Source of the DNA: Mobula hypostoma
Taxonomy: Eukaryota
DNA length: 64,000 nt
Direction of reading: 5' to 3'
Assembly: GCF_963921235.1 (NCBI RefSeq)
Contig: NC_086097.1
Coordinates: 7,812,001-7,876,000 of the forward strand
Shown here: positions 1-64,000 of the stretch, piece by piece
Position numbering within the stretch: position 1 is the first letter of the stretch
How the letters are laid out: each line of letters begins with the position of its first letter
The notes under the pieces: generated by a model
Seen by the model: the letters and a program-made list of their open reading frames with translations, nothing else
Database searches by the model: none
What the model was told of the DNA's origin: nothing
Program-made: the position numbers and the translations under genes

Positions 1-809
1 TCTCTCGACACCCCATACACCTACTAAAACAAATAAATTATTAATCAAATTGCCAGCTGGTATGGTGTGAACCAATCCCTTATGTCTATGTCCATGTCCT
101 TCCCTTTTCCTCACATGATCTTGACATTAAATTCCCTTTTTTGCCCATGGCAAAGATGCCTGAACATGGAAGAGTCAGCTGAGATCGTAACACCAACATA
201 AAAATATTTTGTGCTCCATCAGATTCAGAGAGACTATGACTTTTTATGCTTTACTGAGCAGGTATGCCATTGTATATGAAAATTCTTATTATTTATCAAA
301 GTGCCCATGACAGATTAAGAAAAATCTTTTTTGTTATGCTCCAAGCAGCTCAGTCACAGATTTTCACTCATGGAAGTTGCTTAGTGCTTTGATAAGACAG
401 TTTATAATACTGTGGAATTGTGAAGTGTGACTTATTAAGGAATCCGAATGCAGATATCAAAATCTATTTGTACTTGGTGCTCTTAAGTTACATTTCATTA
501 AATAATATCAAGAACTTTGAATTCTCTCATAGTTGGTTGACAAATGTTACTGTAATGAATGTTGAGTTTTGCTTGGAGTAAACCAACAGAACAAGAGTAA
601 CATTAAAACAAGACGTCAACATTTCCTACTGCATTCAGTATTCAACACAGAATTAGAGTATGCCCACAAGGAAATGTGTCTCAGTGATATATATTTTGAA
701 AAAAAAATTACTTTAAACTTTGAGTTCAGGAGATTGAGAGATGATCACAGAGACGTGATCATAGAGCACCCTCTCGTCATACTAAAGTAAAAAAGGGGTT
801 TTACATTTC

Positions 810-1010
810 ATTTACATGGAAATGAATAAACAGTCGACATTTCAAGCCAAGACTATTCATCAAGATGGAAAGGAAGTGGAAGAGAAAGAGGGAAGGACCT
901 TCCTTTCTTCCACCTACCCCCTTTCAGTTCCCTTTATTTGTTCTTCCCTCTTCCATTCCAGTCCCGAAACATCAACGCTTTATTCATTTCCACAGATGCT
1001 AGTTGACCTG
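810..1010. mobile_element. Penelope-like terminal-repeat (pLTR) remnant in inverted halves; continues at ~1597-1676 after an insertion
   Basis: Matches the 3' repeat of the GIY-YIG element at 32400-32553 (gatgct..tgacctgctgagttcctccagcattttgtgtgtgttgc). Degenerate hammerhead motif on the minus strand at 831-868. Confidence 0.65.
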
Positions 1011-1596
1011 CTGGTTCCTAAGGTTGTCATAGCCGGGGGGTGGTAGTGGAGATGGAAGTGCTCCAAATGGTGTGCGTCTCTAACAGCCTCTGACAGCCAA
1101 TTCCAACTCTTGACCTTCATGTGTGGCTTAGCTACGAGGCCCGGTGGAACTGTTTTTACTGACAAGAGAAGGAGCAAGGGCAGACTACTAGTACCTCAAT
1201 AACAGTTGCTTCAGGTAAGTGGGGCTCATCAGCCTTGGACAGCTGCCTACCTAGGAGAAGGAAAACTCTGCTTTTAAACCTCCACTGTCTTGCGGCCATA
1301 CCCACCCATAGGAAAGGCTTCAGCACTAAACCCTGAGGAAGAAATCGGAGCTAGGTCCCTAAGGCAGTTTGATGTTCTTTACAACTTCACTCTGGCAACC
1401 TCTGCGATGACACTGGAGCCAGACTGTATTGGTACTTACCCTTCCCTTGGACTACATCAGTGACGTGGAGAGGGGGAACTCACTGCATGGGCAACAGCCG
1501 ATTCTTCAAATCTTCCCATCCAGGCTTGCGCCCTGGAGAGGACACAGTCTACCAGAGGTGCAAACCCATGATCCCATGGGATTGACGGCTGCCTAC
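1011..1596 (+). mobile_element. Non-autonomous RTE-type retroelement (5'UTR-derived) with a candidate HDV-like ribozyme
   Basis: Interrupts a pLTR. Contains RTE-5'-like text (ctaggagaaggaaaactctg...aaacctccactg) and ends in a short (cta)n tail. No coding capacity. Confidence 0.55.
1043..1168 (+). ncRNA. Candidate HDV/CPEB3-like ribozyme (degenerate)
   Basis: P2 CUCUUG(1107-1112)/CAAGAG(1163-1168); L3 UUCAUGU; J4/2 ACUGA; partial P1 GUAGUGG/UAGCUAC. Confidence 0.45.
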
Positions 1597-2128
1597 TACC
1601 TGATCTGCTGAGTTCCTCCAGCATTTTGTGTGTGTTGCTCTGGATTTCCCGCATCTACATAATCTGCTGTTCCTGCATTTAATTATGCAATCTAGAATTG
1701 ATGCTGAGAGGTTGTTTTGCCTTGTGACAGATTTTAAAACAACGAGGCATGCCATTAGAACTAGGAACCACCCTTAGAGTGAAGATAAGGAGGAACAGAT
1801 TTTTGTAGAAGGTGTTGAATGTTTGGAATTTTCTACTCCAGAGAGTGGTGGAGGGCTGAATCACTGAACACAGTCAAGTGTGAGATAGATAGATTTGCAA
1901 GACTATGGGAAAAAACAGATGAATGAAACTAAGCAGACGGCTCTTTCATAGAACCGACAGTGAGACACAAAACAAGTAGCCTCTGTCTCTGATATATCTT
2001 TCTGCTAGTATAAACATTGTTGATCATCCACATAAGTGGAATGGCGGCCATTCCAAGTCGAAATTATTATTTCTATTTTTTTATTTAGAAATACAGTGTG
2101 GATAGGCCCTTCTGGCTTTTTATATTTT

Positions 2129-3976
2129 GTAGCTTCAAAACATTAAACTCATTCAAAGGAAGACACAAGAGCCCAAAATGCAGAGAAACTTTGTGCTTAC
2201 TTTAAACGAGGCACATTGCATATCACGTGGTAGCGTGGTGATATGTGCAATTCATATAATTATATATATATATAACCGAAATGGAGTATCTAAATAAATA
2301 AGAATGCTTAATCTACCAAAATACAGTGCCTATAAAAAGTATCCACACTCGCCCCCCCGGAAGTTTTCATGTTTTATTGTTTTACAACGTTGAATTACAG
2401 TGGATTTAATTTGGCTTTTTTGACACTAATCAATAGATAAAGACTCTTTCGTGTCAAACTGAATGCATAATCTCTACAAAGTGATCTAAATTAATTACAA
2501 ATATAAAACACAAAATAATTAATTATTATAAGTAATCACTCCCCCCCCAATATGAAACAGCAAACCATCACAGGTGCAGCCTATTGGTTTTAGAAGTCAC
2601 ATAGTTAATTAATTGGAGATCTGTTTTTGGAGACCTGTGTGCAGTCAAGGTGTTTCAATTGATTGTAGTAAAAATACACCTGTATCTGGAAGGTCCAAAT
2701 ACTGGTTAGTCAGTGTCCTGGCAAAAACTACATGAGGAAGACAAAATAACACTCCAAGCAACTCCATAAAAAGGTTATTGAAAAGCACTAGGATGCAAGA
2801 AAATTTACATGTTATTAAATATTCCTTGGAGTATAGTTAAGTCAATTATCAAGAAGTGGAAAGAATATTGCACAACTGTAAATCTAGAGCAGACCATCAT
2901 CAAAATCTGAATGACCTTTCAAAGAGGGGGACTAGTGAGAGAGGCCATTTAGAGACCTATGAGGAGTTACAGGCTTCACTGGCTGAGATGGGAGAGACAA
3001 CACATACAACTGTTGACTGGCTCCCTCACCAGTCACAGCTTTATGCGAGACTGGCTAAGAAAAAGCCACTGTTGATAAAACACTCACATGAAATCTCAGC
3101 TAGAGCTTGCCAGAAGGCATGTGGGAGGTTCTGAAGTCAGCTGGAAGAAGGTTCTATGGTCTGATTGAGCTTTTTGGCCATCATACTAAACACTATGTTT
3201 GGCATAAGCCAAACACTGCACAACATCAAAAACACACCATCCCTATCATGGAGCATGGTGGTGGCTGCATCATGCTGTGGGGATACTTCACTGCAGCAGG
3301 CCCTGGAAGGCTTGTGAAGGTAGAGAAAAACTGAATGTAGCAAAATACAGGGAAATCCTGGAGGGAAACTGAATGCAGTCTGCAAGAGAACTGCAACTTG
3401 GGAGAAGATTTGTGTTTCAGCAGGACAATGACCCACAATCATAAAGCCAAGCTACACAGGAATGGCTTAGAAACAAAGTTAATGTCCAGGAGTGGCCAAG
3501 TCAGAGTCCAGATCTCAATCCAATTGAGAATTTGTGGCTAGACTCCAAAGGGCTGTTCATTCACGATCTCCATACAATCTGACAGAGCTTGAGCAGTTTT
3601 ATAAGAAGAATGGGGAAAAATTGCTGTGTCCAGATGTGCAAAGCTGATAGAGACCTATCCACAGACTCAAGGCTGTAATTGCTGTCAAAGATGGATTTAC
3701 TCAATACTGACTTGAAGAAGGTGAAAACTTTTGCAATTAATTATTTTGTGTTTAATAATTGTAATAAATTTAGTCCAATTTGTAGAAATTTGTTTCCACT
3801 TTGAAACGAAAGGGTTTTTTCTGTTGATCAATGTCAAAAAAGCCAAATTAAATCGACTGTGATTCTATGTTGTAAAACAATAAAATGTGAAGGCTTGAAA
3901 GGGGGAGTGAACACTTTTTATGGGCACTGTATATACACAAGATTACTCAACTGTTACTTAAATATTAAATGCTAAC
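2129..3976 (-). mobile_element. Solo-LTR-like fragment split by the Tc1 insertion, itself inside a SINE
   Basis: SINE text (tttatttagaaatacagtgtggataggcccttc...) stops at ~2120 and resumes at ~3978 (ccagcccttcgagc). The intervening non-Tc1 sequence ends in ...ctaaca. Confidence 0.4.
2324..3929 (+). mobile_element. Tc1/mariner DNA transposon, ~1.6 kb, transposase pseudogenised
   Basis: TA|CAGTGCCTATAAAAAGT...ACTTTTTATGGGCACTG|TA with long (~200 bp) TIRs. Transposase remnants [35 protein letters not shown]. Confidence 0.93.
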
Positions 3977-4604
3977 ACCAGCCCTTCGAGCAACGTTGCA
4001 AGCAACTCCTAATTTAACCCTAGACTAACCATGACAATGACCAGTTAACCTGCTAATCAATACGTCTTTGGAATGTAGGAAAGCAAAGCACCCAGAGGAA
4101 ATGCACGGATTGCACAAGGAGAAGGTACAGACTCCTTATAGAGGACATCGCGCTAACCGCTATGCCTCGCATAAAAATATGTGTTTCATTGAAGATGAGG
4201 GTCCCTAAAAATGACACTGAATACAGAAAGTAGAGTGTACACATTGCAAAGTGATAATGCATGAGCCTAAAGCATATGAAGATTTAAAATTTTGCTCCAT
4301 ATTTTACAGCATATGTTAAATGAAAATATCTTTTCTGGACGACATACTGTGACGTGCCAGCTTTCTTTTCACAGAGGACGATTGCACTTAATGGAAAAAA
4401 GACAAATTGATTCAAGATTATTTGATCCTATGTACCTTTGATAAAAGTCTTATGTTTGAATTCAATGCAACTACTCCCTCACATGCCAACTCTGATCATG
4501 TTAGTAACTTAAAGTATTATAATGAATGTTTATTTATTTATTTAGCAATACAGTGTGGAGCAGGCCCCTCCAGCCCTTAGAGACACGCAACCTCACAACC
4601 CTGA

Positions 4605-4785
4605 TTACTTACTACCCATTATGCTGCTGGTGTTTAGGGCAGCAATGAAGGTCCACCACCTCTGTCTGTCCATACAGTCACTGACAGATAAAGAAGTATT
4701 CTTCATTGCTGTTTTCTTAACAATCTTTCTTGGCCCATCAGGGTTGTCAGTCCTGAGCTGAACACCGAAACTGGAGGAGCAGTTT
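4605..4785 (-). mobile_element. RTE-type short element inserted in a tRNA-SINE (same family as 17963-18232)
   Basis: Shares acttact.cc..tta.gc.gctgg..tttaggg.agc.atgaaggtc..cca.ctctgtctgt with 17963-18030. Confidence 0.55.
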
Positions 4786-5108
4786 TTGGATGTCTTTGGA
4801 CTGAGCACCCAGAGGAAACACATACAGTCACGGGGAGAACATAGAAACTCCTCACAGGCAGTGGCGGGAATGGAACCCAACCCTGGTACTGTTAAGTACT
4901 GTGCTAACCATGATGCTACTGTGCTTCCCCTGCCTGGGTACGTCTTTGGACTGTGAGAGAAAACCAGAGCACCCAGGGAAAGCACATGCATTCCATAGGG
5001 AGGACATACAGGGACTCCTTACGGAATGGCACCAGAACTAAACACTGAACTCTGGACACTCCAAGCTGTAATAGCATCATTCTATTCGCTAGCTACCGTG
5101 GCACCCAG
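4786..5108 (-). mobile_element. Two tandem tRNA-derived SINE (V-SINE/HE1-like) fragments
   Basis: Repeated gtctttggactg..ag.aaaccagagcacc and gctaaccatgatgctactgtg motifs, also seen at 27050, 28470, 30630 and 38235. Confidence 0.65.
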
Positions 5109-6896
5109 AAGTGTCTTTCAGATGAAGATCTGTTTCTCCATTATTTCTTTAGAATTTACCCGTTTCAGTTTTAGAGGAAATGCTTGGAGCATGACATTCC
5201 AAAACAACAACTAGGACAACCAAGTACATTTTCTCTCCTCACTAAGATATCTGTCAGCCAATTGATGGGCTATCTCTTGGAAGTACAAGGACGAAAAGTT
5301 TCATTAGTCCTGCAGGCCCATGCGGCAAGCCGTAGCATATTGAGTTCCAGGGATTCTAGAGCATCTGTATTTATTAATTTTTGTGATAACTAGAGTTGTT
5401 AAAACCTTATGCTTTCTGTGTACCTTGTTAAGTTTACTTTGACTGGCATGGGTTTTCCATGTACTGTGATTATTTCCTTATTAGTGCTTATCGTAGGGTC
5501 CCTGTTTTGAGAATGATTTGTCTCGTGGTGTCATTCCAATGAGCCACCGATATTCTGTTAGAAATCTTATATATAAACTCATTTTCATCTCTACATTGGA
5601 GTCTGTCATTTCACTGCCCCTGGGTTTAATTGTTGCAAGTGCGCACGGAGAACAAAGGGTCGTTTGACGCCCACATATGCTGTCTAAGTGGGTGGTGAAA
5701 ATGGATATTCTCACACCATTTAACAAATATCTAGATGACAACTTGAATTGCTAAGGCATATAATATTATTCAAGTTCAAGTTTATTGTCATCTGACTGTA
5801 CATATATACAAGTAAACAAAACAACATTCCCCCAGATCACGGGGCAGCCAGAATAAATGTATCACACACAGCACAGAGAATTTCAAATTTTAGAGTTCAA
5901 AATAAATTTATTGTCAAAGTATGCATATATCACTACATACAACCCTAAGTTTCATTTTCTTGCAGGCGTACTCAGTAAATCTGTAGAATAATAACCTTAA
6001 TAGAATCAATGTATGATCGCCCAAATAGACTGCATCCAATGGGACAGACAAACAACTGATGTGCAGAAGACAACAAACTGTGCAAATATAAAAAAGAAAG
6101 AAAGAACAATAAAAATAAGCAATAATTATTAAGAACATAAAATGAAATAAGGTATTACCATATTTAAGTTAATAAAATACAATTCAAAATATACGTGAAC
6201 CGCATAGCACAGGTAAACAGTAAACAGCTTGCTGTCCTAGTGACAAGACATCAGTGGTAGCCGAGTATTCATTAGGTTATCGCATGCAGAAAGAAGCTTT
6301 TACCCTTTCTAGCAGTCTGAGTTCTGAAGGGCCTATATCTCCTTTCTGACGGTGGAGGGTTCCAAGAGATTGCGAGTGCTAGGAATTCTTAAGAATGTTT
6401 CAGGTCCTTTGTCTGCAAGACTTGGTAAATGGGACCATTGAAGGTGGGTAATTGATTGTGGGCTTGGACGTGATAATCTGAATGGTCTGTTGGCCTCTGT
6501 AATTCTAATACAGATTAGAATACATTGGGACAAGATGACCAGCTTGATCATTTCTGATTTCACGGTAATATGGAAACAATTTGCGGATTCCACATCAACA
6601 AGAAAATCCTGATATTCTTTTGTCATTACTGTGGTTTCGACAATACGTTATTGTTGCTGATGCAGCCACGATAGTTACACTCACACAATGGTTGTGAGCA
6701 ACTAGTAGTAGTGCAATGTGATCACATGAGAGGAGTATGATGTTCTCATAGGGAGTTGACCTTTGGTAGGCCCTCAAATGGCTGTGGAGGCTGATCCAGA
6801 ATTCACATACAGTACTGTGCAAAAGTCTTAGGCACATATTTATAATGAGAGTGTATGAATACTACCTCAGTATATTTTTCCTCTCTTTTTGCACTG

Positions 6897-7049
6897 CAGT
6901 CGATCTTCACTAATCCGACTACTTGTAATCCGGTTCCTTCCATAATCCGGCACTGATTATGCTTAATGTGGTCCTTCTGTAATTCGTCATTTTCACTAAT
7001 CCGGCACTCCTCAGGTCCCAATGGTGCCGGATTAGTGAAGGTCGACCTG
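6897..7049. mobile_element. Tigger/pogo-like MITE
   Basis: TIRs cagtcgatcttcactaatccg / cggattagtgaaggtcgacctg, with internal taatccgg repeats. Confidence 0.7.
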
Positions 7050-7064
7050 CACTTATTTAATTTT

Positions 7065-8033
7065 TGGGTGGCAGAGGTAGAGAAAAGTCTCTACCACAGC
7101 GTGTGTAGGCACTCTTTCCCTCCGTTAGCCAGCAGGTCACCCTTGGGCAAGCTGTAGCACCTGCTTAGCTCCCCCTCCCCATAAACAGCGTCAAATGAAA
7201 CCATGGGAGCAGGTGGTAGATGGTGATATGAGCAGCCGATGTTTATCATAAATCCTGGTTATGTGACCCATTGACTCCAGGCAGACAAACTCTGAAGAGT
7301 ATTGTTAATGGCTGGGGTCACCCGTCTTGCAAAGACACTGCCCAGAAGAAGCCAATGGCAAACCATTTCTGTATGTAATAGAATGTACGTATTTCTGTAT
7401 ACAGCAGTGTAAGGTTTCACTGCTACTGTAATGGTTTCTCTGCAGAAACAATGTTTGGGTTATGACTAGAGATAACGGGGCTTTGGAATGTGTAGGCTAT
7501 CCAATGAGAGGAAAGTTGTTCTTTCTTGTGGGTCTGGGAGCAGGGATTTTGTGGTCTTTTGCTGAGGAGAGAAGACGTGAAAGGAGAGAGTTGGTAGACC
7601 ACTGGATGGAGTGGACTTGGAGCGAAGGTCTGCGGGTCGGCTATGCTTGGAGAGATCGACAGAAAACCAGAGGGCTGAACTGTGAGCTCCAATGTTACAC
7701 ATTAGACTATTTCATGAAAATGGGTCCTTTTCTTTTTTTTTGTTTCTTTACTAACCTTACAGTCAAATTAAGAATTATAAAGCTCAATTGTTTAATCACA
7801 TATTGTGTTCTGTTTGTTATTTCGGGGTACTGATTTGTTACAGGGGATATATCACGCAGCATCCACCCAAACGAGATTTCTTAAGTTTGGCTGGGCCCGG
7901 GGCTGTCTTCCCCTAGATTAAGCGGCTAGCCAAGCCGAGAGTTACATGTAGAAAAATTAGCTAAGAATAATCATGGTCATGGAAAGGCCATGATCACCCA
8001 CGATATACAACATGGCACATAATGATGATGATG
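7065..8033 (+). mobile_element. RTE-related SINE split by a solo LTR; second copy at 42200-42560 (-)
   Basis: BovB/RTE-like 3' motif aatggcaaaccatttctgta|gaaaaatt..aagaataatcatggtcatgg and a (gat)n tail. Colinear with the reverse complement of 42200-42560. Confidence 0.7.
7374..7946 (+). mobile_element. Solo LTR (573 bp)
   Basis: TGTAAT...GTTACA termini. 4-bp TSD TGTA at 7370-7373 and 7947-7950. 3' part resembles 41144-41846. Confidence 0.85.
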
Positions 8034-8139
8034 CATTTAATTTTCTTTCTTTATATATACTAAGTGTAATTTATAGCTTATTTTTATTATTATGCATTGC
8101 AATGAACTGCTGCTGCAAGACATCAAATTTCACAACATA

Positions 8140-8206
8140 CAGTACTTTGCAAAAGCCTTAGGCACCCTAGCTATCTATATGTGCTTAGGACTTATCACAG
8201 TATTGT
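8140..8206. mobile_element. Miniature Tc1-type MITE (almost TIR-only); half copy at 6810-6838
   Basis: cagtactttgcaaaagccttaggcac ... gtgcttaggacttatcacagtattg imperfect palindrome. Confidence 0.6.
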
Positions 8207-10219
8207 GCTCTGGTGTAGTGTGGGCAAAAGTAAGTGATGGCTGAGGTTAGTGGTTGGATCTTTCAGTCTCTCCTTTCACAGCTGTGGCTGGTTCTCTGCT
8301 GCACAATGGAGGCTGCTGCTGTGTAGCACAGTTCTCTCTTAAACAGGTTTCCTCCAGATGGATCTATTAAATGCAATATCCTGTGAGAGTAATTTAATCT
8401 CAATTGGAGAATGAAAAAGGCAGATCATTCCAACCTTCTCAAGGGATGGGCAACACCCATGTTATATTTGAAAATTACAGAAACTTTTCAATAGCAGATA
8501 ACAGATAGCTTCCCTCATATTTTTTGTCATTAGTCATTGGGATTTTTTATATCAAATAAAATTCTGTAATATAAGCATTTATTCAAATATAACTGGATTG
8601 TGTTGTTGTGTTATTACTGCTACTGCAAAACAACAAATTTCACGACATATACCAGTGATATTAAACCTGATTCCGATTTGGCAAGACCAGCATTAATTGT
8701 CTATCCCTAAATTCCCCCTTACTAAATGACTTGCTCACCTACTTCAGGAAACAATTACAAGACAATCACAGCATTAAGGGTGTAGAGTTACAGACAGCTC
8801 TGAACAGGAAAAGGGTAGTACACAATCCATCCCTAAACAACACTCATCAACCAGGAGGCAAAAGAATAATTCCATGGCTACCGTAATTATGACAAGTGTT
8901 TCAATTCCAGACTAATCATCTAAATATCGCAGTTGATGATGATTTCAGATCACTAGCCTACACTTCTGTAATAATCAAGTGAGTTGCTGGCTTGTTGCGT
9001 GTCACATTTCTCACTGGTAAATCTGTCTGAGAAAAGCTGATTGAAGAGCTAAGTATCTCTGACAGCATCCAAATGCCAATGGGACATTTGTGTGCTATGG
9101 ATTCAGAGTACTGTAGGATTGCTGAAAATTTGTAATCTTTTTTTTAAAACCTGTGATTTGTTTGCTTATTCCTTGTTAGGCAGGTTGTTTGATACAGAAC
9201 CTCTATTAATCCTCACAACTTTAATCAGCTAATAATCTATGCCATTAGCAAAGGTTAATTAAGAAAAACACTAATTTGCATTGTTTATGCATTGTAAACA
9301 TGTAGATAATATATAATGTTGATAAGGATATAACAACAAGAAATAATAGATTATTTCAGAACTTTTTTTAAATTCACCACTTAGTTCAAAATACCCTATA
9401 GCACAATTACCTTGATGTGGATATCCGATTACATTAAATAAATGCTCCTGTGTGCCCACAAGATCAAACTGTGCTGTGATTCTGGAAACTGAAGGCTACA
9501 ATTAATGAAGTGTCGTTATCAGTACAAGGCATTAATTTCAATTAGTCTTGATTTTGGAATGTTTGAATGGTTCTGTATTTAATTAAGAACTGATAACTGT
9601 CTTAAGTGATTCCAGGCCTGGGATAAAAGTAGTTGCTTAGGGATGCAAGCAAGCAAAAGCTTCTACTTTCTTTAAAATGTGGCAATTGTTTAAGTGGCAG
9701 AGGATGGTGGATTTTCAAGCAGTTTCCATTCAATGGACTGTTTGCACCCAAAAGATTTCTCTCAGTCAGTCGTGTCTCTAGTCAGCTGGAACAGTAAGAC
9801 CAGCCTGAGGAACTTCCTGGACTAAATGCTAAAATTTTGGAACTTTGGCAGGGCTCGATACAGTCATGACCCAGTTATGGTTACCTCCCAGCATGGACTG
9901 GTCTTGTACTGGAACCTCGCTGACATTAGAGGGTGGGAAATGGTGTGCAGATGTGCCTCTTGAAGGCAGCGGCTTTTGTCTAAAGGAACTAATATTTATT
10001 TTTTACTAGCCACAGAGGAATAACAAACTGTATCAAGTAGTAGGTCTGCTCTTTTTTTACTATTGCACACTTGCCAATCTTCCAATCTTTTGAATAAATT
10101 TTAACAAATGTAGGTTGTTTACTTTTTATCCTTGTGGGATTCAGTTTCACTGGAAAAATAACGTTTATCCTGTAGAATATGGTTCAAAGAACCACTCTCC
10201 AGTGTACAAAGGATCTAAA

Positions 10220-10780
10220 ATCAGAATCTGTTGTGAAATCAGCATATGTCGTGAAATTTGTTGTTTTGTGGCAGCAGTACGTTGCAATACATAGTGATAA
10301 AAAAAATCTATAAATTACAATTAGAAATATATTAAAACAAATTAAATAAGTAGTGCTGTAATTGAACCAGAATTAGGCAGCCTCAGCAGCATCCTGTATA
10401 ATCACACCATGACTTTCCAATATTTAAACTCATATTTATACTGACCTAGGAAAAGCAGCATGAAAAAGTCCATCAGAATTCAGTTTAATATCATTAGAAT
10501 GTGTCATGAAATTACTGTTTTACTGCAGCAGTACAATGCGATACACAATAAAAATAAATATAAATTAGAATAAGAGTATGTTTTAAAAATAAATTGACAG
10601 GTATTGCAAATAAGAGAGCTAAAAAAAGAGTGAGGTGGTGTATATTGGTTCATTGTCCATTCAGAAATCTGATGGCAGAGGGGAAGAAGCTGTTCCAAAA
10701 ATATTGAGTGTATATCTATAGGCTCCTGTACCTCCGCCTTGATGGTAGCAAAGAGAAGAGGGGCAAGTCTTATAATGATG
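10220..10780 (-). mobile_element. Rex1/Babar-type LINE 3' fragments
   Basis: (agaatc) tail plus gtgaaatttgttgttttgtggcagcagtac and tcagaaatctgatggcagaggggaagaagctg. Recurs at 15181, 42600, 43240 and 56805. Confidence 0.6.
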
Positions 10781-10849
10781 GAAGATTAGTCAAGCTGAGG
10801 CATGCCCACACTATATTGTTTCATATCAGTAAAAGTATCCTCCCAGGAG

Positions 10850-11526
10850 GGGGGAGAAGATGGCAGCGCGACAGCAGCGCGCGTGGCCACTTCGGTGATG
10901 ATATCTGTCAAGTAGGGGACCGTGCACAGTTCTGATTTGATGAAGACAGACATGAGAGCACAGAGGAACATCTGGAAAACTTCTGAAATGCCTGCTTCGC
11001 TTCCGCTGTTACTGTGTGGTAGCCAGAATCTCTGGAGCTGAAGGCCCCGAAATCCTCCGCTTTGCATGTTTCAGCCGCCGGGGAGAAGTCGAAGGCGCTC
11101 GGCAGAGGATGGCGCTCGGGAGGCTGTATCGGAGGGGCTGGTTGGAGGCTCGAAGTTTTCGGATGGACGGATTCAGTATCGGCTGTGGTCGGCTGCTTCC
11201 AAGGTATCGGCAAGTTGACGGTGCCTGGAGGTTTATGGCAGGGAGTTTCTCCCTTTTGCTGCCTGCTATCGGGGACTCGGGAGTCAATCGACTCGGGACT
11301 TTGAGACTTTTTTTTTTACTGTGCCCATGGTCTGTTCTTCATCAAATTATGGCATTGCTTTGCACCGCTGTAACTATATGTTATAATTATGTGGTTGTGT
11401 CAGTGTTAGTCTTTGGTCTGTCCTGTTTTCTGTAATATCACTCCGGAGAAACATTGTATCATTTCTTAATATGTGTATGCATTTCTAAATGACAATAAAA
11501 GAGGACTGTGTGTTCTCATAATCTAA
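10850..11526 (+). mobile_element. ~680-nt non-autonomous retroelement (AAGATGGC-start, AATAAA + (aatct)n end); second copy at 36210-36845
   Basis: The two copies align end to end (gcacagaggaacatctg..; aaatgacaataaaagaggactg.gtg..ctcataatct). Confidence 0.75.
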
Positions 11527-11789
11527 ACAGGACACCAAGTTTCACAAACACAAGAAAGTCTGCAGATGTGGGAAATCCAAAACAATACAGACAAAATGTT
11601 TGAGGAACTCAGCAAATCAGGCAGCATCTATGGAAAGGGAAAAACAGTCAAACGTTTCTGGCTGAGACATTTCATCAGGACACTGAGTTTTCTGCCTTCC
11701 AGTTATACTGAGAAAGAGGCTGAAGTAAATGCCGCAGACACAGCTTTTTCCGAGTTTCCTGAGTGTCCATATTTGTCAGGTACCGAATA

Positions 11790-14700
11790 CAGTGGCCACT
11801 GAGTGTAAGTTCATCTTCTGTTGCTGTAGTCCACCAAGTTCAAGTTTCGCTATGTTGTACATTCAGAGATGCTCTTCTGCCCACCACTGTTCTAACATGT
11901 GTTTACTTGAGTTAATGTCACCTTTCTGCCAGCTTGAACCAGCCTGGTCATTCGTCTCTGACTTCCCTCGTTAATAAAGCATTTTTACCCACAGAACTGC
12001 TGCTCACTGGAAGTTTTTTTTTGTTTCTCACACCATCCTCTGTAAACTCTAGAGACTGCTGTGTGTGAAAATCCTAGGAGATCAGCATTTTCTGAGAGAT
12101 GCAAATCATCCCATCTGACACTAACAACTCTTTCACAAAGTCACTTAGATCATATTTATTCTCCATCCTGATGTCTGGTCTGAACAACAACTGAACCTCT
12201 TGTCCATTGCCTGCATGTTTTTTATGCATTGAGTTGTTGCCATAAATTTACAAGGATGTTGCCAGGTATGGAGGACCTGAGTTAAAAGGAAAGTTTCAAT
12301 AGGTTAGGACTGTATTCTTCAGAACATAAAATATTGAGAGAAGAATTGATAGCGGAAAACAAAATTGTGAGGGGGATAGATAGGGTAAATGCAAGCAGGC
12401 TTTTTCCATAAGACCATAAGACGTAGGAGCAGGAGTAGGCCATTTGGCCCATTGAGTCTGCTTCATCATTTTTAATCGTGGCTGATCCTTTTCTTTCTCC
12501 TCCTCAACCCCATTTCCTGGCCTTCTCCCCGTAACCTTTCATGCCATGTCCAATCAAGAACCTTTCAATCTCTGCCTTAAATACACTTAATGACCTGGCC
12601 TCCACAGCTGCATGTGGTAACAAATTCCACAATTTCACCACCCTCTGGTTAAAGAAATTTCTCCACATCTCTATTGTGAATGGACGCCCTCTATCCTGAG
12701 ACTGTGCCCTCTTGTCCTAGACTCTCCTACCATGGGAAACATTCTTTTCACATCTACTTTGTCTAGGCCTTTCAACATTCAAAAGGTTTCAATGAGATCC
12801 CCCTTCAGCCTTCTAAATTCTGGTGAGTAAAGATCCAGAGCCATCAAACGTTCCTCATAGGATAACCCCTTCATTCCTGGAATCATCCTTGTGAACTTCC
12901 TCTGGACCCTCTCCAATGCCAGCACATCTCCTCTAAGATGAGGAGCCCAAAACTTTTCACAATACTCAAGGTGAGACCTCACCAGTGCCTTATAAAGCGT
13001 CAGCATCACATCCCTGCTCTTGTATTCTAGACCCCTTGAAATGAATGCTAACATTGCATTTGCCTTCCTCGCCACTGACTCAGCCTACAAGTTAACTTTT
13101 AGGGTGTTGTGCACAAAGACTCCCAAGTCCCTTTGCATCTCAGATTTTTGGATTTTTTTTTCCAATTCAGAAAATAGTCCACACATTTATTTCTACTATC
13201 AAAGTGCATGACCATGCATTTTTCAACATTATATTTCATTTGCCACTCTCGCGCCCATTCTGCTAATCTGTCTAAGTCCTTCTGCATCCTACTAGTTTCC
13301 TCAACACTACCGGCCCCTCCACCAATCTTTGGATCATCTGCAAACTTGGCAACAGAACCATCTATTCCATCATTTATATACAGCATAAAAAGAATGGTCC
13401 CAACACCAACCCCTGTGGAACACCACTAGTCACTGGCAGCCAGCCAGAAAAGGATCCCTTCATTTCCACTCACTGCTTCTTACCAATCAGCCAATGCTCT
13501 AACCATTTTTATAACTTTCCTGTAATACTGCAGGCTCTTAACTTGGTAAGCCACTTCATGTGTGACACCTTGTCAAAGGCCTTCTGAAGGTCCAAATATA
13601 CAACATCCACTGCATCCCTTTATCTATCCTACTTGTAATCTCCCCAAAGCATTCCAACGGGCTCATCAGGCAGGATTTTCCTTGAAGGAAACCATGCTGA
13701 CTTTGTCCTGTCTTGTCCTGTGTCACCAAGTACTTCATCACATCATCCTTAACAATTGACTCTAATATATTCCTAACCACTGTGGTCAGGCTAACTGGTC
13801 TATAATCTCTTTTCTGCTGTCTCCCTCCTTTCTTAAGGAGTGGAGTAACATTTGCAATTTTCCAGTCCTCTGGCACCATGCCAGAGTCCAATGACTTTTG
13901 AAAGATCATTTCTAATGCCACCACAATCTGTAACACTGCCTCTTTCAGAACCCTAGGGTGCAGTTCATTTGATCCAGGTGATTTATGTACTTTTACGTCT
14001 TTCAGCTTTTTGAGTACTTTCTCCCTTGTAACAGTAACTGCACCCACTTCTCTTCCTTCACACTACATCTGGCACACTGCTAGTGTCTTCCACAGTGAAG
14101 ACTGATGCAAAATACTCATTTAGTTCATCTGCCATCTCCTTGTCCACCGTTAATATTTCTCCTGCCTCATTTTCTAGCAGTCCTATATCTACTTTCATCT
14201 CTCTTTTATTTTTTACACATGAAAAAACTTTTACTATCCACCTTGATATTATTTTCTAGCTTGCTTTTGTAGTTCATCCTTCTCTTCTAATGATAATTTT
14301 AATTAGTCTCTGTAGATTTTTAAAATCCTCTATCCAATCTTCTATCATCCCACTAATTTTTATTTTGATGTATGCCCTCTCTTTTGTTTTTACGTTAGCT
14401 TTGAATTCCCTTCAGCTATGGTTTTACTATTATGCCATTTGAGTATTTCTTCATTTTGGAATACACGTGTCTTGAACCTTCCTGATTTTTCCCAGAAACA
14501 TACAACATTGCTGCTCTGCTGACATCCCTGCCAGCAGCTCCTTCCAATTTACTTTGTTCAACTCCTCTCTTACTACTGTAATTTCCCATACTCCACTGAA
14601 ATACTGCTGCATCAGACGTTACTTTCTCCCTATCAAATTTCAAGTTGAACTCAATCATATTGTGATCACTGGCTCCTAAGGGTTCTTTTACCTTAAGCTC

Positions 14701-15668
14701 CATAATCACCTCCGGTTCATTACATAACACCCAATCCGGTATAGGTGATCCCCTATTAGGTTCAGTGACAAACTGCTCTAAAAAGCCATCTCTTAGGCAT
14801 TCAACAAACTCATTCTGTTGAGATCCATTACCAACTTGATTTTCCCAATCGACCTGCATGTTAAAATCTCCCATGACTAGCATAACATTGCCCTTTTAAC
14901 ACGCTTTTTCAATTTCCACAGAGTCTGGATTCAACTACAACCAGAAGACATGGCTTAAGAGTGAAAGATGAGAAGTTAAAGGGGAACATGAGGGGGAACT
15001 TCTTCACTCAGAGAGTCGTGAGAGTGTGAAATGAGCTGCCAGCACAAGTGGTCCATGCGACCTCAATTTGAATGCTTAAGAGAAGTTTGGATACCGACAT
15101 GGATAGCAGGGCTATAGAGGGCTATGGTCGATGTGCGGGTCGATGGGAGTAGACAGGTTAAGCGGTTCGGCCTGGACTAGATCAGAATCAGGTTTATTAT
15201 CACCGGCATGTGACGTGAAATTTGTTAACTTAGCAGCAGCAGTTCAATATAATACATAATCTAGCAGAGTGAAAAAAATAATAAAATAAAAATATTATTA
15301 ATAAACAAGTAAATCAATTACATATATTGAATAGATTTAAAAAACATGCAGAAACAGAAATATTATATATTTTTTAAAAAGTGAGGTATTGTCCAAAGAT
15401 TCAATGTCCATTTAGGAATCAGATGACAGAGGGGAAGAAGCTGTTCCTGAATCGCTGAGTGTGTGCCTTCAGGCTTCTGTACCTCCTACCTGATGGTAAC
15501 AGTGAGAAAAGGACATGCCCTGGGTGCTGGAGGTCCTTAATAATTGACGCTGCCTTTCTGAGACACCGAAGGGCCTGTTTCTGTGCTGTGTTTCTCTACA
15601 GCTGGCTGATTAAATATTTGTATTAACAAACAGATGTACAGGTGTACCTAATGAAGTGGCCACTCAGT
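11790..15668. mobile_element. Tc1-type non-autonomous element (11790-12243 + 15600-15668) hosting nested CR1 and Rex1 insertions
   Basis: Ends agtggccact.. / ..ggtgtacctaatgaagtggccactcagtata. The text breaks at gagttgttgcca and resumes at gctggctgatt. Confidence 0.6.
12411..14918 (-). mobile_element. CR1 LINE, 5'-truncated, disrupted ORF2 (APE + RT)
   Basis: GDFN...SDHN (APE); YRPVSLT, QHGF, KFADD (RT); LVRSHLEYC; (cttatggt)n tail. Confidence 0.93.
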
Positions 15669-16979
15669 ATATGCTAATGATAATATAATTAGAACTGTTA
15701 TTTAAGCAATGCTTGTTCAGTCACTCGAGCTTTTGATTTTGTTATAAAGTTGATTTGATTGCTATGTGTACAAGTACAATGAGGTCAAGTAGCAGGAAAA
15801 GTTTGCTTGAAGTCATGTCACAGTTTCATCGGTTCAAGCAGCACACAGAAGATTCAAATCAAAGTTCAAAGTACATTTACTATCCGAGATGTACACAATA
15901 TTCAACTTGGAGTTTCATCATCTTGCGGGCAGCCACAAATCAGAGAAACATAAAAGAATCTGTTCACAGAAAAAGCCCACACAACAAGCCCATCAAACAC
16001 CCAAAGTGCAAAAGAAAAGGAACAATGCATGCAAACAATAGACGTAACAAGCAACATTAACTGCAGAGTCCCCAAAAGTGAGTCCTCAGTGCTGAGTCAG
16101 TGGCCGCAGATTTAATTTAGCACTGGAGCACCCTGATTAAATCACACATAATGTGAAAAAAAGTAGTGAACAAAAAAATACAAGAAACATGAACTTCAGA
16201 GTCCTGGAAGTGAATTCCCAACTGTGGAGTGCATTCAGTGCTGAGACAAGGCCACCCAGAAGTCAAGGACCCAAGGCTCTCGTACCTTCCACCCACAGTG
16301 AGACATACTGGTCAAATGCAGGCAAACAGCACTGAATGCTTGTTCGTTTTCCACTCTCGTCCAAAGATCTTAATCTTGTGATGCTTTAATCTGTGTGGTG
16401 TAATGGAGCCAATTATGTGCTCAGTTTCTGCCTTTACGAACCGACTCAGCATTTCATCCACACCAAAACCTCCAGGAGATCAGACAGGTGTCACATCATT
16501 CAGTCAGTCCCTCCCCAAAAAATCTTAAAAGTGAAATTACTCACAGTTCAGAAGAAGTATATTTAACAGAAGAGTATCCAGTAGTTTTGTAATTTGTCTG
16601 AAAAGTGCACCATTGGTCACTGGCACCATCTTGCCAGATATACGCTGATAAACGTATGCTGATGCATTACGAATAAATTACACATAAATTATATACTTCA
16701 AGTTGTCAATAATTTCACAAGTACTGAGAAGGGGCAAGAAGGAAGGGAATCATCACTGTTGACTCTGTCAAGTATGAATTCCTTGATCACAATGACACTA
16801 AAGGTGATGGTGCTTGGTGGAAGTTAGCATGGTGTCATGACATGATGTCACCATCCAGGAAGTCCAATCAGAATTGCCAACACTGCTGGGGAGTATCAAC
16901 CAGTGGGCCAGACCATTGCACACTATCTGGAGTAATAGTTATTGTTCACAATTCAAACTCCCCATCCCTAACCACCAAA

Positions 16980-17516
16980 GTTCAAAAGTTCAAAGTTTAA
17001 AGTAAATTTGTAATCAAAGTACATATATGTTAACATATACAACCTGAGATACATTTTCTTGTGGGCATTCATAGTAAATACAAAGAAACACAACAGAATC
17101 AATGAAAAACTGCAGAGAACAAGCTGGTCAAACAACCAATGTGCAAAAGACAACAAATTGTGCAAATACAAGAAGAAAAAAAATCAATAAATAGAGAACA
17201 TGAAATGAAGAGTCTTTGAAAGCAAGTCCCTAGGTTATGGGAACAATTCAGTGTTTGGTGAGTGAAGTTATCCCCTCTGGTTCAAGAGCCTAATGGTTGA
17301 GAGGTAAGAACTGTACCTGAACCTGGTGGTGAGAGTCCTGAGGTTCTTGTACCTTCTTCCTGATGGCAACAGCAAAAGGAGACGATGGCCTGTATAGTGG
17401 GGGCCCTTGATGATGGACACTGCTTTCCGGTGACAGTGCTCCATGTAGATGTGCTCAGTGGTGGGGAGGCTTTACCTGTGATGGGCTGGGCTGTATCCAC
17501 TACCTTTTTGTAGGCT
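16980..17516 (-). mobile_element. Rex1/Babar-type LINE 3' fragment
   Basis: KVVDTAQPITGKA peptide; (tgaactt)n tail. Confidence 0.7.
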
Positions 17517-17765
17517 CTATTGTTTATCGGGTCCAGACTTCGATCGAAAACTAAATGTTCAGGTGGGCCCCATTTCCCCTTCAGCATGTTGGGAGACTCA
17601 CCATGTTGATTTGAAGTAATTATACAAAGAAGTCAGAAAATCAGGAATTTCTGAAATGACCATGAAGTGCCATGTTTTAATTAATGCCCATAATTTTTTT
17701 CTGAAAATATTGAAGTATAGAAATTACCGGGTGGAAGGAGTGTGGTCTGTTGATAACAAAGACTG

Positions 17766-17962
17766 GGGCACCACAGTAGCATGGTAGTTAGTACAAAACT
17801 ATTACAGCTCAGGTGTTGATATTCAGAGATTAATTCTACTGTAAGGAGTTTGTATTTTTTCACTACAGCTACATGGGATTTCTTCGAGTGCTCCAATTTC
17901 CACCCACAGTCCAAAGATCTACCATTTGGTAGACTAATTGGCCATTGAAAATTGTTCTGTGA
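17766..17962 (+). mobile_element. tRNA-derived SINE (V-SINE/HE1-like)
   Basis: Head ggcaccacagtagcatggtagttag; core tgctccaatttccacccacagtccaaaga. Confidence 0.7.
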
Positions 17963-18237
17963 TTACTTACTGCCTGTTACGCCGCTGGAATTTAGGGTAG
18001 CTATGAAGGTCTGCCATCTCTGTCTGTAAAAGAAGGATTCTTCATTGCTGTTTCTGTAGCAATTGTTTTTTGACCAGTCAGGGTTGATAGCCCTGAGTGG
18101 AACAGGCAAACCTGGAGGAATCCTGGATCACTCTTCGGATGGCCTGCTTGGCACGGGTGGACAGAACAAGAGCAAAAGTACAAGGCCCTGACTCCAGCCA
18201 ACATAGCTTTCCAGGTCATTGCGGCATGCAAGCCTCA

Positions 18238-18787
18238 TAAAACCATAAGGTATAGAAGCAGAATTAGGCCATTTGGCCCATCGAGCTTGCTGCACCATTT
18301 CATTTTGGCTGATCAAATTTTCTTCTCAGCCCCAAACACGTACCTTCTTCCTGTATCCCTTCATGCCATAACCAATAAAGAATCTATCAACTTCTGCGCT
18401 GAATATACATAAAGACTTGGCCTCCACAGCTGCCTGTGGCAAAGAATTCCATAGATTCACCACTCCATGGCTAAAGAAATTCCTCCTAATCTTGGTTCAA
18501 AAAGGACACCACTCTATACTGAGGCTGTGTCCTCTGGTCTTAGACTCACCCACCATAGGAAACATTCTCTCCTCATCCATTTTATCAAGGCCTTTCACCA
18601 TTCAATAGGTTTCAATGAAGTCACCTCCTCATTCTTCTAAGTTCCAGTAAATACAACCCCAGAGCCATTAAATACTTTTCGTATGACAAGCCATTCAATT
18701 CTGGAATCATTTTCATGAATCTCCTTTGAACCCTCTCCAGTTTCAGTGCATCCTTTCTAAGATAGGGGCCCAAAACTGCTCACAATA
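18238..18787 (-). mobile_element. CR1 3' fragment
   Basis: Reverse complement of the CR1 RT C-terminus and 3'UTR. Confidence 0.85.
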
Positions 18788-19233
18788 AATGATTCCAGCA
18801 ATGAAGTGCTTATTGTATGAGGAGTGATTGATGGCTCTGGCCCTTTACTCGCTGGAATTTAGAACAATCGGGGGGGATGTCATGTTGAAAGGCTGGATAG
18901 AGTGGATGTGGAGAGGTTGCTTCATATGATGGGGAAGTCTAGGACCAGAGGAAGCAATCTCAGAATACAGGGACATCAATTTAGTGCAGAGGTGAGAAGG
19001 GATTTCTTTAGGCAGGGGATAGTGTATCTGTGGAATTTGCTGCCACAGGTGTTTGTGAAGGCCATGTTACTGTGTGATATAAGACGGAGCTCAATAGGTT
19101 CTTCATTAGTCAGGGTGTGAAGGGTTACAGGGCGAAGCAGGAGAATGGGGTGAAGAGGGAAATGGATTGGCTATGAAGAAATGGCAAAACCAAACAGCCT
19201 AATTCTGCTCTTGTGTCTTATGGTCTTTTGGTC
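18788..19233 (+). mobile_element. CR1 3' fragment, opposite orientation, abutting the previous one
   Basis: SRTRGSNLRI..RRDFF..LWNLLPQ; tail cttatggtcttttggtct. Confidence 0.85.
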
Positions 19234-19313
19234 TAATAGCTTTAGAATCCAGAGTGCTCCTTGAAGACAATGACATTGACAAGTTTTCACTGTTACACTG
19301 CAGGGTAACTAAC

Positions 19314-19424
19314 CTTTCTCCACGTTAACGGTTTTGTTAAAAGAACGGACAGCAATTCAGCTGTTTGTTTTTCATTGTTAGTTTGGAATTCGATGAGCAA
19401 TCTCCTTTAGTATCTAGAACACAT
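19314..19424 (-). other. Candidate spliced exon
   Basis: gtatttttcAG acceptor; AAG|GTTAGT donor; mostly open RLLIEFQTNNEKQTAELLSVLLTKPLTWRK. Confidence 0.35.
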
Positions 19425-20639
19425 CTGAAAAATACACTGAGCACATAAACTGATGCTGTGATAGCTTTACGACCTTAAAGGATATACATGAATTTGTGAC
19501 ATTTGGATGTTAAAATTCTCTGGCATTACTCTGAAGAAGACTGAGGATCTCCAGCAAAGATCTTCTTCAATCAACATCATTAAAATCAGACCGTAACACC
19601 ATGAGGCATGGGAGCAGAATTAGACCAATTGGCGCATTGATTCTGCTCCACCATTGCATTATGGCTGATTATTATCCCTCCTGACCCTATTCTTCTGGCT
19701 CCTCAATGACTTGGCCTCCACCGGCATCTGTGGCAATGAGTTCCACTGACTCACCACTCTCTGGATAAAGAAATTCCTCCTTATCTCTATTCTAAATGGA
19801 TGTCCTCTATTCTGAGGCTGTGCTCACTGGTCCTAGAACCTGCCCCCTGCCCCCCCATTATTGGAAAGACCTTCTCAATATCCACTCTATCTAGGCCTTT
19901 CAGTGTTCAATAGGTTTCAATGAAAACCTCCCTCTGTTCTAAACTCCAATGAGTACAGGCCCTGAGCCATCCAGTGCTCTTCTGGTAATTATCTGGCTAA
20001 TTATCAATTCACTGTTTGTTGAAGCTTGCTGAGGATGAACTATCTGGAGTTCTCACATTGTACTTTGAAAGTATTTCCTTCATACAGGGAAGACACCTTA
20101 CAAATCCGAGCTTATCATTTAAAATCTATTAATGCAACGTTGTTGATAGTGATTTTTCAGAAATTAGGTATTTTTAGTCTGACACAAATCTTGATTATGA
20201 ACTCACAGCCATTTTTAAAAAAATTTAAGCCTCCTTTCTGTGCTCTCCTCAACATCCCTGCACCCATCTAAAACTACTAATCAATTCACGGAATTGGCCC
20301 GAATCCAGAGAGAGCAAACTGGAACTTTCAATCCCATGGCAGGAAACCACAAAATTCTTGTCTGAAAAATATACAAAGCAACAATTGTAGTTTCATTTCA
20401 TAATGATTGTCACCTATGAAAAAGACAACAGCACACATCATTAAAAGAAACAGCTTATCTGATGATGATGGAATTCACATGGAATTTTAAATGTCCTTTA
20501 ATAACCCTCCCATACCTACCCATTACTATAGGCACAGAAAGAAGGCAGAAAAGGGCCAGTCATACCTTGAAGGATCCCATCTACCCTGATCATGGACCCC
20601 TATCAGGGAGGTGGCTACGTAACATTCACACAGGGACCA

Positions 20640-21535
20640 AAGTTCAAAGTTCAGAGTAAAATTTATGATCAGAGTACATAGATGTCACCACATACAATCC
20701 TGAGATTCTTTCTCTGTGAGCATACTTAGCAAATCTATAGAACAGTAACTATAAACATCAGGAACTGTAAACTATAAACAAACTGTGCAGATGTGGATAT
20801 AAATAAATAGCAATAAATAAAGAGCATGAAATAACAATACAAAAGAGCCCTTAAATGAGCGTAGCTATCCCCTTTTGTTCAAGAGCCTGATGGCTGAGAG
20901 GTAGTAACTGTTCTTGAACCTGAGGCACCTGTACCTTTTACCTGATGGCAGCAGAGAGAAAAGAACATGGCCTGGGTGGTGAGGTTCCTGACCGTTGATG
21001 CTACTTTCCTGCGACAATGCTCAATGTAGAAGTGCTCAGTGATGGGGAGGACTTTACCTGTGATGGACTGGACTGAATCCACTACGTTTTTTAGGATTTT
21101 CTGTTCAAGGACATTGGTATTTCCATACCAGGCTGTGATGCGGCCTGTCAATATATGCTCCACCACACATCTATAGAGGATTGACGAAGTTTTAGATGTC
21201 ATGCTGAATCTACACAAACTCCCAAGGAAGTAGAGGTACTGCCGTGCCTTCTTTGTGATTGTCCTGATGTGCTGGCCCAGGAGAGGTCCTCCGAAATGTT
21301 AACTCTGAGGAAATTAAAATTGCACACCCTCTCCACTTCTGATCCCCTAATGAGGAACCTTTGGTTTCCTCCTCCTGAAGTCAATAATCAGTTTGTTAGT
21401 CTTGCTGACATTGATTCGTTTTGGCACCACTCAGCCAGATTTTCAATCTCCCTCCTAAATACAGATTCATCGTCACCCTTGATTCAGTTATGACAGTGGT
21501 GTCATCAGCAAACTTTAATATGGCGTTGGAACAGT
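20640..21535 (-). mobile_element. Rex1/Babar LINE RT C-terminal fragment
   Basis: FNFLRVNISEDLSW; YRCVVEHILTGRITAWYGN. Confidence 0.8.
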
Positions 21536-23884
21536 ACCACTACGTTGTCATTTCCAGTTAGAGTCAACTTATGTACAGACACTCCTGTGCCTAGTGTCAC
21601 TTTATGGACATAAAATCAATCTATATATGTAAGCTATCTTATACATTTATTGCAATTTTTAATTGTGTTCTTTATCGTATTGCATTTTTTGTGCTGCATT
21701 GGATGCAGAGTAACAATTATTTCGTTCTACTTTACACTTGAGTACTCTAAATAACTTTAAACAATCTTGAATGTTTTTGTAGCTATCCTACCAGGTGTCT
21801 ACTTGTCTTCTCAATAATCACATTCTAGGACTTCCTGTCCAATCTTGAAGCTCCTTGCTGATTCACTTGGCAACTGGCTGAACTGATTACTCTTCACTTC
21901 CCTCCGGAGGTCTGCTTTCAGGAGGTCTACGCGGGATCTCAAATTCGTGCTCATAAACAGCTTTTCAGGGGTTTGATTTCCCTGTTCATTATATGAACAG
22001 AGTTTTGATACATAAAAAGGAAGTTGTCCACCTTGTGCTGGAGAAAAATGTCCTCCTTGTCCATTGCTTTAATGGACGTCTTGGTTTGGATAAACCTTTC
22101 AGCTAACCTACTCGTTGCTGGGTACTGAGGAGCTGCCTTGAAATGTCTGATGACAATTTTCTTCATGAACAGTCAGAATTCGTCTGACGGTAGTCCGTTG
22201 TCACTCACAATTTGTTCTGGTAAGCTGTTTCTGGCGATGATAATCCTCAGAGCGGAGACAGTCTTTGCTAAGGTGGTTGACTTCATTGGTGTAACCTTTG
22301 GCCACTTCGAATGAGCATCCACACCAATCAGGAACATGGAGTCCATGAATGGCCCAGCAAAGTCAATATGTACTCTTTGCCATGGTGATGATGTCCGTTC
22401 CCACAGGTGTAATGGTGCCTTTGGGGTGCGTTTTGAACTTTTTTGCATCCCGAACAGTTTTTGGGCGAGTCTTCAATCTGTTAATCTATTTCCGGCCACC
22501 ACACATAGCACCGGGTGAGACTCTTCATCTTGACTGTACCCAGATGTCCTTCATGCAGGTTTTCTAAGAAGCTGGTGCACAGTTTAGAGGGAACCACAAC
22601 ACAAGAGCCACACATCAGCATTCTTTGACATACCGACAGTTGTTCTCATCTCACTAAGAACTCTGGAAACATGGGGTTACCATGAGCTGGCCATCCTTGC
22701 ATGGTGATTTCATAGACTTTTAACAATGTTGGGTCATTCCTTGTTTCCTTTGTATTTTGGAATTTGTTACCGGCAATTGGTCCGTTAATGTGGTGTGGAA
22801 ACTTCTGCTGCGTCACAGTATGAAGACTTTTCTTCCTCAGTTGCCAGTAGTGGAAGATGTGACAAGTTATTGTCACTGCTGTGTTGTTTGGTACTCTTGA
22901 ACTCTATGTCATAAGAGTAGGCTCCTAGGAGCAGTGCCCAATGTTGTAACTGAGTAGTAGTCATTCCTGGAATTCCCTTCCTAGGATTGAAAATTGACAC
23001 AATGGGCTGGTGATCTATCACTAGCGTAGACTCTTGTCCGTAAAGGTAGTGGAGGAACTTCTTTATTCCCCATTCTAGACCAAGGGCCTTTCAGTAGATT
23101 CTGCGCTCATCGGTGATCTTGAAGAAAGTGCAATCAGGCTTTCAGATCCATCTTTCATAATTCGTGACAAAACTGCTCCAATGCCATAAGGGTGTGCATT
23201 GCATGCCAGTCTGATGGTCAGGGGCATGTCATAAAGAGTAAGCAGTTAATCAGATGTTACTAGTTTCTTTGTTTCCTTGAATGATTATTGCATCTTTCTA
23301 TCATTTGCACTTTGCTGCAGCACTGTTGCAATGTTTGGGAGAAACCTGTGGTACTCGTTTACAAGGCCCAAGTATGACCTGAACTGTGACACAGTTTCTG
23401 GTTTGGGTGCCTGTAGCACTGCTTCAGTCTTCTCTTGTGACTTATGTAACCCATGCTTGTCAATCACGTGTCCACAATGTGAGATGTCATTCTTGAAAAG
23501 CTCACATTTCTCTCTCTCTGCACGCAGTCCATACTCACTCAGCCAAGGTTCTAGAGGTGCTCTTCATCATTTTTGCCAGCAATGGTGATGTCATCAAGGT
23601 TTAACATTGTGTTCCTGGGATATCTTGGAGTACTTGGTCCATTGCTCTTTGCCAAATTGCTGGAGCTAATGCTACACTAAAGATGAGCTGATTATACTGG
23701 TGAGTGTTGATTGTGAGGAACTTCATGCTTGGCTCCTCAATCTTCATTTGCAGATAGGCTTGTGACGGCAACCTTTGAAAACCTCTCTCTGCCTGCCAAA
23801 TATGCAAAAATGTCTTCTATTCATGGCAGGGGGTACTGCACTGTACACAGCATAGGGTTGATGCCTACATTGAAATCCCCACAC

Positions 23885-24775
23885 AGAAACATAGAAAACC
23901 TACAGCACAATACAGGCCCATAGGCCCACAAAGCTGTGCCGAACATTTCATTACCTTAGAAATTACCTAGGGTTACTCATAGCCCTCTATTTTTCTGAGC
24001 TCCATGTACCTATCCAGGAGTCTCTTAAAAGACTCTATCCTATCCGCCTCCATCACCGTCGCCGGCAGCCCATTCCATGCTCCCACCAGTCTCTGCGTAA
24101 AAAACTCACCCCTGACATCTCCTCTGTACCTACTTCTAAGCACCTTAAAACTATGCCCTCTCGTGTCAGCCATTTCAGCCCTGGGAAAAAAACCTCTGAC
24201 TATCCACATGATCAATGTCTCTCATCATCTTATACACCTCTATCAGGACATCTCTCATCTTCTGTCACTCCAAGGAAAAAAGACCAAGTTCAGTCAACCT
24301 ATTCTCATAAGGCATGCTCCCCAAACCAGGCAACATCCTTGTAAATCTCCTCTGCACCCTTTCTATAGTTTCCACATCCTTCTTGTAGTGAGGTGACCAG
24401 AACTGAGCACAGTACTCCAAGTGGGGTCTGACCAGGGTCCTATAGAGCTGCAACATTACCTGTCAGTTCCTAAACTTGATGTCCACGATTGATGAGGGCC
24501 AATGCACCATATGCTTTCTTAACCACTGAGTCAACCTGCGCAGTAGCTTTGAGTGTCCTATGGACTCAGACCCCAAGATCCCACTGATCCTCCACACTGC
24601 CAAAAGTCTTACCATTAATACTATATTCTGTCATCATATTTGACCTACCAAAATGAACCACCTCTGGGTTGAACTCCATCTGCCGCTTCTCAGCCCAGTT
24701 TTGCATCCTATCAATGTCCCGCTATAACCTCTGACAGCCCTCCACATTATCCATAACACCTCCAACCTTTGTGTC
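23885..24775 (-). mobile_element. CR1 3' fragment nested in the Gypsy RT
   Basis: [19 protein letters not shown]; (ttctatgt) tail; same subfamily as 43416-44080. Confidence 0.9.
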
Positions 24776-25062
24776 AACATATGCAAAAAGTTCTACTCTT
24801 CCCTTTTTTGATCACCGGTACAATGGCCATGGCCCAATCGCTCCACTCAATTTGGAGAGAATTCCAGATGCCTCTGCAGTTCTGCAGTTCAGCATCCACT
24901 TTAGGACGTAGTACGTAAGGCACTGGATGCGCTACATGAAATCTTGGTGTTGCTGTGTCATCCAGTTCAATTCTGGCCGACACGCCTTTCTGAGTTTGCC
25001 AATCCCTTTCTCAAACACCTTGTCATTAGCGTTAAGCAGCTGTGACAGTCTCTGGTTAGTGC

Positions 25063-25484
25063 CGTCACCCTGGTTCGGATATGGCCCAAGTGCGGAGTGA
25101 GAGACACTGAAGCAGGTCGATAGTTCACAGACTTTAATATGGAAAAGGGAAAATAAAACAATAAATGCTAGGCCAAACAGGGCCATTAACTAAAACTCTC
25201 AGAAGGAAAATGAAGCCTACACTGCGTCTGAAAAGAACGTCTAAACATTAAACAAATACCACTAGTCTTCAGAGTCAGTTGATTTTAAAAGTCCAATATC
25301 TCAGGGAAGACCGAATGCAAAACAGCAGCAAAGCATTGCTATGCTCTGTCCAAGTCTCGACAAGCACGACGACAACAAGAGTGGAGTTAAATAGCATCAC
25401 GAGTAAATAATAATTACCTGACACATGCAAATTCACAAGCACAATTGCCGTATCTACCGCGCGGCCGAATCCGTGGTTGTGACA
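25063..25484 (-). mobile_element. Solo LTR (422 bp) nested in Gypsy pol
   Basis: (C)GTCAC...GTGACA termini. 5-bp TSD AGTGC at 25058-25062 and 25485-25489. The Gypsy peptide NGST|NQRL rejoins across it. Confidence 0.85.
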
Positions 25485-27398
25485 AGTGCTACCATTTAGG
25501 TTGCTGCTGCCTACTAATGTCACACTGAAAGCTTTGACTGACTGCCCGTCTAGTTCGATTTTTCTCAACTATTCATGTCCAGAAGGTGGTGGTCCTCCAC
25601 TTTTCAATACATAAGGTTCTAGCTGTTGTGTTTGGCCTCCATACATCACATTTACATTCAGTTTGCTTTTGGGAGACACTTTTTCACCTGTGTCGGTCTT
25701 TAGCATCACTGAGGTCTTTTCTAATGGTATCTTAGGAAACAGTCTGTTGTAGTCAGCCTCTGGAATTATGCTGACCCTGTATCCAGTTTTACACCAGACA
25801 CCTCTATTGCGATCCAGATGATTTTGTGAGCTGCTTCAGTTATACTATGCAATTCTAGCTTGACAGTTCATCTTTGTCTGACTCTATGTTGTCTGATTCT
25901 CATTCGGTAACTTTACACATTTGCTTAGTTTTGTTTGAGACTTTTCACTCGGTTGTGCTTTTTGTCTGCCTTGCACACTCTCTCTACGTGACCTTGCTTG
26001 TGACGTTTTCTGAAAATTTTTTCTTTGAACTGACAGTCATTTTCATCATGGGAGGATTTCCCACATTGATAACATTTTTGGGTTTTTGCACCATTCAGGG
26101 ATATTTTGTGCATTTCACATTCTAACCTCCTTTTCTGTAGTTCTGCTGCATCCTTTGCTACAAGCTCTAACAATACTGCAGAGTCAATGCCCTTTCTAAG
26201 GTTAGGCCTCTTTCGGATAGTATCCCCTTTTGAGTGTTTTGATTATGCATGCCACATGCAATCCTGTCCCCTAATGCATCAGAAAGTCCATCTCTGAAGT
26301 CACAGTTCTGGGAAAGTTTACGCAGTTCTGCAATGTATTCAGAAAGGCTTTTACTTTTTGACTGGTTCTTTTTGTAAAATCTAAGTCTCTCAACTATTAC
26401 CAGCAGTTTAGGGCTCAAATGATTTTGTAAAATTGTAACAATTTTGCTTTGATTTACTCCTCCATGTTGTTCGCATTACAATACAGTTCAACCCTCTTGA
26501 TATATGACTCCCAGCCTTCATTGCACTATCAAATCCATCAGCTTTCCCAACTGAAGCCATTGCCATGCTATTTTCACTCTAAATTCAGCGCGTCTTTCAC
26601 TGTTACTATGCTGTACTTGCGCATTTGTTAGCGATTGTGATGGTTTTGTCGTGCTATTTAACTCTCGTTGTTCCATCCTGTAACTGTCTGTACAGTTTGT
26701 GATATTTTCTGACATTCAGGTTTGTACTCATCATCAACTTGTTGTGTCTATGCACATCTACGTTACTGGCTGGGAAACAGGAACATACTTAGCTACTACT
26801 TTCAAACTTTATCAAAGCTATGGATGATGATGTGATGTGTTTTACAAACTATTCAGAGCTGTCAGAAGACAAAGTGTTCTACGATCTTTTGAAAGCTCGA
26901 TGTGCTCTGGTGGGTGCTAATCTACTGCTCTCAACACAGTGGAGAAAAAAAACATTAAAACTATTGCAGCAAAGTAGATTTCCTGCTAGTGCTCCAACAT
27001 GTCAATTAATTCATTTTGCTTTTCCTATCATGTCAAAGAGTTTATTTAATTGTTTATTTAGAAAAACAGCATGGAACGGGCCTTTTCGGCCCTTCAAGCA
27101 GCACCGCTCACCAACCCATCTACTTAAACCTAGCCTCATCACAGGAATTTTACAATGACCAATTAACCTTCCATCTGGTACGTCTTTGAAATGTGGGAGG
27201 AAACCCACGCGGTCACAGGGAAGATATACAAACTCCTTACAGGTGGTAGGGGGAATTGAACCTGGGTCACTGGTACAGTAAAGCATTGTGCTAACCACTA
27301 CACTACTGTGCAGTTATTTACAATTGTTTCCATGGATTTATTATTAAAACAACTATGTAGACTGGTACATATGAAATGACACTACAGTAAATACAGTA

Positions 27399-27985
27399 GA
27401 TGAGGTTGTATAAGGCATTGGTGAGACCGAATCTGGAGTATTGTGTTCAGTTTTGGTCACCAAATTACAGGAAGGATATAGGTAAGGTTGAAAGAGTGCA
27501 GAGAAGGTTTACAAGGATGTTGCCAGGACTTGAGAAACTCAGTTACAGAGAAAGGTTGAACAGGTTAGGACTTTATTCCCTGGAGCGTAGAAGAATGAGG
27601 GGAGATTTGATAGAGGTATATAAAATTATGATGGGTATAGATAGAGTGAATGCAAGCAGGCTTTTTCCACTGAGGCAAGGAGAGAAAGAAACCAGAGGAC
27701 ATGGGTTAAGGGTGAGGGGGGAAAAGTTTAAAGGGAACATTAGGGGGGGCTTCTTCACACAGAGAGTGGTGGGAGTATGGAATGAGCTGCCAGATGAGGT
27801 GGTAAACGCGGGTTCTTTTTTAACATTTAAGAATAAATTGGACAGATACATGGATGGGAGGTGTATGGAAGGATATGGTCTGTGTGCAGGTCAGTGGGGC
27901 TAGGCAGAAAATGGTTGGGCACAGCCAAGAAGGGCCAAAAGGCCTGTTTCTGTGCTGTAGTTTTCTATGGTTTCTATGGTTTCTA
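27399..27985 (+). mobile_element. Young CR1 3' end (same subfamily as 49024-52970)
   Basis: Open 167-aa RT C-terminus, nearly identical to the 49.0-49.6 kb copy; (ttctatgg)n tail. Confidence 0.93.
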
Positions 27986-28050
27986 AGACAGTGCCAACAC
28001 ACATAACAAAATAACTAATCAAAGGAATAAATAATGTTTGATGTTTGGAG

Positions 28051-28235
28051 AACACAAGAGATTCTGCAGATGCTAGAAATCTAGAGCAACACACATAAAA
28101 TGCTGGAAAAATTCAGCTGGTCAGGCAGCATCTATGAAAATGATTGATGTTTTGGGCCTGTGAATCTTGATGAAGGGTTATGGCCTGAAACATCAACTGT
28201 TCACTCACTTACATGAATACTGTCTGATTGATCCT
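28051..28235. mobile_element. Penelope pLTR remnant as inverted pair
   Basis: Minus half (tgcagatgctagaaat..ggcagcatctatg) then plus half with ttgatgaagggttatggcctgaaacatc. Confidence 0.65.
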
Positions 28236-28303
28236 TGGCAGAAGTTTTCAATCTTCCTATGACAGATATCCTTGCAAATGCCCGTGTACCGTAAAGAACT
28301 TAC

Positions 28304-28429
28304 CAATTTGACTTCTGACAGCTAGTTGTAGATACAGGTCATGCTGCTGTCAGACAACGTGAGTTACACAGATATTCTGTATCATCAAAACAGGCAGAAA
28401 GATCCCAGTATCCCAATGGAAAACTAATG
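28304..28429 (-). other. Candidate spliced exon (no fully open frame)
   Basis: gtccttttcAG acceptor; G|GTAAGT donor. Confidence 0.4.
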
Positions 28430-31244
28430 CTGAAAAGGACATCAAATAATGATGATTTATTTTATTATCTATTTATTTATTGAGATACAACATGGCCCCT
28501 CCGACCCTTTGAGCCACACCACCCAGCATCTCCCCAATTAATCCTATCCTAATCATGGAATAATTTACAATGACCAATTAACCGACCAACCAGTTAGTCT
28601 TTGGACTGAAGGAGAAAACCAGAGCACTTGGGGGAAATCCATGTATTCAGGAGGAGAACGTACAAACTCCTTTCAGACAATGGCAGGAATTGAACCCGGG
28701 TTGCTGTTACTGTAAAGCATTGTGCTAACCATTACGATACCGTGCCACCCTAATTGAAAATACTTAATTGCTTTTGTTAACAAATGGTAACATTCCATCT
28801 CAGGGATTCATTATTGCTTTAATCTAGCCAATTGGTTTAACTTGGCTCTTAACTGAGCCATAGAATGGCATGGCATTATATAACTAAGAATTTTAAAATT
28901 ATGTTATAAACTATTCAAGTTCAAGTTCAGGTTCAGTTTATTACCATTCAAACGTATTCATGTATACCACTAAATGAACAATGTTCCTTCAGACCAAAGT
29001 GCACAACACCGTACATATAACACACACACACACAAATAAACTAACAGATACTGTGTAATAGGTGCATTTACAACCCAAGTTAAAAAGTGAAGAGTGCAAT
29101 GGTATTGGTGCTTCATAAGTTATGTGTTCTCATGTCATGGCTTTTCTCCCTGTTTAGTAAATAGTATATGGTTTTATACTTTCCAGGAAAGTGCATGACT
29201 ATACACTTTCCTACACTATATTCCATCTACCATTTCTTTGCCCATTCTCCTAATCTGTCTAAGTCATTCTGCAGACTCCCTGCTTCCTCAACACTACCTG
29301 CCCCTCCAACTATCTTCATATCATCCACAAACTTAGCCGTAATACCATCAATTACCTCGTCCATATAATTCACATATAACATGAAAATAAGCTGTTACCC
29401 ATCCTAACAGCCTTTGTCCTAATACTGCAGTGCCTACTAACTAATTGTAAGGATTCAAAGAGGTTTTTGGACAGATGAGAGGGATCATTGCCAATGCTCA
29501 GTGCCCTGCACAAGCAGCACTCTGGATAAATATCTCTGATGGGTGGAAGAGAGTCCCCAATGATCCTCTCAGCAATCCTCACAATATTTTGCAGGGGCTT
29601 GTGGTAAGCTGTCTTGCAAATCCCATATCAGAGAGTGATGCAGCTGGTCGGGACACTGTCTGTGATGCTTCTGTAAGAATTGGTCAGAATGGGAGCCTCG
29701 CTCACCTTAATCTCCACAGGAAGTGGAGATGCTGCTGTGCTTTCTCAGCTAAAGCTGTGGTGTTGAGAGACCAAGTGTAGTGAGGAGTAGTCAGGCTGCT
29801 TCTTCCTATATATAAGAATAATTGCAAAGTGTATTAGCCTAGGAATTCTGAAGGAGAAATTGCTGAAAATACTCAGCTTCAGTTTCACAGGCAAACCCAA
29901 CCCTGTGCTTTTCAATTAAATTTATGGACTTGAAAAGTAAGGTAACAGAGGTTGGAAATTTGAATTAAGAATGGAAGAAGGTTAAAAATTTTCTGAAGGT
30001 GAAGAAGCACCGGTGAAGAGAAAAGAGCAGAATCAGCATTTCAGATTGACGATCCTTCAGCAGAACCAATGAAACTGGGAAAGCAATTACACTGCACGCT
30101 GCAGAGAAGAGGGACTGACTGGTATTAGGAACAAAGGAAATGTCTGCGGAAGGCTGGGAACCAAACTTAACTGAATGACCTAAGTGGTTGTAGTGTTGGC
30201 CTAAAGAGAGTTTATTAATCACAGATGATCTGTCAAGAGGCGGTGGGAAGAAACGATGGAAGAAGGAAGAGAAGAATAGGGAAACAGGAAGGATTGCTGG
30301 AACTTGAGGTATGCATTAAAGATGCAAAACTGCAGCAGTTTGAAATAAAATAAAGACACACTCAACTGGTCAGACAGCATCTGGAGAGAGAAACAAAGGC
30401 AACATTTCCTGATAATGAACTGGCCAGATCCAATACAAACTGGAAAGGCTGGTTATCTGAAAATTTTGGGATCACTGTTGAGTCAGTAACATGCTGGCTA
30501 CAGATTAAACTGCTGTTCTCTGAGCTTACACTCTGGAGACTAGAGACTAGAATGTTTAGTCTCTAGTGCTCTTCACCCTACCTGAAACATGGAATAATGA
30601 CTCTCTTAGCAGATGCTCTCTGACCTTCTATTATTTATTTAGCGATACAGTCCTTCTGGCCCTTCAAGCCATGTTGTCCCAGCGATCTCCAACAAACCCA
30701 ATTAACCCTAACCTAATCAGGGGACAATTTGCTATGACCTATGAACCTATTCTGTACATTATTGGACTGTGTGCGAGAAACTGGAGAACCCAGAGAAAAT
30801 TCACATATTCCACAGGGAGGATGTACAGAAATTCTTTACAGAACAGCACCAGGATTGAGCTAGAACTCTAGAAAGCCCTGAGATATAATAATGTTGTACC
30901 AACTGCTATGCTACCATGGCACCTCATCATATATTTCCTCTTTTTTGTTTCGGATTTCCACCATCTGCAGTTTTTCACTTTACAGCTTTCAAAATATAAA
31001 TGGAAAAAATCAAAGATATTTTTGTGCTTTTTAATTAAACTTCTTGTCTAAAATTTATTGCTAACTGTGCTGTTGGAAATTATAGAATTGTTCTCAAAGT
31101 GGAAGACATGCATGTACAGGGATCACAGGGCATGCATGGTGATATTCATCTACTTGCTTTGCACAATGATGCATGGTGCTGCAATTTGTTGTAGATCTTT
31201 GGTTGTGAAGGGGCAGACCTAAAAGACTATAATGTAAAGAATCC

Positions 31245-32553
31245 CATCCTGTCTCTTGCAAAAACGCCATCCCCTTCTCGCAATTCCTCCGTCTCCGCTG
31301 CGTCTGCTCTCAGGATGAGGCTTTTCATTCCAGGACGAAGGAGATGTCTTCCTTTTTTAAAGAAAGGGGCTTCTCTTCCTCCACTATCAACTCTGCTCTT
31401 AAACGCATCTCCCCCATTTCACACACATCTGCCCTCACCCCATCCTCCCACCACCCCACTAGGGATAGGGTTCCCCTTGTCCTCACCTACCACCCCACCA
31501 GTCTCCGGGTCCAAAATATAATTTCCATAACTTCCATCACCTCCAATGGGATTCCACCACCAAGCACATCTTTCCCTCTCCCCCATTCTGCTTTCCACAG
31601 GGATCGCTCCCTATGTGACTCCATTGTCCATTCGTCCCCCATCCTTTCCCACTGATCTCCCTCCCGGCACTTATCCTTGTAAGCAGAACAAGTGCTACAC
31701 CTGCCCTTACACTTCCTCCCTTACCACCATTCAGGGCCCCAGACAGTCCTTCTAGGTGAGGCGACACTTCACCTGTGAGTCGGCTGGGGTGATATACTGC
31801 ATCCAGTGCTCCCGATTCGGCCTTGTATATATTGGTGAGACCCGACGCAGACCAGGAGACCATTTCGCTGAATACCTATGCTCTGTCCACCAGAGAAAGC
31901 AGGATCTCCCAGTGGCCACACATTTTAATTTCACATCCCATTCCTATTCTGATATGTCAATCTATGGCCTCCTCTACTGTAAAGGTGAAGCCACACTCAG
32001 GTTGGAGGAACAACACCTTATATTCCGTTTGGGTAGCCTCCAACCCGATGGCATGAACATTATTTCTCTGACCTCTGTTAATGCCCCTCCTCCCCTTCTT
32101 ACCCCATCCCTTATTTATTTATTTATTTGTTTGTTTGTTTATTTATTCTCCCCCCTTTTCTCCACTCTTTTTTCTCCCTCTGTCCCTCTCACAATTACTC
32201 CTTGCCTGCTCTCCATCTTCCTCTGGGTTACCCCCCCCCCTTTCTTTCTCCCTTGGCCTCCCGTCCCATGATCCTCCCCCTTCTCCAGCTCTGTATCCCT
32301 TTTGCCAATCAACTTTCCAGCTCTTGGCTCCATCCCTCCCCCTCCTGTCTTCTCCTATCATTTTGGATCTTCCCCTCCCCCTCCCACTTTCAAATCTCTT
32401 ACTATCTCTTCTTTCAGTTAGTCCTGACAAAAGGTCTCGGCCCAAAATGTCGATTGCACTTCTTCTTATAGATGCTGCCTGGCCTGCTGCGTTCACCAGC
32501 ATTTTGTGTGTGTTGCTTGAATTTCCAGCATCTGCAGATTTTCTCGTGTTTGT
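31245..32553 (+). mobile_element. Penelope-like element 3' part: RT thumb, GIY-YIG endonuclease, pLTR
   Basis: IPFSQFLRLR; CKQNKCYTCP; GVIYCIQCSRFGLVYIGETRR; EQHLIFRLGSLQPDGMN; pyrimidine-rich tail with a degenerate hammerhead at ~32419-32456. Confidence 0.92.
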
Positions 32554-32979
32554 GAATGTAAAGAATCACCAGGTTACTAAAGAATCCTGCAATTTGACAC
32601 AGTTCATCTTCAATTTATTTGAAATAATGTATCACAAGTTCACTGAATATATTATTTCTTCCATGTTCAAGTCATTCTCCTTGGGTGTAAAGAGACAAAA
32701 TACAAAATATTAAACACTAAGAAAGCAAAAAGTATAAAAGGAAGAATCTACACAACACGTCTTCATTAAATTAATTTGGCTTAGTGTGGTACCTTAGTGG
32801 TAAATCATATAAAATGCTTTTACCCAATAATGAAAAATTGGAAATTTTGAAATCAAAGCTGGTTTGTGATAAACATTCTCAGTCGACATGGTTTCATACC
32901 ATAATTATTAATTTACAAAATTAATACTTGCACTAATTATGCCAGCTACTGTAGTTTCAGATATAGCAGTCTCATGTCA

Positions 32980-33526
32980 TAGAGTCATATATAGAAAAAT
33001 ACTTTACAGAAACAGGTCCTCTGGCCCATTTAGTCCATGCTGTATCATTTAAACTGCCTACTCCCATCAACCTGCAGACCACAGCCCTTCAAACCTCTAC
33101 CATCCATGTACATATCCAAACTTCCCTTAAACTTTGAAATTGAATTTGTATGTACTGCTTGCACTGACAACTCATTCCACACTCTCACAACCCACTGAGT
33201 GAAAAAGTTCATCCTCATGTTTCCCTTAAATTTTTCACCTTTCACCCTTAACCTATGACCTATTCTTGCAATTGCACCCAACCTCAGTGGAAAAAGCCTG
33301 CTTGTTTTTACCCTATCAATACCCCTCATAATTTTGCATGCCTCTATCAAATCTCTTCTCAATCTTATACTTTCCAAAGAGTAAAGTCCTAACCTATTCA
33401 ATCTTTCCATTTAACTCAGGTCCTCCAGTCTTGGCAACGTCCTTGTAAATTCCCTTTGTTCTCTTTCAACCTTGTTTACATCTTCCGTGTTAGGTAGGTG
33501 ATCAAAACTGCACACAATACTCCAAT
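32980..33526 (-). mobile_element. CR1 3' fragment
   Basis: RLNRLGLYSLE..NFFTQWVVRVWNEL. Confidence 0.85.
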
Positions 33527-34109
33527 GTCTGAAGTTTCAGTATCAGACAATGTTGGGAAAATGCAAATTACCCTTGAAAAATGTAGAAGAATAATGCAAA
33601 TGACAAACATTTAAAAGGTAAAACATATTACCTCACATTTATACGGGAAATAGCTCTTAGTCTAATGATCAATTAAATGAGAAGAATAATTCAATTTCAA
33701 TATGTGGGTAAAAGAACACAGCTGGAACAGTAACACCTGTGTAAGAGACATGTGTTAGTTTTTGTTAAACATTTGCTGCTACAACCTGTACTTCAAAATG
33801 AAGGAAGGATGGGGGAAGATACAACACTGCACTACATGAATATAAACAATAAAACTAGCATTCCAGAGAGGATCAGTACTTTCTCAGCCAGAAGACCATA
33901 GTCTTGGCATATCCGTACCATCAGGTTAGAGGATCCATAACATTAAGCCATTAGTGGTTAGGATGGGAAACAACTTCTTCCCACAGGCTGTAAAACTACT
34001 GAATTCCCTGCCATGATCCAAGTCCCATCATGCAAGAAGCACCAGTGGTGTAATACTGCTTAATTTTTAACTTGTGTTGTAAATACACCTTATTGTCAGT
34101 TACACATAC

Positions 34110-34545
34110 GCAACTAAATCTGCAGATGCTGGAAATCCAAAGCAACGCACACAAAATGCTGGAGGAACTGCAGCATTCCCCCTTCCTGTTTCCCCCTCTC
34201 TTCTTATCTGCTCACCCTCCCACCACCTTTCTCTGGTGCTCCTCCCACTTTCCTTTCTTCCATGGTCTTCTATCCCATCCTATCAGATACCCCCTCTACA
34301 GCCTTTTATCTCTTTCACCGATCAACTTCTCAGGTCTTTACTTCACCCCCTTCCCCTCTCCTGGTTTCGCCTATCACCTGGTATTTTGTACTTCTTCCTC
34401 CCCTCCCCCCACCTTCTTACTCTGACTTCTCTCATTCCTTTCCATCTCTGATGAAGGACCTCAGCCCAAAACATCGACAGTTTAATCTTTTCCATAGATA
34501 CTGCCTGACCCTGCTGAGTTCCTTTGGTATTTTGTGTGTGCTGCT
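34110..34545 (+). mobile_element. Penelope pLTR remnant with short inverted 5' piece
   Basis: ctgatgaaggacctcagcccaaaacatcgacag motif plus conserved pLTR end. Confidence 0.7.
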
Positions 34546-35083
34546 TACTATTGGTTAATTGATTTATGGTAATATTACTTTGTGTTGCGTGTGAGTTATA
34601 CGCTCTGTGTTGTTCATCTTGGTTTGGAGGCATGTTTTATTATTTGGCGTATACATGAGTGCGGTTGAATGACTATTAACTGACCTTGACATCCAGCTGT
34701 GAATGACTTTGTGACAATTAACAATTTGCTAACAGGAGCAGGCAGCTCTGCGAATATTCCCATCCCCAATGACAGAAGAGCCCAGAATGGGTTGAAAAAA
34801 AGACAAAACTGAAGCAGTCCATTTTTAGTTAGAGATGTCATAAACATTTCTCCTGCATTGCTGGTATCCTGGCTGTAGCATTGAGCATAAAATCAGAAAA
34901 AAAAAGCAAGGATACAATGGAGGTTAAAGCAATTCTGATGAAAGTTGATTTTCTAGTGAATTTGAAACCTTGGCTCGTTTTCTCTTTTCCCAGGTGCTGC
35001 CTGATTGGTTGAATTTTTCCAGCATTTTCTACTTTTATTTCAATTTTACTTTGTCATTTTTTTTTCTTGCTTTTCAATTACAG

Positions 35084-35207
35084 CGGAGACTAAGACTTGT
35101 GCACTCCAACTGGCTACATTTGGAGACAAGCTATTTCGGTCCAGTTCCAAAACAGTTGTGTTTACAATAAGGTGGAAAATCATTCTTATGCATTCTGTAT
35201 ATTAAAG
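35084..35207 (+). other. Candidate plus-strand exon (non-coding or decayed)
   Basis: Long polypyrimidine tract + ttacAG; AAG|GTAAGA donor; a stop codon in every frame. Confidence 0.35.
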
Positions 35208-35344
35208 GTAAGACAAAATTGGTCCAGTCACTTACCATTTCAGCAAAACACATTTATATGTTTGTGTTTATTCCTTCATTGTCGTGCATTATTGGCAAGG
35301 CCAGCAACTCTTCATCACTAATAATCCTTGAATGTAGTAGATTG

Positions 35345-35655
35345 CTAAAACTACCCTAATTCCCAACCCTAGCCCTCACACCCCACAACCCCAGGCCTAC
35401 ACCCACACAAACCCTGGCCCGGCCAGGCACTTCTCTTACCTCCGCCCCCCAATCCTACCCCTAACCATAACATCCACAATCCCCTCTCTCCAGCCTCTCA
35501 GCTACATCCCAGCCCTACCCCTATCCCTAATCTAAACACTGGCCCACACCCCCACAAACTCTGGCCCATATCCACCAAACCTGAGCAATCATTCCTTACA
35601 GTCCACCCCGCCAAAATCAACTACAAGCAATAACCCCACCACCCCCGCAGACCCT
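35345..35655. repeat. C-rich low-complexity tract with degenerate CCCTAA/CCCTAG/CCCTAC units
   Basis: ccctaattcccaaccctagccc..ccctaacc..ccctacccctatccctaatc. Confidence 0.55.
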
Positions 35656-36209
35656 TAGCATATTCATAACCCTATGGCAGATAAAAGAAGGAGGAAGATC
35701 CCAATGCAGGCAAGTAGAGTTGGATAAGTTCATGAAGACAAGATCGAAGTGTTGTGTCATGTGACACTGAATCTCCAGTAATGAGATCAAGAAACACAAG
35801 AGAGATAATTTTCACACAGCCTGAACAATTATATCTTGACCTAACCCCAACTCTAACTGTAATGCTAATGGCAAAAGGCCATTTCAGAGGCCTTGTTCAC
35901 GAGTCTCTCACTAACATGAATATTTACCTGTCACACCCCTCAAGGAATCTTACATGTCTGAATAGGATCTCATCTTGTTCTTCTGATCTCCAAGACCCAA
36001 ACCATGTAGCTTCTTTTGGAAGGACAGCCTTCTGATCCCAATAATTACCTTGGTGAATCTCCTTAGATATACCTCCATTGTTAGAAATTCCTTTTTGTAT
36101 GGAAGGGGAAGGGGCGCGGACAAAATTGTGGTCAGTATTCCACATATGGCCCTACAGAACTATAACAAGACGCTAATATGATTTAATACCAAGCCCTTTG
36201 AAATACCTA

Positions 36210-36845
36210 GGCGGGAGGAGGTGATAGCAGTGAGCCGTGCGTGCGCAGCTCTCTGGTGAAAATGATATCATATCCGTTAAATAGGGGCCGTGGACAATTC
36301 TGATTTTATGGAGACAGACGTGAAAGCACAGAGGAACATCTGCAGAAATTTCTGAAACGCCGGTTCGTTGCTGCCGTTACCGCGCGATCGAGAACCTTCT
36401 GGAGGGAAGGCCTCAAAATCCTTGGCTTTGCCTGCTGTTGGCGACCGAGATTGAGGTCAAATCGTTCAGATAGCGATGGTGCTCAGTACTCGGTGTCGGA
36501 GAGCTGATCGGAGGCTCGATGTTTTCGGACGACTCAGAGTCGGACTGTGGTCGAGCATGGCAGGGAGAGTTTTCTTCCTTCTCCTGTCTGTGAGATGTGG
36601 GACTTTCGTGAAAATTTGAACTCTTTTACTGTGCCATGGACTGTTCTTCATCAAGATATGGTATTGTTGCACTGTTGAAACGATATGTTATAATTATGTG
36701 GTTTTGTTAGTTTTTTTCAGTCTTGGTCTGTCCTGTGTTTTGTGATATCACACCGGAGGAATATTGTATCATTTCTTAATGCATGCATTACTAAATGACA
36801 ATAAAAGAGGACTGCGTGCCCTCATAATCTAATCTAATAATCTAA
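36210..36845 (+). mobile_element. Second copy of the ~680-nt non-autonomous element
   Basis: Colinear with 10850-11526; tail ataatctaatctaataatctaat. Confidence 0.75.
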
Positions 36846-37334
36846 TATATGTCAATGCGCCATTTTCCTCCTTGCTGGACCTGCTAGCTAACCTGCTGTG
36901 ATTCATGCACTAGAATACTTAACATCTTCTGAACTTCATTTGCTGAATTTATTTAATTTATTTTAATTTAATTTTATTTATAAATGTAGCAAGGAACAGG
37001 CACTTCCAGCCCAATGAGCCACAATGCACTGTAACCCACCGATTTAACCCTACACAAATCACTGGACAATTTACAAGGAGAGTTGACCTACTCCTCATAA
37101 TTTTGCATACCTCTATCAAATCACCACACATTCCAAGGAGTAAAGTCCTATCCTATTCAATTTTCCTTCTGACAAATCCAACTAGAATGCTGGTGTCAAT
37201 GTTTTCTCCACATAGAAATAATTGTAAATAGTTTTAATGCAAATTCAGATGTATATGCATTCGTCACAAAACTACCCCAGTTGAAACTGAAACCTCTTTA
37301 ATTGTCTTATACTATAATGATAATCCTCTCCAAG

Positions 37335-38525
37335 GATCATCACTTTATCATGGTGGAAAGGCTTGCGAGTTCCTCAGGTCCCAAGAATGGCACTGTCTGG
37401 AGTTTACCCACCTGCTGCTTAGCTCTTGGCAGGGTCACCCATGGTGGTGAGGTCAAAGGGAAATTTCCAGACAAAAAGTGATCAAGCCAAGACCTCATTG
37501 TTGGAATTGGCAGAAGCCAGTGACTCATCACAGTGGCAGGGAAGGGTCCCCAGTTGTCTTGCATTACATTCCACCCTGATTAGTCAAGGATTGTGTGATA
37601 GCTACCTGTGCATCAGCCTCCACATGTTAAACAAAGTCATCAAAGGCATTCTCCACTAAAGGAATCCACCCTAACATTCTGGAGTTATGTGAATCCTGAT
37701 TGGCCTCTACAGCCAGCTAAGGACCTACCAATAGACACCCCCTTAGGAGAACATGATTCTCGAACTCAGTAATTGCACTACTATTATGATAATGCATTGA
37801 CATCTTTATTTACGAAGAATGAATACAACATATCATCAGGGCCTGACATTGTCATTCTGTCAGAAACCTCAAAGCAGCTGGTCAAGGTAGAACTAACAGT
37901 TCCTCGGGAAGACAAGATTGAGGAAGTGTTGGTGCGTAAGAAAGCCGAATACCAGGAGCTGGTAGAGCAGTGTCAGAGATAGGGGTGGAAGGCACACTGT
38001 GGGCTTTACCCGGTGGGGTGTAGAGGTTTTTCAGGCTGCTCACTGTGCAGAACGTAATTTCTGCTTGGCGTTATGGGGGCTGCAAAGAAAAGAGTCATTA
38101 TCATCGTCACAGAGTCTGCTGACCAAGCCTCCAAATGGCTATGGATCAAGAGGTGTGACCCATGGACCAGTGCTGCCAGGACACAAGTTAAGCCTAATGG
38201 ACCCTGGCTGGGTCATCTGGATGCAAGTTTCTGATGTTATTTACTTATTTATTGAGATACAGTGCAGAATAGGCCCTTCCGACCCTCCAAGTCGTGCCAC
38301 CTGGAAATCCTCTGATTTAATCCTAGCCTAATCATGGCAAAAGTTACAATACCCAATTAGCCTACCAACCAGTACATCTTTGGACTGAGGGAGGAAACCT
38401 CCTTGGTCATGGGGAGAATGTACAAATTCCTTACAGCTGTGGTGGGATGTTGAAAGATCCAAAATACCTGATGACCCCTGCTTACATCACTGATAATGCA
38501 CCTCAGCACGTCCTAGGATGTATCT
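37335..38525 (+). mobile_element. HERO/R2-group non-LTR element remnant (restriction-like endonuclease), internally deleted, SINE inserted at ~38235-38447
   Basis: PDIVILSETSKQLVKVELTVPREDKIEEVLVRKKAEYQELVEQC, then VGCRGF (gtggggtgtagaggtttt). Linkage of the 5' part (37335-37760) is inferred. Confidence 0.75.
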
Positions 38526-38935
38526 TAGTATCAGAGTCTTTCCTGTAATAAACCAATTGAGAAAATGTACCTTTGGATCACACTCAGAATGTTCACCTTG
38601 TTAATGATATTTTTCCTCATTAGAAATAAAAATCCAAGAATAATTAATAGGATGATGTAAGTGAACAGACATCCTTTTCATCAGCTGGTTACTACCATGC
38701 TGAATTGCTTTAGACTGCTTTCATAAGTACTTTGAGTAAGATAATTTTTAATAATAGCATAATTTTGTCAGCAGGAAATAATTATGGAACAGGATGAACG
38801 AATTAGCAACCTGCTGGGATGTAATGCCTTGGAGGAAAGAGAGAAAGCTTCAGCCATTTTCTGATGCTTTTTTTCAATACAAGTCTCGTGGTTTTGGAGA
38901 TGGAACTTAAACAGATTGTGTTAGGTGTCACTCAC

Positions 38936-39041
38936 AGATACTGGGAACGTTTTGACTCGTTGGTTCGGTGTTCCAAAGGTGTGCTGATAATGCAACAGAT
39001 CCTGCCAATACACTTTAACAATGGCATCCGTGCATTCATTT
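38936..39041 (-). other. Candidate spliced exon (open frame NECTDAIVKVYWQDLLHYQHTFGTPNQRVKTFPVS)
   Basis: ttttcttattgttaaaAG acceptor and GTGAGT donor, in non-repeat DNA. Confidence 0.4.
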
Positions 39042-39110
39042 CTTTTAACAATAAGAAAATTTGGAGGTTCTCATAAAATGCAGAACTAATGGAACAAAAC
39101 TAACTAAAAT

Positions 39111-41058
39111 GCCAAACCAAAGTAATTATTCAATTGGTCTGCCATGTCCTTGCTCACCATAATCAATTCACCTGTTTCTGTCTGCAGGGGACCTACATTT
39201 GTCTTTACCAGTCTTTTCCTTTTTACATATCTATAAAAGCTTTTACAGTCCGTTTTTATGTTCCCTGCCAGTGTTCTCTCATAATCTTTTTTCCCCTTCC
39301 TAATTAAGTCCTTTGTCCTCCTCTGCTGAACTCTGAATTTCTCCCAGTCCTCAGGTGAGCCACTTTCTCTGGCTAATTTGTATGCTTCTTCTTTGGAATT
39401 GATACTATCCCTAATTTCTCTTGTCAGCCACGGGTGCACTACCTTCCTTGATTTATTCTTTTGCCAAACTGGGATGAACAATTGTTGTAGTTAGTTAGTT
39501 AGTTAGAGTGCTTAAGGAAGTAGCCCAAGAAATAGTGGATGCATTAGTGATAATTTTTCAAAACTCGTTAGATTCTGGGCTAGTTCCTGAGGATTGGAGG
39601 GTGGCTAATGTAACCCCACTTTTTAAAAAAGAGGGAGAGAGAAACCGAGGAATTATAGACCGGTTAGCCTAACGTCGGTGGTGGGGAAACTGCTGGAGTC
39701 AGTTATCAAGGATGTGATAACAGCACATTTGGAAAGCAGTGAAATGATCGGACAAAGTCAGCATGGATTTGTGAAAGGAAAATCATGTCTGACGAATCTC
39801 ATAGAATTTTTTGAGGATGTAACTAGTAGAGTGGATAGGGGAGAACCAGTGGATGTGGTATATTTGGATTTTCAAAAGGCTTTTGACAAGGTCCCACACA
39901 GGAGATTAGTGTGCAAACTTAAAGCACACGGTATTGGGGGTAAGGTATTGGTGTGGGTGGAGAATTGGTTAGCAGACAGGAAGCAAAGAGTGGGAATAAA
40001 CGGGACCTTTTCAGAATGGCAGGCGGTAACTAGTGGGGTACCGCAAGGCTCAGTGCTGGGACCCCAGTTGTTTACAATATATATTAATGACTTGAATGAG
40101 GGAATTAAATGCAGCATCTCCAAGTTTGCGGATGACACAAAGCTGTGTGGCAGTGTTAGCAGTGAGGAGGATGCTAAGAGGATGCAGGGTGACTTGGATA
40201 GGTTGGGTGAGTGGGCAAATTCATTGCAGATGTAATTTAATGTGGATAAATGTGAAGTTATCCACTTTGGTGGCAAAAATAGGAAAACAGATTATTATCT
40301 GAATGGTGGCCGATTAGGAAAAGGGGAGGTGCAACGAGACCTGGGTGTCATTATACACCAGTCATTGAAAGTGGGCATGCAGGTACAGCAGGCGGTGAAA
40401 AAGGCGAATGGTATGCTGGCATTTATAGCGAGAGGATTCGAGTACAGGAGCAGGGAGGTACTACTGCAGTTGTACAAGGCCTTGGTGAGACCACACCTGG
40501 AGTATTGTGTGCAGTTTTGGTCCCCTAATCTGAGGAAAAACATCTTTGCCATAGAGGGAGTACAAAGAAGGTTCACCAGATTGATTCCTGGGATGGCAGG
40601 ACTTTCATATGAAGAAAGACTGGATGAACTGGGCTTGTACTCATTGGGATTTAGAAGATTGAGGGGGGATCTGATTGAAATGTATAAGATCCTAAAGGGA
40701 TTGGACAGGCTAGATGCAGGAAGATTGTTCCCGATGTTGGGGAAGTCCAGAACGAGGGGTCACAGTTTGAGGATAAAGGGGAAGCCTTTTAGGACCGAGA
40801 TTAGGAAAAACTTCTTCACACAGAGAGTGGTGAATCTGTGGAATTCTCTGCCACAGGAAACTGTTGAGGCCAGTTCATTGGCTATATTTAAGAGGGAGTT
40901 AGATATGGCCCTTGTGGCTACGGGGGTCAGGGGGTATGGAGGGAAGGCTGGGGCAGGGTTCTGAGTTGGATGATCAGCCATGATCATAATAAATGGCGGT
41001 GCAGGCTCGAAGGGCCGAATGGCCTACTCCTGCACCTATTTTCTATGTTTCTATGTTT
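39111..41058 (+). mobile_element. Young CR1 with inverted 5' segment (39111-39490 minus; 39505-41058 plus)
   Basis: RT motifs QHGFVKGKSC, DFQKAFDKV, GVPQGSVLGP, KFADD on the plus strand. Upstream linker (KTDCKSFYRYVKRKR) on the minus strand. Candidate TSD CTAAAAT. Confidence 0.92.
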
Positions 41059-41143
41059 CTAAAATAAAGCAGTTATGTTCCCATTAGAAATTTTGTTTAC
41101 TGGAATGTTTCCTTGTCAATCTTTACCGAACAATGAAAGATAA

Positions 41144-41846
41144 CGTAAGGGGGTTTCGTCTCTCATGTTACTGCGTAGACTAATTAAAATGGCTTCTTTG
41201 TTATGTTATACTTGGGAATGCTTCTTTGTTATGTTAAACGCTGAGAAAGTTTTTTGCGCTAGCAGCTTGTTTTGGGTTAGGCGGTGATAGGAAAATGTTA
41301 CGAAGCAATTGGGATAGTTGTTATGATTTTGGTGTATTTGGAAGAGTTGTATGTGCGGGGTTTTGGGGGGAGAAGGGCGGGAGAGAGAGACAGAGGATGG
41401 ACCAGGTGCTGTGAGTCCGCTAATGGGGTCAGACCCTGAGGAGGGCGTTCGGCGAGGAGAGGAGATGGAGACGGACTCGTGTGGAGTGTCTGGTCGACCA
41501 CCGTTGTTGGTCCCAGGCGGCCGGTCGAGGTGGTCCGAGGGGTCGCAGGGTGAAGAAGAAGAGTCCTGAGCTCCAACTGTTTGTGCATGAAGAGATTGGA
41601 CTTTGATAAGGGTGGCGCCTTTTATTTTTCGTTTATATTTTATTCTCTGTTAATTATATAGTTCCAATAATATCTATAAACTGTAAATCATTTAATTGTA
41701 TTGGGTGTATTGTCTGTTATTTGGGTGGGGTGGGGTACATCACACAGCATCCACACAAACTAATTACCCATTTTGGCGGGGGCGAGGGCTGTTTCCCTAG
41801 ATGACAGCGAGCCGAGCGGACCCTGAGGGTGGTCAGGGAGGCTACA
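41144..41846 (+). mobile_element. Solo LTR (703 bp)
   Basis: (C)GTAAG...CTACA; 4-bp TSD ATAA at 41140-41143 and 41847-41850. Confidence 0.85.
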
Positions 41847-42199
41847 ATAATGTAATACACACAAAATGCCAGAGGAATTCAACGGGTCAGGCAGCATCAA
41901 TGTAAAAGAGTAAATAATCAACCCTTTGGGCTGAGACCCTTCATCAAGACTTCAATAAATCACTTTAATAACATGGATTGCTGGCATAAGAAGAGCAGGT
42001 GTGAATGTGGCTTAATTAATCTTCTTTTGTTATTTCTCAACAATCACTCAATGTATTATTACAAGTCTAAATCATCACCTAGGATTCAACTCCAATTTAA
42101 TGGTAAACCTCAGTGTCAAGCAGTGTAGCTATAGGTCCAGCCATTTTAACTATTCTTATGATTCAAGATTGTTTAATGTCAATTCTAGTCATTCACTTG

Positions 42200-42560
42200 T
42201 TATGTGCTATGCATTATGATGTAGGCAGACATGGTGTTTCCATGACCATGATTGTTCTTGACCAATTTTTCTACAGAAGTGGTTTGCCATTGCCTTCTTT
42301 TGGGCATTGTCTTTACAAGACAAGTGAGCCCAGCCATTATCAGAAATTGTCTGCCTGACATCAGTGGTCGCATAACCAGGATTTGTGATATGCACCAGCA
42401 ACTCACACGGCCATCCAGCACCTGCTTCCATGGCTTCACGTGACCCTGATCGGGAGGCTAAGCAGGTGCTACACCTTGTCCAAGGGTGAACTATAGGCTA
42501 ATGGATGGAAAGAGCGTCTTCCTTCTCCTTTGTTAGAGACATATTTCCACCCCGCCACTC
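42200..42560 (-). mobile_element. RTE-related SINE (uninterrupted copy of the 7065-8033 family)
   Basis: Reverse complement is colinear with 7065-7373 + 7947-8030. Confidence 0.75.
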
Positions 42561-43415
42561 TGCAGTTCAATTCTTAATAAAAGAAAGCTATATATTACAA
42601 TAAATATATAAATAAGTAGTGCAAATAAAAAGCAATGAAAAATAGTGAGCAAGTGTTCATGGTTTCATGGTCCATTCAGAAATCTGATGGCAGAGGGGAA
42701 AAATGTGTTCCTGAAACTTTGAGTGTGTGTCTTCATGCTCCTGTACCTCCTTCCTGTTGGTAGCAATGAGCAGAGGACGTATCCTGGATGCACTTTCCAA
42801 AGCTGAGATGGGGAGGAACAGTGAGGTACTAGAGATCAGGGATTAAGGAGCATGAAGGTTGACCATAGTGTGGCATTCAATAGAAATGGAGTAGAAAAGG
42901 ATCAGAAGCATGATATTGGAAAATGATAAGGGAAGAGTTTATCTCATGTTGGAAAATTCAATATTCATTCCAGAAGGCTGCAGAGTTGTATAAGGATTTT
43001 GAAGATATGTTCAATATAGCACCAGAAATTGCTGGCTCTGTGTGCAGCTCCAAAGGGAATCATCAGATATTCCCGTTTAGGGCTACTACAGCTAAAATGT
43101 AGTCATAACCATGGGAATTTCAGAAAGCAACAGTGTTTTAAGATGTTTCTACTTATTTAAAAAAATGTATAAAATATATATAATATTATATAAATACACA
43201 AATATATGTTTATATATATTTCTTATTGTAATTAATAGTTTTTAATTATGTATTGCACCGTACTGCTACCACAAAATAACAATTTTCACACTATATGCCA
43301 GTGATATTAAACCTGATTCTGATTCTGATTACTTTGGAGAATTGTCTTTGATTTGAAGATTCCAAACACATGTAAGATAGGAACCACTAAATGTCCCATT
43401 CACCGCTCACTCTAC

Positions 43416-44080
43416 TCAAGGCTGCTGTGCAGGTTGGCTCTGTGGTTAAGAAGGCATACGGTGCTTTGGCCTTCATTAATCGTGTGATTGAGTTTAGGAG
43501 CCAAGCAGGAATGCTGCAGCTATATAGGACCCTGGTCAGACCCCATTTTGAGTACTGTGCTCAGATCTGGTCGCCTCACTACAGGAAGGATGTGGAAGCC
43601 ATAGAAAGGGTGCAGAGGAGATTTACAAGGATGTTGCCTGGATTGGGGAGCATGCCTTATGAGAATAGGTTGAGTGAACTCAGCCTTTTCTCCTTGGAGC
43701 GACGGAGTATAAGACGTGACCTGATAGAGGTGAATAAGATGATGAGAGGCATTGATCGTGTGGATAGTCAGAGGCTTTTTCCCAGGGCGAAAATGGCTAG
43801 CATGAGAAGGCACAGTTTTAAGGTGTTTGGAAGTAGGTACAGAGGAGATATCAGGGGTAAGTTTTTTACACAGAGAGTAGTGAGTGTGTGGAAAAGGCTG
43901 CCGGCAATGGTGGTGGAGGCAAATACTATAGTGTATTTTAAGAGACTCCTGGACAGGTACATGGAGCTCAGAAAAATAGAGGGCTATGGTAACCTGAGGT
44001 AATTTCTAAAGTAAGAAAATGTTTGGCACAGCTTTGTGGGCCGAAGGACCTGTATTGTGCTGTAGGTTTTCTATGTTTCT
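43416..44080 (+). mobile_element. CR1 3' fragment
   Basis: [30 protein letters not shown]; ttctatgtttct tail. Confidence 0.9.
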
Positions 44081-44155
44081 GTGTTAGTTCAATGAGCTGA
44101 ATGTGCAGGAGGACAGTACAACAGGAAGCGGGTATTCATTCGAAGTACATTTACT

Positions 44156-44612
44156 GTTGTTGTTGTTGTTCATCCATCGTTGACATCGATGAGGACCTCG
44201 ACATCATTATGATGGTGTCGAGACTAGCGCGTGATTTGGATTTAAGTGAGGGAGAGTTGCGCAGCGTCAACCTCACTCTCTCTTCCCAATTCCCATCTGG
44301 ATCCAGTGGCAAGACAGAGTCTAGACGGCTGGAGATGGGACTAGGCACAGTGGATGACCAGGACGTCTTCTGTGTCTTGTCCTGCTCTACACGTTCCACG
44401 ACACTTGCAGAGGCCGCCTTCTTGACCGTTGGACCTTCCATTGGTCTCGTCCGCTCAAACCGCCGGAGTCTGTCTTCGCATGCTGGGATAGACAACTCCC
44501 TATCTCACCGAGGGTTTGAGACCCGTCGGCTACCCTCACCTGGTTTAGCCGGCTTGTCAAAGCCGTTGCCCAGGGTGTGGCCGCTGTCACATGCAAACAG
44601 CTACGGGGAGCC
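44156..44612 (-). mobile_element. Ribozyme-headed non-autonomous retroelement, copy 1 (5'-truncated inside the ribozyme)
   Basis: (caa)n 3' tail. 9-bp TSD ACATTTACT at 44147-44155 and 44613-44621. Near-identical to 58939-59392. Confidence 0.88.
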
Positions 44613-44959
44613 ACATTTACTATCATAGTACGTATATATCACCATATCCTACCCTGAGACACATTCTATTGTGAGCATTCACAGCAGAGCAAGGAAACAC
44701 AATAAAATCGATGAAAAACTACACACAAAGACCGGTAAACATCAAATGTATAAAAGAAAAAGAAGAAAATACAATAAAAACAAAAATAAATAAATTGTCA
44801 TTAAATGATACTGACAGCATGACTTGTAGTGTCTTTGAAATTGAGTCCATAGGTTGTGGAATCAGATCCGAGTGTTGAGATGAGTGAGTTATCCTCACTG
44901 GTTCAGGAAGTTAGGCTGGAGAAATGATAACATAACAATTTGGACTCTGTCTCTAATGA

Positions 44960-45260
44960 TAAACATGAGAAAATCTTCAGATGCTGGAAATCCAAATTAA
45001 CACACATAAAATGCTGGTAGAACTCAGTAAGTCAGGCAGCATCTATGGAAATTAATAAACAGTCAATGTTTCAGGCTAAGACCCTTCTTCAGGACTGGAA
45101 AGAAAGGGGGAAGGTGCCCGAATAAAAAAGTGGGGGTACAGATAGGAGGTTAGCTGAAAGGTGATAGTTGAAGCCAGGTGGATAGGAAAGGTCAAAGGCT
45201 GCAAAAGAAGGAATCTGCTGCTTAACCTGTTGAGCTCCTCCAGTATTTTGCATGTTTCCT
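44960..45260 (-). mobile_element. Penelope pLTR remnant
   Basis: Conserved pLTR text with an inverted end piece; carries the best hammerhead copy. Confidence 0.75.
45060..45097 (-). ncRNA. Minimal type I hammerhead ribozyme motif
   Basis: CAGUC-CUGAAGA-AGG(gucuuag)CCU-GAAA-CAUU-GACUG: stem I, CUGANGA, stem II, GAAA and an NUH site are all present. Confidence 0.7.
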
Positions 45261-45569
45261 CTGTCTCTATTGCCTTTGGTTTCCCTCTGGAACACTTGTT
45301 ATAGAGTCAGACAGTCATACAGCACAGGAATAGGCATTTCGGCCCATCTAGTTTATGCTGAACTAGTTATCTTCCTAGTCCCATCAACCAGGAGTTTGTA
45401 AACACTCTATTCATTTTTATTGAAGGGATCACTGAATATTTGCCATTCTGGTATTTGTATTGCGAAAGATTCTGCTTGCAATTAACTTAAAATCAAGAAT
45501 ATTCTATGCATTGGATTACTGCAGCTATTCAACAAAGGCAAATGTAAAATATTTCAGAGGCTGGAAGAA

Positions 45570-47240
45570 AGACAAAGGACCAGAATTAAGCCACCCGGCC
45601 CATTGAGCCTGCTCTGTCACTTTATCATGGCTGCTCCATAGCCCTTGCAATCCCATTCTTCTGCCTTCTCCCCATAACGTTTGACACCCTAACTAATCAA
45701 GAACCTATCAACCTCTGTGTTAAATGTACTCATTGATTTGCTTTCCACAGCCATCTGCGGCAATAAATTGCACAGATTCAGCACACTCTGGCTTAAGAAA
45801 TTGCTCCTCATCTCTGTCTAAAGGAATGTCCCTCTATTCTGAGGCTGTGCCATCTGGTCCTGGTGTCATCTACTATATGAAACAGCCTTTCCACATCCAC
45901 TCTATCTAAGCCTTTCAATATTTGATAGGTTGCAATGAGATCTCCCTTCATTCTTCTAAACTCTAGTGAGTACATTTCCAGAGCTATCAAGTGCCCCTGA
46001 TACATTAACCCTTTCATTCCTGGAATTATTCTCGTGAACCTCCTCTGGACTGTCTCCACTGCCAGCACATCTTTTCTCAGATACGGAGCCCAAAACCGCT
46101 CACAATACTCCAAGTGCAGTCTGAACAATGCCTTATAAAGCCTCCGTATTACATCCTTGTGTCTATAGTACATTCCAGTGCTCTCAAAATGAGTACTAAC
46201 ATTGCATTTGACTTCCTCACCACTGATTCAATCTGCAAATTAACCGTTAGGGAATCCTGCACAAGTACTCGCAAGTCAATTAGCATCTCTGATTTTTGAA
46301 TTTTCTCCCTGTTTAGAAAAAAGTCTATGCCTTTATTCCTTCTGCCAAAGTGCATGACCATACACTTCCCTACACTATATCCCATCTGCTACTTATTTGC
46401 CACTTCTTCCAATCTGTCTAACTTTTTTTGCAGATTCTCTGCTTCCTCATCACCACCTGCCCCTCCACCTTTCTTTGTATCAATCACAAACTTGGCCACA
46501 AAACCACTGATTCTGTCATCCAAATCATGAACAACATAATGTGGAAAGACGTGGTCCTAATTCCAAACCTTGCAAAATAACATTCATCACCGGCAGTCAG
46601 CTAGTCAAATAGACCCATTTTTCCACATTCTTTGCCTCCTGTCAGTTAGCCAATCTTCTATTCATGCTAGTACTCCTTTCCCTATTGCCATGGGCTCTTA
46701 TTTTGTTAAGCAACCTCATATGCGGTTCCTTGTCAAAGGCCTTCTGAAAATCCAAATAAACAACATTCACTGACCCTCCTTTGTCTATCCTACCTGTATT
46801 TCCTCAAATATTTCAATAGATTTGTTAGGCAAGATTTCCTCTTAAGGAACTATGCAATCCTTTGGCCTATTTTATCATGTGCCTCCAAATACCCCAAAAC
46901 TAATCCTTAATAATTGACAGCAACATCTTCCCAACCACTGAAATCTGAATATCTGAAGTATAATTTCATTTCTTCTGCCTTCCTCCCTTCTTAAAAATGG
47001 AGTGACATTTGCAAGTTTACAGTCCTCTGGAACCATTGCAGAATCTGGTGGTTGCTGAAAGATCATTGCTAATGCCTCCACAATCTCCTCAGCCACCTCT
47101 TTCAGAACCCCGGGATGTAGATCTTTTCAGTTTCCCAAACAAAATCTCCTTAGTAATAGTAACTACACTAACTTCTGCTCTCCGACACTCAAATTTCTAG
47201 CATTCTGCTGGTATCTTCCACAGTAAATACTGATGCAAAA
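45570..47240 (-). mobile_element. Old CR1 ORF2 fragment
   Basis: LYKALFRLHLEYCERFWAP; MVPEDCKLANVTP. Confidence 0.85.
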
Positions 47241-47254
47241 AGCTGTGCATATTA

Positions 47255-47800
47255 AGACTGCTTTGTCAAACAACCATGCTCCAGCCATTGGAGTTGAGCT
47301 TCTCAGTGGCCAAACATTTTGGTTCTGATTCCCATTTCCATTCTGACATGTCGATCCATGGCCTCCTTTTGTTTCAGGATGGGGCTAGCTCAGGGTGGAG
47401 GAACAGCATATTATATTCGGTATAACCTGGTGACGAGTATATCAATGTTTTGTTCTTTAAAAGAAATATCCCTCCCCCTCCCCTTTTCTTCTATTCCCCC
47501 AATCTGGCCTCTCACCTACGTATCACCTCTCATGGGTCCTCTCCTTCCTTTCTCCCATGGTCCACGCTCTAGTCCTATCAGATTTCTTCTTTTCCTGCCC
47601 TTTATCTTTCCAAACACCTGGCTTCAGTTATTATCTTCTAGCTATCCCCCTTCCCTTCCCCCCAACTTTTTATTCTGGCATCTTCACCCTTTCTTTCCAG
47701 TCCTGAAAAAGAGTCTCGGCCCAAAACATCGAGTGTTTATTGATTTTCATAGATACCGCCTGACTTGCTGAGTTTTTCCAGCATTTTGTGGGTGTTGCTC
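47255..47800 (+). mobile_element. Degenerate Penelope 3' end + pLTR
   Basis: Homologous to 31880-32520 (cagtggcca.acatttt, ggaggaaca.ca..ttatattc). Confidence 0.75.
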
Positions 47801-49109
47801 TGCTTTCTTGGAGAAAATACGCTCCAATCAGTGTGTCAAGGGAAATTCAAAAGTGAAAAGCGTTTTTCCCTGAAGGTTTAGTGGGACCAAGCTCTGATGT
47901 ATCCATATGGATTGAAGGTATTTATACTAGAGCCATACTTGACACGGGTTCCTAAGTTACTTTACTTTACGGATCCTTTTACAAACAGTTTTTGACACAT
48001 TTACCATTGATGCCACACAGTGCCCTTGAGATTTGTGGGCTTAGTGCTGATGATTACCTGTATGATTTGACAGCAACGCAGACACAGTAGAAGCCTTGGT
48101 ATGCAAGGGGATTGGGAAAAACAGGTTGGTGTCGGATCACAAGAGAGGGAATTTGTTCAATGCCTATGAGATCGTTTTTTCGAGCAGCTTGTGCTTGAGC
48201 CAGCTCAGGAAAAGGTTATCACAAATTGGATGTTGAGTAATAATCCAGGTTCTATTAGGAAGCTTCAGGTAAAGGAATCCTTAGGAGGCAGTGATCATAA
48301 TATAATTGAATTCATACCGCAATCTAAGAGTGAGAAGAATAAGTCAGATGTTTTAGTATCGCAATAGAATAAAGGCAATTACGGAGGCATGAGAGATGGG
48401 CTTGCTCAGGTGGATTGGAGGGGGATGCTGGCAAGGATGACAGCAGTGTAGAGATGACTAAAGTTTCTAGGAATAATTCACAAGGCACAGGTTAGATATG
48501 TCTCACAGAAGAAAAAGTTCTCAAAGGCAGGGGCAAGCAACCGTGGATGCCAAGGGAAGTTAAGGACTGCATAAAAGCCAAGGAAAGGGCATATAATATA
48601 GCAAACGTGACTGGGAAGTTGGCTGATTGGGAATTTTTTTATATCCCAAAAGAGGCAATTAAAGAAGCCGTATGAATGAAAAGGTGAATTCTGAGGGCAA
48701 GCTAGCTAATAATATTAAGCAGAATACTAAAAGTTTTTTCAGTTATATAAAGAGTAAAAGGGAGGTGAGAATTGATATTGGACCATGGAAAATGACGCTG
48801 GTTAGGTAGTAATGAGGGACAAAGAAATGGCGGATGAACTTAATGAGTATTTTGCATCAGTCTTCGCTGTGGAAGATACTGCCAGTGTGTCAGAGGTTTG
48901 TGAGTGTCAGGGAGCAGGAGTGAGAATCATTGATATTACAAAGGAAAAAGTGCCAGGCAAACTCAAAAATGTCTTAAGGTGGACAAGTCATCTGGATCAG
49001 AGGGACTACATCCCAGAGTCTTACCATAGAACCATAGAACCATAGAAACTACAGCACAGAATCAGGCCCTTTGGCCCTTCTTGGCTGTGCCGAACCATTT
49101 TCTGCCCAG

Positions 49110-52057
49110 TCCCACTGACCTGCACACGGACCATATCCCTCCATACACCTCCCAGCCATGTATCTGTCCAATTTATTCTTAAATGTTAAAAAAGAACCCG
49201 CATTTACCACCTCGTCTGGCAGCTCATTCCATACTCCCACCACTCTCTGTGTGAAGAAGCCCCCCTAATGTTCCCTTTAAACTTTTCCCCCCTCACCCTT
49301 AACCCACGTCCTCTGGTTTTTTTCTCCCCTTGCCTCAGTGGAAAAAGCCTGCTTGCATTCACTCTATCTATACCCATCATAATTTTATATACCTCTATCA
49401 AATCTCCCCTCATTCTTCTACACTCCAGGGAATAAAGTCCTAACCTATTCAACCTTTCTCTGTAACTGAGTTTCTCAAGTCCCGGCAACATCTTTGTAAA
49501 CCTTCTCTGCACTCTTTCAACCTTATTTATATCCTTCCTGTAGTTTAGTGACCAAAACTGAACACAATACTCCAGATTCGGCCTCACCAATGCCTTATAC
49601 AACCTTATCATAACATTCCAGCTCCTATACTCAATACTACGATTAATAAAGGCCAATGTACCAAAAACTCTCTTTACGACCCTATCTACCTGTGACGACA
49701 CTTTTAGGGAATTTTGTATCTGTATTCCCAGATCCCTCTGTTCCACTGCACTCCTCAGTGCCTTACCATTAATCCTGTATGTTCTATGTTGGTTTGTCCT
49801 TCCAACGTGCAATACTTCACACTTGTCAGTATTAAACTCCATCTGCCATTTTTCAGCCCATTTTTCCAGCTGGTCCAAGTCCCTCTGCAGGCTCTGAAAA
49901 CCTTCCTCACTGTCCACTACACCTCCAATCTTTGTATCATCAGCAAATTTGCTGATCCAATTTGCCACATTATCATCCAGATCATTGATATAGATGACAA
50001 ATAACAATGGACCCAGCACTGATCCCTGTGGCACACCACTAGTCACAGGCCTCCACTCAGAGAAGCAATTTTCTACCACCACTCTCTGGCTTCTTCCATC
50101 GAGCCAATGTCCAATCCAATTTACCACCTCTCCATGTATACCTAGCGAATGAATTTTCCTAACTAACCTCCCATGCGGGACCTTGTCAAAGGCCTTACTG
50201 AAGTCCATGTAGACAATATCCACTGCCTTCCCTTCATCCACTTTCCTGGTAACCTCCTCGAAAAACTCCCAACAGATTGGTCAAACATGACCCACCACGC
50301 ACAAAGCCATGTTGACTCTCCCTAATAAGCCCCTGTCTATCCAAATGCTTGTAGATTCTGTCTCTTAGTACTCCCTCCAATAACTTACCTACTACTGACG
50401 TTAAACTCACCGGCCTATAATTTCCCGGATTACTTTTCGATCCTTTTTTAAACAACGGAACAACATGAGCCACTCTCCAATCCTCCGGCACTTCACCCGT
50501 AGACAGCGACATTTTAAATATTTCTGCCAGGGCCCCCGCAATTTCAACACTAGTCTCCTTCAAGGTCCGAGGGAACACCCTGTCAAGTCCCGGGGATTTA
50601 TCCACTTTAATTTTCCTCAAGATAGCAAGCACCTCCTCCTTTTCAATCTGTACAGTTGCCATGGTCTCACTACTTGATTCCCTCAATTCCATAGATCTCA
50701 TGCCAATTTCCTTAGTAAATACAGACGCAAAAAGCCTATTTAAGATCTCCCCCATTTCCTTTGGTTCCGCACAAAGCCAACCACTCTGATCTTCAAGAGG
50801 ACCAATTTTATCCCTTACAATCCTTTTGCTCTTAATATACCTGTAAAAGCTCTTTGGATTATCCTTCACTTTGACTGCCAAGGCAACCTCATGTCTTCTT
50901 TTTGCCCTCCTGATTTCTTTCTTAAGTATATTCTTGCACTTCTTATACTCCTCAAGCACCTGATTTTCCCCCTGTTTCCTATACATTTCATACAACTCCC
51001 TCTTCTTCTTTATCAGAGTTGCAATATCCCTTGAGAACCAAGGTTCCTTATTCCTATTCAATTTGCCTTTAATCCTGACAGGAACATACAAACTCTGCAC
51101 TCTCAAAATTTCCCCTTTGAAGGCTTCCCACCTACCAATCACATCTTTGCCAGAGAACAACCTGTCCCAATCCACGCTTTTTAGATCCTTTCTCATTTCT
51201 TCAAATTTGGCCTTCTTCCAGTTCAGAACCTCAACCCTAGGACCAGATCTATCCTTGTCCATGATCAAATTGAAACTAATGGCGTTATGATCACTGGAAC
51301 CAAAGTGCTCCCCTACACAGACTTCCGTCACTTGCCCTAATTCGTTTCCTAACAGGAGATCCAATATTGCATCCCCTCTAGTTGGTCCCTCTATATACTG
51401 ATTTAGAAAACTTTCCTGAACACATTTTACAAACTCTAAACCATCTAGACCCCTAACAGTATGGGAGTCCCAATCAATGTATGGAAAATTAAAATCCCCT
51501 ACCACCACAACTTTATGTTTCCTGCAGTTGCCTGCTATCTCTCTGCAGATTTGCTCTTCCAAGTCTCGTTGACTATTGGGTGGTCTGTAATACAATCCCA
51601 CTAATGTGGCCATACCTTTCCTGTTTCTCAGCTCCACCCATAAGGACTCAGTAGACAAGCCCTCTAATCTGTCCTGCCTGAGCACTGCTGTAATATTTTC
51701 CCTAACAAGCAATGCTACTCCCCCACCTTTCATTCTTCTGCCTCGATCACATCTGAAACATCGGAACCCTGGAATATTAAGCTGCCAGTCCTGCCCCTCC
51801 TGTAGCCAAGTTTCACTAATTGCTACAACATCATAATTCCACGTGTCATTCCACGTGTCAATCCACGCTCTCAACTCATCCGCCTTCCCCGCAATACTCC
51901 TAACATTGAAATATATACACCTCAGAAGATTTTTACCACCACTCACAACCTTTCTATCAGCGGATTTGCTTAAACTTTCAACATCACTTATTTTCACCCC
52001 AGCCACACTGTCAGCTCTGGCACTCTGGTTCCCATTCCCCTGCAAATCTGGTTTAAA
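49110..52057 (-). pseudogene. CR1 ORF2p (APE endonuclease + reverse transcriptase), frameshifts near ~50265 and ~49260
   Basis: YFNVRSI, SETWL, YYRPP, GDFN, SDHN; YRPVSLTS, DFSKAFDKV, PQGSVLGP, FADD. Confidence 0.92.
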
Positions 52058-52970
52058 GCCTCCCCAATAGCACTAACAAACCTCCCTGAAAGGATATTGG
52101 TCCCCCTGTGGTTCAAGTGTAACCCGTCTCTCTTGTACAGGTCCCACCTGCCCCAGAAGAGGTCCCAATGATCCTGAAATCTGAAACCCTGCCCCCTACA
52201 CCAGTTCCTCAGCCACTTGTTCCTCCTCCAGAGCATCCTATTCTTACCCTCACTGGCACCTAGCACAGGTAGCAATCCTGAGATTACCACCCTTGAGGTC
52301 CTGCTTTTCAACTTCCTACCAAGCTCTCTATACTCACTGCCCAGGACCTCTTCACTCTTCCTTGCTATGTCATTGGTGCCTATGTGCACCACGACATCTG
52401 GCTGGTCACCCTCCCACTTCAGAATGTCATGCAATGGATCAGAGACATCCTTGACCCTGGCACCTGGGAGGCAACAAACCATCCTGGATTCTCTGTCACG
52501 ACCACAGAACCTCCTATCTGCACCTCTAACTATCGAGTCCCCTATCACTACCGCTCTCCTCTTTTTCCCCCCTCCCTTCTGCACTGCAGAGCCAGACTCA
52601 GTGCCAGAGATCCGGCTACTGCAGCTAGTCCCAGGTAAGTCATCCCCCCCAACAGTATCCAATGAGGTATACTTGTTGCTGAGGGGAATGGCCACAGGTG
52701 AACCCTGCTCTGCCTGTCCTTTCCTCTTCCCTCGCCTGACAGTGACCCAATTTCCTGTCCTCTGCTCCTTTGGCGTAACTACCTCCCTGTAGCTACGATC
52801 TATAATCTCCTCATTCTCCCGAATGATCCGCAGGTCATCCAGCTCCTGCTCCAGTTCCCTAACGCGGTTTGTCAGGAGCTGCAGCTGGATGCACTTCTTG
52901 CAGGTGTCGTTGTCAGGGACACCGGAGGGCTCCCTGACTTCCCACATCCTGCAAGAGGAGCATTCCAACA
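51994..52970 (-). CDS. CR1 ORF1p: zinc finger, coiled coil, SGNH/GDSL esterase domain
   Basis: CSSC..CKKC; LTNRVRELEQELDDL; VVIGDSIVRG, VVHIGTNDI, DGLHLN. Confidence 0.9.
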
Positions 52971-54455
52971 TCTTGAGAGAAGTTGCTGAAGAAATAACGG
53001 ATGCATCGGTCATGATCTTTCAAGAATCACTTGATTCTAGCATGGTTCCAAAAGACTGGAAATTGCAAATGTCAATCCACTCTTTAAGAAGGGAAGAAGA
53101 TGAAATAAAGGAAAGAAAGGCCATTTAGCCTATCTTCAGTGGTTGGGAAAGTGTTGGAGTCTATTATTAAGGATGAGGTTTCGAGATACTTGGAGTCTAA
53201 TGGTAACGCAAGTCAAAGTCAGCATGGTTTCTGTTTAGGGAAATCTTGCTTAACAAAACTGTTAGAATTTTACAAGGAAGTAACGAGTGTTGGGAGGGGG
53301 GTGGGTGCAAAGGAGAGACAATAGATGTCATTTACTTGGATTTTCACAAGGCATTTGATAAAGTGCTACACATGAGGCTGCTTAGCAAGATAAAATCTCA
53401 TAGCATTACAGGAAAGATACTGGCATGGATAGAGGAATGGCTGACAGGCAGGAGGCAGTGAATGGGAATAAATGGGTCTTTTCTGGTTGTCAGTGACTAA
53501 TGAAGTTCCGCAGGGGTCGGTGTTGGAAAAGTTTGTGGCAAAGTTTGCAGATGATATGAAAGTAGGTGGAGAGTTAGGTAGTGCTGAGGAAGCAAATTGC
53601 AGAAGGACTAAGACAAATTGGAAGAATAGACAAAAAAGCGGCAAATGGAATAGAGTGTTGGGAAATATATTATAAAGGAACAAAAGTGCTGGTAATTATC
53701 TAAATGAGGACAAAATTCAAACATCAGAGGTGCAGAGGGCATTCGGAGTCCTCGTGCAAGACTCCCAGAAGGTTACTTTACAGGGTGAGTCTGTGAGAAA
53801 GAAGGCAAGTGCAATGTTGGCATTCATTTCAAGGGGAATAGAATATAAAAACAAGGAGAAAATGCTGAGGCTTTATAAGACAATAATCAGACTGCACTTG
53901 GGGTATTGTCAACAGTTTTGGGCCCCATAGCTCAGAAAATATGTGTTGTCATTGCAGAACGCCCAGAGGTGGTTCAGGAGGATGATTCTGGTAATGAAGG
54001 GGTTAACACGCGAGTAGCATTTGGCAGCTTTGGGTCTGTACTCACAGGAATTTAGAAGAATGAGGGGAGATCTTATTGAAACCTACTGAATGTTGAAAGG
54101 ACTAGATAAGGTGGATGCGGAAAGGATGTTCCCTGTGGTGGGATTGTCCAGGACTAGAGGGCACAGCCTCAAAATTGAGGGGTGACCCATTAGAACAGAG
54201 GTAAGGAGGAATATTTTTAGCCAGAGAGTTGTGAATCTGTGGAATGCTCTGTCACAGACATCTGTGAAGGCCAAGATATTGGGTATATTGAAAGCAAAAA
54301 TTGATAGTTTCCTAATTGGTCAGAGCATCAAAAGTTATGGCAAGAAGGCAGGTCTTTGGAATTGAGTGAGTTCTGGGATCAGCCATGATGGAATGGTGGA
54401 GCGGACTCAATGGGCTGAATGGCCTAATTCTGCTCTATGTTTTATGGTCTTATGA

Positions 54456-54855
54456 TAGTTACTGGTCATTGAAACTGGAGTTTTCAGAAGCAGATGGAGT
54501 AGCTGAGAGTATTAATACACCAGTATTGGTCTGCCTGGATCTGTTCGAGAAAGGTGAAGATTCCGTTCTTATTGGAACAAATTCTCCCATTGACAGAAGG
54601 ATTGTGGGAGCACGCAAGGAGAGAAATTGAGAGAATTTTTTGAAAACCTTGTCCATTCACCTGTTTTCAGATCTGCTTTTGAGGAGATGCAAGTTCCTCC
54701 TAAGCAGGATGAGGAGCATAAACGAGGAACTGTATGGTACACCCAGACTGAAACTGTCATGTTCAATCCCGGAGGAGTAGCTAGAGTGACAGAGGACACC
54801 CCTTTCCAAGTGAGTACTAATCAGTTATCACCAGTGGAGGTCCACTTTAACTTAT
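54456..54855 (+). mobile_element. Gypsy-like gag/protease-region fragment
   Basis: LKLEFSEADGVAESINTPVLVC..VLIGTN, then HPVFRSAFEE..GTVWYTQ; resembles sequence downstream of Gypsy proteases (family call by recognition only). Confidence 0.55.
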
Positions 54856-54860
54856 GATGG

Positions 54861-55087
54861 TGTAAGGTCCGTTATCTCCTGGCAAGTGTTAACTTTACAT
54901 GGGTCAGTATTTACACAGCGTTCACCATAATTTCCGTTCCATCATGGGAAGCATACCGACCCTAGATGGGTGTTGCTTATAGAAGGTGGTCTTCTCACTG
55001 TTAACCATGCGATTCTGAGTCACGTAGCTGTTAGCCGGAGTTAGCTAATGAGCCTACTTTATTGCAAGTCACGGTGAGAGGGTTACA
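54861..55087. mobile_element. Short LTR-like segment
   Basis: tggTGTAA...TTACAcca inverted termini; adjacent to the Gypsy fragment; no clear TSD. Confidence 0.4.
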
Positions 55088-55899
55088 CCAGTCTACCTGT
55101 ATATTAAAATCCCTCATGACTATTGTATCATTGCCCTTATTACATGCCTTTTCTATCTCCCACATCATAGCTATTGTTCGGAGACCTGCATATAACATCC
55201 ATTAGCGATTTTTACCCTTGCAGTTTCTTAACTCTACACATAGGGTTTCAACATCCGATGTCAGCTCTTCCTAAGGATTTAATTTCATTTTTTCCAACAG
55301 AGCTACCCCACCCCCTCTGCCCACCTGCCTTTCCTTTCGATACAATGCAGATGATAAGCTCCCAACTATGATCTTCTTTCAAACACGACTCAGTGAAGCC
55401 ACAACATCATACCTGCCAATCTCTACACTACAAGATCATCTACCTTATTCCGTATACTGTGTGCATCCAAATGTACTACCTTCAAACCTGTATTCATCAG
55501 CCCTATTGAATTTTCCCCCATATTACACTTCAACTCATCGCAATGACTACAATTATAACATATCAGCTGCCTGCCCTTCCTCACAGTTTCACTACACAAT
55601 ACAGAGACATGTATACTAACTGCCCTGAAATAACAAGAGATATTGCTGAAAATACTCAGTTGGTTGGGCAGAATCTGTGGAAAGTAACTTTTCTGATCAG
55701 TGATCTATCATCAGTACAGACAACGTGCAATATTGCAAAACTTGCAACATTAATTGTTCTTTTTTACCCAAATGCTGTCTGACCTACTATTTTCAATATT
55801 TTCTTATTAAAACAATGCCTCAAATTATTAGCAGAAACTGAATTTACAACTATTTCTCAGGACGAGACAAGAAAGCCTCAGGATTCTACGAGTAGAGGC

Positions 55900-56470
55900 A
55901 TAGAGTCTAAGATTACTATAGAACAGAAACAGGGCCTTCGTCCCATCTAATCTGAGTCGGACTATTAATCTGCCTGGTCACATTGACCTGCCTTCCATAC
56001 CCCTCTATCCGTGTACTGCACCTATCCAAATTTATCTTAAATGTTGACATTGAGCCTGCATCCGCTGCTTCCGCTGGCATCTCAGTCCACACTCTCACCG
56101 CCCTTTAATTGAAAAAGTTCTACCTCATGTTCACCATAAACATTTCATCCTTCACCCTTAACCCATTACCTCTACTTCTAGTATCACCCACCCTCAGTGA
56201 AAAAAGCCTCCTTGAACCTACACTACCCCTCGTAATTTTATACACCTCTATCAAATCTCCCCTCAATCTGCTATGTAGCAGGGAATAAAGTACTAACCTA
56301 TTCAACCTTTCTCTCTAACTGAGGTACTCAAGTCCTGGCAATATCCTTGTAATTTTCTGTGAACTTTTTCAATCTTATTGCTATCTCTCCTGTAGGTAGG
56401 TGACCAGAACTGGACTCAATACTCCAAACTAGGCCTCACCAATGTCTTATACAACTTCAGCATGACATCT
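55900..56470 (-). mobile_element. CR1 3' fragment
   Basis: RLRGDLIEVYKITRG. Confidence 0.82.
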
Positions 56471-58938
56471 TCGTGAGGGTGAGGGACTCGGATGTACTCT
56501 GTTCTTTCAGGAAACTATTTTCCTACCTTGAATGGCCTTGATATGCTCTCTTGATTTTAACATCCACATTATCTCCCCTCTCATATCTTTTCTTTGTGGG
56601 TAGATTATTCCATAGCTTTCATAACTCCAAGGAAAGCAGTGCAATATTCTCATAATCTGAGGCCCATTTTATCTACACATTTGATGTGGCATGATGTCAT
56701 TTAAAACAGTATTTTACTCAATGTGTCCTCTCCCTCAAGTCACACCGTGATACTTGTCCTCTCTTTCTGTGATGCTGTGTGCAAGCTGTGTACGAAGCAG
56801 TTCAGAATCAGAATCAGGTTTATTATCACCAGCATGTGTAGTGAAATTTGTTAACTTAGCAGCAGCAGTTCAATGCAATGCATAATGTAGAAGAAAAAAT
56901 GTAAAAATAAATAAGTAAATCAATTACAGTATATATATATTGAATAGATCAAAAATCATGCAAAAATAGAATTAATGTATATTAAAAGTTGAGTTTGAGT
57001 GTAATCTTCAGAATTAATCAAAGTGCTGAGTATTTGGCTGGGATACAGTGATCCAGTGATTGGAGGATCTGAGGAAATGGACGAATCTGTATTAACATGC
57101 ATACTTTAATTTAGAGAATGTCTGATTACTTTTTTCAACAACGTTGAGGTTAAATGTCAATTTCTTTGCTTGGCAGTGATATGAGACAGTGGGTCATTTG
57201 TCTATTACAGGCTGTGTTATCATGCTGACAGTAATATTGCAAAATAGGTCACTCATCTGTCAATTTCATCCCTTGAGGAGGAACATGGGAGAGTAGATTG
57301 CTCATTTGTTACAGTCAATTTCATAACCCAGGTAGCGGATGGCATGTCTGTTACAGTACACATCTGCCATAATTTGACTTTAAAGAATGGCGATCCAACT
57401 GTTTAAAATTCATCAGCTCCTGCCTCCTGACGTACTGCTCACCAGTTTCATGTTAGGCAGTTTCCCTAAGTATTCAGTTACTCACTGCCTTACTTAAACA
57501 AAAATTAAGCAAACATTTAAGCAAAATAATGCTTACTTAAGCAAAAAAAAGCAAAAATTACTTACTAATTTAAACCTATCACCCCAACTGAGGCATAGGC
57601 TGCCAATAGTAGTTTGCCAGAGTCCTCTATCCTGGGCCAGTCTTTCATGTTGTCTACAGGGGTAGCATATCATCCTGTCCTGGTGTATCTTTGCTCTCTT
57701 GGACATGGAGTCTTTGGAGATTCTCCTGGCGTTTCTGTAGCACTGGGTTTTTATGAGCTGAGGTGGCTAGCTCCATGCCAAACCCTCCTGATTTCACGGC
57801 GGGGCTGGGAACATAAGACCACAGAAGTAACTTTAGGCCGTTTGGCCTGTCAAGTCTGCTCCACCATTCAATTATGGGTGATCCTTTTTTTACCTCCTCA
57901 GCCACATTCCCTGGTCTTCTCCCATAACGTTTGATGCCACATCCAATCAGGAACCTATCAAGATCTGCCTTAAATACACCAAATTACCTGGCCTCCACAG
58001 CCGCCTGTGGTAATAAATTCCACAAAATCACCACCCTCTGGCTAAAGAAATTTCTCCATATCCCTGATTTAAAAGGACATCCCTCTATTCTGAGGCTGTG
58101 CCCTCTTGTCCAAGGCTCACCCACCATGGGAACCATTATTTCCACATCTACTTTGTCTAGGCCTTTCAACATTTGAAAGACTTCAATGAGATTCCACCTC
58201 ATCCTTCTAAATTCCAGTAAGTACAGACACAGAGATATCAAACATTCCCTGTGTGATAAGTTTTTCATTCCTGGAATCATCCTTGTGAGCCTTCTCTGGA
58301 CCCTTTCCAACGCCAGCACATCATTTTTCAGATGGGGAGCCAACTACTATTCACAATACTCAAAGTGAGGCCTCTCCAGTGCCTTATAAAATCTCAGCAT
58401 CAAAAACATCCTTGCTCTTCTATTCTAGGTCTATTCTAGACCTCTTGAAATGAATGCTAGCATTGCATTTGCCTTCCTTACCCCCAACTGTACCTGCAAG
58501 TTAGCCTTTAGAATGTTCAGCATAAGGACTCCCAAATCCCTTTGCATCTCAGATATTTGGATTTTCTCCCCATTTAGAAAAAAGACTGCATATTTATTTC
58601 TTCTTCTAAAGTGCAAGGCCATATGTTTTCCAGCATTGTATTTCATTTGCCACTTTCTTGCCCATTCTCCAAAACCTAATCCTAATGAATGCGTGGCTGA
58701 GAGACTGGTGTAGGGGACAGGGCTTCAGATTCTTGGATAATTGGGATCTCTTCTGTGGGAAGTATGACCTGTTCAAAAAGGACAGGTTACACCTGAACCC
58801 GAAGGGGACCAATATCCTGGCGCGAAAGTTTAATAGAGCTGTTAGGGAGGGTTTAAACTCATTTGGCAGGGGGATGGGAACCGGAATGATAGACCAGAGG
58901 AAGGGGAAAACAGATATAAACCTAAGATAATGAGCAGT

Positions 58939-59437
58939 TGGTTGTTCGTCCATCGTTGACGTCGATGAGGACCTGGACACCATTATGATGGTGTCGAGAC
59001 TAGCGCATGATTTGGATTTAAGTGAGGGAGAGTTGCGCAGCATCAGCCTCACTCTCTCTTCTCAATTCCCATCTGGATCCAGTGGCAAGACAGAGACTAG
59101 ACGGCTGGAGATGGGACAAGGCGCAGTGGATGACCAGGACGTCTTCTGTGTCTTGTCCTGCTCTACACGTTCCATGACGCTTGCAGAGACCGCCTTCTTG
59201 ACCGTTGGACCTTCCATTGGTCTCGTCCGCTCAATCCGCCGGAGTCTGTCTTCACATGCTGGGATAGACAACTCCCTATCTCACCGAGGGTTTGAGACCC
59301 GTCGGCTACCCTCACCTGGTTTAGCCGGCTTGTCGAAGCCATTGCCCGGGGTGTGGCTGCTGTCGCATGCAAACAGCTACGGGGAGCCACAGGTGAGAAC
59401 TGAGTGCCAGGTGGGGACCAAAGGTGGACTAACCACA
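58939..59437 (-). mobile_element. Ribozyme-headed non-autonomous retroelement, copy 2 (almost full length)
   Basis: TSD TGAGCAGT at 58931-58938 and 59439-59446; inserted into the start of CR1 ORF2. Confidence 0.9.
59311..59437 (-). ncRNA. HDV-like ribozyme fold with L3 hairpin insertion
   Basis: P2 CUCACCUGU/AC(C)AGGUGAG; P3 GGC/GCC; L3 UCCCCGUA; GGGCAA; P4 UGGCUU-CGAC-AAGCCG; J4/2 GCUAA. Confidence 0.72.
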
Positions 59438-62400
59438 GTGAGCAGTAAAGATGTCAAGAAAGACAGGCAGGTGATGGGGCAAATTTGTAGCCATTGGGAT
59501 GAGTTGCAGTGCAATAAGGTTGCAGTGAAATCAAAGCGAAAAGTACCAAATACTGGCCTTAAGGTGTTATACGTAAATGCACGCAACATAAGGAATAAGG
59601 TGGATGATATTGTCGTACAGCTACAGATTGGCAGATATGATATTGTGGCCATCACTGAGATGTGGCGAAAGGATGTATGTCTCTGGGAGCTGAACGTCCA
59701 AGGATACACGGTGTATCAGAAGGATAGGAAGGTAGGCAGAGGGGGAGGCATGGCTTTATTGGTAATAAATGATATTGAATCATTAGAAAGAGGAGATATA
59801 GGATTGGAAGGTTCAGACACTTTATGGGTTGAGCTAAGAAATCGCAGGGGTAAAAGGACCCTGATGGCAGTTATTTATAGGCCTCCAAACAGCTGCAGTG
59901 ATGTGGACTACAAATTACAACAGGAAATAGAAAAGGCTTGTCAGAAGGGCAGTGTTATGATAATTGTGGGGGATTTTAACATGCGAGTGGATTGGGAAAA
60001 TCAGGTTGGCACTGGATCTCAAGAGAGAGAATTTGTCGAATGTCTGCGAGATGGCTTTTTAGAACAGCTTGTTGTTGAGCCCACTAGGGGATCAGCTGTA
60101 CTGGATTGGGTATTGTTTAATGAACTGGAGGTGATTAGAGAGATTGAGGTGAAGGAACCCTTAGGAGACAGTGATCATAACATGATTGAGTTCACTGTGA
60201 AATTTGAAAAAGGCAAGCCAAAGTCTGATGTGTTGGTATTTCAGTGGAGTAAAGGAAATTACAGTGGCATGAGAGAGGAACTGGCCAAAGTTGACTGGAA
60301 AGGGACACCGGCGGGAAAGATGGCAGAGCAGCAATGGCTGGAGTTTATGCGAGAAGTGAGGAAGGTGCAAGACAGGTATATTCCAAAAAAGAAGAAATTT
60401 TTGAATAGAAAAAGGATGCAACGGTGGTTGACAAGAGAAGTCAAAGCCAAAGTTAAAGCAAAGGAGAGGGTATACAAGGAAGCAAAAATTAGAGGGAAGA
60501 CGGAGGATTGGGAAGTTTTTAAAAGCTTACAAAAGGAAACTAAGAAGGTCATTAAGAGGGAAAAGATTAACTATGAAAGGAAGCTAGCAAATAATATCAA
60601 AGAGGATACTAAAAGCTTTTTCAAGTGAGAGTACATATAGACATAGAAAATGATGCTGGAGAAATTGTAATGGGAGATAAGGAGATGGTGGAGGAACTGA
60701 ACGAGTATTTTGCATCAGTCTTCACTGAGGAAGACATCAGCAGTATACCGGGCACTCAAGGGTGGCAGGGAAGAGAAGTGTGCGCAGTCACAATTACGAC
60801 AGAGAAAGTACTCAGGAAGCTGATTAGTCTAAAGGTAGATAAATCTCCTGGACCAGATGAAATGCACCCTTGTGTTCTGAAGAAAGTCGCTGTGGAGATT
60901 GCGGAGGCATTAGCGATGATCTTTCAAAAGTCAATAGATTCTGACATGGTTCTGGAGGACTGGAAGATTGCAAATGTCACTCTGCCATTTAAGAAGGGGG
61001 CAAGGAAGCAAAAAGGAATTTATAGACCTGTTAGCTTGACATTGGTGGTTGTGAAGTTGTTGGAGTCGATTGTCAAGGATGAGCTTACAGAGTACCTGGA
61101 GGCATATGACAAGATAGGCAGAACTCAGCATGAATTCCTTAAAGGAAAATCCTGCCTGACAAACCTATTGCAATTTTTTGAGGAAATTACAAGTAGGCTA
61201 GACAAGGGAGATGCAGTGGATGTTGTATGTGTCGATTTTCAGAAGGCCTTTGACAAGGTGCCACACATAAGGCTACTTAACAAGATAAGAGCCCATGGGA
61301 TTACGGGAAAGTTACATACGTGGATAGACCGTTGGCTGATTGGCAGGAAACAGAGAGTGGGAATAAAGGGATCCTATTCTGGTTAACTGCCGGTTACCAG
61401 TGGTTTTCCACAGGGGTCCGTGTTGGGGCTGCTTCTTTTTACATTGTACATCAACACTTTGGATTATGGAATAGATGGCTTTGTGGCTAAGTTTGCTGAC
61501 GATACGATGATAGGTGGAGGGGCCAGTAGTGCTGAGGAAACCGAGAGTCTGTAGAGAGACTTTGATAGATTGGAAGAATGGGCAAAGAAGTGGCAAACAA
61601 AATACAATGTTGGAAAGTGTATGGTTATGTACTTTCGCAGAAAAAATAAATGGGCAGACTATTATTTAAATGGGGAGAGAATTCAAAGTTCTGAGATGCA
61701 ATGGGACTTGGGGGTCCTCATACAGGATACCCTTAAGGATAACCTTCAGGTTGAGTCAGTGGTGAAGAAGGCAAATGCAATGTTGGCATTCATTTCTAGA
61801 GGAATAGAGTATAGGAGCAGGGATGTGATGTTGAGGCTCTATAAGGCGCTGGTGAGACCTCACTTGGAGTACTGTGGGCAGTTTTGATCTCCTTATTTAA
61901 GAAAGGATGTGCTGACGTTGGAGAGGGTGCAGAGAAGATTCACTAGAATGATACCGGGAATGAGAGGGTTAACACATGAGGAACGTTTGTCCTCTTTTGG
62001 ACTGTATTCCTTGGAGTTTAGAAGAATGAGGGGAAACCTCATAGAAACATTTCGAATGTTGAAAGGCATAGACAGAGTGGATGTGGCAAAGTTGTTTTCC
62101 AAGATGGGGGAGTCTAGTACGAGAGGGCATGACTTACGGATTGAAAGGCGCCCATTCAGAACAGAAATGCCAAGAAATTTTTTTAGTCAGAGGGTGGTGA
62201 ATCTATGGAATTTGTTGCCATGGGCAACAGTGGAGGCCAAGCCATTGGGTGTAGTTAAGGCAGAGATTGATGGGTATCTGAGTAGCCAGGGTATCAAAGG
62301 TTATGGTGAGAAGGCAGGGGAGTGGGACTAAATGGGTGAATGGATCATCTCATGACAAAACGGTGGAGCAGACTCGATGGGCCAAATGGCCGACTTCTGC

Positions 62401-63068
62401 TCCTTTGTCTTATGGTCTTATGGTCTAATCTAAGTCCTTCTGCATCCTACCTGTTTTCTCAACACTATGTACCCTTCCATCAATCTTTGTATCATCTGCA
62501 AACTTGGCAATAAAACCATCTATTTCATCATCTAAATCATTGATATACACAGCATAAAAAGAAACAGCCCCGAAACCAACTCCATGGAACACCATTAGTC
62601 GCTGGCAGCCAGCCAGAAAGGATCCTTTTATTCCCACTCGCTGCCTCCTACCAATCAGCCAATGCTCTAACTATGTCAGTAACTTTCCTGTAATACCACG
62701 GGCTCTTAAATTAGTAAGCAGCCTCATGTGTGGGACTTTGTCAGAGGACTTCTGAAAACCAAAATGACAACATGCACTGCATCCCCTTTAACTATCCAAC
62801 TTGTAATCTCCTCAAAGAATTCCAACAAGGTTTTCCCTGAAAGAAACCCTGTTGACTTTGTACTATCTCGTCCTATGTCACCAAGTACTCCATTAACTTA
62901 TCCTTAACAATTAACTCCAACATCTTCCCAACCACTGAGATCAGGCTAACTGGTCTATAATTTCCTTCCTGCTGCCTTCCTCCTTTCTTAAACTGTGGAG
63001 TGACATATGCAATTTTCCAGTCCTCTGGCACCATGCCAGAGTCAAATGATTTTTGGAAGATCATTACT

Positions 63069-63482
63069 TTCTTTCTTTTCAAATCTTTTTTATTATTATT
63101 ATCCAAAATTAACAAGAGTACATCGAAATAGGCAACACTTACAATGTCTCAAGAAAAAATAACATTGTTTTAAAGATTGAAAAAATTTTGGTCACAAAAA
63201 AAAGAGAAAAAAAAACTCTACTAAAGCAAAGAAAAGTGAGAAAAAAAAACCTATTAGGTGTTCAACCCGGAGCTATGTGTCATACAAAAAGCTTCTAATG
63301 ACAAACATCAAACCGCCAGCAAGAAATAAAATGTACCAAAAATTTACAATTAAATCATGGAGGAAATCTATCAATTAACTCAAATGATAGTAATGAGCGG
63401 ATGAACCCCATCTTTTCTCAAAATCAAACATAGGTTCAAAGGTTCGACTTCTAATTTTCTCCAAACTAAGATAAAGCATCAC
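63069..63482 (-). mobile_element. L1/Tx1-type LINE 3' end
   Basis: LEKIRSRTFEPMFDFEKRW C-terminus, AATAAA plus A-rich tail, 15-bp TSD TGGAAGATCATTACT at 63054-63068 and 63483-63497. Confidence 0.85.
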
Positions 63483-64000
63483 TGGAAGATCATTACTAAT
63501 GCCTCATCAATCTCTACCACTACTTCTTTCAGAGCTTAGGTGCAGTTCTTCTGGTCCGGGTGTACTCTTAAGTCTTCCATTTTTTGAGCATGTTTTCCCT
63601 TGTAATAGTAACTACACTCACTTCTCTTCCCTTGCACCCTTCATTCCAGCCTCATTTTCTAGTGATCCTATAATCCACTCTCAGCTCTCTTTTATTTCTT
63701 ACATACTTGAAAGAGCTTTAACTATCTTCTTTGTCTGCTAGCTGGCTTTCATATTTCATCTTTTTCCTCTTCTTTTAGGTGTCCTCTGTAGATTTTTAAA
63801 GTTTCCTAATTGTCTGTCTTAGCACTAATTTTTGTGTTGCATGCCCTCTCTTTTGCTTTCACATTGGCTTTGATTTCCCTTGTCAGCCACGGTTCTACTA
63901 TTTTGCCATTGGAGTATTTGTTTGTTTCTGCAACTTCCTTATTTTTCCCAGAAACTCACACCATTGTTGCTCTGCTGTCATCCCTGCCAGCAACTCCTTC

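Follow-up and report, generated by a model that had tools for sequence, protein, structure and literature searches.

The boundary between ORF1 and ORF2 of a CR1 retrotransposon from Mobula hypostoma carries a slippery heptamer, U_UUA_AAC, in phase at the very end of ORF1, and this boundary is probably the ORF1/ORF2 recoding junction of LINEs of the CR1 group that have an esterase-type ORF1. In the family to which the copy belongs, the heptamer is followed directly by a stop codon and then, at a fixed distance, by a G-rich motif. We judge it fairly likely that the arrangement directs programmed −1 frameshifting beside the stop, which would give an ORF1-ORF2 fusion protein.

Organization of the CR1 copy

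The features discussed here lie in a window of 64,000 nucleotides, by which we mean the whole stretch of DNA that was analysed.

49023..52975, minus strand: defective copy of a young CR1 LINE, “family 1”, ~3.95 kb (5′ limit from sister similarity, 3′ limit from an 8-nt tandem repeat)
52051..52971, minus strand: ORF1 in its family form, from ATG at 52971..52969 to ...GEALN, 307 codons (Pfam, homologues)
52073..52075, minus strand: TAG in the −1 (ORF2) frame, five codons 5′ of the heptamer (sequence, sisters)
52051..52057, minus strand: slippery heptamer U_UUA_AAC, in phase with ORF1 as gcU UUA AAC (sequence)
52048..52050, minus strand: ORF1 stop position, CAG in the window copy and TAG in the family (sisters, public runs)
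52027..52040, minus strand: G-rich motif, GGGGAAUGGGAACC in the window copy and GGGGGAUGGGAACC in the family, starting 10 nt after the heptamer (sisters, runs)
50234..52072, minus strand: ORF2 part a, with linker, APE (~51913..51287) and start of RT (ORF scan, Pfam)
51836..51859, minus strand: 12-nt in-frame tandem duplication within the APE region, private to this copy, GACACGTGGAAT x2 (sister comparison)
51731..51733, minus strand: first AUG of the ORF2 frame (RRMKGGG), codon 114, inside APE (sequence)
49204..50280, minus strand: ORF2 part b, remaining RT and C-terminus, RVT_1 E 6.1e-25 (ORF scan, Pfam)
49023..49047, minus strand: 3′-terminal 8-nt tandem repeat, ACCATAGA x3.1 on the plus strand (repeat search)
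58852..58861, plus strand: junction of a second, diverged CR1 copy, “family 2”, ggU_UUA_AAC then TCA (motif scan of the window)

Domain order, an esterase ORF1 and the 3′ repeat place the element, on sequence criteria, in the CR1 clade of LINEs with an esterase-type ORF1. The N-terminus of ORF1 resembles a zinc knuckle, and Pfam detects a GDSL/SGNH esterase domain (PF13472, E 4.6e-12, 47.2 bits versus a Pfam cutoff of 32.9); according to PMC13343379, no ORF1 type other than the esterase form is identifiable in vertebrate CR1 and L2. ORF1 homologues of 296-315 aa share the same Leu-Asn end, and these terminal residues could matter to the ORF1 protein itself. At its 3′ end the copy carries short 8-nt tandem repeats, not poly(A); PMC2612034 mentions an octamer repeat at this end of CR1 elements.

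Searches of the host genome (3.48 Gb) gave 1982 first-look candidates for sister copies of family 1, which are 98-99% alike across the junction. Eight of 29 sister loci extend to 52971-52975 and none extends beyond. Because sister similarity stops at this point, the open frame of ORF1 (341 codons) begins with 16 codons of flanking DNA.

The ORF bearing APE and RT lies in the −1 frame relative to ORF1 and is open across the heptamer, as the earlier note had read it and as Pfam and the ORF scan now confirm. Part a matches PF03372 (Exo_endo_phos, E 6.7e-17, residues 54-262) and the beginning of RVT_1 (residues 545-600). The length of ~600 codons that had been given for ORF2 is correct for the open frame (612 codons, 52072..50234), but the frame ends there only as the result of a frameshifting indel, near 50280, that disrupts the RT. 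Part b is in another frame owing to this private indel, which falls just after ...SCLTNL. The window copy is dead. Its APE region also carries the 12-nt tandem duplication, and 51859..51836 reads WIDTWNDTWNYDV where sisters have WIDTWNYDV.

The first AUG of the ORF2 frame falls downstream of the FNVRS and SETW motifs, as previously noted, and 60 residues into the Pfam APE match. This is not a peculiarity of the window copy. None of the 29 family 1 sisters has an ORF2-frame AUG before the FNARS motif, and several other families likewise lack one upstream of the APE motifs. An AUG ahead of the APE domain in the consensus, which the earlier note had listed among the outcomes that would count against its reading, is thus not what the family shows.

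A slippery heptamer abuts the ORF1 stop codon

The phase of the heptamer is as first described: the minus strand at 52057..52051 ends ORF1 with gag gcT TTA AAC (E-A-L-N), which conforms to the X_XXY_YYZ rule for −1 slippery sites (PMC9426525). TTTAAAC is identical in all 29 family 1 sisters, and in all 29 the codon right after it is TAG. To read the letters at 52036 and 52050 we used contigs from four public runs, the RNA origin of three of which is a guess; such contigs drop rare variants and cannot show expression. Position 52050 is A on the plus strand (T on the minus strand) in all four runs at essentially all depth, and 52036 reads G. No differences are listed at the heptamer in these contigs, nor any insertions or deletions at the junction.

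The overlap of ORF1 and ORF2 described in the earlier note, which measures 79 nt, is thus private to the window copy. Given the TAG after the heptamer in sisters and runs, together with the −1-frame TAG at 52075..52073, the overlap in the family is ~23 nt. The latter TAG is also the upstream limit of any productive −1 shift. Other families are built in the same way: in 25 of 28 copies a −1-frame stop precedes the heptamer by two or five codons.

Bare TTTAAAC is not rare, occurring 15 times in the window versus 13.06 expected, and 36 of 100 shuffles reach 15. This abundance, and the defective state of the window copy, would suit the view that a common 7-mer merely happens to fall in the overlap of a dead repeat copy. 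However, ~24 of the 16,384 heptamers fit X_XXY_YYZ (Z = A, C or U), which over ~5 in-phase positions in 23 nt amounts to ~0.7% per element, and the same site recurs in every lineage examined. Coincidence is already contradicted by this conservation and is extremely improbable. The signal resides in the phase, position and conservation of the heptamer rather than in its bare occurrence. Within ORF1 of family 1, UUA is a rare leucine codon (3/27).

The junction is conserved across CR1 families

The earlier note named synonymous loss of the heptamer in active subfamilies as an outcome that would tell against frameshifting. We find instead that most copies keep the heptamer in each of the diverged lineages sampled. 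Among family 2 sisters at loci with the anchor, 25 of 26 have the exact heptamer and all 26 have TAA directly after it. For a sample chosen independently of the heptamer, we took the first 30 of 20,445 genome matches to the ORF1 motif LHLNxxGTN (control 24). These copies span ~8 families, with ACU, AGU, GGU, GCU and GAU as preceding codons. The exact heptamer is present in 25 of the 30 and is in phase at a fixed offset in 22; three more copies hold one-letter variants (UUUAAAU twice, UUUAAAA once). A stop codon directly follows in 22 of the 25 with the exact heptamer.

Codon choice in the same 30 copies provides a synonymous control. In the LHLN motif 20 codons upstream, the first leucine is TTG in 16 and TTA in 13, the second is TTG in 19 and CTG in 10, and asparagine is AAT in 14 and AAC in 16. 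At the end of ORF1, by comparison, leucine is TTA in 25 and asparagine is AAC in 23, and the codon at −3 ends in T in 27 of 30.

More distant elements carry the same junction. In a second ORF1 clade (clade II, ~42% identity), whose junctions were read from short junction stretches only, the heptamer is exact in 16 of 19 and UAA is present in 18 of 19. Distant CR1 copies on metagenome contigs have the exact heptamer at 12 of 15 visible junctions and a stop directly after it at 12 of 15 (8 UAG, 2 UAA, 2 UGA), and in four of these loci the −1 frame is continuous from the heptamer into the APE motifs. Among 88 ORF1 protein tails, 77 have LN as their last residues, including named records from rays, skates, sharks, coelacanth, frogs, turtles and squamates; one tail ends in QGN. 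Twelve different residues precede LN at −3, yet just one of the 77 is a residue that has no NNU codon (Q, K, E, M, W), compared with 42 at −4 and 36 at −5. Many copies share ancestry, so none of these counts represents independent events.

A G-rich motif at fixed spacing, and little downstream structure

The G-tracts that had been remarked on downstream of the heptamer prove to be a conserved element with a fixed spacing of 10 nt, and other families share both the G-run and the spacing, as do clade II and metagenome copies. The pattern TTTAAAC-TAR-N7-GGGG has 26,223 matches in the genome versus 58 in the control. The full module, NNU_UUA_AAC followed by a stop, 7 nt and the G-run, recurs in ~8 diverged families of the 3.48-Gb genome. 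The rows of our 21-row junction alignment were chosen on heptamer and stop, and the alignment is therefore circular for those columns. In the ORF2 frame the motif encodes two glycines, both of which are GGG in all lineages, whereas GGG accounts for only 22 of 75 ORF2 glycine codons. This invariance points to a constraint at the RNA level, which need not be translational.

That last point would also suit a different view, in which ORF2 is expressed by some other means, for instance internal ribosome entry, transcriptional slippage, or an RNA that is spliced or subgenomic, and the block is kept for reasons unrelated to translation: the ORF1 protein might bind the RNA that encodes it, or its C-terminus might impose a requirement. 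Reviews leave room for it, in that how ORF2 is reached is called unclear for most LINEs (PMC3708506). However, the ORF2 frame is open from two to five codons before the heptamer into APE in several families, and the other two frames are rich in stops, indicating that decoding starts at the junction and not near APE. Counted by copy, 13 of 28, drawn from several families, have no stop in this frame between the heptamer and APE, the variable linker included. The junction also holds no homopolymer run on which a polymerase could slip, and the contigs of the four runs, which drop rare variants, list no indels there. We regard another route of this kind as very unlikely.

The earlier note could identify no convincing downstream pseudoknot, and our comparison with shuffled sequences agrees: over the 90 nt after the heptamer in 22 copies, the z-scores of minimum free energy (MFE) range from −1.3 to +1.7, and neither a hairpin nor a pseudoknot emerged that was stable or conserved. 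Inspection of the aligned junctions likewise revealed no helix common to the lineages. Small stems seen by eye are unshared: CCAGGC/GCCUGG is confined to some metagenome copies, GGAC/GUCC to L101 and L108, and GUU/AAC around the G-run to families A and B. A G-quadruplex at the G-rich motif was discarded as well, being predicted in only 4 of 18 copies. The usual spacer between heptamer and structure is given as 5-9 nt (PMC9426525), and the conserved G-run at 10 nt falls outside that range.

Frameshifting or reinitiation at the junction

Synonymous conservation of the heptamer and the AUG-less beginning of ORF2 support the frameshift interpretation that the earlier note had put forward, with all of the evidence coming from sequence. 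Under this interpretation, translation by most ribosomes would end at the ORF1 stop, yielding the esterase protein of ORF1. A minority would slip by −1 at U_UUA_AAC, where tRNA-Leu would re-pair from UUA to UUU and tRNA-Asn from AAC to AAA; these ribosomes would then read CUA (Leu) and enter ORF2, making a fusion of ORF1, APE and RT (...EALN-LDLQGDGN...). The adjacent stop and the G-rich motif may slow the ribosome at the slippery site; with the stop in the A site, the G-run would lie 7 nt from the stop codon and might act by binding a protein, by pairing with rRNA or by adopting an unusual fold. A low rate of shifting could be enough for a LINE.

Termination-reinitiation offers a different account of the same junction. 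Here all ribosomes would stop at the end of ORF1 and a fraction would stay bound and restart close by in the −1 frame, at an AUG if there is one and otherwise at a non-AUG codon, with UUUAAAC and the G-run as flanking signals for tethering or positioning, giving an ORF2 protein without an ORF1 part. The stop position is constant in all lineages and its identity varies (UAG, UAA, UGA), as this account would have it. Moreover, four reptile/bird-like metagenome copies (L092, L093, L097, L119) have an ORF2-frame AUG 2 or 3 nt after the stop, and in the metagenome copy L108 an AUG overlaps the stop. In clade II and in family 2, an ORF2-frame AUG upstream of APE comes ~45 nt and ~115 nt after the stop, respectively. 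Such AUG codons keep reinitiation alive as a rival. Family 1 of the window has no AUG near the stop; it carries UUG, the second codon after CUA, at the position that matches those AUGs. Precedents include the SART1 restart at UAAUG, which downstream RNA structure affects (PMC3894237, PMC3708506), and AUG-independent initiation, considered likely for L1 (PMC5009743).

Several observations run counter to reinitiation. It leaves unexplained why the last codons are UUA AAC with a preceding U, whatever amino acid precedes, and why these form a canonical X_XXY_YYZ site in phase. No start codon is consistent: by family, CUA is followed by GAU UUG, AUU UGG, GAA UGG, GAU ACA or AAU AGU. The AUG close after the stop is absent from L099 and L102, though present in their relatives. 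Reinitiation does not require the −1 frame, yet ORF2 is −1 in every lineage seen. The known calicivirus-type reinitiation signals, furthermore, lie upstream of the stop and not downstream. On balance, reinitiation appears possible but rather unlikely.

A lineage in which ORF1 and ORF2 are naturally fused and that has amplified was not found among three candidates. L173, with an open frame of 1097 aa, is represented by one copy, in which an additional G precedes the heptamer. The in-frame junction of L174 results from a private 5-nt deletion, its best relatives being 81-85% alike and mostly 5 nt longer, and P0032 is one fused gene model only.

Significance of the module

CR1-group elements are described as the dominant retrotransposons of most vertebrates, making up 22-34% of shark and ray genomes (PMC13343379), and the route to translation of the second gene is called unclear for most LINEs (PMC3708506; PMC3894237). 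The literature that we searched, which did not extend to key early CR1 papers, yielded no paper on CR1 frameshifting. The module of heptamer, stop and G-run, kept where ORF1 proteins are only ~30% identical, could provide a short, testable signal for expression of CR1 ORF2. It predicts an ORF1-ORF2 fusion protein and would explain the ORF2 gene models without start codons in these genomes. Should the G-rich motif prove to be a stimulator, the junction would be an example, in a cellular element, of a frameshift signal that works without RNA structure and may depend on a protein.

A more far-reaching proposal is that the block NNU_UUA_AAC-stop-N7-GGGGG(N1-2)RGGG is an ancient, structure-free recoding signal of esterase-type CR1 across jawed vertebrates, in which a protein bound to the G-motif, possibly the product of ORF1 or else a host factor with affinity for G-tracts, holds up the ribosome at the stop, such that levels of ORF1 protein switch ORF2 on. 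We consider this proposal unlikely. If true, it would mean that a cellular retrotransposon regulates its own −1 frameshift through a protein on which the shift depends.

Comparison with known recoding systems

Coronaviruses use the heptamer U_UUA_AAC, plus a pseudoknot, for the −1 frameshift between ORF1a and ORF1b. The CR1 junction has the identical heptamer in the same phase, with the polymerase ORF in the −1 frame. Unlike the coronavirus site, it has no pseudoknot or stable hairpin that we could find, its 0-frame stop abuts the heptamer, and it belongs to a nuclear retrotransposon, not an RNA virus. A closer parallel for the stop is barley yellow dwarf virus (BYDV), where a stop codon also adjoins the heptamer on its 3′ side and where low-level shifting in reporters depended on that stop (PMC9426525); BYDV differs in its heptamer, its adjacent structure and a distal element ~4 kb downstream. 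For the G-rich motif, the PRRSV nsp2 −2/−1 frameshift is instructive, as a linear CCCANCUCC motif located 11 nt downstream, to which nsp1beta-PCBP binds, acts in place of RNA structure (PMC9426525). Both systems have a conserved unstructured motif at 10-11 nt, where RNA structure would be expected. The CR1 motif is G-rich and is a candidate for such a role by inference, in contrast to the PRRSV motif with its known protein partner.

Among LINEs, TRE5-A and TRE3-A of Dictyostelium are said to need a −1 frameshift for ORF2 (PMC5911963). They are APE-type elements like CR1, but belong to a different LINE clade and host, and the likeness is one of description only. SART1 (UAAUG) and human L1 share with CR1 a bicistronic RNA in which ORF2 is reached from the region of the ORF1 stop, and a downstream element matters in SART1. 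However, neither has an in-phase slippery heptamer, and both make a separate ORF2 protein rather than a fusion. The proposed CR1 fusion would follow the logic of Gag-Pol in retroviruses and LTR retrotransposons, in which an abundant first protein is accompanied by a rare enzyme fusion. Because a LINE has no protease to free the enzymes, the CR1 fusion would have to act as such.

The CR1 copy in the window

The junction considered here belongs to a CR1 copy of family 1, a young LINE family, with the following features.

~52975 to 49023, minus strand: one CR1-type LINE copy, with esterase ORF1, APE and RT, and 3′ repeat
52971..52969, minus strand: ORF1 ATG of family 1; similarity to sister loci stops 1-4 nt upstream
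52057..52051, minus strand: heptamer TTTAAAC, in ORF1 codons gag gcT TTA AAC

In Pfam searches, ORF1 of this copy matches a GDSL/SGNH esterase (PF13472, E 4.6e-12), and the frame that follows matches an APE endonuclease domain (PF03372, E 6.7e-17) and then a reverse transcriptase; the 3′ terminus is an 8-nt tandem repeat. An earlier note, made from the sequence alone, proposed −1 frameshifting at U_UUA_AAC between the two frames, and its account of the layout is borne out in the following respects. Because the ORF1 codons are gag gcT TTA AAC, the heptamer is in X_XXY_YYZ phase. The APE/RT frame is −1 relative to ORF1, and its earliest AUG, at codon 114 of the open frame, falls 60 residues past the start of the Pfam APE match, too far downstream for an intact APE. 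The heptamer by itself is not unusual in the window (15 matches, 13.06 expected). The copy is dead: its ORF1 stop is mutated, 12 nt are duplicated within APE, and its RT is interrupted by an indel near 50280.

The family 1 junction

A junction search of the 3.48 Gb genome (200 contigs) gave at least 1982 family 1 candidates, of which 40 were scored at 98-100% identity. The codon 3′ of the heptamer is TAG in 29/29 sister loci and CAG in the window copy; the family ORF1 therefore terminates ...GEALN directly at the heptamer. In contigs from four public runs (four studies), nearly all the depth at 52050 supports the TAG letter; these contigs also have G at 52036, with no differences inside the heptamer and no insertions or deletions listed. 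A −1-frame TAG stands five codons 5′ of the heptamer, which together with the ORF1 stop after it defines a true overlap of ~23 nt, the heptamer being the final seven letters. The absence of an AUG ahead of APE, noted earlier for the window copy, extends to the family, as no sister (0/29) has an ORF2-frame AUG upstream of the FNARS motif.

One family 1 locus (L173, G000:C1:217919130-217919400) has an additional G in the G-run just upstream of the heptamer, which puts ORF1 and ORF2 in a single 1097-aa open frame. This one copy is a natural mimic of a −1 shift.

Other CR1 families

All CR1 copy counts in this work are of sequences of shared descent, so they do not represent independent events. 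Family 2, a diverged CR1 family with a window copy on the plus strand (58680 onward, 53% identity in the ORF1 tail), reads ggT TTA AAC TCA there. Among 26 anchored sisters, 25 have the exact heptamer and all 26 have TAA; the stop of the window copy is mutated from TAA to TCA. This copy also has ~470 nt between its junction and APE (58925-59400, plus strand) without counterpart there in sisters, probably an insertion or rearrangement.

A sample independent of the heptamer was drawn with the ORF1 motif LHLNxxGTN, whatever its codons (20,445 genome matches, versus 24 in a control) by taking the first 30 loci in genome order, which represent about 8 families. The exact heptamer is found in 25/30, in phase at a fixed offset in 22, with a stop directly 3′ in 22/25; variants are TTTAAAT (two) and TTTAAAA (one), and two old copies have no heptamer. 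The heptamer is conserved at synonymous positions, the check that the earlier note proposed: of 30 loci, 25 use TTA for the terminal Leu and 23 use AAC for the terminal Asn, while internal conserved codons in the same copies vary (Leu TTG 16/TTA 13, Leu TTG 19/CTG 10, Asn AAT 14/AAC 16). In the ORF1 of family 1, UUA makes up 3/27 Leu codons. The codon preceding UUA AAC is ACT, AGT, GGT, GCT or GAT, so that the amino acid varies and the U is retained; this −3 codon is T-ended in 27/30 loci, and the remaining three are indel-shifted. In 25/28 copies the −1 frame is closed by a stop 2 or 5 codons 5′ of the heptamer; in 13/28 it continues into the APE motifs. Another 11 loci chosen for rare motif variants gave four exact heptamers and otherwise decayed forms.

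In old copies of the 'LHLNWK/CR' type (L078, L085, L174, L177), the ORF1 frame is continuous with the ORF2-frame peptide because of small junction deletions, that of L174 being private.

Deeper relatives

Searching proteins with ORF1 as the query gave 157 matches, and the following figures concern the 120 listed. The ORF1 tail is present in 88, and 77/88 end in Leu-Asn, located 26 residues past the catalytic Asp in 72/77. Named ORF1 records among the matches listed come from rays, skates, sharks, coelacanth, frogs, turtles and squamates. Across 25 aligned ORF1 sequences of 30-65% identity, the terminal Leu never varies, and conservation of the Asn is at least 90%. Twelve residue identities precede Leu-Asn among the 77 tails, and residues lacking an NNU codon (Q, K, E, M, W) occupy this position in 1/77, versus 42/77 and 36/77 at the two preceding positions.

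Clade II, a second ORF1 clade in the M. hypostoma genome (about 42% identity), reads gcT TTA AAC TAA auagua GGGGGG, with the exact heptamer in 16/19 junctions and TAA in 18/19. A metagenome scan gave 63 loci; 19 were examined, and the junction was visible in 15. Twelve of these 15 have the exact heptamer, and in 12/15 the next codon after the heptamer or its variant is a stop (8 TAG, 2 TAA, 2 TGA), followed by a G-run. The −1 frame is continuous from the heptamer to the APE motifs in L092, L093, L097 and L099 and broken in L098, L108 and L110; the stretch available downstream in L101 lacks APE.

Many contigs of one record set among these loci (L091-L133) terminate within CR1 ORF1 or at its end, a pattern to be expected if the assembly collapses at a repeat that a eukaryotic host carries in high copy number. 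CR1 ORF1 also appears under unrelated names among the protein matches (P0014, P0093, P0027, P0068, P0069): a Pseudomonas aeruginosa 'SGNH/GDSL hydrolase' (4-kb contig, 64% identity), one protein from a flatworm that parasitises frogs, and, in rays, isoforms of ribosomal protein S24 and TMEM204. These records look like contamination or gene-model artefacts.

The downstream G-rich element

Each of the lineages above has four or more consecutive G (mostly GGGGG) starting 10 nt 3′ of the heptamer (one family: 9 nt), with RGGG following after one or two letters. The pattern TTTAAAC-TAR-N7-GGGG has 26,223 genome matches, versus 58 for its reversed control. A 21-row junction alignment was selected on heptamer and stop, so only its G-run columns are informative. 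Both Gly codons of the run in the ORF2 frame are GGG, which accounts for 22/75 Gly codons of the family 1 window ORF2. Predicted folding of the 90 nt 3′ of the heptamer is no more stable than that of shuffled sequences (z −1.3 to +1.7, 22 copies), a G-quadruplex is predicted at the motif in just 4/18 copies, and no helix common to different lineages was found downstream.

In the region of 52008-52034 (minus strand), the sisters have an ORF1-frame AUG inside the G-rich motif (GGGGGAUGGGAAC); this AUG starts a 13-codon mini-ORF just past the ORF1 stop (AUG GGA ACC ... UGA).

Access to ORF2

ORF2 is always in the −1 frame, which opens 2-5 codons 5′ of the heptamer, and the linker is open from the junction to APE. 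The stop adjoins the heptamer while varying in identity (TAG, TAA, TGA), and several families have no AUG ahead of APE. We consider it reasonably likely, from these sequence patterns, that ORF2 is expressed by programmed −1 frameshifting: ribosomes would shift at the heptamer abutting the ORF1 stop, with the G-run 7 nt away when that stop is in the A site. Such a mechanism would account for the heptamer, adjacent stop, −1 frame, open linker, G-rich motif at fixed distance and absent AUG, and not for the nature of the stimulator. According to PMC9426525, BYDV likewise has a stop abutting its heptamer, and PRRSV uses a linear motif 11 nt downstream in place of RNA structure, compared with 10 nt for the CR1 G-run. 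For the Dictyostelium LINEs TRE5-A and TRE3-A, a −1 frameshift is stated for ORF2 (PMC5911963).

The main alternative, termination-reinitiation at the ORF1 stop, seems rather unlikely. An ORF2-frame AUG does lie 2 or 3 nt past the stop in L092, L093, L097 and L119, overlaps it in L108, and follows it by ~45 nt in clade II and ~115 nt in family 2. Haas et al. 1997, as cited in PMC4316615, has 'two closely spaced' ORFs in its title, and ORF2 is reached from the ORF1 stop in SART1 (PMC3894237, PMC3708506) and L1 (PMC5009743). However, no start codon is common to the lineages, and reinitiation leaves the heptamer, its phase and the constant −1 frame unaccounted for.

Full-text searches, with the earliest CR1 papers and curated repeat libraries outside their scope, found no paper on CR1 and ribosomal frameshifting, and none joining TTTAAAC, non-LTR elements and frameshifting. 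The CR1 junction is not described in the available portions of PMC5009743, PMC3894237, PMC3708506, PMC13343379, PMC4120745, PMC4316615, PMC11303007 or PMC2734521; early CR1 papers may contain a description.

Copy ends and fragments

Sister similarity ends at 52971-52975 (minus strand) in 8/29 loci (L010, L012, L013, L015, L017, L019, L026, L027) and extends beyond 52975 in none of the 29. Family 1 would thus have either almost no common 5′UTR or 5′ regions that vary among subfamilies. The 64-kb window also holds at least 15 CR1 ORF2 fragments (12244-63061, both strands; 27-93% identity to the window copy), mostly 5′-truncated and some nested within one another.

What the first reader, a model, noticed from the sequence alone, without database searches (positions are those of the whole stretch)
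59311..59437. HDV-like self-cleaving ribozyme with an extra hairpin inside L3, heading a ~500-nt non-coding retroelement
Seen on the minus strand, in HDV order: P2-5' CUCACCUGU (59397-59389), P3 GGC, L3 UCCCCGUA (HDV genomic L3 is UCCUCGCU; the U20/C21/C22/G25 equivalents are kept). Next comes a 20-nt insert GCUGUUUGCAUGCGACAGCA that forms its own GCUGU/ACAGC hairpin, then P3' GCC, P1' ACACCCC, and GGGCAA (identical to HDV G38-A43). It ends with P4 UGGCUU-CGAC-AAGCCG, J4/2 GCUAA (putative catalytic C at 59324) and P2' ACCAGGUGAG. The element's 5' end reads UGUGGUU, i.e. the last three bases of the expected P1 strand GGGGUGU, so this copy stops ~4 nt short of the predicted cleavage site. Known: R2, RTE and ingi/L1Tc elements use 5' HDV-like ribozymes to release themselves from host transcripts. 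Inference: this is a promoter-less SINE-like family processed by its own ribozyme. The L3 insertion is a variant that fixed-length descriptor searches would miss.
Basis: partly seen in the sequence, partly recalled or inferred. Interest (0 to 1): 0.82.

Follow-up and report, generated by a model that had tools for sequence, protein, structure and literature searches.

The report
Truncated retroelement carrying HDV-like ribozyme
This is a broken copy of a very abundant ray retroelement whose front end matches most of a hepatitis-delta-like self-cutting RNA with an unusual extra hairpin, although this particular copy has lost the piece it would need to cut.

Summary

They lie in a 500-nt element at 59438..58939. 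It has 8-bp target-site duplications and a CAA-type tail, and is inserted in a CR1-like LINE. A second, shorter copy lies at 44612..44156.

The family gives more than 10,000 contigs per run in three coded organisms. Two devil-ray protein records match it.

Two related DNA loci (L001, L002) are full length. They start at the flank boundary with GGGGUGU or GGGGUAU, which pairs with ACACCCC or AUACCCC. This supplies the missing P1. Both-side changes occur in P1, P2 and P4. L002 runs into an APE endonuclease ORF, so the module is a LINE 5' UTR.

Those bases align to J1/2, and the copy lacks P1 and about 50-75 nt.

Rfam finds nothing, and activity is untested.

Verdict: an inactive relic of a probable HDV-like ribozyme family, a new structural variant of a known kind.

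The parts
58939..59438 (-). Copy A of the non-autonomous retroelement (500 nt), 5'-truncated.
   Evidence: TSDs read directly. Empty-site joint 58930>59439 skips 508 nt with 8 letters fitting both sides. 76% identity to L002 1348-1752 and 71% to L001 267-697 over most of its length.
59439..59446 (-). Upstream target-site duplication ACTGCTCA.
   Evidence: direct reading. The same 8-mer lies at 58931-58938.
58931..58938 (-). Downstream target-site duplication ACTGCTCA.
   Evidence: direct reading.
59398..59438 (-). Remnant of J1/2 (41 nt).
   Evidence: Aligns to the L002 J1/2 segment in A5. The family continues upstream differently from the window at 59426 and 59434.
59389..59397 (-). P2 5' strand CUCACCUG(U).
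   Evidence: 8 Watson-Crick pairs with 59318-59311. Pair 6 changes C-G to A-U in L002.
59386..59388 (-). P3 5' strand GGC.
   Evidence: Pairs with 59357-59355. Invariant in 4 of 4 sequences.
59378..59385 (-). L3 catalytic-loop nucleotides UCCCCGUA.
   Evidence: UCC and the G at position 6 are kept in L001 and L002. Positions 4-5 are CC or AA (59381/59382).
59359..59377 (-). Extra hairpin inside L3 ('P3.1'): GCUGU, a 9-nt loop, ACAGC.
   Evidence: 100% of cells paired in 4 sequences. Codon-level U-A to G-C change in the Trp...Pro group.
59355..59357 (-). P3 3' strand GCC. Base 59358 is a 1-nt linker, A here and G in the family majority.
59348..59354 (-). P1 3' strand ACACCCC. It has no partner in this copy.
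   Evidence: In L002 it pairs with GGGGUGU, and in L001 AUACCCC pairs with GGGGUAU.
59342..59347 (-). P1.1 GG (59347-59346) plus J1/4.
   Evidence: C-G pairs to L3 C59383 and C59384 in 3 of 4 sequences; L002 has one C.A.
59326..59341 (-). P4 hairpin.
   Evidence: 6 pairs. The family majority has C-G instead of U.G at 59341. Pair 2 is G-C here and U.G in L001.
59321..59325 (-). J4/2 GCUAA, with the putative catalytic C at 59324.
   Evidence: GGCUAAAC is identical in 4 of 4 sequences.
59311..59320 (-). P2 3' strand ACCAGGUGAG.
58976..58995 (-). 3' stem-loop GACACCAU-CAUA-AUGGUGUC, upstream of the tail. It is inferred to be the RT recognition module.
   Evidence: Direct reading. The last 60-80 nt of the element have no match to the L001/L002 5' UTRs. 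The function is inferred.
44156..44612 (-). Copy B, truncated inside P2 5'. It has a (CAA)n tail and the 9-bp TSD AGUAAAUGU at 44621-44613 and 44155-44147.

Best explanation
The segment is what remains of an HDV-like self-cleaving ribozyme at the 5' end of a 5'-truncated, non-autonomous retroelement. The element derives from the 5' UTR plus a short 3' module of an APE-type (RTE-like) LINE.

Proposed mechanism in full-length family members (inferred):
1. The element is transcribed as part of a longer host or read-through transcript.
2. The 5' heptamer GGGGUGU pairs with ACACCCC to form P1, across a structured J1/2 of about 80-110 nt.
3. P2, P3, P1.1 and P4 complete the nested double pseudoknot.
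4. The J4/2 cytosine (59324 equivalent) catalyses cleavage just 5' of G1. This releases an RNA that starts at the element's first base.
5. The LINE reverse transcriptase then copies this RNA from its CAA-repeat tail by target-primed reverse transcription. The copy often stops early.

L3 is not a closed loop. It is an 8-nt/1-nt internal loop capped by a conserved extra hairpin.

Copies A and B in this window lack the P1 5' strand, and B also lacks P2 5'. They are dead-on-arrival relics.

Shown here: the anatomy, the family size, the LINE link, the P1 strand at the 5' boundary in relatives, and the pair changes. Inferred: catalysis and the processing role.
For: - Helices are at the stated coordinates.
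- TSDs, tail, a second copy and empty-site contigs show a retroelement.
- 10,721, 11,713 and 11,739 contigs were laid from three DNA runs of three coded organisms.
- In 2 of 2 full-length DNA relatives, homology starts at the flank boundary with GGGGU(G/A)U. The complementary heptamer sits exactly between P3' and GG.
- On A5, 94.3% of 106 cells pair, against 24.5-52.8% when partners are slid.
- There are three genuine both-side changes: P1 pair 6 G-C to A-U, P2 pair 6 C-G to A-U, and P4 pair 2 G-C to U.G. The fourth counted change, at column 1, is an alignment artefact.
- Codon-level read-through translations agree. His/His (CAU/CAU) at P2 pair 6 occurs in 3 proteins. His at the 3' site never occurs with Pro at the 5' site: 0, against 18 Pro/Gln.
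- Polymorphisms above 10% among the listed rows fall in L3 positions 4-5, the loops, the linker and the closing pair of P4. None of the listed rows falls in P1', P1.1, P2, P3 or J4/2 (21 rows were not shown).
- L002 continues into an APE ORF that is 60% identical to P0059, which has the Pfam domain Exo_endo_phos.
- J1/2 loops of 216-498 nt, and HDV-like ribozymes in RTE elements, are in print (PMC3774820 and PMC6765202; passages read).
Against: - No Rfam HDV-type model matches the window or L001/L002, even at E<=10.
- Only two full-length DNA relatives were obtained, so covariation rests on single events. The shuffle control is modest: 29 of 500 shuffles reach the covariation score.
- The protein-level His/His cases look like one subfamily.
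- MFE folding is not better than shuffles (z -1.55 and +1.21). The MFE of copy A uses a competing P2 strand.
- The ray family's own 5' end was not seen. Only 30 nt of loose-end consensus is available, and it has no GGGGUGU.
- 14 of 36 long read-through proteins begin with Gly-Cys-Gln/Met/Leu-Gly. This does not encode GGGGUGU at the homology start.
- L001 and L002 each carry two tandem copies of the 5' heptamer, so the exact cleavage site is ambiguous.
- An insertion in the active-site loop might abolish activity.
- No cleavage assay exists.
Confidence: 0.72

Rival explanations
1. An ancestral ribozyme that is now inert. The module descends from an HDV-like ribozyme of the parent LINE, but the hairpin in L3 or later changes have abolished catalysis. 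The ray family then spreads from transcripts whose 5' ends are made in some other way. The conserved structure would serve RT binding or translation rather than cleavage.
For: - The dominant ray variant at the site equivalent to an alternative P1 strand reads GGGGCAG, which gives only 4 pairs with ACACCCC.
- A ray subfamily replaces GGGCAAYG by GGUACACC (50-67 contigs).
- The Gly-Cys-Gln group carries a 9-18 nt leader upstream of any GGGGUG.
- There is no Rfam hit.
Against: - The catalytic-core letters (UCC..G in L3, GG, GGCUAAAC) are identical or nearly so in 4 of 4 DNA sequences at 71-76% overall identity.
- The P1 strand sits exactly at the element boundary in 2 of 2 full-length loci, with a compensated change.
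Confidence: 0.18
2. Chance resemblance. The segment is simply a structured, conserved 5' UTR, or a translated leader peptide, of a LINE. The HDV-like reading would then be pattern-matching.
For: - A loose descriptor without P1 hits 0.1 times per shuffled window.
- The sense frame is open through the module, and 78 database proteins translate it.
- In 4 proteins (P0058, P0059, P0071, P0079) it is in frame with the APE domain.
Against: - L001 and L002 have an in-frame UAA inside J1/4 (GGUAAAC and AGUAAAC), so the module is not coding there.
- All five helices occur in the HDV order, with P1 at the boundary and compensated changes.
- The 5' end of a non-LTR element is the known setting for such ribozymes (PMC3774820, PMC6765202).
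Confidence: 0.07
3. The minus-strand features are incidental, and the element is really a coding sequence on the plus strand. The frame is open through both copies.
For: - The plus-strand frame has 0 stops in 167 and in 149 codons in copies A and B. Only 27 of 2000 shuffles give 160 or more open codons.
- Two Mobula gene models include it.
Against: - The frame is not open in L001 or L002, where every antisense frame has 2-13 stops.
- Differences between A and B are spread 6/7/8 over the codon positions, with 8 synonymous and 13 non-synonymous.
- There is no Pfam match.
- The tail and the direction of truncation fit the minus strand.
Confidence: 0.03

Closest known systems
HDV-like ribozymes at the 5' ends of non-LTR retrotransposons (R2, R4/Dong, RTE, L1Tc)
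   Same: The order of strands is the same. There is a 7-bp P1 at the element's first base, a 3-bp P3, a 2-bp P1.1, and a C followed by N-A-A in J4/2. The J1/2 is long, and silkmoth R2 has loops of 216-498 nt. The role is release from a co-transcript (PMC3774820 and PMC6765202, passages read).
   Different: L3 is interrupted by a conserved 19-nt hairpin just before P3'. No Rfam model detects it. The host is a cartilaginous fish family with more than 10,000 contigs per run. The primary RTE paper (Ruminski 2011) could not be read here, so I cannot say whether any RTE ribozyme drawn there has such an L3.
R2 SIDEs and T. cruzi NARTc (non-autonomous, internally deleted elements that keep the parent's 5' ribozyme)
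   Same: These are short derivatives that keep the 5' ribozyme module and a 3' end used by the parent's RT (PMC3414825 and PMC3383444; listing and abstract starts only).
   Different: This element is not site-specific: its two copies have different targets and TSDs. The parent is an APE-type (RTE-like) LINE. The copy number is far higher. The link to the parent's 3' end was not tested.
HDV genomic and CPEB3 ribozymes
   Different: The J1/2 is long, L3 carries the hairpin, and the setting is a retrotransposon. GGGCAA is not conserved among relatives.

Membership tests
HDV-like self-cleaving ribozyme | All strands in the order P1-P2-P3-L3-P3'-P1'-P1.1-P4-J4/2-P2', giving a nested double pseudoknot. 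| tested here: met
   Met in the full-length relatives L001 and L002. In the window copies the P1 5' strand is absent, and copy B also lacks P2 5'. The window sequence itself therefore cannot form the fold.
HDV-like self-cleaving ribozyme | P1 of about 7 bp whose first nucleotide (G) is the first base after the cleavage site, which is the element's 5' end. | tested here: met
   L002 has GGGGUGU/ACACCCC and L001 has GGGGUAU/AUACCCC, each 7 of 7 pairs and each at the flank boundary. The site is ambiguous because both loci have a second tandem heptamer.
HDV-like self-cleaving ribozyme | A 3-bp P3, an L3 with U, CC and a G, and a 2-bp P1.1 between the L3 CC and the GG after P1'. | tested here: met
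   P3 is invariant in 4 of 4 sequences. UCC..G is kept in 4 of 4. P1.1 is C-G/C-G in 3 of 4, and L002 has one C.A.
HDV-like self-cleaving ribozyme | L3 is a short closed terminal loop (about 7-8 nt). | tested here: not met
   A 19-nt hairpin plus a 1-nt linker lies between the eighth L3 nucleotide and P3' in 4 of 4 sequences.
HDV-like self-cleaving ribozyme | A catalytic cytosine in J4/2 just before P2'. | tested here: met
   GGCUAAAC is identical in 4 of 4 sequences, with the C at 59324. Its chemical role was not tested.
HDV-like self-cleaving ribozyme | A match to a curated covariance model. | tested here: not met
   0 HDV-type matches at the gathering threshold in the window. None at E<=10 in 58600-59800 or in L001+L002.
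HDV-like self-cleaving ribozyme | Helices supported by compensatory change. | tested here: inconclusive
   There are three real both-side changes in 4 sequences. 29 of 500 shuffles reach the score. The number of independent events is too small.
HDV-like self-cleaving ribozyme | Site-specific, divalent-ion-dependent self-cleavage that is abolished by mutating the C. | not testable with these tools
   This needs a bench assay.
Non-autonomous non-LTR retroelement derived from an APE-type (RTE-like) LINE | TSDs, a 3' simple-repeat tail, variable 5' truncation and a high copy number. | tested here: met
Non-autonomous non-LTR retroelement derived from an APE-type (RTE-like) LINE | Sequence shared with the parent LINE. 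| tested here: inconclusive
   The 5' ~410-430 nt match the 5' UTR of L002, which runs into an APE ORF. No LINE 3' end was available, so the tail module is untested. 'RTE' is my recall of the APE motif; Pfam says only Exo_endo_phos. The window holds no such LINE: tblastn with P0059 gave 0 hits.

The most novel reading that the evidence does not exclude
The family defines a distinct structural subclass of HDV-like ribozymes. In it the active-site loop L3 is an internal loop capped by a conserved accessory helix, combined with a structured J1/2 of about 80-110 nt. The subclass would be shared by LINEs and their deletion derivatives in cartilaginous fishes and in records labelled as a fish tapeworm. 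It is invisible to current models and descriptors. The accessory helix would then be functional, for example as a folding aid or as a binding site for the element's RT, and not merely tolerated.
Probability: 0.3. Interest if true: 0.7.

Novelty: new variant of a known kind. Interest (0 to 1): 0.55.

Why it matters
HDV-like ribozymes are usually found with fixed-length descriptors and narrow covariance models. A vertebrate family with tens of thousands of contigs escapes both, which suggests the class is under-counted.

A conserved helix emerging from L3, the loop that builds the active site, gives a natural test of how much that loop tolerates. The family could also serve as a handle for engineering.

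It also explains how a promoter-less, very abundant ray repeat could obtain a defined 5' end.

For this locus alone the result is modest: it is an inactive truncated copy.

Tried and rejected
- Rfam at gathering and at E<=10 gave no HDV-type match.
- No whole genome is held for the window.
- Earlier-findings look-ups returned nothing.
- An exact 23-mer scan of the metagenome, genome and viral collections gave 0 hits.
- Two 20-nt motifs for the upstream continuation gave 0 hits in the window.
- No RNA holder was listed for the stretch. X15 is only a guessed RNA run, so nothing is said about expression.
- The antisense ORF was searched among shorter proteins: none found.
- The search for related loci on genome contigs gave L004 and L005. 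These are bacterial, with 15-21 matched residues. I dropped them as spurious without inspecting them.
- The search for related loci on viral contigs gave nothing.
- L003 shares only an L3-plus-hairpin-like stretch at 44% identity. I left it out of the alignment.
- MFE folding of L001 and L002 was uninformative.
- I considered an alternative P1 made of UGUGGCU (59391-59385) with AGCCACA (59358-59352). I rejected it as the ribozyme P1 because its topology puts P2 5' upstream of it. It remains a likely competing fold.
- I considered the site 'S2' in J1/2 (GGGUGUGG-like in the Leu-Gly-Val-Val-Arg group) as P1. I rejected it because elements continue upstream of it and it is not conserved.
- The papers Ruminski 2011 and Webb 2009 are not held.
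- Searches for an L3 insertion, or for fish or shark HDV-like ribozymes, found nothing relevant. Dfam and Repbase could not be searched.

Full report
**What is at the coordinates.**
- An 8-bp P2, 59397-59390 with 59318-59311.
- One unpaired U.
- P3, GGC with GCC.
- The eight L3 letters UCCCCGUA.
- A 5-bp hairpin with a 9-nt loop, then a one-base linker.
- ACACCCC, then GG plus GCAA.
- A 6-bp P4.
- GCUAA with the C at 59324.

The nested helices alone are worth -24.3 kcal/mol. The unconstrained MFE is -49.7 kcal/mol and uses a competing upstream strand (CACCUGG) for P2.

Rfam finds nothing at gathering thresholds in the 64 kb. It finds nothing HDV-like at E<=10 in 58600-59800.

A deliberately loose, post-hoc descriptor without P1 hits once in the window. 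It hits 0.1 times per dinucleotide shuffle: 4 of 40 shuffles gave one hit. The motif alone would therefore not be convincing.

**The element.**
The segment lies in a 500-nt insertion at 59438..58939.
- It is flanked by the 8-bp duplication ACTGCTCA (59446-59439 and 58938-58931) and ends in ...GAACAACCA.
- Contigs from public runs join 58930 directly to 59439. They skip 508 nt, with 8 letters fitting both sides, which is the empty site.
- The host sequence is a CR1-like LINE on the plus strand.
- A second copy at 44612..44156 is 95.3% identical over 451 nt. It has a 9-bp duplication and a (CAA)n tail, and it begins inside the P2 5' strand.
- The direction of truncation and the tail fix the element's sense as the minus strand.
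- No sense frame is open for more than 91 codons in copy A or 113 in copy B.

**Family size and variation.**
20 of the 24 listed runs hold part of the stretch, in 12 studies.

Laying four runs at 85% or more likeness placed 10,721, 11,713 and 11,739 contigs from three DNA runs of three coded organisms. It placed 255 from a run only guessed to be RNA.

Among the rows shown, differences above 10% inside the module are:
- 59341 U>C, the majority form. It turns the closing U.G of P4 into C-G.
- 59358 A>G, the linker.
- 59365 and 59335, both loop positions.
- 59381 and 59382 CC>AA, which are L3 positions 4-5.
- 59399.

None of the shown rows lies in P1', P1.1, P2, P3 or J4/2. However, 21 rows were not shown.

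The family continues upstream of the window copy in two ways:
- 72-84 contigs per DNA run diverge from the window beyond 59426.
- 19-25 contigs (in X1 and X2) keep GGUUAG and diverge beyond 59434.

A subfamily of 50-67 contigs (in X5 and X2) replaces GGGCAAYG by GGUACACC.

**Finding relatives.**
No genome is held, and exact-pattern scans found nothing.

The sense frame happens to be open through the module, so I searched its translation.
- Seven ENA proteins matched.
- A profile of these found 78 representatives.
- I treat these as read-through translations of related elements and not as real proteins. L001 and L002 have an in-frame UAA in J1/4.
- The antisense frame hit three proteins. Two are named by NCBI as uncharacterised proteins of Mobula hypostoma and M. 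birostris.
- Some representatives (P0058, P0059, P0071, P0079) run from the module straight into an APE endonuclease. P0059 has Exo_endo_phos at E 8.5e-11.
- P0059 and P0079 are labelled Schistocephalus solidus.

**DNA of full-length relatives.**
A core alignment (A4) found three metagenome loci.

L001 and L002 are homologous to each other from L001 182 / L002 1279 onward, at 75.7% over 1074 columns. They are unrelated upstream of that. They match copy A at 71% and 76%.

L002 continues into an ORF that is 60% identical to the APE start of P0059. The module is therefore the 5' UTR of a LINE. The ray element keeps that UTR plus about 60-80 nt of unmatched 3' sequence with a stem-loop. I call the LINE RTE-like from recall of its APE motif. 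The window itself holds no such LINE.

**P1 and the pair counts.**
In L002 the element starts, next to AT-rich flank, with GGGGUGU (1284-1290; an extra partial copy starts at 1264). ACACCCC lies exactly between P3' and the P1.1 position.

In L001 the first heptamer is GGGGUAU (178-184) and the partner is AUACCCC. A second GGGGUGU follows at 187-193.

On alignment A5, which holds L002, L001, copy A and copy B:
- 94.3% of 106 cells pair, against 24.5-52.8% when partners are slid by 1-3 columns.
- Four pairs are counted as changed on both sides. One of them, column 1, is an artefact of a stray A from my window slices.
- The real changes are P1 pair 6 (G-C to A-U), P2 pair 6 (C-G to A-U in L002) and P4 pair 2 (G-C to U.G).
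- The shuffle control is only moderate: 29 of 500 shuffles reach the covariation score.
- P3 and J4/2 do not vary.
- L001 has one A.G mismatch in P2, and L002 has one C.A in each of P1.1 and P4. This is expected for decayed copies.

**Codon-level checks on the read-through proteins.**
*P2 pair 6.* The pair is set by a Pro/His codon on the 5' side and a Gln/His codon on the 3' side. After removing three regex mis-hits by eye, the counts are 18 Pro/Gln, 10 Pro/Leu, 3 His/His and 3 His/Gln, with no Pro/His. The three His/His proteins look related, so this may be a single event.

*The fifth pair of the L3 hairpin.* It reads Cys...Thr (U-A) in 25 proteins and Trp...Pro (G-C, with a shorter loop) in 6. 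There are 2 Cys...Pro and no Trp...Thr. This too may be a single event.

*The 5' start of homology.* 36 proteins have 30 or more residues upstream of the P2 anchor.
- 6 contain Trp-Gly-Val (UGG GGN GUN) where homology begins.
- 2 contain Gly-Val-(Ser/Tyr/Phe)-Gly. Like Trp-Gly-Val, this can encode GGGGUGU.
- 14 begin Gly-Cys-(Gln/Met/Leu)-Gly, which cannot encode it at that point.
- 14 are unclear.

I cannot explain the Gly-Cys-Gln group.

**Consequence for the window copy.**
- Measured against L002, copy A lacks about 48 nt.
- Measured against the closest antisense relative P0008, whose His-Thr-Pro can encode the P1 strand, it lacks about 60 nt.
- Measured against L001, it lacks about 65-75 nt.

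Both window copies are therefore unable to form P1.

**Comparison with the literature.**
Passages in PMC3774820 state that:
- R2 ribozymes have J1/2 loops of 216-498 nt.
- The L3 G is highly conserved.
- Cleavage at the element's 5' junction is also seen for R4, L1 and RTE ribozymes.

PMC6765202 states that Baggins and RTE elements carry HDV-like ribozymes and lack their own promoters.

PMC3414825 (listing and abstract start only) describes internally deleted R2 derivatives that keep the ribozyme.

The primary RTE paper and Webb 2009 are not held. Two searches found no report of an HDV-like ribozyme with an interrupted L3, or of one in fishes. Dfam and Repbase could not be searched.

**Verdict.**
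The 5'-end detail is wrong. The two copies in this window are inactive relics, and catalysis remains to be shown.

Noticed in passing
window 58934-59440 (+) and 44101-44628 (+): The antisense frame is open through the whole element in both copies: 0 stops in 167 and in 149 codons. Only 27 of 2000 shuffles reach 160 or more open codons. The frame is part of two Mobula gene models. It is not open in L001 or L002, shows no codon-position bias (6/7/8 differences) and has no Pfam match.
   Followed up: yes
window 44612; proteins P0009, P0010: Copy B and the two Mobula records all lose homology within a few bases of the same point, just 5' of (C)UGUGGCUCC at the P2/P3 boundary. This could be a truncated master copy or an RT stop at a stable structure.
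   Followed up: no
L001 178-193; L002 1264-1290: Both full-length loci carry two tandem copies of the 5' terminal GGGGU(G/A)U(AU) motif. Several read-through proteins (P0017, P0035, P0056, P0063, P0074) imply the same. The mechanism is unknown, as is which copy serves as P1.
   Followed up: partly
proteins P0001-P0006, P0011-P0014 and others: A large group of relatives starts with one or two copies of a 9-nt unit read as Gly-Cys-Gln, upstream of a GGGGUG-like site. This does not fit cleavage at the element's first base.
   Followed up: partly
proteins P0059, P0079: The LINE form of the module, directly upstream of APE, is filed under the tapeworm Schistocephalus solidus, which is a parasite of fish. 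This suggests either horizontal transfer or host DNA in that assembly.
   Followed up: no
window 59339-59347 equivalents in runs X5, X2: A subfamily of 50-67 contigs replaces GGGCAAYG with GGUACACC. It keeps GG for P1.1 but alters J1/4 and the base of P4.
   Followed up: no
window 49204-53019 (-), 58606-61386 (+), 39627-40964 (+), 13556-14895 (-): There are several CR1-like LINE copies with ORF1, APE and RT fragments. Copy A sits at the ORF1/ORF2 junction of one of them, in antisense orientation.
   Followed up: partly
L003 797-850: A metagenome contig carries only a stretch resembling the L3-plus-hairpin part (CCAAGCAGCUGU..GCAUGC..) and has none of the other helices. Its meaning is unknown.
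   Followed up: no

What the first reader, a model, noticed from the sequence alone, without database searches (positions are those of the whole stretch)
59311..59437. HDV-like self-cleaving ribozyme with an extra hairpin inside L3, heading a ~500-nt non-coding retroelement
Seen on the minus strand, in HDV order: P2-5' CUCACCUGU (59397-59389), P3 GGC, L3 UCCCCGUA (HDV genomic L3 is UCCUCGCU; the U20/C21/C22/G25 equivalents are kept). Next comes a 20-nt insert GCUGUUUGCAUGCGACAGCA that forms its own GCUGU/ACAGC hairpin, then P3' GCC, P1' ACACCCC, and GGGCAA (identical to HDV G38-A43). It ends with P4 UGGCUU-CGAC-AAGCCG, J4/2 GCUAA (putative catalytic C at 59324) and P2' ACCAGGUGAG. The element's 5' end reads UGUGGUU, i.e. 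the last three bases of the expected P1 strand GGGGUGU, so this copy stops ~4 nt short of the predicted cleavage site. Known: R2, RTE and ingi/L1Tc elements use 5' HDV-like ribozymes to release themselves from host transcripts. Inference: this is a promoter-less SINE-like family processed by its own ribozyme. The L3 insertion is a variant that fixed-length descriptor searches would miss.
Basis: partly seen in the sequence, partly recalled or inferred. Interest (0 to 1): 0.82.

Follow-up and report, generated by a model that had tools for sequence, protein, structure and literature searches.

The report
Delta-type ribozyme heading an RTE-like retrotransposon
The flagged stretch is the core of a probable hepatitis-delta-type self-cutting RNA at the start of a jumping gene and of its very abundant shortened derivative; this use is already known, but this version carries an unusual extra hairpin in the catalytic loop.

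Summary
One claim is wrong: this copy does not stop about 4 nt short of the cleavage site. It is a 5'-truncated insertion, with a target-site duplication, that lacks the first 66-68 nt.

Full-length copies elsewhere in the genome are about 565 nt.

An older sister family (over 2,000 copies) keeps P1, P2, P3, the key L3 bases, the L3 hairpin and J4/2. It shows one compensatory swap in P4. The core differs about three times less between the families than the element body.

The "SINE" is an internally deleted RTE-like LINE, made of about 516 nt of 5' UTR plus a 47-nt 3' tail. The LINE starts the same way. The deletion junction has 2,286 hits against 3 for the LINE junction.

No Rfam model matches, catalysis is untested, and no RNA 5'-end data were available.

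Verdict: a probable HDV-like ribozyme (about 0.7) in a known role. The conserved hairpin inserted in L3 is the only possibly new feature.

The parts
58937..59436 (-). 5'-truncated copy (element positions ~67/69 to ~565) of the ~565-nt family A retroelement, an internally deleted RTE-like LINE
   Evidence: BLAST against 29 other genomic copies at 94-97% identity. Its tail is GATGGACGAACAACCAAC.
59439..59444 (-). Target-site duplication TGCTCA, 5' copy, followed by filler CT(GT) at 59438-59435
   Evidence: The same hexamer directly follows the tail.
58931..58936 (-). Target-site duplication TGCTCA, 3' copy
59402..59434 (-). 3' half only of the J1/2 ('P1.2') hairpin (element positions 69-101). 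Its 5' half and the P1 5' strand are missing in this copy.
   Evidence: Full-length copies fold positions 11-101 into one long hairpin: -45.8 kcal/mol, z = -2.4. Families A and B differ by compensatory changes in it.
59390..59397 (-). P2 5' strand CUCACCUG (positions 106-113)
   Evidence: It pairs with 59318-59311. The pair is invariant between families A and B.
59386..59388 (-). P3 5' strand GGC (positions 115-117)
   Evidence: It pairs with GCC at 59357-59355.
59378..59385 (-). L3 UCCCCGUA (positions 118-125). C119 and C120 are proposed to pair with G157 and G156 (P1.1).
   Evidence: Family B and contigs of other organisms read UCCAAGUA. Only positions 121-122 vary; U118, C119, C120 and G123 are kept.
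59358..59377 (-). 20-nt hairpin inserted between L3 and P3' (GCUGU-UUGCAUGCG-ACAGC-A; positions 126-145)
   Evidence: The A and B consensuses do not differ at positions 126-148. No paper describing such an insertion was found.
59355..59357 (-). P3 3' strand GCC (positions 146-148)
59348..59354 (-). P1 3' strand ACACCCC (positions 149-155). Its partner GGGGUGU is absent from this copy.
   Evidence: Full-length copies begin with GGGGTGT.
59342..59347 (-). GGGCAA (positions 156-161). G156 and G157 are the P1.1 partners.
   Evidence: Family B reads GGUACA. The GG is kept in the consensus but has decayed at its CpG in many copies.
59326..59341 (-). P4 hairpin UGGCUU-CGAC-AAGCCG (positions 162-177)
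   Evidence: Pair 163-176 is G-C in family A, C-G in B and U-A in some B copies. Pair 166-173 is U-A in A and U-G in B. Pair 162-177 is U-G or C-G within A.
59319..59325 (-). J4/2 GCUAAAC (positions 178-184). The putative catalytic C179 is at 59324.
   Evidence: Identical in the A and B consensuses. The catalytic role is inferred, not tested.
59311..59318 (-). P2 3' strand CAGGUGAG (positions 185-192)
44157..44615 (-). Second, more severely 5'-truncated family A copy. It starts at element position 112, inside P2, and has target-site duplication AGTAAATGT.
   Evidence: (repeat D9).

Best explanation
The flagged stretch is the 3' two-thirds of an HDV-like (nested double-pseudoknot) self-cleaving ribozyme. 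The ribozyme forms the first ~192 nt of an RTE-like LINE and of its internally deleted, non-coding ~565-nt derivative.

Proposed fold in the intact element:
- The first seven bases, GGGGUGU (P1), pair with ACACCCC at positions 149-155.
- A ~90-nt hairpin (positions 11-101) fills J1/2 and brings P1 next to P2.
- P2, P3, L3 (UCC..G..), P1.1, P4 and J4/2 with C179 follow in the canonical order.
- A conserved 20-nt hairpin is inserted between L3 and P3'.

Proposed mechanism, inferred by analogy with R2, RTE and L1Tc ribozymes. The element has no recognisable promoter of its own and is transcribed as part of host or neighbouring transcripts. The ribozyme cuts immediately 5' of G1 and releases an RNA with a defined 5' end. 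The LINE's reverse transcriptase recognises the shared 3' stem-loop and (AAC)n tail and copies the RNA into new sites.

What is shown:
- the sequence anatomy;
- the exact 5' ends of genomic copies;
- the LINE/derivative relationship;
- slower change of the core between two families.

What is inferred: catalysis, C179 as the general acid, co-transcription, and that the L3 hairpin is tolerated. The window copy itself is a dead, 5'-truncated insertion that cannot form P1.
For: 1. The predicted P1 strand sits at the true 5' terminus.
   - All 29 other copies found with the flagged stretch continue upstream to ...GGGGT(G/A)TATGGGGTGT.
   - In a sample chosen by an internal segment, 22 of 29 copies reach position 9 or lower.
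   - 34 of 44 anchored copies have a candidate target-site duplication of at least 6 nt. In 14 of those it ends at, or overlaps by one base, the first G. In 4 the element starts 2-6 nt inside. In 16 there are 1-19 extra bases.
   - An exact 7-mer complement placed there by chance is about 6e-5 per position.
2. The core is unlikely by chance: one site in the window against one site in 100 simulated windows.
3. Sister family B has 2,212 hits for its motif and 0 for the control. It keeps P1, P2, P3, the insert hairpin and J4/2 unchanged.
4. A/B consensus differences are 0 of 40 positions at 1-40 and 10 of 124 at 77-200, against 48 of 195 at 201-395. Fisher p = 5.8e-5 and 1.6e-4.
5. The changes in the core fall where the fold tolerates them:
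   - L3 positions 121-122;
   - P4 pair 163-176, G-C to C-G (compensatory);
   - P4 pair 166-173, U-A to U-G;
   - two compensatory pairs in the J1/2 hairpin.
6. On the named structure 87.3% of cells pair, against 32-49% when partners are slid by 1-3 columns.
7. The J1/2 hairpin has 3-nt and 4-nt linkers and folds at -45.8 kcal/mol, z = -2.4. This matches the 'P1.2' peripheral domain shown to activate large HDV-like ribozymes (PMC4908430, first part of the text read). P1-to-P1' spacings of 23 to over 700 nt are known in R2 (PMC3774820, section 18).
8. The LINE partner.
   - L094/L092 holds element positions 48-516 at 96.6% identity, followed by an endonuclease domain (Exo_endo_phos, E = 2.7e-4; its 21.2 bits are below Pfam's 24.5-bit cut-off).
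   - Reverse transcriptase follows (RVT_1, E = 5.4e-15), then a stop and a ~40-nt 3' UTR equal to element positions 519-563.
   - Two other copies with the LINE junction begin GGGGTGTATGGGG and (G)GTGTATGGGG.
9. Ribozymes of RTE elements that cleave at the element's 5' end are in print (passages in PMC3774820, and PMC6765202).
Against: - No Rfam family matches at gathering score in the window. None matches at E up to 10 on the window copy or on a full-length copy.
- P1, P2, P3 and P1.1 never vary informatively, so covariation supports only P4 and the J1/2 hairpin. The shuffle control in that call is inflated by the relatedness of the copies.
- The cleavage-site pair would be G1-C155, not the G-U wobble of HDV and CPEB3. 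That comparison is from recall.
- I found no report that a hairpin inserted in L3 is tolerated, so it could inactivate the fold.
- About a third of copies read GGGGTAT, which gives an A-C mismatch at the sixth P1 pair.
- RNAalifold's nested consensus prefers a competing helix, CAGGGAGGG with CUCUCACCUG, over P2.
- No RNA 5'-end data exist. All 24 runs found are kept as contigs, and the two 'RNA?' runs are only guesses.
- The descriptor was written after seeing the sequence.
- Slower change of the core could serve another RNA function.
Confidence: 0.7

Rival explanations
1. A structured 5' UTR domain that descends from, or only resembles, an HDV-like ribozyme but no longer cleaves. On this reading the L3 hairpin and the G1-C pair would have inactivated it. 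The precise 5' end at G1 would be a transcription start from an internal promoter, and the conserved fold would serve another purpose such as reverse-transcriptase or ribosome recruitment or RNA stability.
For: - No Rfam HDV-type model matches.
- The L3 insertion has no precedent in the papers I found.
- There is no covariation in P1, P2 or P3.
- In L1Tc the same 77 nt act as both internal promoter and ribozyme (PMC3383444, abstract in the listing). A promoter at this position is therefore plausible.
Against: - A transcription start does not explain why the terminal 7 nt are the exact complement of the 7 nt placed just before GG, in a core with P2, P3, L3, P4 and J4/2 in HDV order.
- No tRNA-type head and no 5S, 7SL or snRNA-type match was found.
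- The key L3 bases, the GG and the J4/2 C stay fixed between two families while neighbouring bases change.
Confidence: 0.2
2. The ribozyme is real but cuts 5' of the second GGGGUGU (position 10), the better-conserved repeat. The first GGGGURUAU unit would then be re-created or added during reverse transcription by slippage on the repeated 5' end.
For: - The second unit is nearly invariant, while the first is ragged: TTGGTGT, GGGATGT, GGGGTAT.
- Some copies carry an extra partial unit (L021, L036) and two start at about position 9-10 (L032, L041).
- R2 elements with a duplicated P1 can cleave at either copy (PMC3774820, section 18).
Against: - Most full-length copies keep both units, with the target-site duplication abutting the first G.
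- GUGU of the second unit pairs in the base of the J1/2 hairpin. There U16-G96 in family A becomes U-A in B, and the A18-U94 pair is replaced by C-G.
- Only 2 of 44 copies start near position 10.
Confidence: 0.08
3. Chance resemblance: an ordinary GC-rich repeat that happens to contain HDV-like words.
For: There is no database match, and the descriptor was built post hoc.
Against: - One chance site per 100 simulated windows.
- The predicted P1 strand found at the exact element terminus.
- Three-fold slower change of the core than of the body.
- Compensatory changes in P4 and the J1/2 hairpin.
- The setting at the 5' end of an RTE-like LINE, where such ribozymes are known.
Confidence: 0.02

Closest known systems
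HDV-like ribozymes at the 5' ends of RTE-clade (and R2, R4/Dong, baggins, L1Tc) non-LTR retrotransposons
   Same: - It sits at the very 5' end of a non-LTR element.
- P1 begins at the element's first base, so cleavage would define the RNA's 5' end.
- No recognisable promoter of its own was found.
- Helices and joining strands come in the same order.
Sources: PMC3774820 passages and PMC6765202 passages.
   Different: - A 20-nt hairpin is inserted between L3 and P3'.
- The cleavage-site pair is G-C, not G-U.
- No Rfam model detects it.
- The RTE assignment of this LINE rests on its architecture: ~3.46 kb, EN then RT with no separate upstream ORF seen in this degraded copy, a ~40-nt 3' UTR and a short-repeat tail. 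The clade hallmarks are recalled, and no phylogeny was run.
Large HDV-like ribozymes with a structured J1/2 ('P1.2') domain, e.g. drz-Agam-2-1
   Same: A long stable hairpin joined by short linkers (3 and 4 nt here) sits between P1 and P2. That architecture was shown to speed cleavage by 'pinching' P1 and P2 together (PMC4908430, first part of the text read).
   Different: P2 is 8 bp here, against 12 bp in the Agam-2 ribozymes. The base of the hairpin reuses a second copy of the P1 sequence. The activating effect was not tested here.
Internally deleted non-autonomous derivatives that keep the parent's 5' ribozyme: R2 SIDEs and NARTc of L1Tc
   Same: The short element is the parent LINE's 5' end with its ribozyme plus the 3' end needed for reverse transcription. 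It far outnumbers the parent: 2,286 hits for the deletion junction against 3 for the LINE junction. Sources: abstracts of PMC3414825 and PMC3383444 in the listing.
   Different: - The parent is RTE-like and inserts at dispersed sites with variable target-site duplications, not in rDNA.
- The host genome is 3.5 Gb and its taxon is not named.
- The deletion junction lies in the loop of an 11-bp hairpin formed by the 5' UTR end and the 3' UTR start.
Genomic HDV and CPEB3 ribozymes
   Same: The nested double-pseudoknot order is the same. L3 starts UCC and has a G at position 6, GG follows P1', and a C in J4/2 is followed by purine-rich bases.
   Different: J1/2 is ~98 nt rather than a few. L3 carries the hairpin. 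The first pair is G-C. The biological setting is a retroelement, not a viroid-like genome or an intron.

Membership tests
HDV-like self-cleaving ribozymes | Nested double pseudoknot: P1 (~7 bp) starting at the cleavage site, then P2, P3, P1.1 and P4 in the canonical order | tested here: met
   All helices can be drawn on full-length copies: P1 7 bp, P2 8 bp, P3 3 bp, P1.1 2 bp, P4 6 bp. 87.3% of cells pair across 28 sequences, against 32-49% when partners are slid. This is complementarity only, not probing.
HDV-like self-cleaving ribozymes | Covariation supporting the helices | tested here: inconclusive
   P4 has 3 pairs with changes on both sides, and the J1/2 hairpin has 2 compensatory pairs between families A and B. 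P1, P2, P3 and P1.1 show no family-level compensatory change; their few both-sided changes are single decayed copies.
HDV-like self-cleaving ribozymes | Conserved active-site bases: the catalytic C in J4/2, and the U...G pair and CC in L3 | tested here: met
   C179, U118, C119, C120 and G123 are identical in the family A and B consensuses, while 121-122 differ. PMC3774820 (sections 12 and 16) names the L3 G and U and the catalytic C as conserved.
HDV-like self-cleaving ribozymes | Compact L3 hairpin loop (about 7-8 nt) closed by a 3-bp P3 | tested here: not met
   L3 is 8 nt plus a 20-nt inserted hairpin before P3'. No paper describing such an insertion turned up. This is the main structural departure.
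HDV-like self-cleaving ribozymes | G-U wobble at the cleavage-site pair (a feature of HDV and CPEB3; from recall) | tested here: not met
   G1 would pair with C155 in both families.
HDV-like self-cleaving ribozymes | Match to a curated covariance model | tested here: not met
   No hit at gathering score, and none at E up to 10 on the truncated copy or a full-length copy. The long J1/2 and the L3 insert would be expected to break such models.
HDV-like self-cleaving ribozymes | Site-specific Mg2+-dependent self-cleavage 5' of G1 | not testable with these tools
   There is only indirect support: genomic copies start at G1. No raw RNA reads were available.
RTE-clade LINE with an internally deleted derivative | Parent element encoding an AP-type endonuclease and a reverse transcriptase, sharing both ends with the short element | tested here: met
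   L094/L092 holds element positions 48-516 at 96.6%. Then come Exo_endo_phos (E = 2.7e-4; 21.2 bits, below Pfam's 24.5-bit cut-off), RVT_1 (E = 5.4e-15) and a tail equal to positions 519-563. The ORF in this copy is broken into several frames.
RTE-clade LINE with an internally deleted derivative | RTE clade membership by reverse-transcriptase phylogeny | not tested
   Only the architecture points to RTE: ~3.46 kb, a ~40-nt 3' UTR and an (AAC)n-type tail. The clade hallmarks are recalled.
Classical Pol III SINE (tRNA-, 5S- or 7SL-derived head) | A head related to a Pol III gene with internal A and B boxes | tested here: not met
   ARAGORN finds no tRNA. cmscan at E up to 10 finds no tRNA, 5S, 7SL or snRNA on a full-length copy.

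The most novel reading that the evidence does not exclude
The hairpin inserted between L3 and P3' may be a functional extra domain that defines a new structural subclass of HDV-like ribozymes, invisible to descriptors and Rfam models. It is identical in two families that differ by about 25% elsewhere. Its loop UUGCAUGCG holds the palindrome GCAUGC and a UGCAUG word. It could regulate cleavage, for example through loop-loop dimerisation or by binding a host protein next to the active site.
Probability: 0.12. Interest if true: 0.7.

Novelty: new variant of a known kind. Interest (0 to 1): 0.45.

Why it matters
If the RNA cleaves, the accepted architecture of delta-type ribozymes must allow a helix inserted in the catalytic L3 loop. 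Fixed-length descriptor and covariance searches would then have been missing a class of them, here present in thousands of copies in a large animal genome. It would also be a clean case of a ribozyme-headed RTE-like LINE outnumbered several hundred-fold by its own deletion derivative. If the RNA does not cleave, this is an ordinary retroelement 5' UTR.

Tried and rejected
- **Rfam.** Gathering threshold on the window and E up to 10 on 58600-59800 and on a full-length copy. Only weak snoRNA/miRNA noise appeared.
- **RNA 5' ends.** All 24 runs found are kept as contigs. Laying 4 of the 24 gave variants and loose ends but no molecule starts, and the 'RNA?' labels are guesses. Neither expression nor cleavage can be claimed.
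- **Metagenome contigs.** Two exact-pattern scans gave 0 hits.
- **Earlier notes of this scan.** Nothing for this genome or sequence. The word search returned unrelated elements in other genomes.
- **A third family continuing differently after position ~380.** A negative-design pattern gave only 75 hits, consistent with mutated A/B copies. No loci could be cut.
- **LINE partner among LINEs in the window.** The tail motif occurs only in the two family A copies. The CR1/L2-like LINE around the insertion is unrelated to the element.
- **Antisense coding.** A 187-194-codon open frame runs through the whole element. It has no Pfam family, A/B differences split 28/23/23 by codon position, and 1.7% of shuffles have a frame as long. 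Rejected as coding.
- **Family B copies with a conserved ~215-nt upstream leader.** Seen in 7 of 30 loci and considered as a precursor context for the ribozyme. More simply, this is one B copy, starting at GTGTAT, embedded in another repeat that was later amplified, since the downstream flanks also match.
- **Not attempted.** A covariance model of my own and a search of the genome with it, because the thousands of A and B copies would fill the 40 scored hits. RT phylogeny and a homologue search for the LINE protein. Dfam and Repbase are not available here.

Full report
**Observation**

- P2 5' strand, 59397-59390
- P3 GGC, 59388-59386
- L3 UCCCCGUA, 59385-59378
- a 20-nt insert with a GCUGU/ACAGC stem, 59377-59358
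- P3' GCC, 59357-59355
- ACACCCC, 59354-59348
- GGGCAA, 59347-59342
- the P4 hairpin, 59341-59326
- GCUAA with its C at 59324
- P2', 59318-59311

I wrote a descriptor for this core without P1, after seeing the sequence, so it is post hoc. It finds one site in the window. It finds one site in total across 100 first-order Markov simulations of the window. No Rfam family matches. That holds at gathering score, at E up to 10 on the window copy, and on a full-length copy.

**What the copy is**

The window lies in a 3.48-Gb assembly in which the stretch is highly repeated; 2,185 first-look candidates were found and 40 were scored.

All 29 other loci retrieved are 94-97% identical over about 500 nt. 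All continue a further ~68 nt upstream, where the window copy diverges. The window copy is therefore a 5'-truncated insertion:
- It starts at element position 67/69 (59436/59434).
- It ends in GATGGACGAACAACCAAC at 58937.
- It has the target-site duplication TGCTCA on both sides, plus 2-4 filler bases.

A second copy in the window (44615-44157, minus strand) starts at position 112.

**The prediction that held**

Full-length copies begin GGGGT(G/A)TAT-GGGGTGT-CAGGG.... The predicted P1 strand GGGGUGU is thus present at the very 5' end, in two tandem units.

In a second sample, chosen with an internal segment so that it is blind to the 5' end:
- 22 of 29 copies reach position 9 or lower;
- one starts at position 30;
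- two start at 69-71;
- four start at 212-233.

Of 44 copies carrying the anchor, 34 have a candidate target-site duplication of at least 6 nt:
- in 14 it ends at, or overlaps by one base, the first G;
- in 4 the element starts 2-6 nt inside;
- in 16 there are 1-19 extra bases.

Some of the 16 lie in low-complexity flanks. Some carry an extra partial GGGGTGTAT unit (L021, L036).

**Fold of the intact element**

Numbering starts at the first G.

| Element | Positions |
|---|---|
| P1 | 1-7 with 149-155 |
| J1/2 | 8-105, with one long hairpin at 11-101 and linkers of 3 and 4 nt |
| P2 | 106-113 with 185-192 |
| P3 | 115-117 with 146-148 |
| L3 | 118-125 |
| Inserted hairpin | 126-145 |
| P1.1 | C119, C120 with G157, G156 |
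| P4 | 162-177 |
| J4/2 | 178-184, with C179 |

- The J1/2 hairpin folds at -45.8 kcal/mol, z = -2.4.
- The second GGGGUGU forms the base of that hairpin.
- A structured J1/2 ("P1.2") domain with short linkers is a described activating feature of large HDV-like ribozymes (PMC4908430, first part of the text read).
- P1-to-P1' distances of 23 to over 700 nt occur in R2 (PMC3774820, section 18).

**A sister family and what it shows**

Laying contigs of four coded runs showed common variants at L3 positions 121-122 (CC to AA) and at 173 (A to G). It also showed loose ends pointing to a related family.

A 20-nt motif from one loose end hits the own genome 2,212 times, with 0 control hits. This family B is old; its copies are about 70-85% alike. 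It begins with the same GGGGTGTATGGGGTGTC.

I built consensuses from 22 family A copies and 30 family B copies. The number of positions that differ, by region:

| Positions | Differences |
|---|---|
| 1-40 | 0 of 40 |
| 41-76 | 16 of 36 |
| 77-200 | 10 of 124 |
| 201-395 | 48 of 195 |

The core (77-200) against the body (201-395) gives Fisher p = 1.6e-4. Positions 1-40 against the body give p = 5.8e-5.

The ten differences in 77-200 are:
- two in the hairpin base: U16-G96 becomes U-A, and the A18-U94 pair is replaced by C-G;
- L3 positions 121-122;
- positions 158-160, where GGGCAA becomes GGUACA and the GG is kept;
- three in P4: pair 163-176 changes from G-C to C-G, which is compensatory, and pair 166-173 changes from U-A to U-G.

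The apical part of the hairpin has two further compensatory pairs. P1, P2, P3, the inserted hairpin and J4/2 do not differ at all.

On the named structure, 87.3% of cells pair, against 32-49% for slid partners. Real covariation is confined to P4 and the hairpin. The invariant helices are neither supported nor contradicted. Within family B, the apparent double changes in P4 are CpG transitions at about chance frequency (my count), so I do not count them as evidence.

**It is a deleted LINE, not an independent SINE**

A negative-design pattern for the 3' hairpin turned up one locus that shares only the last 45 nt. I extended it upstream. The region shows, in order:
1. element positions 48-516 at 96.6% identity;
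2. a LINE-specific sequence;
3. an endonuclease domain (Exo_endo_phos, E = 2.7e-4; its 21.2 bits are below Pfam's 24.5-bit cut-off);
4. reverse transcriptase (RVT_1, E = 5.4e-15);
5. a stop codon;
6. a ~40-nt 3' UTR equal to element positions 519-563.

The whole spans about 3.46 kb. That architecture is RTE-like. The clade hallmarks are from recall, and no phylogeny was run.

The LINE-specific junction occurs 3 times in the genome, and the deletion junction 2,286 times, both at up to 2 mismatches. The two other LINE-junction copies begin GGGGTGTATGGGG and, inside a (TG)n run, (G)GTGTATGGGG, at the expected distance.

The ~565-nt family is therefore the LINE's 5' UTR joined to its 3' tail. This is the same kind of derivative as R2 SIDEs or NARTc (abstracts in the listing).

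**Mechanism**

The following is inferred by analogy. RTE, R4, L1Tc and some R2 ribozymes cleave at the element's 5' end (PMC3774820 passage). RTE and baggins elements are said to lack their own promoters (PMC6765202 passage). On that model, read-through transcripts are cut 5' of G1, and the released RNA is copied by the LINE's reverse transcriptase through the shared 3' stem-loop and (AAC)n tail.

The duplicated P1 unit resembles the duplicated-P1 situation discussed for R2. The copy ends favour cleavage at the first unit.

**Points against**
- No Rfam model matches.
- The first pair would be G-C instead of G-U.
- The L3 insertion has no precedent that I could find.
- About a third of copies have an A-C mismatch at the sixth P1 pair.
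- RNAalifold prefers a helix that competes with P2.
- There is no RNA 5'-end evidence.

**Verdict**

This is a probable HDV-like ribozyme (about 0.7) in a well-known role. It is a new variant of a known kind only because of the conserved L3 hairpin, and the window copy itself is a dead fragment. Supplements of the cited papers were not opened. Ruminski et al. 2011, the primary paper on RTE ribozymes, was not in the searchable library and is known to me only through citations in the passages read.

Noticed in passing
window 58934-60628 (+) and 58610-58930 (+): The family A copy is inserted antisense into a different, CR1/L2-like LINE. The insertion lies between a GDSL-like ORF1 end (Lipase_GDSL_2, E = 6.8e-4, below Pfam's cut-off) and the endonuclease domain (Exo_endo_phos_2, E = 1.7e-9). 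The plus-strand frame stays open straight through the inserted element, giving a 564-codon stop-free frame.
   Followed up: partly
family A element, antisense strand (e.g. L053 1138-1824, minus strand): A stop-free frame of 187-194 codons spans the whole element in the consensus and in 13 of 22 copies. It has no Pfam family. A/B differences split 28/23/23 by codon position, and 1.7% of shuffles have a frame as long. This is probably composition or chance.
   Followed up: yes
window ~58985-59010 (minus strand); L094 ~2568-2583 with L092 ~1487-1500: The deletion junction of the short element lies in the 4-nt loop of a perfect 11-bp hairpin (CTCGACACCAT / ATGGTGTCGAG). In the LINE, the 5' UTR end and the 3' UTR start share 8 complementary bases across the whole ORF. 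A long-range helix may have guided the deletion.
   Followed up: no
window 59434-59436; L060 and L047: Three of 30 copies examined (the 29 plus the window copy) are truncated within 5 nt of each other, at positions 67-71. That is the 3' side of the apical stem of the J1/2 hairpin, possibly a reverse-transcription stop.
   Followed up: no
window 59363-59371 (loop of the inserted hairpin): The loop UUGCAUGCG contains the palindrome GCAUGC and the word UGCAUG. From recall, UGCAUG is the Rbfox-type binding word. The loop is identical in the A and B consensuses.
   Followed up: no
L021, L036, L007, L008 5' junctions: The number of GGGGTGTAT units at the 5' end varies. Extra partial units (GTGTAT, GGTGTAT, TGT) occur between the target-site duplication and the first full unit. 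This suggests slippage on the repeated 5' end during integration.
   Followed up: partly
L067, L068, L071, L073, L074, L080, L085 (about 215 nt upstream of the family B start): Seven of 30 family B loci share a conserved AT-rich leader upstream. At least two (L068, L071) also share their downstream flank. This looks like one B copy embedded in another repeat that was amplified afterwards.
   Followed up: partly
runs X1-X24: Words of the element occur in runs of at least 11 coded organism labels and in one freshwater metatranscriptome. Family A is young here, with copies 94-97% alike. Whether this reflects close relatives or horizontal spread, which is known for RTE/BovB from recall, was not examined.
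   Followed up: no
L052 1129-1228 and 1794-1893: The flanks of this copy are themselves a very high-copy repeat, with contig depth up to about 115,000. Contigs that join across the insertion show the empty site in other copies (table 5).
   Followed up: no
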